Part shown: one piece after another, positions 1-14,081 of the stretch
How the letters are laid out: each line of letters starts with the position of its first letter
Numbering within the stretch: the first letter of the stretch is position 1
Source: an uncultured Methanosarcinaceae archaeon
Lineage (GTDB): Archaea; Halobacteriota; Methanosarcinia; Methanosarcinales; Methanosarcinaceae
Reading direction: 5' to 3'
DNA: 14,081 nucleotides
Assembly: GCA_963733675.1 (NCBI GenBank)
Contig: CAVTET010000002.1
Coordinates: 1 to 14,081, forward strand
Made by a program: the position numbers and the translations under genes
The notes under the pieces: generated by a model
What the model saw: the letters and a program-made list of their open reading frames with translations, nothing else
The model's database searches: none
Told to the model about the DNA's origin: nothing

Positions 1-197
1 AAAGCTGTGCATAAAATGACTATCAACATTCAAATTTTAATTTAGGATACTGGTAAGTTAAGCATTAAACTGCTACCAGAGAATCTAGGAAATCTTTTAC
101 ACTGTTGGTAGGTTATTAAAAGCAATAATTATTAATTTGTACTTTTTGTGCAATTCAAACCTATCATCTATACCAAGAAACTTTATGAGATAGTAAG

Positions 198-329
198 ATG
201 GAACTCGACGAAGTAATAATCACAAGGGCAATTTTTGATGAGTATTCGAAAACCTTTCTTGATTACACAGATATTGATGTGGCACTTGTAGGAGGCGGGC
301 CTGCAAATCTGGTTTTTGATAGGTTCTAA
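198..329 (+). pseudogene. thi4: 5' fragment (first ~39 codons) of sulfide-dependent adenosine diphosphate thiazole synthase Thi4
   Basis: Hand translation from ATG 198 gives MELDEVIITRAIFDEYSKTFLDYTDIDVALVGGGPANLV-FDRF* (TAA 327-329). It matches the recognisable archaeal Thi4 N-terminus with the Rossmann DV-x-x-VGGGP motif. Similarity stops at about 314. Too short for the ORF track. Confidence 0.85.
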
Positions 330-631
330 TGTCTTTAAAAACTTTACTAGTCAGTTTGATAATTGGTTTCTTGTTTGTGTTACTTGGTTTAGGGATGTTA
401 ATAGAACGTGAATTTTATGGAGCATGGGGTATTGGTCCAAGTTTTAAATAAATTAATCATTACGGAATCCTAAAAAAGTCGGACCGAAATAGAAAAACTA
501 CTAAACAAAGAAGACAGCAACGGGGCTTCAGTTCCAAATTGAGTGATACCAAAGATTTAAAATAATTATATTATGAATCTATATTTGTGCACATCTACAT
601 AATGTTGATTTAAGTATTAAATTGGAGAATT

Positions 632-2884
632 ATGACTATTTCTGATCGTCTGTGTTTCGATGACGTAGAGATTAGAGTCCGAGAACGGACAGCTGAGTTG
701 GAAAAAGCCAATCAGGCATTACGCACCGAAATTCTAGAATACAAGAACGCTGAGAATGAGCTAATTGAACTTAAGGATAAATCCAAAGCTGAAATAATGC
801 GCAGATGCGATCGTATTCTTGAAGGAATCAGTAAAATCTTCAGCATTGCATTGCAGGCCAAAACAGAAGAAGAGCTGGGATATGAGTGCCTATCGGTAGC
901 CTTAGAAGTGACAGGTAGTCAAATTGGTTTCGTTTCTTTAATGGGTGATGACGGGCTACTGCACGATATTGCAATTAAAGACGTGGGATGGGAATCTTGT
1001 GGGATACATGACAAGACTGGGTATCGCCGTCCCCCGGAAAATTTTGTCATGCATGGCTTGTATGGTAGTATCATTAACAGCAATAGAAAAGGCTTTTTTA
1101 CTAATGATCTACCGTCGCATCCCGACAGCATCGGCCTATCCCATTTCTATCCCCAGCTTCAATCGTTTCTTGGCATGCCCCTATCCTTGGATGGTAAAAT
1201 AAAGGGCTTGCTTGCGGTTGCAAACCGTGACGGTGGTTATAGTGAAGAGCAGCAGACGGATCTTGTAGCTATCATGCCAGTGATTGTGGAAGCTCTTCAG
1301 AGACAAAGGTCGGAAGAGGATCTTAGTGAAGCTTATGAGAATCTCCAGGTGCAATCCGAGGAGTTGAATGTTCAGTCTGAAGAACTGCGGATGCAAAACG
1401 TGGAGTTGCAGATTAAATCAGAGGAACTTCGTGCAGCATATGAAGTTACGCTGGAGAGCGAGAAATGGTTCCGTATTATGGCTAACGCGATCCCACAGTT
1501 AACTTGGATCGCACATCCTGATGGCTATATCTATTGGTATAATGAACGCTGGTACTCTTACACCGGTACCACACTTGAGCAGATGGAAGGTTGGAGTTGG
1601 CAGAGTGTTCATGATCCAGAAGTGCTGCCCAAGGTACTGGAGCAGTGGAAGGCTTCGCTTGCTACTGGACAAGTGTTTGATATGGAGTTTCCTTTGCGCG
1701 GCGCTGATGGCACTTTCCGCTCGTTCCTAACGCGCGTTTTGCCCTTGAAAGATGCTGCAGGAAACATCCTTCAGTGGTTTGGGACAAGTACAGACGTCAC
1801 CGAGCGCAAAAAAGCTGAAGAAAAAATTCAAACCTTAGCGAATATTGTGAAATCATCAAGTGATGCTATCCTTACTTTATCCCTTGATGGTATTATTACT
1901 ATCTGGAATAAGGGTGCTGAGCAGATTTATGGTTATTTGGCTGAGGAAGTTGTGGGAAAAAGCGTATCAATGCTCGCACCCGATGATCTCAAAAGTGAAA
2001 CAAAAAAGCTAATTGAAAAGGTTAAGCTGGGAGAAAAGATCCAGCACTATATAACTTCAAGGTTAAGAAAAGATGATAAGTTAATATATGTTTCAATGGC
2101 TCTTTCTCCTGTTTTTGATGCATCTAAAAAGCTTGTGGCTATCTCGGCTGTTACTAGAGATATTACTCAAAAAATGGAGGCCGAAAAATCTTTATTAAAA
2201 GCTGAAATAACCAGAAAACAAGAGCTCCATCATAGAATCAAAAACAATTTGCAGGTGATCTCTTCTCTACTGGATCTTCAAGCTGATAAATTTAAAAATA
2301 GAAAGTTTATTAAAAATTTTGAAATTTTGGAAGCTTTCAGAGAAAGCCAAGATAGAGTTATATCTATGGCTCTTATTCATGAGGAATTATACAAACATAA
2401 ACAATTAGAAACTTTGGAATTCTCGGCATACATTCGAAAACTGGTTAAAAAACTTTTCCAGACTTACATACTAAATAGCAAAAATATTCATCTGCATATG
2501 GACCTGGAAGAAAATGTATTCTTAAATATGGATGACGCAGTTCCTTTGGGAATAATTATCACTGAACTGGTTTCAAACTCTCTTAAACATGCATTTTCAG
2601 GGAGAGATGAAGGGAGAATTTATATCAAACTAAGTAGAGAAAAAAACGGAGAACGTATAAATAACAGAGAAGACGGCAAATATGAAGGTTGTAATATTAC
2701 AGGTTTAATTTTGAAGGTTGCAGACGATGGAGTAGGTATACCTGAAAGTATCGATTTAGAAAATCCCAACAGTCTTGGCATACAGTTGGTAACTGTCCTA
2801 GTAGATCAGTTAGATGGAGAACTTGAGCTGAAAAGGAGTAATGAGACGGAATTCACTATTAAGTTCACAGTAACAAAAAAATAA
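632..2884 (+). CDS. Soluble GAF-PAS-PAS sensor histidine kinase (HisKA_2 family)
   Basis: N-terminal helix VRERTAELEKAN; GAF (SFLGMPL...GLLAVANRDGGYSEE); heptad linker; PAS (WYNERWYSYTG...VHDPE...WFGTSTDVTERK); second PAS (IWNKGAEQIYGY...RDIT); H-box ELHHRIKNNLQVISSLL; N-box ELVSNSLKHAF; G1 VADDGVG; G2 SLGIQLV. GGAG lies just upstream of the ATG. Confidence 0.95.
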   Translation: MTISDRLCFDDVEIRVRERTAELEKANQALRTEILEYKNAENELIELKDKSKAEIMRRCDRILEGISKIFSIALQAKTEEELGYECLSVALEVTGSQIGFVSLMGDDGLLHDIAIKDVGWESCGIHDKTGYRRPPENFVMHGLYGSIINSNRKGFFTNDLPSHPDSIGLSHFYPQLQSFLGMPLSLDGKIKGLLAVANRDGGYSEEQQTDLVAIMPVIVEALQRQRSEEDLSEAYENLQVQSEELNVQSEELRMQNVELQIKSEELRAAYEVTLESEKWFRIMANAIPQLTWIAHPDGYIYWYNERWYSYTGTTLEQMEGWSWQSVHDPEVLPKVLEQWKASLATGQVFDMEFPLRGADGTFRSFLTRVLPLKDAAGNILQWFGTSTDVTERKKAEEKIQTLANIVKSSSDAILTLSLDGIITIWNKGAEQIYGYLAEEVVGKSVSMLAPDDLKSETKKLIEKVKLGEKIQHYITSRLRKDDKLIYVSMALSPVFDASKKLVAISAVTRDITQKMEAEKSLLKAEITRKQELHHRIKNNLQVISSLLDLQADKFKNRKFIKNFEILEAFRESQDRVISMALIHEELYKHKQLETLEFSAYIRKLVKKLFQTYILNSKNIHLHMDLEENVFLNMDDAVPLGIIITELVSNSLKHAFSGRDEGRIYIKLSREKNGERINNREDGKYEGCNITGLILKVADDGVGIPESIDLENPNSLGIQLVTVLVDQLDGELELKRSNETEFTIKFTVTKK

Positions 2885-3520
2885 AAAAGGATCAACTAAT
2901 GCAAGATACATAACTTTTATAGCAAAGACTATGCATTGAAATATCAATTTTGAAAGCCTACTCATTGGCCCATAACACTGTTTTTGTGATGAAGGATGCT
3001 GCGTTAATCCCAATTTCTGTATTTTCCTTCATCATGAAAATTTAGTTCTGTATCAACTACCTAGTATAAAATTATCGTATTTACTGATGCAGAAGTTTTC
3101 ATACAAAACCTGCACATCTCAGGGTCAAGATAATTTAAGTATTTGAACCAAAACTATATTGCTGCTCAGTAATTTTATCATGAAATCAAAATACTCGCAG
3201 TACTTATTTCTCCCCATGTTGCTTTGTATCCTGTCTGATCTGCTTCTTTCTGGCATTTTAGATGAATCTGATCCTATAAGCCAATTAATAAAATAGGAAA
3301 AGTAACAAAAAACTACTATATTTTTAATAGTATTTTGTGGATTTGTTACAGATCCTGAATATAAAAGTTAAAATGTATAGTTATTTATTCAAGTGCTGAC
3401 AGTGAAATTTATAATTATTGATCTTACTGTTGAAAATGCACTAAACTCAAAAAAGATATGTAAAATTGTGTAATCCAAAATCCATATCTTTATGATTAAA
3501 GTTTGACTGCTTTATTTATT

Positions 3521-3832
3521 TTAATACATAGCTAATAGAAATCGATCATTTGATTCAGGGTCTACTAATTCTTGATAAAATTTATCTAATTTGCTAAAGA
3601 AATTACTAAATTTTCCTGGTTGTTTATATTTAATCATGATTTCATTGGCTAATTCTAAATCAGCTAATATTGCTTCTCTCCTTACAATAGTATATGATCC
3701 TATTTTCCTATTAGGAAATGTGTGATTTTCTATTGTTTTTTTTACAAAGTAGTGTTCATCTTCGGAAGCCACTTCAAATAATATATCGTGATCGAAAAAG
3801 TGTTTTAAAAGCAAGTCATTTTCTGAGAGCAT
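3521..3832 (-). pseudogene. Hypothetical protein, probably a C-terminal remnant
   Basis: 103-aa AT-rich ORF with protein-like composition. The frame stays open to about 3847 (TALDY before the M), where it meets the helicase remnant back-to-back with no room for a promoter. No family recognised. Confidence 0.4.
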
Positions 3833-5025
3833 ATAATCTAATGCGGTCTATCATGACAACCCCTTCAGAGATCTACAAATTAGGACTGCCAGTACAATAC
3901 TCAATCAGTGATTTCAAAAGATTGTGCAAGGACTTTGGAGAATGGAAAAATGAGAACAATAAAATAGAATTTTCCGATATGATTGACCTTGTAATTAAAA
4001 ATGAACTAATTCCTAATGGGAAAGTTCAGATCTATGACGAAGCCCAAGACATGACTCCCCAAATGTACACAGTTGCAAAAGTATGGTCAGAAGGAGCAGA
4101 CAGGGTATTTTTAGCAGGGGACCATTTGCAGACATTGTATACATATAGTGGAGCAGAACCGAAATTATTCTTAGACTGGGGAGGAGAGCTCGAGATATTG
4201 CCAGAAAGCAAACGATTAACGAAAGACATATGGGCGATTGCAAGCGATATTATAAAGAAAAATACCCCTTACAATGCCCCACAAATCAAGACGCGTTCAG
4301 AGACGGGCAATGTAAAACAGATCAATCATACAAATCTTGAATCTTATTTGTTAAAATGCCCACATGATGCTGAAACATTTCACCTAGTACGAACTAACTA
4401 CCTATGGGGAGAGGTAGCAGAGATTCTTGCTAGATGTGGGGTTCCTTTCAGTGGAATTACAAGATACTCATGGACACAAAGCGAGCGTAATCTATACAAT
4501 GCGATTCAATCAATTCGGATATTCAGACAATTAACAAAATCCGAATTTTGTGCATTATTGGATTATTATCCTGCAAGATTAACGGGAGCTCCAAGCAACC
4601 CAAGAGATGTAGCAGATTACAAAGCAGACATTGAAGCGAGAGCTAGTATCCCAACAATGACCAAATTAAATCCTAATCTTATAGAATCGATAAAAACTGA
4701 AGACCCGCTTAAACTGTCAAATATTAAAAAAGGATTAACAAGGCTGAAGATAGAAGGAGCATTCCGAAGGGGGCTGCTAAGAATATCAGCAAATGATGTG
4801 AGCATGGTCAAAATTCTCACAATTCATGGGTCAAAAGGAATGCAAGCAACAAATGTATTTTTACACACCGGAATTACAAGAGCGATCGATCAGGGAATGC
4901 TGACAAAAAAAGGTAGGGAAAACGAAGCTTTTGTTTGGTATGTCGGAGTTACAAGGACATATAACAATTTGGTATTTGTGTCATATCCAGGCTGTCAATA
5001 TCAAATATCAGGGGTATGTACTTGA
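3718..5025 (+). CDS. UvrD/Rep-like superfamily 1 DNA helicase, N-terminally truncated (no Walker A); real coding sequence probably starts about 3830-3860
   Basis: SF1 motifs II QIYDEAQD, III LAGDHLQTLYTYSGA, IV LPESKRL, IVa LVRTN, V TIHGSKGMQ and VI YVGVTRT are present. No GxxGxGKT was seen in any upstream frame. The first ~38 aa overlap the antisense ORF 3521-3832. Confidence 0.85.
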   Translation: MCDFLLFFLQSSVHLRKPLQIIYRDRKSVLKASHFLRAYNLMRSIMTTPSEIYKLGLPVQYSISDFKRLCKDFGEWKNENNKIEFSDMIDLVIKNELIPNGKVQIYDEAQDMTPQMYTVAKVWSEGADRVFLAGDHLQTLYTYSGAEPKLFLDWGGELEILPESKRLTKDIWAIASDIIKKNTPYNAPQIKTRSETGNVKQINHTNLESYLLKCPHDAETFHLVRTNYLWGEVAEILARCGVPFSGITRYSWTQSERNLYNAIQSIRIFRQLTKSEFCALLDYYPARLTGAPSNPRDVADYKADIEARASIPTMTKLNPNLIESIKTEDPLKLSNIKKGLTRLKIEGAFRRGLLRISANDVSMVKILTIHGSKGMQATNVFLHTGITRAIDQGMLTKKGRENEAFVWYVGVTRTYNNLVFVSYPGCQYQISGVCT

Positions 5026-6335
5026 CTAAGACAATGGAGATAACGGCAACTGAAGAAACCATTTTACATTATCTAAACCCGCTGATAAAGGAAACAATTA
5101 TCAGAGTATCGAATTATGGGAACTGCAAAAGATGGGCTAACGGAGATCGATTCCACTGGTACAGTGATTATGAAAAACAGCCTATACCGATGACGGACAA
5201 GTATTATGACGAGTTGGTAAAAAAGCACCGTACCTTATATAGCACACTCTCACTGTTCAACAAAAATGTGTTTGGGCTAGAATTCCGGAACCTGACATCA
5301 GACGAAAAAAAGAATATAAGCAAGCAGTATGTTGAGAAATATACATTAGGGATTGATATTGATACAGTGGACGAAGTCAAAGGACACGGTATTAACATTC
5401 AGGAACCTAAAGTAAAGGAAGCAGTTGAAGCAGCTGCACAGTGGTACGTAGATAAGTTCAGAAAATTTGCTCCAAATTCAGTATATTGTTTGTTCTCTGG
5501 TGGCGGGATTTACGTACTGTTACACCATGAAGTCTTAAAGGATTATTTTGAACGAATTGGTTTTGGTGGGAAGGAAGATTATATCAAGCTTATAAAAACG
5601 CTTATAGATACTATTAATGAATTGACTAAGGCATACGAGATAGAATTCTTTAAAAAATATCCAGACTACATAAAATACGTAAAAATTGACCACATTAACG
5701 GTGCAAAATGGATATTTAAAACCATATTCAGCGTTCACAAAACTCATAAATTTGCAGTAATTCCACTAGACCAAAATAATATAAAAATTAAATTTGAAGA
5801 AGCAACAATTCCACTGAAAGAAGAAATAATTAAACGGGGAGCATATTGGTATACAGTTTATGATGATACGAATGATTTTTTGGTAGAACTGTCTCCATAC
5901 CTTCAAAAAATTGAGAAAAAAACGTTAGAACAAGAACGAAAACAATTTACTTCCCCAACTCAATTCAGAGTATCAGATATGAGTCATGATTATGATGAAT
6001 ACCCACCTTGCATAAAACACATATTAGGATTGGATAGATGCGGAGTAGGTGCAACCCGAGCACTCGCGTTTTTAGCATCATTTTTAGGACATATCGAGCA
6101 GGACGCTGATAAAGCATATAATATATGGTCAAAAGTTGCAAAAAGGTGGCATGCGGTAGCTCTGGAATCAAATGTATTTCAATCCCATTATAAAGTCATG
6201 CACTGCGCATCTTGCACAACCTTAAACACCTACAGGGGCGGTTTTCCACACGTGGATATCATAGAAATAGGAGCATGCAAGCCAGATTTAAGATGCCTGC
6301 AAATTAACTCTTCTAACCCTATATATTTATACTGA
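5016..6335 (+). CDS. Single-chain primase: archaeo-eukaryotic primase (PriS-like) catalytic domain fused to a PriL-like [4Fe-4S] C-terminal domain
   Basis: Motif I LGIDID (D114, D116), motif II FSGGGIY, motif III KIDH (D225), then KWIFKTIFSVHKT resembling PriS R-x-x-R-x-P-x-S-x-H-x-K. PriL-CTD-like motifs YPPCIKHIL (C332), FLASFL, SCTTL (C400), ACKPDLRC (C421, C427) and NPIY. Overlaps the helicase stop by 10 nt. Confidence 0.8.
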   Translation: MYLTKTMEITATEETILHYLNPLIKETIIRVSNYGNCKRWANGDRFHWYSDYEKQPIPMTDKYYDELVKKHRTLYSTLSLFNKNVFGLEFRNLTSDEKKNISKQYVEKYTLGIDIDTVDEVKGHGINIQEPKVKEAVEAAAQWYVDKFRKFAPNSVYCLFSGGGIYVLLHHEVLKDYFERIGFGGKEDYIKLIKTLIDTINELTKAYEIEFFKKYPDYIKYVKIDHINGAKWIFKTIFSVHKTHKFAVIPLDQNNIKIKFEEATIPLKEEIIKRGAYWYTVYDDTNDFLVELSPYLQKIEKKTLEQERKQFTSPTQFRVSDMSHDYDEYPPCIKHILGLDRCGVGATRALAFLASFLGHIEQDADKAYNIWSKVAKRWHAVALESNVFQSHYKVMHCASCTTLNTYRGGFPHVDIIEIGACKPDLRCLQINSSNPIYLY

Positions 6336-6396
6336 TAACAAAATGTACATAGAAAAACTCAAAGCTGATTTTCTTGCCAACTAGTTCAAAAATGTT

Positions 6397-6627
6397 TTTG
6401 TAACGGGTATATTCAGCTTTCAGATAGGTAGTTACCCTTAAATTACAGCTATTGATATCGTTTTATACAAAGCAGATATATTTGTAACGGGTATATAATC
6501 ATTTTTTTTTGTTTTTGAAAATATCCGTTACACCCATTACACCCGTTACAAACTAAATTGGTAAGGGCAGATAATATCGTTTTTGGTGTAATGGATTGAG
6601 TACATTTTACCAGTTACACCCGTTACA
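6397..6627. repeat. Iteron-like 9-mer array (TGTAACGGG / CCCGTTACA), candidate replication origin
   Basis: TTTGTAACGGGTATAT occurs exactly at 6397-6412 and 6481-6496. Opposite-orientation tandem copies are at 6524-6532, 6533-6541, 6542-6550, 6610-6618 and 6619-6627, with a variant TGTAATGGA at 6587-6595. Perfect 12-bp inverted repeat 6481-6492 / 6541-6552 surrounds a T-tract. Confidence 0.8.
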
Positions 6628-6735
6628 TACTCAGAAGCTATAAGATTAATTTCTTGCCATACCTATTATAAACATTTATTAGAATCGTGTCTGTATCCAT
6701 TCAATATCCCCAATAAGTGATTTAAATGATCCTAG

Positions 6736-6872
6736 ATGTCAAAAAGTTGATCTGTGAACTGCAAGTGGGTCAATGCATGCAGCCCATAGAAGGGTTGGTT
6801 GAAAGGTAGGGTAGACCTTTAAACTATGACTCAATTTAAATTAAATATAGTTTTTTTATATATTCTAAATAG
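6736..6872 (-). ncRNA. Conserved structured element copy A (candidate ~90-nt sRNA with TATA-like box and U-tract)
   Basis: Homologous to 9434-9572. ATGTCAAAAAGTTGATCT at 6736-6753; stem CTGCA 6759-6763 / TGCAG 6778-6782; stem AAAGGT 6802-6807 / ACCTTT 6815-6820; conserved AT-rich block 6844-6872. RNA identity and strand are inferred. Confidence 0.5.
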
Positions 6873-6992
6873 CAAAATTCAAACTAAAAAATTATGAAGT
6901 CTTGATTTTATAATACCTATCTAAAAAAAGGAACAATTTTTGGATATCCAGATAAAACCTGGAACCTACTCATTTAATATTGTTATTTTTAT

Positions 6993-8228
6993 TTACTTCT
7001 CAATTGGTAATTTTTTTTCTATCTTATGGTGTTTGAAGTGATTTTTTGATTTATGTTTACTAAAAGGAGCTTTAGTTTTGGAAAAATTTACTTTATCTTT
7101 TAGAACGTTACCACCTATAAACTGCCCGATGGCAACTGGATGTGATCCGACAGTTACATTAGTTATAACCTTGTTTGTGGTTGTGTCGATTACAGAGACA
7201 GTATCATCGTTCCAATTCGCTACATATACCTTTTTTCCCGTTGGGTTGACTGCAACTCCATTAGGTTTTTCTCCTACAGGCACTGTAGCTATAACTTTGT
7301 TTGTTTTAGTGTTAATTACAGATATGGTATTGCTGTCCTCATTTGCCACATATACTTTTTTTCCATCCGGTGTGACTGCAATTCCATAAGGAGACTCTCC
7401 TACCTTTATATCGGTAACGACAGTGTTTGTAGCTGTGTCAATAACAGAGACAATTCCAATAGATGTATTTTCACCATCCGAATTAGTTACATAGATTTTT
7501 GTTCCCACTGGATTGACTGCAATTCCCTTAGGAAATAATCCGCTTACATGTACTGAAGCTTTAATAGTATTAGTGGACGTATTAATTACAATTACGTCGT
7601 CGTTGTCATAGCACGTTACATAGACTTTTTTCTCATCCGGACTTACTACAATTCCATAAGGCTCACCTGATAATGGTATAGTGTTTGTAACTTCATTTGT
7701 CGCAGTGTCAATAACAGAAGCACTTCCTCCCTTTAGTCCTCCATTATTCGCTACATAAACTTTTTTTCCACTTGGACTGACTGCAACTCCATAAGGAGTT
7801 GTGTCCTTTCCTACATTCACACGATCTATTTCCTCATTTGTAGTTTTGTTAATTATAGATGCAGTTCCATCATGGTCGCTCATCAAACATATTCTCTCAG
7901 TTGGACCAGCTACAAGTCCATAAGGATATGCCAGCCCCCCTACAGATATATTGGCTGTAACCTTGTTTGTGTCTGTGTCTATTACGGAAACGGTGTCTAC
8001 CCAATCCGTTACATAAACTTTTTTCCCGTATGTGGTAGCTGCAACTCCATATCCCCCTATATTTACAGTGGCTGTAACTTTATCTGTTGCTGTATCAATT
8101 ACCGATACATTGTTGCTGCCTTCATTCGTAATATAAGCAAAGGGCGTTGCAGATGTGATACTTATCAGCACTAAAATAATAAATGCTGACATCAAGGCTA
8201 TTGAAAATAACTTACGTATACTTATCAT
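6993..8228 (-). CDS. Secreted YVTN-family beta-propeller repeat surface protein
   Basis: Signal peptide (MISIRKLFSIALMSAFIILVLISITSA), eight ~40-aa repeats of the VYVAN...VSVIDTATN.V...I.VG..P.GIAV.P.GKK type, closing GQFIG motif and a K/H-rich tail. Confidence 0.95.
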   Translation of the reverse strand: MISIRKLFSIALMSAFIILVLISITSATPFAYITNEGSNNVSVIDTATDKVTATVNIGGYGVAATTYGKKVYVTDWVDTVSVIDTDTNKVTANISVGGLAYPYGLVAGPTERICLMSDHDGTASIINKTTNEEIDRVNVGKDTTPYGVAVSPSGKKVYVANNGGLKGGSASVIDTATNEVTNTIPLSGEPYGIVVSPDEKKVYVTCYDNDDVIVINTSTNTIKASVHVSGLFPKGIAVNPVGTKIYVTNSDGENTSIGIVSVIDTATNTVVTDIKVGESPYGIAVTPDGKKVYVANEDSNTISVINTKTNKVIATVPVGEKPNGVAVNPTGKKVYVANWNDDTVSVIDTTTNKVITNVTVGSHPVAIGQFIGGNVLKDKVNFSKTKAPFSKHKSKNHFKHHKIEKKLPIEK

Positions 8229-8281
8229 GTATTTTCCCCCTTTTCTAGACCTAAATTTAAAAAATTATTATATGTTCCATT

Positions 8282-9063
8282 TTGTATAGAATATTTATCA
8301 ATCTGCTGGTTCAGAAGTATCAGTCCGTGGGGGGTATTTTTAAACAATTGCCGGGAAACAATCATGTTAAATTCAATTGCATATTGTTTCAGACAGTTGC
8401 CAGTATAGACAGGGAAAAAGCAGAAAGATTAGATCAAGAATGGAGAGAAAACGGGGGACGATGTCCCCTGATAGCTGAAGACACGGAAGACATCAAAATA
8501 CATAAGAAGACAAACAAAGATGACTTCTGTATAAACGATTTCAGTAGCAACGATAATAATATAGTCTATATAAATAAAGATATCAGAAGACAAGAAATAA
8601 AAGAGAAGATAGGAGAACAGAATTATACTCCCAATTTAGAATACCCCCCAGCAGTTGTAAATAATGAACAAGAAAAAGATGAAAAAATATTTTCTTACAA
8701 GTAAATGGAAAAAGTCTGTCTTCTGGTGAAATTCAGGGAAAAGTGTGCCAACAGCTATCGAAAAGCAGAATACAAACTGATTGTCTTTCGGTGTCTTCTG
8801 ATGTCTTCACTACCCCTAATTTGTCTTCTGAAGCAATTGTAGACACTGATGAACAAAGACATGTTGATAATTCAGATTTAGCTCCGCTACTTAGAAAAGC
8901 ATTAAACAAACTTGCTAACTCTAATGAATATAATGGTGTAGTAGAAGACATAGACGCTTTTGTAAGTGTATTTAACGAAAGGACCCCTTAATACAAAATA
9001 CGGTTTGGCCAGTGGGCGGTATTATATAACGCAGAAAAACAGAAAGCTAGGGATTGGAAGTAA
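8282..9063 (+). pseudogene. Degraded C-terminal remnant of a probable mobile-element replication protein
   Basis: ORFs 8282-8704 and 8743-8991 join through a frameshift near the A6 run at 8682-8687 (...EKDEK/NIFLQVNGKSLSSGEIQGKVCQQ...). Reading through TAA 8989-8991 continues as YKIRFGQWAVLYNAEKQKARDWK* (TAA 9061-9063). The replication role is inferred only from the internal repeats and context. Confidence 0.55.
8477..8950. repeat. Intragenic convergent heptamer array GAAGACA / TGTCTTC, candidate second origin
   Basis: GAAGACA at 8477, 8486, 8506, 8586 and 8944. TGTCTTC at 8717, 8792, 8802 and 8822. Variants TGACTTC at 8521 and TGTCTTT at 8782. Confidence 0.7.
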
Positions 9064-9067
9064 TAGT

Positions 9068-9122
9068 CCTAGATATTAAAAAGTTGACCTTATAAGTTGT
9101 AGGGATTTTCACCCTACAGCTT
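9068..9122. repeat. Conserved structured element copy B (motif plus first hairpin only)
   Basis: CCTAGATATTAAAAAGTTGACCT (9068-9090) versus CCTAGATGTCAAAAAGTTGATCT (6731-6753) is 20/23 identical. It is followed by an 11-bp stem AAGTTGTAGGG 9094-9104 / CCCTACAGCTT 9112-9122 and starts 4 nt after the stop at 9063. Confidence 0.7.
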
Positions 9123-9433
9123 GCGCACTTATCTACTTTGATGATATATGGGATGCTGTTGCAAATATAATTAAATTTAGTAAATTATATACTTTTGCTA
9201 ATATATTATTCGAATCTAAATGATTTAGTATTAACATTAGTGGTTCTTATTTCAGAATTATGGTAGATACATCCTTTCTAGGCAATCGATGACTACATCT
9301 CAACCCCAAAAGCATGTTTACACTTCCTGTAATAGGAGAATTGCATTTAATTCCTGAAAATGCCTAGATTGTCCCGCAATCGATCTTTTTATGCTTTATT
9401 TAATTGGTGTAGGTGAACAGGCGCAAATCTGAA

Positions 9434-9572
9434 ATGTCAAAAAAGTTGATCTTGTAGCCGCAGGTGTCAGCTGCCTGCAGCCTGTTGGAGAATCTATTGC
9501 AAGGTACTGGAATACCTATACTATATAACAAGATTTAATTAATAATATACTTTTTGCATATATACTATATAG
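9434..9572 (-). ncRNA. Conserved structured element copy C (candidate ~90-nt sRNA)
   Basis: ATGTCAAAAAAGTTGATCT at 9434-9452; stem GCCGCAGG 9457-9464 / CCTGCAGC 9474-9481; stem AGGTA 9502-9506 / TACCT 9513-9517. Block 9544-9572 matches 6844-6872 at 24/29 nt. Confidence 0.5.
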
Positions 9573-9955
9573 TCTAGTTTTGAATAAATAGTATAGAACA
9601 TAAGTGAAAACCTAGCTAAAAACCAAATGGATTATCCCCCTTTACTTTATTTATATCTGATAAAAGTGATAAAAACATATAAAAAATATCGAGAACCTAC
9701 CCAAAGTTCTGATTATGTACGAGCCTGGGGAATTGAATTGGTCAAAAGAACGACTTAATCTGAGCTCACTAGTGAGACTTTTATTAAAAGTTCAATGAAT
9801 TAATCATTGCCTTTCCAAAAAAATGGTCCACCGAGCCTGAGAATGGCGTATTGTGGATTTGACGTGTATAACCCATTTCCATACAGAACAAAATGAACTA
9901 AATGTTCAAATATAATACTGATTAATATTAATTATAAAGTAAAAACGGTGATAAT

Positions 9956-10386
9956 ATGGCTCGTCCTTCGAAACTGACTCCTGATATACAAAAAAGAATT
10001 GGCGATAATATTGCTTTAGGACACACATACCGGTTGGCTGCAGAATCAGTTGGTGTCACATATAAAACATTCAATGAATATATGAACAGGGGACAGACAG
10101 AGAAATCTGGGAAATATTTCCAGTTTTATAAATATATTCAAAAATGCAATGCTGATGCCGCAAAAGTTCTTTTGAACGCATAAACGAAGCAGCCAAAAAT
10201 GGTAACATGCAAATGTGTACTTGGATACTTGAACGCCGTTTTGCGTCAGACTTTGGACGCCGGGTCTATAAGAAAACAAATATTGTATCTGATAATCAAA
10301 ATGTGAGTGTTGAGATAGCATTCAATGATGCAGATGGCATTAGGGCACAAATTATAGAGAAGTTTGCATTGGGCAGAGATAATTAA
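9956..10386 (+). pseudogene. Frameshifted phage terminase-small-subunit-like HTH protein (~143 aa when repaired)
   Basis: MARPSKLTPDIQKRI...AAESVGVTYKTFNEYMNRG forms an HTH. After a 1-nt deletion at about 10170-10173 the other frame continues ERINEAAKNGNMQMCTWILERRFASDFGRRVYKK...FALGRDN* (TAA 10384-10386). The W-x-LERR-x(4)-FGR motif is typical of TerS-like HTH proteins. Confidence 0.7.
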
Positions 10387-10421
10387 AAATTTTTTATTCT
10401 ATTGTGTAATTATAACGGGAG

Positions 10422-10760
10422 TTACCAAAATCGCCACCATGGTTTCTTTGCTCCCGGAGCTTCAATTGTTTTTTGATTTAGGATAGTTTGAACTTGTATC
10501 ATATAGTTATTATGGATACTTTTTAAATCATCTATTTCTTTTCTCAAAAACTCAATTTCGATCTGCTGTTCCTGTATCCGACCATTGTCCGGCGCTGTCT
10601 GGCAGTTGTCGCACGGATCATTTGCTCTGATTAATAAGTCTAGCCCTTTGATTATAGCTTCTGTCGGACTATCATACCCCAGTTGTCGCACAGATTCAAG
10701 AGTTATAACTGAGATGCGAACACTTATCTTACGTTTCTCATCTGCCATATTATCTGGCAT
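10422..10760 (-). CDS. Small DNA-binding protein: ribbon-helix-helix N-terminus, coiled coil and amphipathic KKPWWRFW tail
   Basis: Alternating beta-strand KRKISVRIS followed by two helices (ITLESVRQLG; SPTEAIIKGLDLL); coiled coil QEQQIEIEFLRKEIDDLKSIHNN; C-terminus IEAPGAKKPWWRFW. Confidence 0.75.
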   Translation of the reverse strand: MPDNMADEKRKISVRISVITLESVRQLGYDSPTEAIIKGLDLLIRANDPCDNCQTAPDNGRIQEQQIEIEFLRKEIDDLKSIHNNYMIQVQTILNQKTIEAPGAKKPWWRFW

Positions 10761-10828
10761 ATGTCAGGCATTTAATATAAAGTGTCGCACGTTATTTGGA
10801 AAGAATATTATGTCCGAAACGGTCCGGC
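10586..10828. repeat. TGTCNGGC / TGTCGCAC octamer repeats inside and upstream of the RHH gene
   Basis: TGTCCGGC 10586, TGTCTGGC 10596, TGTCGCAC 10607, TGTCGGAC 10662, TGTCGCAC 10684, TATCTGGC 10751, TGTCAGGC 10762, TGTCGCAC 10783, TGTCCGAA 10811, GGTCCGGC 10821. Confidence 0.65.
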
Positions 10829-10882
10829 ACGGTAATGCCAATTGAAAAGTTGATTTTTATAAGAAAACCGTGTCGATCTCAG

Positions 10883-10963
10883 ACTCATGGAGCTTTTGGA
10901 CCTCATGGAGCTTATGGAACTCCTAAAACATCTGGAGCTCCTGGAACACTTGGAACTAATTAA
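10883..10963 (+). repeat. Eight degenerate 9-bp tandem repeats encoding a collagen-like Gly-X-Y 3' gene remnant
   Basis: actcatgga gcttttgga cctcatgga gcttatgga actcctaaa acatctgga gctcctgga acacttgga. One frame reads H-GAF-GPH-GAY-GTP-KTS-GAP-GTL-GTN* (TAA 10961-10963). Confidence 0.65.
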
Positions 10964-11232
10964 CCCAAACACCCATTGTAAATAGAAAAATAAAGAAATA
11001 ATAATTATATAGTACTCAAAACAAAATTAAAAATACGAATAAACGAAATCAAAACTCAATTTTTCAATACTTTAGTCTCAATTAATAAATTTCTAATAAA
11101 TTCTCTATCTCTTTACTTTCAATGAGAACTAATTTTTTAATGTGTCTTGATGCTGTTTACGTCAATATATCTGAATATTAGTTGAATAGCAACCGTTCAT
11201 CACAAATCAGAATTTTTTAGGGAGCTACACAA

Positions 11233-12249
11233 ATGTTCCAGACTGAACCTACAATTTGCCTCCAACACCTTGGAAACCAATTTTTTACACATCTAATGCA
11301 GCAAATAACTCAAATGGGATATCCCTCGTCAATAGTGCCCATCATAGTTATAGCTATTTTTGGCATTGATTTTAAAAAAAGTTTTCTTCTGTTTCAGCTA
11401 TTTATGTGGACAGACCTGGTTACCGATATTCTAAAAATATTAGTCGGATTTCCAAGGCCTTATTATGTGGATAAAAGGGTCATTAACCTAGAAAATAACA
11501 TAACAAGTACATCGAGTTTTAGTGGGAATAGAATAAAAGGCATTTTTGCTCTTCCTGACAACCAGATTCTTAACACATTTCGTCTTCAAGAAGCTTTTAA
11601 ACCTGGTTCTCTTGGTTTTCCTTCAGGGCACGTGTCGCTTACAACCGCACTATGGGGAGGGGATGCAACTGTTTTCAACAATCGGTTAATCAAAATATTA
11701 ACTCCTTTCGCAATGGTATTGATGGCATTTTCAAGAGTATACCTAGGGAAACATTTCATAGGAGATGTTGTAGGTGGAGCTATTGTCGGATTAATTTCCA
11801 TAGTAGTTTTTGCGTATTTCCTGAAAAGCTCTCTGAGACAAGATTTTTTTAAAAAAGAGAGTTTTGAATTGGCTTTCAGACATGAGAATTTATTTTTTTA
11901 CTGTTTTATGTTCGTTATTCCTATTATACTCATAGCATTCTCTCTGATAGGCTCTCATCCTTTAAACACTGATATGGGATATTTACTTGGCATGAATGTC
12001 ACATATCTCCTTATTATGAGAAAAGGAATACCAGATGACACCGGAACTGCGGGACAGCGGGCTACACGGGTGTTTATCGCGCTCCTGCTGTTTGAAGTGC
12101 CAAAAATAATTCTCAGCTGCGTGTTTTGTACAAATTACTTATTTGCAATAGAATTTCTGAAAACCTTCATTCCTGCATCTACAATCTGGGTTTCGGTAGT
12201 CATCTGCGAAAAATTTAACCTATATAAAAGAAATGAAGAAAGTTTATGA
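11233..12249 (+). CDS. Membrane PAP2-family phosphatase (phosphoesterase)
   Basis: C1 KILVGFPRP, C2 GFPSGH and C3 SRVYLGKHFIGDVVGG motifs, several transmembrane segments, and GGGAG upstream of the ATG. Confidence 0.93.
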   Translation: MFQTEPTICLQHLGNQFFTHLMQQITQMGYPSSIVPIIVIAIFGIDFKKSFLLFQLFMWTDLVTDILKILVGFPRPYYVDKRVINLENNITSTSSFSGNRIKGIFALPDNQILNTFRLQEAFKPGSLGFPSGHVSLTTALWGGDATVFNNRLIKILTPFAMVLMAFSRVYLGKHFIGDVVGGAIVGLISIVVFAYFLKSSLRQDFFKKESFELAFRHENLFFYCFMFVIPIILIAFSLIGSHPLNTDMGYLLGMNVTYLLIMRKGIPDDTGTAGQRATRVFIALLLFEVPKIILSCVFCTNYLFAIEFLKTFIPASTIWVSVVICEKFNLYKRNEESL

Positions 12250-12823
12250 GTAAGCCAGTTGACTTAACTTCAAAGTGCTGTGGAATGCAAAGCAAATGCA
12301 TGTTGTGGGTTGTATAGAAAAAATATCGGATTTCAAAGAAACTAAATAAAAAAGTTTATAATGTACTAGACCAAATATTGTTTTGTCGAACAGACAAACA
12401 AATCCTCATACAGTAAATTCGATACTGTTGATGTGTTAGCATAGCAGTATTAATCTCTCCAAATTCATAATACACTTTGATTTCCATAATAGTTAATTTT
12501 TGCAACGTAAGACCCATCCCCATGATGGACTCTATATCATTTTTTTGCCACACAAACAGAGTCCAGAGTCAATGAGTAGGATAACAAAGCTGGTATTCTA
12601 ATGCAGAGTTTTTGCTATAAAACCTATGTATCAGTGAAAGCAATACAGGAGCTTTATCAATACCATAATTAACTTATCTCCTTCTTTTGAAACAAAAAAA
12701 CCGAGTTATCATTTTTTTCCCGAACTTTGAGTACACCGATTTCTTGTACTTTAATACTTGAAATGTAGGATGATATAAAAAAGAAATAATAATTTCCTGC
12801 ATATACACTAAAAAGGTGTAGAA

Positions 12824-12982
12824 ATGAAAGCTGGAGTTTTAGTTTCTCATATTCTGTTATTAACCACAACACTTTTTTTACTTTTCACAATAGTTCCAGC
12901 AGCTGAATACAAAATAGTTAATATAGAAGTTAATGCAGAGAATAACGAAGGAAATGCTAAAATAGGATTTAATAAAGCTTGA
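12824..12982 (+). CDS. Small (52 aa) signal-peptide-bearing protein
   Basis: MKAGVLVSHILLLTTTLFLLFTIVPAAEYKIVNIEVNAENNEGNAKIGFNKA*. AGGTG RBS-like sequence upstream and a terminator-like hairpin downstream. Not in the ORF track. Confidence 0.5.
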   Translation: MKAGVLVSHILLLTTTLFLLFTIVPAAEYKIVNIEVNAENNEGNAKIGFNKA

Positions 12983-13000
12983 AATGAGCTAAATAATTAA

Positions 13001-13032
13001 AAAGGGGTTATTACAGTTCCCCTTTATTTTTT
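13001..13032. terminator. Hairpin with flanking A/T tracts between convergent small genes
   Basis: AAAGGGG 13001-13007 / CCCCTTT 13019-13025 with an 11-nt loop, followed by ATTTTTT and preceded by an A-run. Confidence 0.55.
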
Positions 13033-13229
13033 GCCGACATTACTTTATGCACTTGTGGGATTTGGTAAGTTCCATTTAATACCTTGGACCTGGTAGATAC
13101 ATTTTATATATCACATAAAAATTTCCATTGGGTGTGGATAGCCAATTTGATTCTTTTCTAGAAGGTTCACCGTGTTTGATGTAATGTCCAGGGAACTGTC
13201 TAGATTTACCATGTAACACATTTTTATAT

Positions 13230-13490
13230 TCAGATTATATAGCTGCCACATCCACCGTATCCGATGCCGTAACCGCAGCTGCCATACCAGGGATATCCAA
13301 AGCCATAGCCCCAGCCGCCATACCAGGGATATCCAAAGCCGTAACCCCAGCCACCGTAGCCACCCCAGCCACCGTAGCCGCCATGGCCCCAATGGGCCGC
13401 CGCGTGCACTAGCTGCAACTGCTGACAAAGATGTTACAAATAAAATGCCAGTAAAATGGCAAGTACCTTTTTCATACTGAGTTTCAACAT
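13230..13490 (-). pseudogene. Gly/Tyr/Trp-rich small secreted protein with two compensating frameshifts
   Basis: GGAG RBS then ATG 13490 (second ATG 13475) gives MLKLSMKKVLAILLA. A shifted frame gives LFVTSLSAVAASARGG. The original frame resumes as HWGHGGYGGWGGYGGWGYGFGYPWYGGWGYGFGYPWYGSCGYGIGYGGCGSYII*. As sequenced there is an in-frame TAA at 13436-13434. Confidence 0.75.
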
Positions 13491-14081
13491 TTATTCCACT
13501 CCTTTTATTATATTTATAAGATAATATTTTTAGCCTTATCTTTGAATCATTGCTCTATCGATTAATAGTGAAACCAAACTTAACCGGCCTGCTAGTAAAA
13601 AGACAAGCATCTTTGTTACTGAGCAGCAATCATTAGTAATGTTTTAATTATATATAAATATTATTAGATTAATAAAAAAATAAATGTAGAAGAGTTCACG
13701 AATGAATCCACACGTTTAAAAAGCGTATTTCTGCATTAAAATGGAAAAAAATAAAGCATCAAATACCCTTCAATAAAATTCAAAAATGTAATTAACAACA
13801 TAATTCCTATAATAACCCACCAGCACTACACTAACTGTGACTATGTGCTGAACCCTCACACTAACCAATGGATTGAAATGCTAATCAATGTGTATAGGCA
13901 CCTATAATATATTCAAGTTTTAAGACCAGCTCCACTTTCAAGACAATGTTTCTAAGCATCTATAAATTCCAATTGGCTCTGTATCACTTTACTTCATCAA
14001 AAAATAGAATCCAGATCCGACAATTATTATTAACACATCTTATGCTTTTTCGTTTTCCTGATGCACAGTTTTTGTGTGTAA

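Follow-up and report, generated by a model that had tools for sequence, protein, structure and literature searches.

A truncated helicase-primase module beside an iteron-like repeat array, the probable remnant of a mobile-element replication module, in a Methanosarcinaceae genome

In plasmids of the pTN2/pP12-1/pEXT9a type, as published accounts describe them, an AEP-PriL-like replicase adjoins an SF1 helicase and a putative, repeat-rich origin lies beside them, and integrated pTN2/pEXT9a-type versions with an integrase are known from T. onnurineus (PMC2926602, PMC3973330, PMC3543421). The pairing of a PriL-type Fe-S primase with an SF1 helicase, which an earlier note on the DNA studied here had called unusual, is therefore not unprecedented: it holds consistently in one clade of the family described below, yet it is known from Thermococcales pTN2/pEXT9a plasmids and from pP12-1. 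Short fused primases, in which a PriS catalytic domain is joined to only the Fe-S domain of PriL, have been described from Nanoarchaeum equitans and other DPANN (PMC3914693); the same note's statement that cellular archaeal primases have separate PriS and PriL subunits thus meets exceptions in the Nanoarchaeota and other DPANN. According to a published generalisation, PriL is almost confined to primases of cells whereas mobile elements rely on PriCT domains, and pRN1-type enzymes are described in that source with PriCT-1, not a four-Cys PriL domain (PMC5862659).

The window examined here is a stretch of 14,081 nucleotides from an uncultured Methanosarcinaceae archaeon. We regard the 2.84 kb at positions 3817–6655 as what is left of a replication module that belonged to an integrative, plasmid- or virus-like element of Methanosarcinales (probability about 0.8). 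The conserved block is limited to these positions because helicase homology starts abruptly at 3817, with host DNA to its left. On the right, collinearity ends at 6655 in two relatives and at 6557 (plus 6614–6655) in a third, and is lost among the relatives themselves about 35 nt further on. Neither Rfam (gathering thresholds) nor ARAGORN gave a match within the window, and Tandem Repeats Finder reported nothing in 6336–6992. The features are as follows.

1–3816, no strand: host flank, outside the element; no homology to element relatives left of 3817.
632–2884, plus strand: PAS/GAF histidine kinase gene in the host flank (Pfam matches PAS, HisKA_2 and HATPase_c).
3521–3832, minus strand: 103-aa ORF in the host flank; the homologous region follows paralogous kinase loci on contigs C14 and C3.
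3817–5025, plus strand: 5'-truncated SF1 helicase gene (UvrD/Rep-like, apparently pTN2-type), from Pfam, phrog_1967 and relatives.
5016–5025, plus strand: stop/start overlap ATGTACTTGA of the helicase and primase ORFs, from the sequence.
5016–6335, plus strand: intact gene for a 439-aa predicted primase, AEP plus PriL-CTD-like, from alignments, profiles and a structure model.
6399–6627, no strand: iteron-like array, from a repeat scan; array kept in relatives L045, L046 and L048.
6492–6516, no strand: TATA-like box TATATAAT (6492–6499), then a T-rich tract (6502–6516), from the sequence; aligns in relative L019.
6628–6655, no strand: last 28 nt of the block collinear with relatives, from nucleotide comparison.

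The helicase ORF occupies 3718–5025 on the plus strand and ends with TGA at 5023–5025; only the part from 3817 is homologous to other helicases, and the first in-frame ATG inside that part lies at 3841. What had been called a UvrD/SF1 helicase does retain motif II (DEAQD) and, towards its C-terminus, the UvrD_C motifs, but judged by its alignments it is only the C-terminal ~75% of an SF1 helicase. The Pfam UvrD-helicase profile is matched only at positions 171–265 of 271 (E 6e-6), UvrD_C is matched at E 6e-5, and phrog_1967 ‘DNA helicase’ at E 1e-34 over profile positions 316–670 of 776. Intact relatives have ~520–530 aa, and the 91% identical P0078 gives a credible alignment only from its residue ~131. 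The gene is without about 130 N-terminal codons, including those of the Walker A loop: the P-loop residues P11, G12, G14, K15 and T16 (consensus GAPGTGKT) are the same in every one of the 43 full-length relatives, and motif I was absent from the window ORF by Pfam, PHROGs and alignment to relatives. The truncation can be observed directly at the nucleotide level, where homology to three metagenomic relatives begins exactly at 3817; a relative in run X9, from a third study, reads on into an intact helicase at 3820, with upstream codons for DSISSGTADP, the very residues of P0078 that immediately precede the breakpoint. An assembly chimera at 3816/3817 could imitate such a break in a 15-contig draft whose contig C2 is short and ends in repeats. 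We consider it extremely improbable, given that Logan contigs from runs X1 and X2 (two studies) span 3084–7000 and cross the junction with 0 differences, a support that is not fully independent as both runs may be source samples, and that no helicase N-terminal remnant lies upstream of 3817 and no sequence encoding the N-terminus occurs anywhere in the assembly.

The primase ORF extends from an ATG at 5016–5018 to a stop ending at 6335, and its 10-nt overlap with the helicase ORF was confirmed as first noticed. Combined evidence supports its 439-aa product as a single-chain primase, of predicted activity and with a predicted Fe-S cluster, in which a PriS-like AEP domain (~aa 10–295) precedes a four-Cys, PriL-CTD-like domain (~aa 320–439). 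Both the AEP motifs and the four cysteines that the earlier note had picked out proved conserved. In a family alignment (A1), D114/D116, S161–G164, H170/H171, D225, K235 and H241 are invariant in 46/46 members; on sequence grounds we read D114-I-D116 as motif I (DxD), S161-G-G-G164...H170-H171 as an SGxGxH-like motif II and D225 as motif III (hD). C332, C400 and C421 are likewise invariant (46/46), and C427 is present in 40/46 (5 gaps, 1 W), while in an alignment of the C-terminal domain (A2) all four are invariant in 27/27, C332 lying within a PPC motif.

The AlphaFold2 model of the protein (mean pLDDT 90.2) shows an AEP fold, with VIA-align scores of Z 16.6 for human Pri1 (8b9d_O; rmsd 3.2, 225 aligned) and of Z 16.6–16.1 for Prim-PolC and LigD-Pol; all thirteen chains at Z≥8 were AEPs, as were all Foldseek PDB matches at E≤1e-3, and in the viral library comparison AEP primases were matched. 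[quoted passage not shown] Folded alone, the C-terminal domain had PriX (5of3_C) and yeast PriL-CTD (6di2_A) as ranks 1–2 of 48,161 chains, both at Z 6.4 where the tool's caution line is 8; in the whole-protein model the same two stood at Z 5.8 and 5.2. The isolated model is weak (pLDDT 66.7, below that of the region in the whole-protein model), and with it Foldseek returned no significant match (best E 0.87). Profile comparisons point the same way as the ranks: PF04104 matched the window primase at E 1e-3 and 18.9 bits (curated cut-off 22.4), a cut-off that relatives do pass (L035, 31.7 bits; P0151, 31.8; P0160, 30.8); the NCBIfam PriL model NF002588 matched at E 2.6e-6, far below its equivalog cut-off; and the family profile searched against the PDB found yeast PriL (E 3.4e-4) with the PPC cysteine in register. 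PHROGs held no significant family for the primase, and tblastn against PLSDB plasmids gave no match at E≤1e-3. At residue 232 the window protein has Trp (R232W), where each of the 45 other aligned members has Arg. Relaxed selection was sought via dN/dS and none was found, since values between the window copy and its relatives (0.11–0.28) equal those among the relatives (0.135–0.28); decay of the primase is therefore not demonstrable.

The remnant is present in three copies of 99.7–99.9% identity on contigs C2 and C13. At least 7.4 kb of host (non-element) flank is common to the copies, so they arose by segmental duplication or assembly redundancy; the cassette did not produce them by replicating or transposing. 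The other two copies end at contig ends (window positions 4260 and 5625), so the truncation at 3817 is seen in the window copy, and read depth, which is flat per contig, gives no copy number. These facts bear on the earlier note's view of 3841–6627 as a complete and unusually compact functional replicon. Both ORFs are open and overlapping with an array after them, selection on the primase is not relaxed, and the copies are near-identical; still, a helicase without its ATP-binding loop, broken off against host DNA, the absence of a conserved upstream ORF and the shared flank make this view very improbable. Without that upstream ORF and the initial ~130 codons of its helicase, the window copy cannot drive replication.

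Intact members show what is missing. Their module comprises a ~210–260-aa ORF, a ~520–530-aa SF1 helicase, a ~440–455-aa primase and an adjoining iteron-like array, whose element-specific 9–10-nt repeats are set about a TATA-like box and a T-rich tract. The small upstream ORF might encode a DNA-binding initiator or regulator; for the copy on contig C7, the ESM Atlas returned only unnamed, mostly viral clusters at a recognition score below the guide value, which serves as a lead only. Gene linkage was observed directly: an SF1 helicase lies immediately upstream of the primase in 13 of 37 loci from viral and genome collections, and also in L045, L046, L048, L056 and the C7 paralogue of this genome. 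Helicase and primase ORFs overlap by 1–16 nt in all ten loci in which both were called (the window, L045, L046, C7/L050, L027, L021, L028, L024, L019 and L029). In L044 the primase is frameshifted and the region upstream gave no helicase match. In the primase tree, all SF1-linked rows (15/15) fall on one side of a split with 98/94 support, and all helicase-fused rows (13/13) on the other. Most relatives of the primase appear instead as fusions with D5/SF3-type helicases. The primase family comprises 529 representative clusters at E≤1e-3, and among its 150 best representatives the primase module forms the N-terminus of an 800–1340-aa protein in 80. D5_N and/or DUF5906 were detected in 5 of 15 long forms sampled and also in L035; examples of long proteins are L015 (926 aa) and vir515 (1056 aa, annotated DNA primase).

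The supposition that this is a poorly described mobile-element family of methanogens held up well. In every case met, the source called a family member ‘hypothetical protein’, and the family is patchy in Methanosarcinales: of 201 genomes sampled from that order, 7 contained it. Taxon names of ten stand-alone representatives, where given, were only Methanosarcina or Methanosarcinales. L027, L021, L028 and L024 have integrases upstream, with some relatives adjoining tyrosine integrases, and the elements seen are integrated (L021, L027 and L029 are inside chromosome-scale records). No integrase was seen within ±10 kb of the close relatives L045 and L046, so the element could be a plasmid, a virus or a satellite.

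A helicase-primase pair of this kind might instead serve DNA repair, damage tolerance or anti-phage defence. The AEP domain scores equally for Prim-PolC, LigD-Pol and PriS, and in PADLOC the helicase matched GajB (Gabija) models, the window fragment at a best E of 7e-12 and the C7 paralogue at 8e-27. However, the GajB models are generic UvrD-like profiles, and the primase and upstream ORF, which with the helicase were the only ORFs screened, had no PADLOC match. In Caudoviricetes of Methanosarcinales and in Methanothrix contigs this primase module occurs joined to D5_N/DUF5906 helicases, the PriL Fe-S domain is the hallmark of de novo priming (PMC5862659), and integrases and patchy distribution indicate a mobile element. 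We therefore judge a repair or defence role improbable, and element replication remains our preferred reading.

The array begins at 6399, 64 nt past the end of the primase stop at 6335, in agreement with the ~60 nt first reported. Within 6399–6627, the 10-mer ACCCGTTACA is present in four exact copies and four with 1–2 mismatches, on both strands and in units of 9–10 nt: minus-strand copies at 6399 and 6483 and a degenerate one at 6587, and plus-strand copies at 6523, 6532 and 6541 (three in tandem, 9-nt period) and at 6609 and 6618. The term ‘iteron’ fits the clustering of the repeats and not their arrangement, as copies face each other across the TATA-like box and T-rich tract and do not form a simple direct-repeat run. 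GC content falls to 21.7% in 6460–6519, and the box and the tract are a candidate promoter element and a candidate DNA-unwinding element. All 12 occurrences of the exact 10-mer in the 3.92-Mb genome are in the three copies of this array.

Conservation and concerted change of the repeats were observed directly in L019, a 45%-identical relative, which has the same layout built from ACCCCGTACA (i.e. unit ACCCGTTAC in the window against ACCCCGTAC in L019, in matching architecture). The layout is kept while every repeat unit has changed alike, from which we take the array to be a protein-binding site, most probably an origin and/or operator. Further, different units are found in C7, L021, L022, L024 and L028. 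At least four copies of an 8-mer abut the cassette in seven of ten SF1-type loci scanned; by this measure a clear array was missing in L029, L031 and L027 (weak, 2+2 copies). When the 700 nt that follow the primase were scanned for 9-mers present in at least 3 copies, only the window clade and L019 showed arrays; L027 and L031 had no more than 3-copy k-mers, and no comparable array was seen in C7, L008, L021, L022, L024, L025, L028, L029, L009, L010 or L011. A wider scan then located arrays on the upstream side of the helicase, where in five sister loci a TATATAG-like box and the array fill a 130–200-nt gap directly before the helicase gene. The helicase-primase-iteron order expected of homologues is thus conserved in the clade for the two genes, and not for the position of the array. 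The motif ATA[GT]CGTTTT was also seen inside several arrays (twice in the window, and in L045, L021, L024 and L027), too sparsely to build on.

That upstream gap is where a promoter or operator would be expected, and the array could be just that, or a partition (centromere-like) site, or a set of recombinase arm-type sites at the element end, with no origin function. The TATA-like box within the array suits a promoter, a ParB-HTH-like protein encoded just downstream of the L027 primase suits partition, and the window-clade array lies about 30 nt from the end of collinearity among relatives. A metatranscriptome contig of a relative also spans 6343–6721, which is weak support because DNA can occur in RNA libraries. 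A terminal-repeat role is contradicted by L045 and L046, whose left boundaries lack the motif. On iteron plasmids, origin and operator roles are not mutually exclusive. What favours an origin is the clustering of repeats of one unit beside an AT-rich tract and replication genes, by which iteron origins are recognised, and facing repeats around a T-rich tract beside replication genes are the layout predicted for pTN2-type origins in the published descriptions (PMC2926602, PMC3543421). We think a purely non-origin array rather unlikely.

The intact relatives are an undescribed variant of the plasmid cassette known from heat-loving archaea. As in pTN2/pEXT9a, an AEP replicase with a PriL-like four-Cys domain overlaps a gene for an SF1 UvrD/Rep-like helicase (PMC2926602, PMC3973330, PMC3543421). 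Judged by plasmid matches, the helicase itself appears to belong with those that pTN2/pEXT9a plasmids carry: among plasmid records, at least 90% of the intact protein was covered only in five Thermococcus plasmids, pMETVU01 and two haloarchaeal plasmids (22–25% identity, E 1e-13 to 1e-22), the best full-length matches being pIRI48, pEXT9a, pMETVU01, pIRI33, pAMT7 and pCIR10. Several differences separate the two groups. The order here is helicase then primase, whereas pTN2 types have replicase then helicase; the primases have 439–455 aa against 671–923 aa in pTN2-type replicases; and only AEP and PriL-CTD-like domains were detected, the PriL N-terminal, PriCT-1 and winged-helix domains of PolpTN2 not being found. 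The motif-II histidines H170/H171 are invariant here, whereas PolpTN2 has been reported to be without the catalytic His, and hhalign of profile A1 against single sequences gave no significant match (pIRI48 protein, E 0.017; pMETVU01 protein, 0.28). Lastly, pTN2/pEXT9a are free Thermococcales plasmids, whereas the hosts here are mesophilic Methanosarcinales, and the window remnant abuts host DNA.

The minimal architecture of PriS plus PriL Fe-S domain in one short chain also resembles that of the DPANN fused primases, a likeness drawn by published description only (PMC3914693), yet those are the cells' own replicative enzymes and the window-family primase is borne on mobile elements. With the AEP-D5/SF3 fusions that viruses and plasmids of archaea and bacteria carry (pRN1 ORF904 type; D5-like) the family shares its AEP and PriL-CTD module, common to its long forms, but the window clade has no fused helicase and instead a separate SF1 helicase gene before the primase.

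For an intact module, the presumed origin function, repeat-binding protein and enzymatic activities would combine as follows. An element-encoded protein would bind the array repeats, after which the T-rich tract would melt; the SF1 helicase would unwind the DNA, and the primase would lay primers for extension by a host polymerase (theta replication). The array may double as an autoregulated promoter. Here, in the genome studied, the module was cut at 3816/3817, with loss of the upstream ORF and the start of the helicase, and the remnant would later have been copied along with its host flank. Tentatively, and with some doubt, intact members (~3.5–4 kb: ORF, helicase, primase, iterons) may be a minimal and self-sufficient theta replicon of mesophilic methanogens, with the Fe-S primase and/or the small ORF reading 9-nt iterons.

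The window copy is a fossil and mainly a pointer to its family. That primase family is large and unnamed, and it puts a four-Cys PriL-type domain on many mobile-element primases, which qualifies the PriL-cellular/PriCT-mobile generalisation as given in PMC5862659. If the proposal is true, the family would be the kind of mobile-element reservoir put forward as a possible source of the DPANN short fused primases (PMC3914693). Vectors for Methanosarcina or Methanolobus could take an intact cassette and its array as a small replicon. Furthermore, one primase lineage is either fused to D5/SF3-type helicases or paired with a separate, apparently pTN2-type SF1 helicase, the two states being parted by a well-supported tree split; this extends the idea of rep-hel co-evolution, described for hyperthermophile plasmids (PMC3543421), to mesophilic methanogens. 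A primase module that has moved between fusion with an SF3 helicase and operon linkage to an SF1 helicase would, if true, be a natural experiment in helicase-primase coupling.

The window, which is the complete contig C2 (14,081 bp) of a draft genome of 3.92 Mb in 15 contigs, carries a dead remnant of a mobile-element replication module. The features of the remnant and its right flank are as follows:

Features of the window
3718-5025, plus strand: helicase ORF, overlapping the primase ORF
3817-6655: conserved block
5016-6335, plus strand: primase ORF, 439 aa, predicted AEP fold and four-Cys C-terminal domain
6399 and 6483, minus strand: array repeats, facing the plus-strand copies
6492-6499: TATATAAT box between the facing repeat groups, read from the sequence
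6502-6516: T-rich tract between the facing repeat groups, read from the sequence
6523, 6532 and 6541 (three tandem 9-nt units), and 6609 and 6618, plus strand: array repeats, facing the minus-strand copies
6993-8228, minus strand: YNCE-like beta-propeller surface protein, 411 aa, directly beyond the remnant
9956-10386, plus strand: broken small gene, two short ORFs of 75 and 59 aa

The earlier note had described this region as an unusual compact replicon, a reading that did not hold up: the helicase has no Walker A motif, its homology to relatives starts within the ORF, and a gene conserved upstream of it is missing. As judged from the alignments, the window helicase is a fragment without its N-terminus. 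Its match to Pfam UvrD-helicase is confined to profile positions 171-265 of 271 and that to phrog_1967 to positions 316-670 of 776, full-length members among its 71 database relatives are ∼513-547 aa long, and one of these relatives (P0078; 530 aa, 91% identical) cannot be credibly aligned before its residue ∼131. Homology to three close metagenomic relatives, L045, L046 and L048 (92-95% identical), begins in blastn at exactly 3817 in all three. The Walker A motif (consensus GAPGTGKT; P11, G12, G14, K15 and T16 invariant) is present in 43/43 full-length relatives. No N-terminal remnant was found in any frame upstream of the window gene, and the only match to the missing part elsewhere in the assembly was a 32%-identical paralogue on contig C7.

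The breakpoint at 3816/3817 looks like a true junction rather than an assembly error. Logan contigs of two sequencing runs from different studies (X1 and X2, each of which may be a source sample) show zero differences across 3084-7000, and in two contigs of a relative from a third study (X9) the letters directly before 3820 read as DSISSGTADP, the sequence found in P0078 just ahead of the breakpoint. Left of 3817 lies host DNA, comprising a PAS/GAF histidine kinase gene and a small ORF, and paralogues of this kinase arrangement occur on contigs C14 and C3. On the right, collinearity with the three close relatives stops ∼30-70 nt past the last repeat. The beta-propeller protein, whose N-terminus has a hydrophobic segment and whose tail is rich in lysine and histidine, lacks a counterpart in the relatives' loci, and the stretch past its gene is largely non-coding. 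The ORFs at 9956-10386 jointly match one gene in L045, where the intact form encodes 174 aa, and a 140-aa gene on C7, and the small gene is therefore broken in the window; its relatives (65-75% nucleotide identity) are found on most contigs of the genome and form a dispersed multi-copy family with zero Pfam matches. Short dispersed repeats were also observed at 3021-3108 and 12346-12515 of the window and at ∼7040-7200 of L045, where the ∼150-nt unit is MITE-like and has well over 100 copies genome-wide.

Positions 4260-14081 and 5625-14081 of the window recur in inverted orientation, one at either end of contig C13 (50 kb; L051-L053), with identities of 99.9% and 99.7%. These C13 copies (1-9862 and 41702-50192) are 99.8% identical to each other, and both are cut inside the helicase or primase genes by the contig ends. 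Since they include non-element flank, they point to segmental duplication or assembly redundancy and not to cassette activity; the C13 ends represent either a genuine inverted duplication of 8.5 kb or an artefact of assembly. Between these ends, C13 carries genes for an Orc1/Cdc6 homologue (411 aa, C13:10886-12118) and an 808-aa D5_N+DUF5906 (SF3-type) protein (C13:14870-17293), next to ordinary metabolic genes; this region could be a further remnant of a mobile element or a secondary replicon.

The gene missing from the window is a third conserved component of the cassette, an ORF of ∼207-259 aa always located just 5' of the helicase (e.g. 5990-6616 in the C7 paralogous cassette L050, 7646-8422 in L045 and 7627-8292 in the more distant locus L027). 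It can be aligned between clades at 18-24% identity; invariant residues are D, F, P, W, C, G, K, W and F, and the stretch GYKKEGT...R-FWWF lies at the C-terminus. Searches of Pfam, NCBIfam and PADLOC returned zero matches, and its neighbours in the ESM Atlas were unnamed, mostly viral clusters. Its product is a candidate initiator or regulator.

The primase was better preserved. The AEP motifs and four cysteines pointed out earlier in the 439-aa protein were confirmed by alignment: D114-x-D116, S161-GGG, H170-H171, D225, K235, H241, C332, C400 and C421 are invariant across 46 sequences and C427 is present in 40/46. When the last 140 residues were aligned across 27 sequences, all four cysteines, the first within a PPC motif, were invariant. 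The AF2 model (mean pLDDT 90.2) places residues 11-295 in an AEP fold. Model comparisons gave Z-scores of 16.6 with human Pri1 (8b9d_O) and with Prim-PolC, 16.3 with LigD-Pol, 14.3 with Pyrococcus PriS and 13.9 with Sulfolobus PriS (1zt2_A), and Foldseek and a viral-library search returned the same assignment. The expected PriL-like C-terminal domain was recovered less clearly by structure. In the models it is similar to PriX and to the Fe-S domain of PriL with modest scores, at Z 5.8 and 5.2 within the whole protein and 6.4 for both when folded alone; these two ranked 1-2 of 48,161 chains, followed by photolyases and human PRIM2, and Foldseek with the isolated domain gave no significant match. 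It is sequence comparison that carries the case for a PriL-type domain, with matches to Pfam PF04104 (E 1e-3; some family members exceed its cut-off) and NCBIfam PriL (E 2.6e-6). In the PDB, yeast PriL matches the family profile at E 3.4e-4, the alignment running through the PPC cysteine.

Residue 232 (codon 5709-5711) is Trp in the window primase versus Arg in 45/45 other aligned sequences, and stands three residues ahead of the invariant K235. The left C13 copy encodes an identical protein, hence Trp232 is found there also. This substitution may be inactivating, in a remnant gene. Primase dN/dS between the window and its relatives was 0.11-0.28, no higher than among the relatives themselves, suggesting that the truncation is recent or that its signal is swamped.

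Downstream of the primase, the 10-mer ACCCGTTACA occurs between 6399 and 6627 in four exact copies (two per strand) and four copies with 1-2 mismatches, and the GC content of 6460-6519 is 21.7%. All 12 exact occurrences genome-wide fall within three copies of the array, so the three earlier observations, the array among them, are real and not products of chance. It is kept in L045, L046 and L048, with a stretch between repeats absent from L048 and from one X9 contig. In L019, a more diverged relative (primase 45% and helicase 48% identical), an array directly 3' of the primase follows the window layout: minus copy, TATATA box, T-tract, three tandem plus copies, minus copy, two plus copies. Every repeat unit in L019 is ACCCCGTAC, versus ACCCGTTAC in the window; the units thus changed in concert while the layout was kept, as predicted by co-evolution with a binding protein. 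We infer that the array is an origin and probably doubles as a promoter/operator.

Arrays were scanned in SF1-type loci using a criterion of four or more copies of an 8-mer in a 300-nt span, and were found to abut the cassette in 7/10. They lie 3' of the primase in L045 and L019, whereas C7/L050, L021, L022, L024 and L028 have them in the 130-200-nt spacer immediately 5' of the helicase; the repeats of L027 form a weaker 2+2 arrangement, and by this criterion no array is present in L029 or L031. Repeat units are element-specific (CCTGTAACA, GTGTAACA, AGACACCAC, AGGGCACA), with a TGTAAC core common to several of them and to TGTAACGGGT of the window. An array downstream of the primase was not found in the more distant SF1-type loci. 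Thus, what is conserved is that an array accompanies the cassette, but the helicase-primase-iteron order expected by the earlier note is peculiar to the window's clade. Five copies of ACTACCGG were also seen within 230 nt on a viral contig (L015, 12871-13099), directly 3' of a gene for a 926-aa fused primase-helicase, so arrays may accompany fused forms too. Separately, a 385-nt contig of a relative in metatranscriptome X16 covers the array (window 6343-6721; 32 differences, 2 gaps) at a depth above that of contigs on the helicase and primase genes. This could hint at a transcript from the TATA-like box, with DNA carry-over as the alternative.

A word-indexed search yielded 77 primase relatives, for which every source-given name was 'hypothetical protein', and the suggestion of a poorly described methanogen mobile-element family was right in this respect. 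An exhaustive profile search retrieved 529 representative clusters at a threshold of E≤1e-3, of which 259 reached E≤1e-10. Among the best 150 of the 529, 80 are at least 770 aa long with the primase module N-terminal, 19 are 400-580 aa, 49 are <400 aa and 2 fall in between. Fifteen long forms were scanned, with D5_N and/or DUF5906 detected in five and DUF3987 in one. Outside this sample, L035 (886 aa) has both D5_N and DUF5906; further long forms are L015 and a 1056-aa 'DNA primase' of Caudoviricetes sp. vir515 (host Methanosarcinales). An SF1 helicase gene lies directly 5' of the stand-alone primase in 13/37 loci from the IMG/VR and GTDB scans, as well as in L045, L046 and L048, in the C7 cassette of the window's own genome (41% identical, with an intact 522-aa helicase) and in one more genome of the genus. 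The linkage to SF1 helicases was thereby upheld, as was the helicase/primase overlap, which is 10 nt in the window (ATGTACTTGA) and recurs in 10/10 loci where both ORFs were called.

An unrooted maximum-likelihood tree of 33 primase modules separated 15/15 SF1-linked rows from 13/13 fused rows (split support 98/94), with four stand-alone viral-contig rows lacking an adjacent SF1 gene inside the SF1 side. Rows with <380 matched residues or internal stops were dropped (L018, L020, L029, L037, L039, L041, L043, L044, L047, L048 and L056). The family was present in 7/201 genomes sampled from the order (6/140 high-quality ones), a patchy distribution. Genes for tyrosine integrases were located at 2-7 kb upstream in L027, L021, L028 and L024, but inspection of 10 kb around L045 and L046 revealed no integrase. 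At one further locus (L061, G051:C1:220253-223609), a helicase C-terminus precedes a 491-aa open frame with one in-frame TAG, whose match to the family profile is limited to the PriL-CTD part (E 2e-16) and in which a different N-terminal domain may be joined to the same Fe-S module.

The earlier note overstated the novelty of pairing an SF1 helicase with an Fe-S primase. According to PMC2926602 and PMC3973330, the Thermococcales plasmids pTN2 and pP12-1 encode a primase-polymerase; that of pTN2 (PolpTN2), a brownish protein, combines a PriS-like and a four-Cys PriL-like domain. The primase-polymerase gene is contiguous with an SF1 helicase gene and follows an intergenic region, rich in direct and inverted repeats, that is the predicted origin. 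An integrase-primase-helicase cassette is described in the T. onnurineus chromosome (PMC3543421), and short PriS-catalytic/PriL-Fe-S fusions in Nanoarchaeota and other DPANN, which the authors suggested may be frequent in integrative elements (PMC3914693). PMC5862659 states that PriL is almost exclusive to cellular primases, with mobile-element primases carrying PriCT domains. Against 72,556 plasmid records, the intact L045 helicase was matched at ≥90% coverage only in five Thermococcus plasmids, pMETVU01 and two haloarchaeal plasmids, at 22-25% identity; the pP12-1 match covered 52% of the query. Unlike the window family, pIRI48 and pMETVU01 have the replicase before the helicase, with the genes overlapping in pMETVU01. 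Their proteins aligned to the window-family primase with hhalign E-values of 0.017 and 0.28, and no relatedness beyond AEP motifs was detected by hhalign. A search of the main text of available papers found no prior description of the Methanosarcinales cassette family.

The family behind the remnant is a variant form, itself new, of the known archaeal rep-hel cassette. What is noteworthy in the family is its compact Fe-S primase, a swap of SF3 and SF1 partners that follows the primase tree, and iterons that co-evolve.

Follow-up and report, generated by a model that had tools for sequence, protein, structure and literature searches.

Dispersed two-hairpin units with promoter-like blocks in the intergenic regions of a clade of uncultured peat Methanosarcina

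In bacteria, gene expression is reshaped by dispersed repeats that bring promoters and RNA hairpins with them; to our knowledge, such repeats have hardly been described in methanogens. The Correia repeat-enclosed elements of Neisseria are dispersed intergenic repeats of ~100-150 nt with an RNA hairpin and promoter elements, which are cotranscribed with their neighbors or drive them, and they possess clear terminal inverted repeats and a TA duplication. BOX of Streptococcus pneumoniae, ERIC, and BIME are modular, form stable stem-loops, and have no coding capacity. REP sequences and REPINs go with RAYT transposases, and IS200/IS605-type palindrome-associated elements have been described in haloarchaea. 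The plasmid countertranscript RNAs RNAI and CopA are antisense to the rep leader, one per replicon. How does the Methanosarcina unit that we describe here, present as copies A, B, and C in a 14,081-nt stretch of DNA from an uncultured Methanosarcinaceae archaeon (the window), compare with these systems? It resembles the Correia elements as a short, dispersed, multicopy intergenic repeat with an RNA hairpin and a promoter, but the Correia elements are bacterial, no such ends or duplications were found for it, and its promoter is of the archaeal TATA type. Like BOX, ERIC, and BIME, it is noncoding, has stem-loops, and is modular (core, R, and T), although those repeats are unrelated in sequence, have shorter modules, and lack a promoter-to-terminator layout. 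It shares with RNAI and CopA a length of ~90 nt, two stem-loops, a predicted promoter and U-tract of its own and, in the window, a place near a replication gene, but it overlaps no gene, lies downstream of rep and convergent with it, and exists in ~50 copies, mostly far from rep. As in REP and REPIN, a hairpin is at its center, inverted ends and duplications are not evident, and the genome is rich in Y1 transposase remnants; however, the unit is far longer than REP, contains a promoter-like block, and shows neither association nor common ends with IS200-like copies. The check for a known family that the sequence-only reading of the window had called for gave no match on the element or its modules in Rfam 15, with the window searched at E up to 10 and six loci (core, R, T, and a low-copy form) at E up to 1. 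No tRNA or tmRNA was found, plasmid, phage, and viral collections gave no match, and the part of the literature reached by full-text search gave no description of the repeat family.

On the minus strand, each unit consists, in order, of a purine-rich stretch, a TATA box, ~24 nt, hairpin 2, a C/U-rich linker, hairpin 1, AAGAUCAAC, and U5-6 (Table 1). A covariance model, as had been proposed, was trained on other copies of the same genome and matches A, B, and C, all on the minus strand. What the sequence-only reading observed is real: all three copies have an A-run/GTTGAYC motif, a hairpin whose arms covary, and a promoter-like block rich in A and T. The repeat finder pairs 9077-9094 with 9439-9456 (D9), 6725-6753 with 9062-9090 (D11, 83%), 6741-6767 with 9440-9466 (D17, 78%), and 9165-9196 with 9523-9554 (D10, 81%). 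The arms of hairpin 1 vary among A, B, and C yet remain complementary, hairpin 2 is present in A and C and absent from B, and one C:A apposition on the plus strand of C is a G-U pair on the minus strand, all as had been described. The same reading placed A and B shortly after iteron arrays: GTTACAYCC repeats do stop at 6627, ~104 nt before A; the GAAGACA/TGTCTTC words at 8477-8950 do lie ~118 nt before B, but they are inside ORFs (8282-8704 and 8743-8991).

Table 1. Units A, B, and C and adjoining features, in window positions
Feature	Position	Strand	Basis	Parts and remarks
GTTACAYCC iteron-like repeats	6522..6627	+	repeat finder (D7)	after primase-like gene 5016-6335
Copy A core unit	6734..6823	-	covariance model 68.7 bits, E 3.8e-10; fold z = -2.43	hairpin 2 6802-6820; linker; hairpin 1 ~6757-6786; minus-strand T5 (plus-strand A-run) 6741-6745
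Copy A promoter-like AT-rich block	6836..6872	-	sequence and family alignment	
Copy B core unit	9071..9175	-	covariance model 49.4 bits, E 2.3e-6; fold	hairpin 1 9096-9120; minus-strand T5 (plus-strand A-run) 9078-9082; hairpin 2 lost; most diverged of A, B, and C
Copy B promoter-like block	9165..9212	-		minus strand AGCAAAAG then TATATAAT
B-C spacer, part of longer repeat unit (R and T modules)	9213..9431	+	extended profile, alignments	
Copy C core unit ("L" module)	9432..9522	-	covariance model 81 bits, E 1.5e-12; fold; sequence	hairpin 2 9502-9517; C/U-rich linker 9482-9501; hairpin 1 9457-9481; AAGATCAAC; minus-strand T6 (plus-strand A-run) 9439-9444
Copy C promoter-like block	9523..9572	-	sequence, family alignment	minus strand GCAAAAAG (9550-9557) then TATATTAT (9543-9550)
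R2 variant, conserved leader/promoter region of terminase-small-subunit-like gene	9590..9955	+		
Terminase-small-subunit-like helix-turn-helix gene	9956..10183	+		75 aa here, 140 aa in fuller copies

The sequence-only reading took the element to be a three-copy one tied to replication modules. The count of three holds for the window only: a profile built from 19 seed copies has 63 matches in the genome, or 57 without six on contig C13 that duplicate the window (duplicate contig ends). At least 120 of the 172 model positions are covered by 50 of these 57 matches, and the family alignment excluded the shorter ones and the C13 duplicates. Covariance model R1 has 56 matches in this genome (G000) and 53, 55, 27, 41, and 45 in five sister genomes; 18 further genomes of the genus have 1-4, and of the 59 in all, 35 have none. 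The model matched none of 39 genomes from other genera of the order. The copies occupy unrelated intergenic sites and tandem runs with a period of ~330-460 nt, in a clade whose intergenic regions are pieced together from numerous repeat families. The core, R, and T modules are found together, alone, and in tandem; R and T follow the core in many copies and also lie upstream of terminase-small-subunit-like genes, and an extended profile matches the window at 9068-9417 (model positions 71-436). The tie to replication modules finds no support: only three loci resemble the primase-like rep gene, against ~50 copies, and the flanking genes are heterogeneous and, in a tally, convergent about as often as codirectional; those downstream are of several unrelated kinds or absent. 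With ~50 copies scattered over the genome, there is nothing specific to the replication machinery about A, B, and C. A comparable unit in four low-copy genomes stands at the head of the conserved region before a 46-aa zinc-ribbon ORF, ~250 nt presumed to be a 5' UTR; tblastn did not find this ORF in G000 (best E 1.4; genome 92% complete). In two other low-copy genomes and in G000, the unit lies ~145-360 nt before pentapeptide-repeat genes. A riboswitch or dedicated cis-leader was considered and rejected, because the core loops and linker are variable (mean column identity 62%) and there is no single downstream gene class.

Base pairing is kept across the family. Automatic consensus folding of a MAFFT alignment of 47 copies (A1; of the 50 long copies, the three that deviate most, C1:746k, C3:241k, and C4:141k, were left out) gave only 6 pairs because the loops are misaligned, and the structure was therefore set by hand. 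In this alignment, 77.9% of cells pair, compared with 74.3 ± 0.6 in shuffles (0 of 500 reach the observed value) and 27-45% with a slid partner; among 94 distinct sequences in an alignment fitted to the model, 86.8% pair, and changes on both sides occur in 13 of 15 pairs (76 cells versus 29.6 ± 4.1, 0 of 500 shuffles), an excess that is not to be read as a probability since the copies are related. Pair 66/113 is GU in 57, AU in 32, GC in 3, and something else in 1 of 93 sequences in the minus sense, and those 57 are C:A on the plus strand. Of 459 hairpin 1 cells, 396 pair on the minus and 367 on the plus strand; the strand signals of pairs 72/108 and 73/107 point in opposite directions and cancel out.

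The promoter-like block aligns without spacing changes in nearly all copies of the family alignment, at a constant distance from hairpin 2. By eye, TATA stands at identical columns in 36 of the 50 copies, and an A-rich stretch ahead of it is seen across family members; a regular-expression count (38 of 50, purine-rich upstream in 12) mostly caught a neighboring AT-rich word and was not used. Judged by sequence alone, a BRE-like purine-rich stretch and a TATA box are present at the upstream distance expected of an archaeal sRNA gene. The usual archaeal TATA-to-start spacing predicts starts at ~9518-9522 for C and ~6820-6823 for A, some 10 nt inside the 9530 and 6830 proposed before. The palindrome TACTAA-N10-TTAGTA lies directly upstream of the minus-strand TATA box. 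Following hairpin 1, the T-run reaches 5 T or more in 35 of 47 copies and 4 or more in 38, and it is, with the TATA block, among the best-kept portions of the unit. The corresponding A-run is similar to a portion of the plus-strand word GTCAAWAAW..GAY, which is found again in the R and T modules ahead of a different hairpin, so the A-run/T-run may not be a terminator.

Are the units transcribed? One metatranscriptome run was available as contigs matched at ≥90%, with no strand or ends and with a small share (0.17) of the sampled words; contigs matched at this level could stem from other copies or relatives, and RNA libraries may contain DNA. Over the cores, the binned contig depth is 3.35 (6735-6881), 9.21 (9087-9233), and 28.1 (9381-9527), and 9675-10400 is also covered. 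Depth beside the cores is 0.13 (9528-9674), 0.73 (9234-9380), and 0 (8646-9086 and 6882-7028), and this is no evidence for transcript ends, as contigs prove presence only. For the antisense, antitoxin, or copy-number control that had been suggested, no target was found: pairing of the core RNA with the terminase-like leader at six loci has z of -2.17 to +0.88 (25 shuffles), the duplexes, interrupted throughout by long loops, are uninformative, and the sole recurring contact is A/U-rich (UUUUGAC with GUCAAAA).

The earlier proposal of a minus-strand RNA of ~90 nt with its own promoter and U-tract is thus upheld in part, by the recurring purine-rich stretch and TATA box, their spacing from hairpin 2, the T-run, compensatory pairing above that of shuffles, one base pair that is standard on the minus strand only, and RNA-library contigs over A, B, and C. 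We give about an even chance to the view that A, B, and C are dispersed small transcription units giving a ~90-nt RNA or a 5' leader. Each member of the family of ~50 copies would be a self-contained archaeal transcription unit of ~150 nt, in which a minus-strand purine-rich stretch and TATA box, with a consensus near GCAAAAAN-TATATAAT, would start an RNA ~24 nt downstream; the RNA would fold into hairpin 2, a single-stranded C/U-rich linker, and the well-kept hairpin 1, and would end at AAGAUCAAC-U5-6 with a length of ~85-95 nt. We infer the strand, the start site, the termination, and any action of the linker in trans. With a weak U-tract or a gene downstream, the unit may instead act as a promoter and 5' leader. 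Amplification of the family would have taken place in the ancestor of a single clade of uncultured peat Methanosarcina, and the copies would now be mostly inherited in place. Five copies examined in a 20-kb stretch are in the same places in the sister genome G074, at ~90% identity, so none has moved recently in that stretch. Orthologous copies of G000 and G074 are 87.3-95.8% identical, compared with 90.7-91% for their blocks, and the copy next to the seryl-tRNA synthetase gene has uncompensated hairpin 1 changes in three of four genomes. This near-background divergence and the uncompensated changes point to little or no purifying selection on most copies; orthologues evolve almost like their surroundings, and most copies may therefore be inert.

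The main rival, which we regard as unlikely though deserving of serious attention, sees in the unit a non-autonomous mobile DNA element, either MITE-like or a single-strand element with hairpin ends (HUH/Y1-type), with hairpin 1 as the transposase signal, the look of a promoter and terminator incidental in AT-rich DNA, and any transcript a by-product. The unit is short, noncoding, and dispersed in many copies, as MITEs are, and its distribution, with many copies in six genomes, few in 18, and none in 35, its unrelated intergenic sites and tandem runs, the repeat mosaics around it, and the near-neutral evolution of its orthologues all speak for such an element. The genome has ~65-70 IS200-type Y1 transposase remnants, the strand-specific wobble pair is also compatible with a single-stranded DNA hairpin, and the matching site in the sister genome G051 lacks the unit, with a different 161-nt filler in place of a 508-nt stretch. 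However, comparison of three loci with sister genomes revealed no target-site duplication or clean empty site, and no element ends could be fixed because the variable regions have been replaced wholesale at these loci. The terminal inverted repeat, left ATTAGYTTAGGTGA versus the inverted right end, has only 11-13 matches of 14-16 by eye, adjoins an internal palindrome, and is followed by further conservation. Mobility also sits poorly with the five copies that keep their places in G074, and the TATA block and T-run, incidental on this reading, are among the best-kept parts. The ends of IS200-like copies lack the unit, 4 of 65 such copies being no more than 1.2 kb from one, and 4 of 63 profile matches have a Y1 transposase (PF01797) match within 1.5 kb, by our estimate about the chance level. 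An IS200/IS605-derived identity, palindrome-associated or REPIN-like, was rejected on these counts. A TnpB gene as autonomous parent was rejected as well: one TnpB gene is intact, and only the start of an R module lies upstream of it.

It is improbable that core, R, and T together are the noncoding control region of a cassette, provirus- or plasmid-like, that has proliferated and in which a terminase-small-subunit-like gene faces a ribbon-helix-helix gene, sometimes near helicase/primase genes, with solitary units as remnants after gene loss and the hairpins and palindromes as operator, packaging, or recombination sites for cassette DNA-binding proteins. The terminase-small-subunit-like gene, a 140-aa paralogue of which matches phrog_4102 (E 6.1e-22), gives 36 tblastn rows in the genome, or ~33 distinct loci. 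Core C lies 368 nt upstream of this gene and divergent from it, and a core lies 364-375 nt upstream at five of the ~33 loci (C2, C7 twice, C1, C4) and 472 nt upstream at one more; the T module, also found solitary, lies ~130 nt before several of these genes, and on C2, C7, and C13, runs of 1-4 units stand between a rep-like gene upstream and a terminase-like gene downstream. The palindrome just upstream of the TATA box could be a site of this type. Nevertheless, no core is near ~27 of the 33 terminase-like loci, most cores have no cassette gene within 2.5 kb, the unit of the low-copy genomes is near none of the ten window proteins used as queries, and compensatory changes in the arms suit base pairing more than a protein half-site.

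More improbable again is a plus-strand RNA, or 3' region of an upstream transcript, that would start after a TTTATTTAAT-like box left of the unit and end at CTTTTT in the AT-rich block. An AT-rich box does precede many units, and on the plus strand a conserved T-run follows the TATA box. Copy B, as the sequence-only reading had noted, pairs and folds better in the plus sense (z -2.78 versus -1.62 in the minus sense), and the raw minimum free energy is lower there in 39 of 50 copies; shuffles show that the plus strand folds lower through composition alone. Against a plus-strand RNA, 57 of 93 sequences would have C:A at pair 66/113, z on the plus versus the minus strand is +0.24 versus -1.71 for copy C and -1.38 versus -2.43 for copy A, and the purine-rich stretch is on the minus-strand side of the TATA box. 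Finally, a single-strand priming signal or origin element like ssiA of RSF1010, the alternative first offered, is very hard to credit for a chromosome-wide repeat: A does lie ~104 nt beyond the GTTACAYCC repeats behind the primase-like gene, and units are 430 nt (C13) and 1837 nt (C7) after a rep-like gene, but ~50 copies compare with three tblastn loci for the window's rep, placement in an origin region applies at most to A, copies lie beside housekeeping genes such as that of seryl-tRNA synthetase, and a kept TATA block and T-run are unexpected of a priming site. On C13, the rep-like gene is another ORF, of 678 aa, with no tblastn match to the window's rep.

To return to the small transcription unit, a bolder form of it, which we consider rather doubtful, could be viewed as a "mobile small-RNA gene": a promoter-RNA-terminator unit multiplied to ~50 copies per genome in one Methanosarcina clade, whose two-hairpin RNAs are still made, with the C/U-rich linker acting in trans, for example, on purine-rich ribosome-binding sites, and whose promoter and 5' leader have been donated repeatedly to terminase-like cassettes, pentapeptide-repeat genes, and small proteins. 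For annotation in this clade, the family carries a warning that a structured element next to a replication gene may simply belong to a repeat found all over the genome. At ~50 copies apiece in six sister genomes from uncultured peat Methanosarcina, the family is a concrete test case for whether ready-made small transcription units are spread by archaeal genomes, and for whether such units turn into small RNAs or 5' leaders.

How many copies of the element does this genome carry? The placement of A, B and C by the sequence-only reading holds, and a repeat finder pairs the three copies with one another. The A-run, GTTGAYC and hairpin 1 are present in all three, with an AT-rich block after each, and hairpin 2 is present in A and C. 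As a count, three falls far short. In this 3.92-Mb genome of 15 contigs, of which the window is one entire 14-kb contig, copy C as a DNA query gives 40 matches, and a profile from 19 seeds gives 63 on ten contigs. Six of the 63 sit on contig C13, both ends of which copy window 4260-14081, inverted with respect to each other, so that 57 remain; 50 of these cover 120 or more of the 172 model positions. Tandem runs in one orientation are frequent, with a period of about 330-460 nt, and B-C is one such pair. One end (1-9829) of the 50-kb C13 matches the rightmost 9.8 kb of the window at 99.9% identity, and 8.5 kb of this sequence appears again, inverted, at the opposite end of C13 (41733-50192) at 99.7%. 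This is either a linear element's long terminal inverted repeat or a collapse in the assembly. Searches of the window with Rfam and for tRNAs found nothing at A, B or C. A weak Rfam match elsewhere in it, to Prion_pknot, is spurious, being produced by a GC-rich repeat of 9-nt period (ACCCCAGCCACCGTAGCC-like) at 13245-13388, within a 105-aa minus-strand ORF (13111-13428).

Copies of the element in the window, with scores from a covariance model built on the genome's other copies
Feature	Position	Strand	Score (bits)
Copy A	6734-6823	minus	68.7
Copy B	9071-9175	minus	49.4
Copy C	9432-9522	minus	81

In minus-strand orientation the consensus of the family opens with an A-rich stretch and a TATATAAT-like box, followed about 24 nt later by hairpin 2, a pyrimidine-rich linker (CUUUCC-like), hairpin 1, ACAAGAUCAAC and finally U5-6. 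The spacing from box to hairpin 2 is almost without indels across copies, TATA lies at identical columns in 36 of 50 copies (counted by eye), and the T-run is at least five long in 35 of 47. Archaeal transcription starts some 22-27 nt past the TATA box, with a purine-rich element on the upstream side of the box; from this spacing, starts would be predicted near 6820-6823 in A, 9160 in B and 9518-9522 in C.

That the stem covaries, as first proposed, is borne out. With a hand-written structure on a MAFFT alignment of 47 of the 50 long copies (three omitted), the paired fraction of cells is 77.9%, above the 74.3 +/- 0.6 of shuffles and the 27-45% seen with a slid partner, and both sides change in 14 of 19 pairs. 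When the covariance model realigns 123 matches from some 20 genomes (94 of the matches are distinct), pairing rises to 86.8% of cells, with double changes in 13 of 15 pairs and in 76 cells, compared with 29.6 +/- 4.1 in shuffles; because this realignment leans to the model and the copies are kin, the figures should not be taken as probabilities. The evidence on strand is mixed and leans to minus. Hairpin 1 pairs in 396 of 459 cells in the minus sense and 367 in the plus, and pair 66/113, in the minus sense, is GU in 57 sequences, AU in 32, GC in 3 and otherwise in 1. Hairpin 2 is neutral (158 minus versus 161 plus, of 209 cells). Against the minus reading, 39 of 50 copies have the lower raw folding energy in the plus sense, but dinucleotide shuffles show that much of this advantage is composition. 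Relative to such shuffles the folds in the window are modest, with z of -2.43 for A and -1.71 for C in the minus sense, and -1.38 and +0.24 in the plus; copy B favours plus, as noted originally (-2.78 versus -1.62).

One metatranscriptome run contains 0.17 of the sampled words, and within 6000-10400 its contigs, taken at 90% likeness, reach depths of 3.35, 9.21 and 28.1 in the bins that contain the cores, which shows presence only, without strand, ends or level, and an RNA library may include DNA. Contigs of the same run also cover the beta-propeller and terminase-like (terminase-small-subunit-like) genes of the window. The former, a YNCE/NHL-like ORF of 411 aa (6993-8228, minus strand), is made up of six repeats at the DNA level, each about 126-141 nt long, and is well covered.

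Conservation extends past the coordinates first drawn on both sides of the unit, to a T-rich stretch and a TTAGCTTAGGTGATCAGGCTGATC-like word on the left and, on the right beyond the AT-rich block, to the palindrome TACTAA-N10-TTAGTA. Some 200 more bases, the R and T modules, come next in about a dozen copies, and 13 matches to an extended profile span most of this length. Likeness within the youngest copy pairs is limited to about 150 nt, the core plus AT-rich block, and with this the original limits of A and C agree. The T module is also found solo, in several places about 130 nt before a small helix-turn-helix gene. On the plus strand, the word GTCAAAAAGTTGATCTTGTGAG precedes hairpin 1 at the start of the core (e.g., window 9438-9460) and resembles GTCAATAAATGACTTAATCTCAG and GTCGAAAAACGACTTAACCTGAG, each 5' of another hairpin in the R and T modules; the three may be paralogous signals, each a motif plus a hairpin, in direct orientation.

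The family is narrowly distributed. The covariance model has 56 matches in this genome, 53, 55, 27, 41 and 45 in five sister genomes, and 1-4 in 18 other genomes of the genus; it has none in 35 of the 59 genomes searched in the genus, and elsewhere in the order 39 genomes, representing 17 other genera, likewise gave none. Scanning species genomes for an exact 21-letter motif returned 21 loci. Of these, 18 belong to bins of uncultured Methanosarcina(ceae) from bog, fen or soil, and the other three, in bacteria, are chance matches. In four genomes a single copy occupies the same syntenic place (loci L114, L115, L119 and L124). This low-copy form has the same A-rich stretch and TATA box, hairpin 2 and hairpin 1, without the U-tract. 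After it come roughly 250 conserved bases, then GGAGG and a zinc-ribbon ORF of 46 aa. We read the low-copy form as the promoter and 5' leader of that ORF, and the conserved stretch of about 250 nt that it opens is presumed to be the 5' UTR. At the start codon position of the ORF, one genome has ATG and three have ACG. In two further genomes, and after several copies here, pentapeptide-repeat genes lie about 145-360 nt past the unit, and other copies here directly precede a small membrane-like ORF (six copies) or an ORF of about 40 aa (four copies). Overall, by our own tally, neighbours on that side are convergent about as often as co-directional.

A tie to the replication modules was also proposed. 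In the window, a helicase gene (phrog_1967, E 1.1e-34) and a weakly primase-like gene are followed by repeats and copy A, and at two other loci the unit lies past a rep-like gene. The small helix-turn-helix gene behind the T module is terminase small subunit-like (phrog_4102, E 6.1e-22), a gene for which tblastn gives 36 rows in the genome, or about 33 loci; five such genes have the core 364-375 nt upstream, in divergent orientation. Because units follow rep-like genes and five cores precede terminase-like genes, the unit is over-represented in provirus- or plasmid-like cassettes, and these may have carried it. The tie itself fails, since about 40 copies sit elsewhere. In the window, the terminase-like gene (9956-10183) faces a ribbon-helix-helix-like gene (10422-10760), and the pair, with a conserved leader, recurs at some 33 loci genome-wide, a striking number for such a pair. 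An 84-nt inverted repeat (2905-2988/12549-12632; 77% complementary) encloses about 9.6 kb holding the helicase, primase-like gene, repeats, beta-propeller gene and terminase-like cassette, and may mark the ends of an inserted element. At 8477-8950, five GAAGACA and four complementary TGTCTTC words cluster inside ORFs 8282-8704 and 8743-8991; they may be iterons that happen to overlap genes, or a repeat at the codon level.

What, then, is the unit? The minus-strand, sRNA-like part of the original proposal stands as the best single account, unproven and in our estimate evenly balanced between right and wrong, with the replication link and the copy count removed from it. The alternative of a single-strand priming site like RSF1010 ssiA is very unlikely.

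Comparison of three loci with sister genomes found no target duplication or clean empty site, and the unit is not linked to IS200-type genes, of which there are many. Intergenic regions of the clade are mosaics of many repeat families, exchanged wholesale. Several further dispersed families fill these regions, among them an approximately 100-nt tandem one and an approximately 190-nt one, each with dozens of matches per genome (e.g., locus L017, 1200-1500; L014, 830-1020 and 1785-2285; many in the Methanosarcina genomes G019, G048 and G051). Relative to G074, another genome of the genus, contig C3 carries a clean 4.9-kb insertion (326449-331387), probably an insertion sequence or transposon since every sister genome has several copies of about 3 kb of it.

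Within the parts of the literature available to us, we found no account of such a repeat family in Methanosarcina, and we rate it as belonging with the dispersed hairpin- and promoter-bearing intergenic repeats, an already known kind. G074 keeps all five copies of a 20-kb syntenic stretch at their positions, with identities of 95.8, 93.8, 87.3, 92.4 and 92.1%. The blocks have similar values (91.0 and 90.7%), and the spacers between copies only a little lower ones. At the seryl-tRNA synthetase locus, a copy common to four genomes has uncompensated changes in hairpin 1. Because copies have stayed in place at near-block identity and hairpin 1 has changed without compensation, the amplification must be old, and most copies look nearly neutral today.
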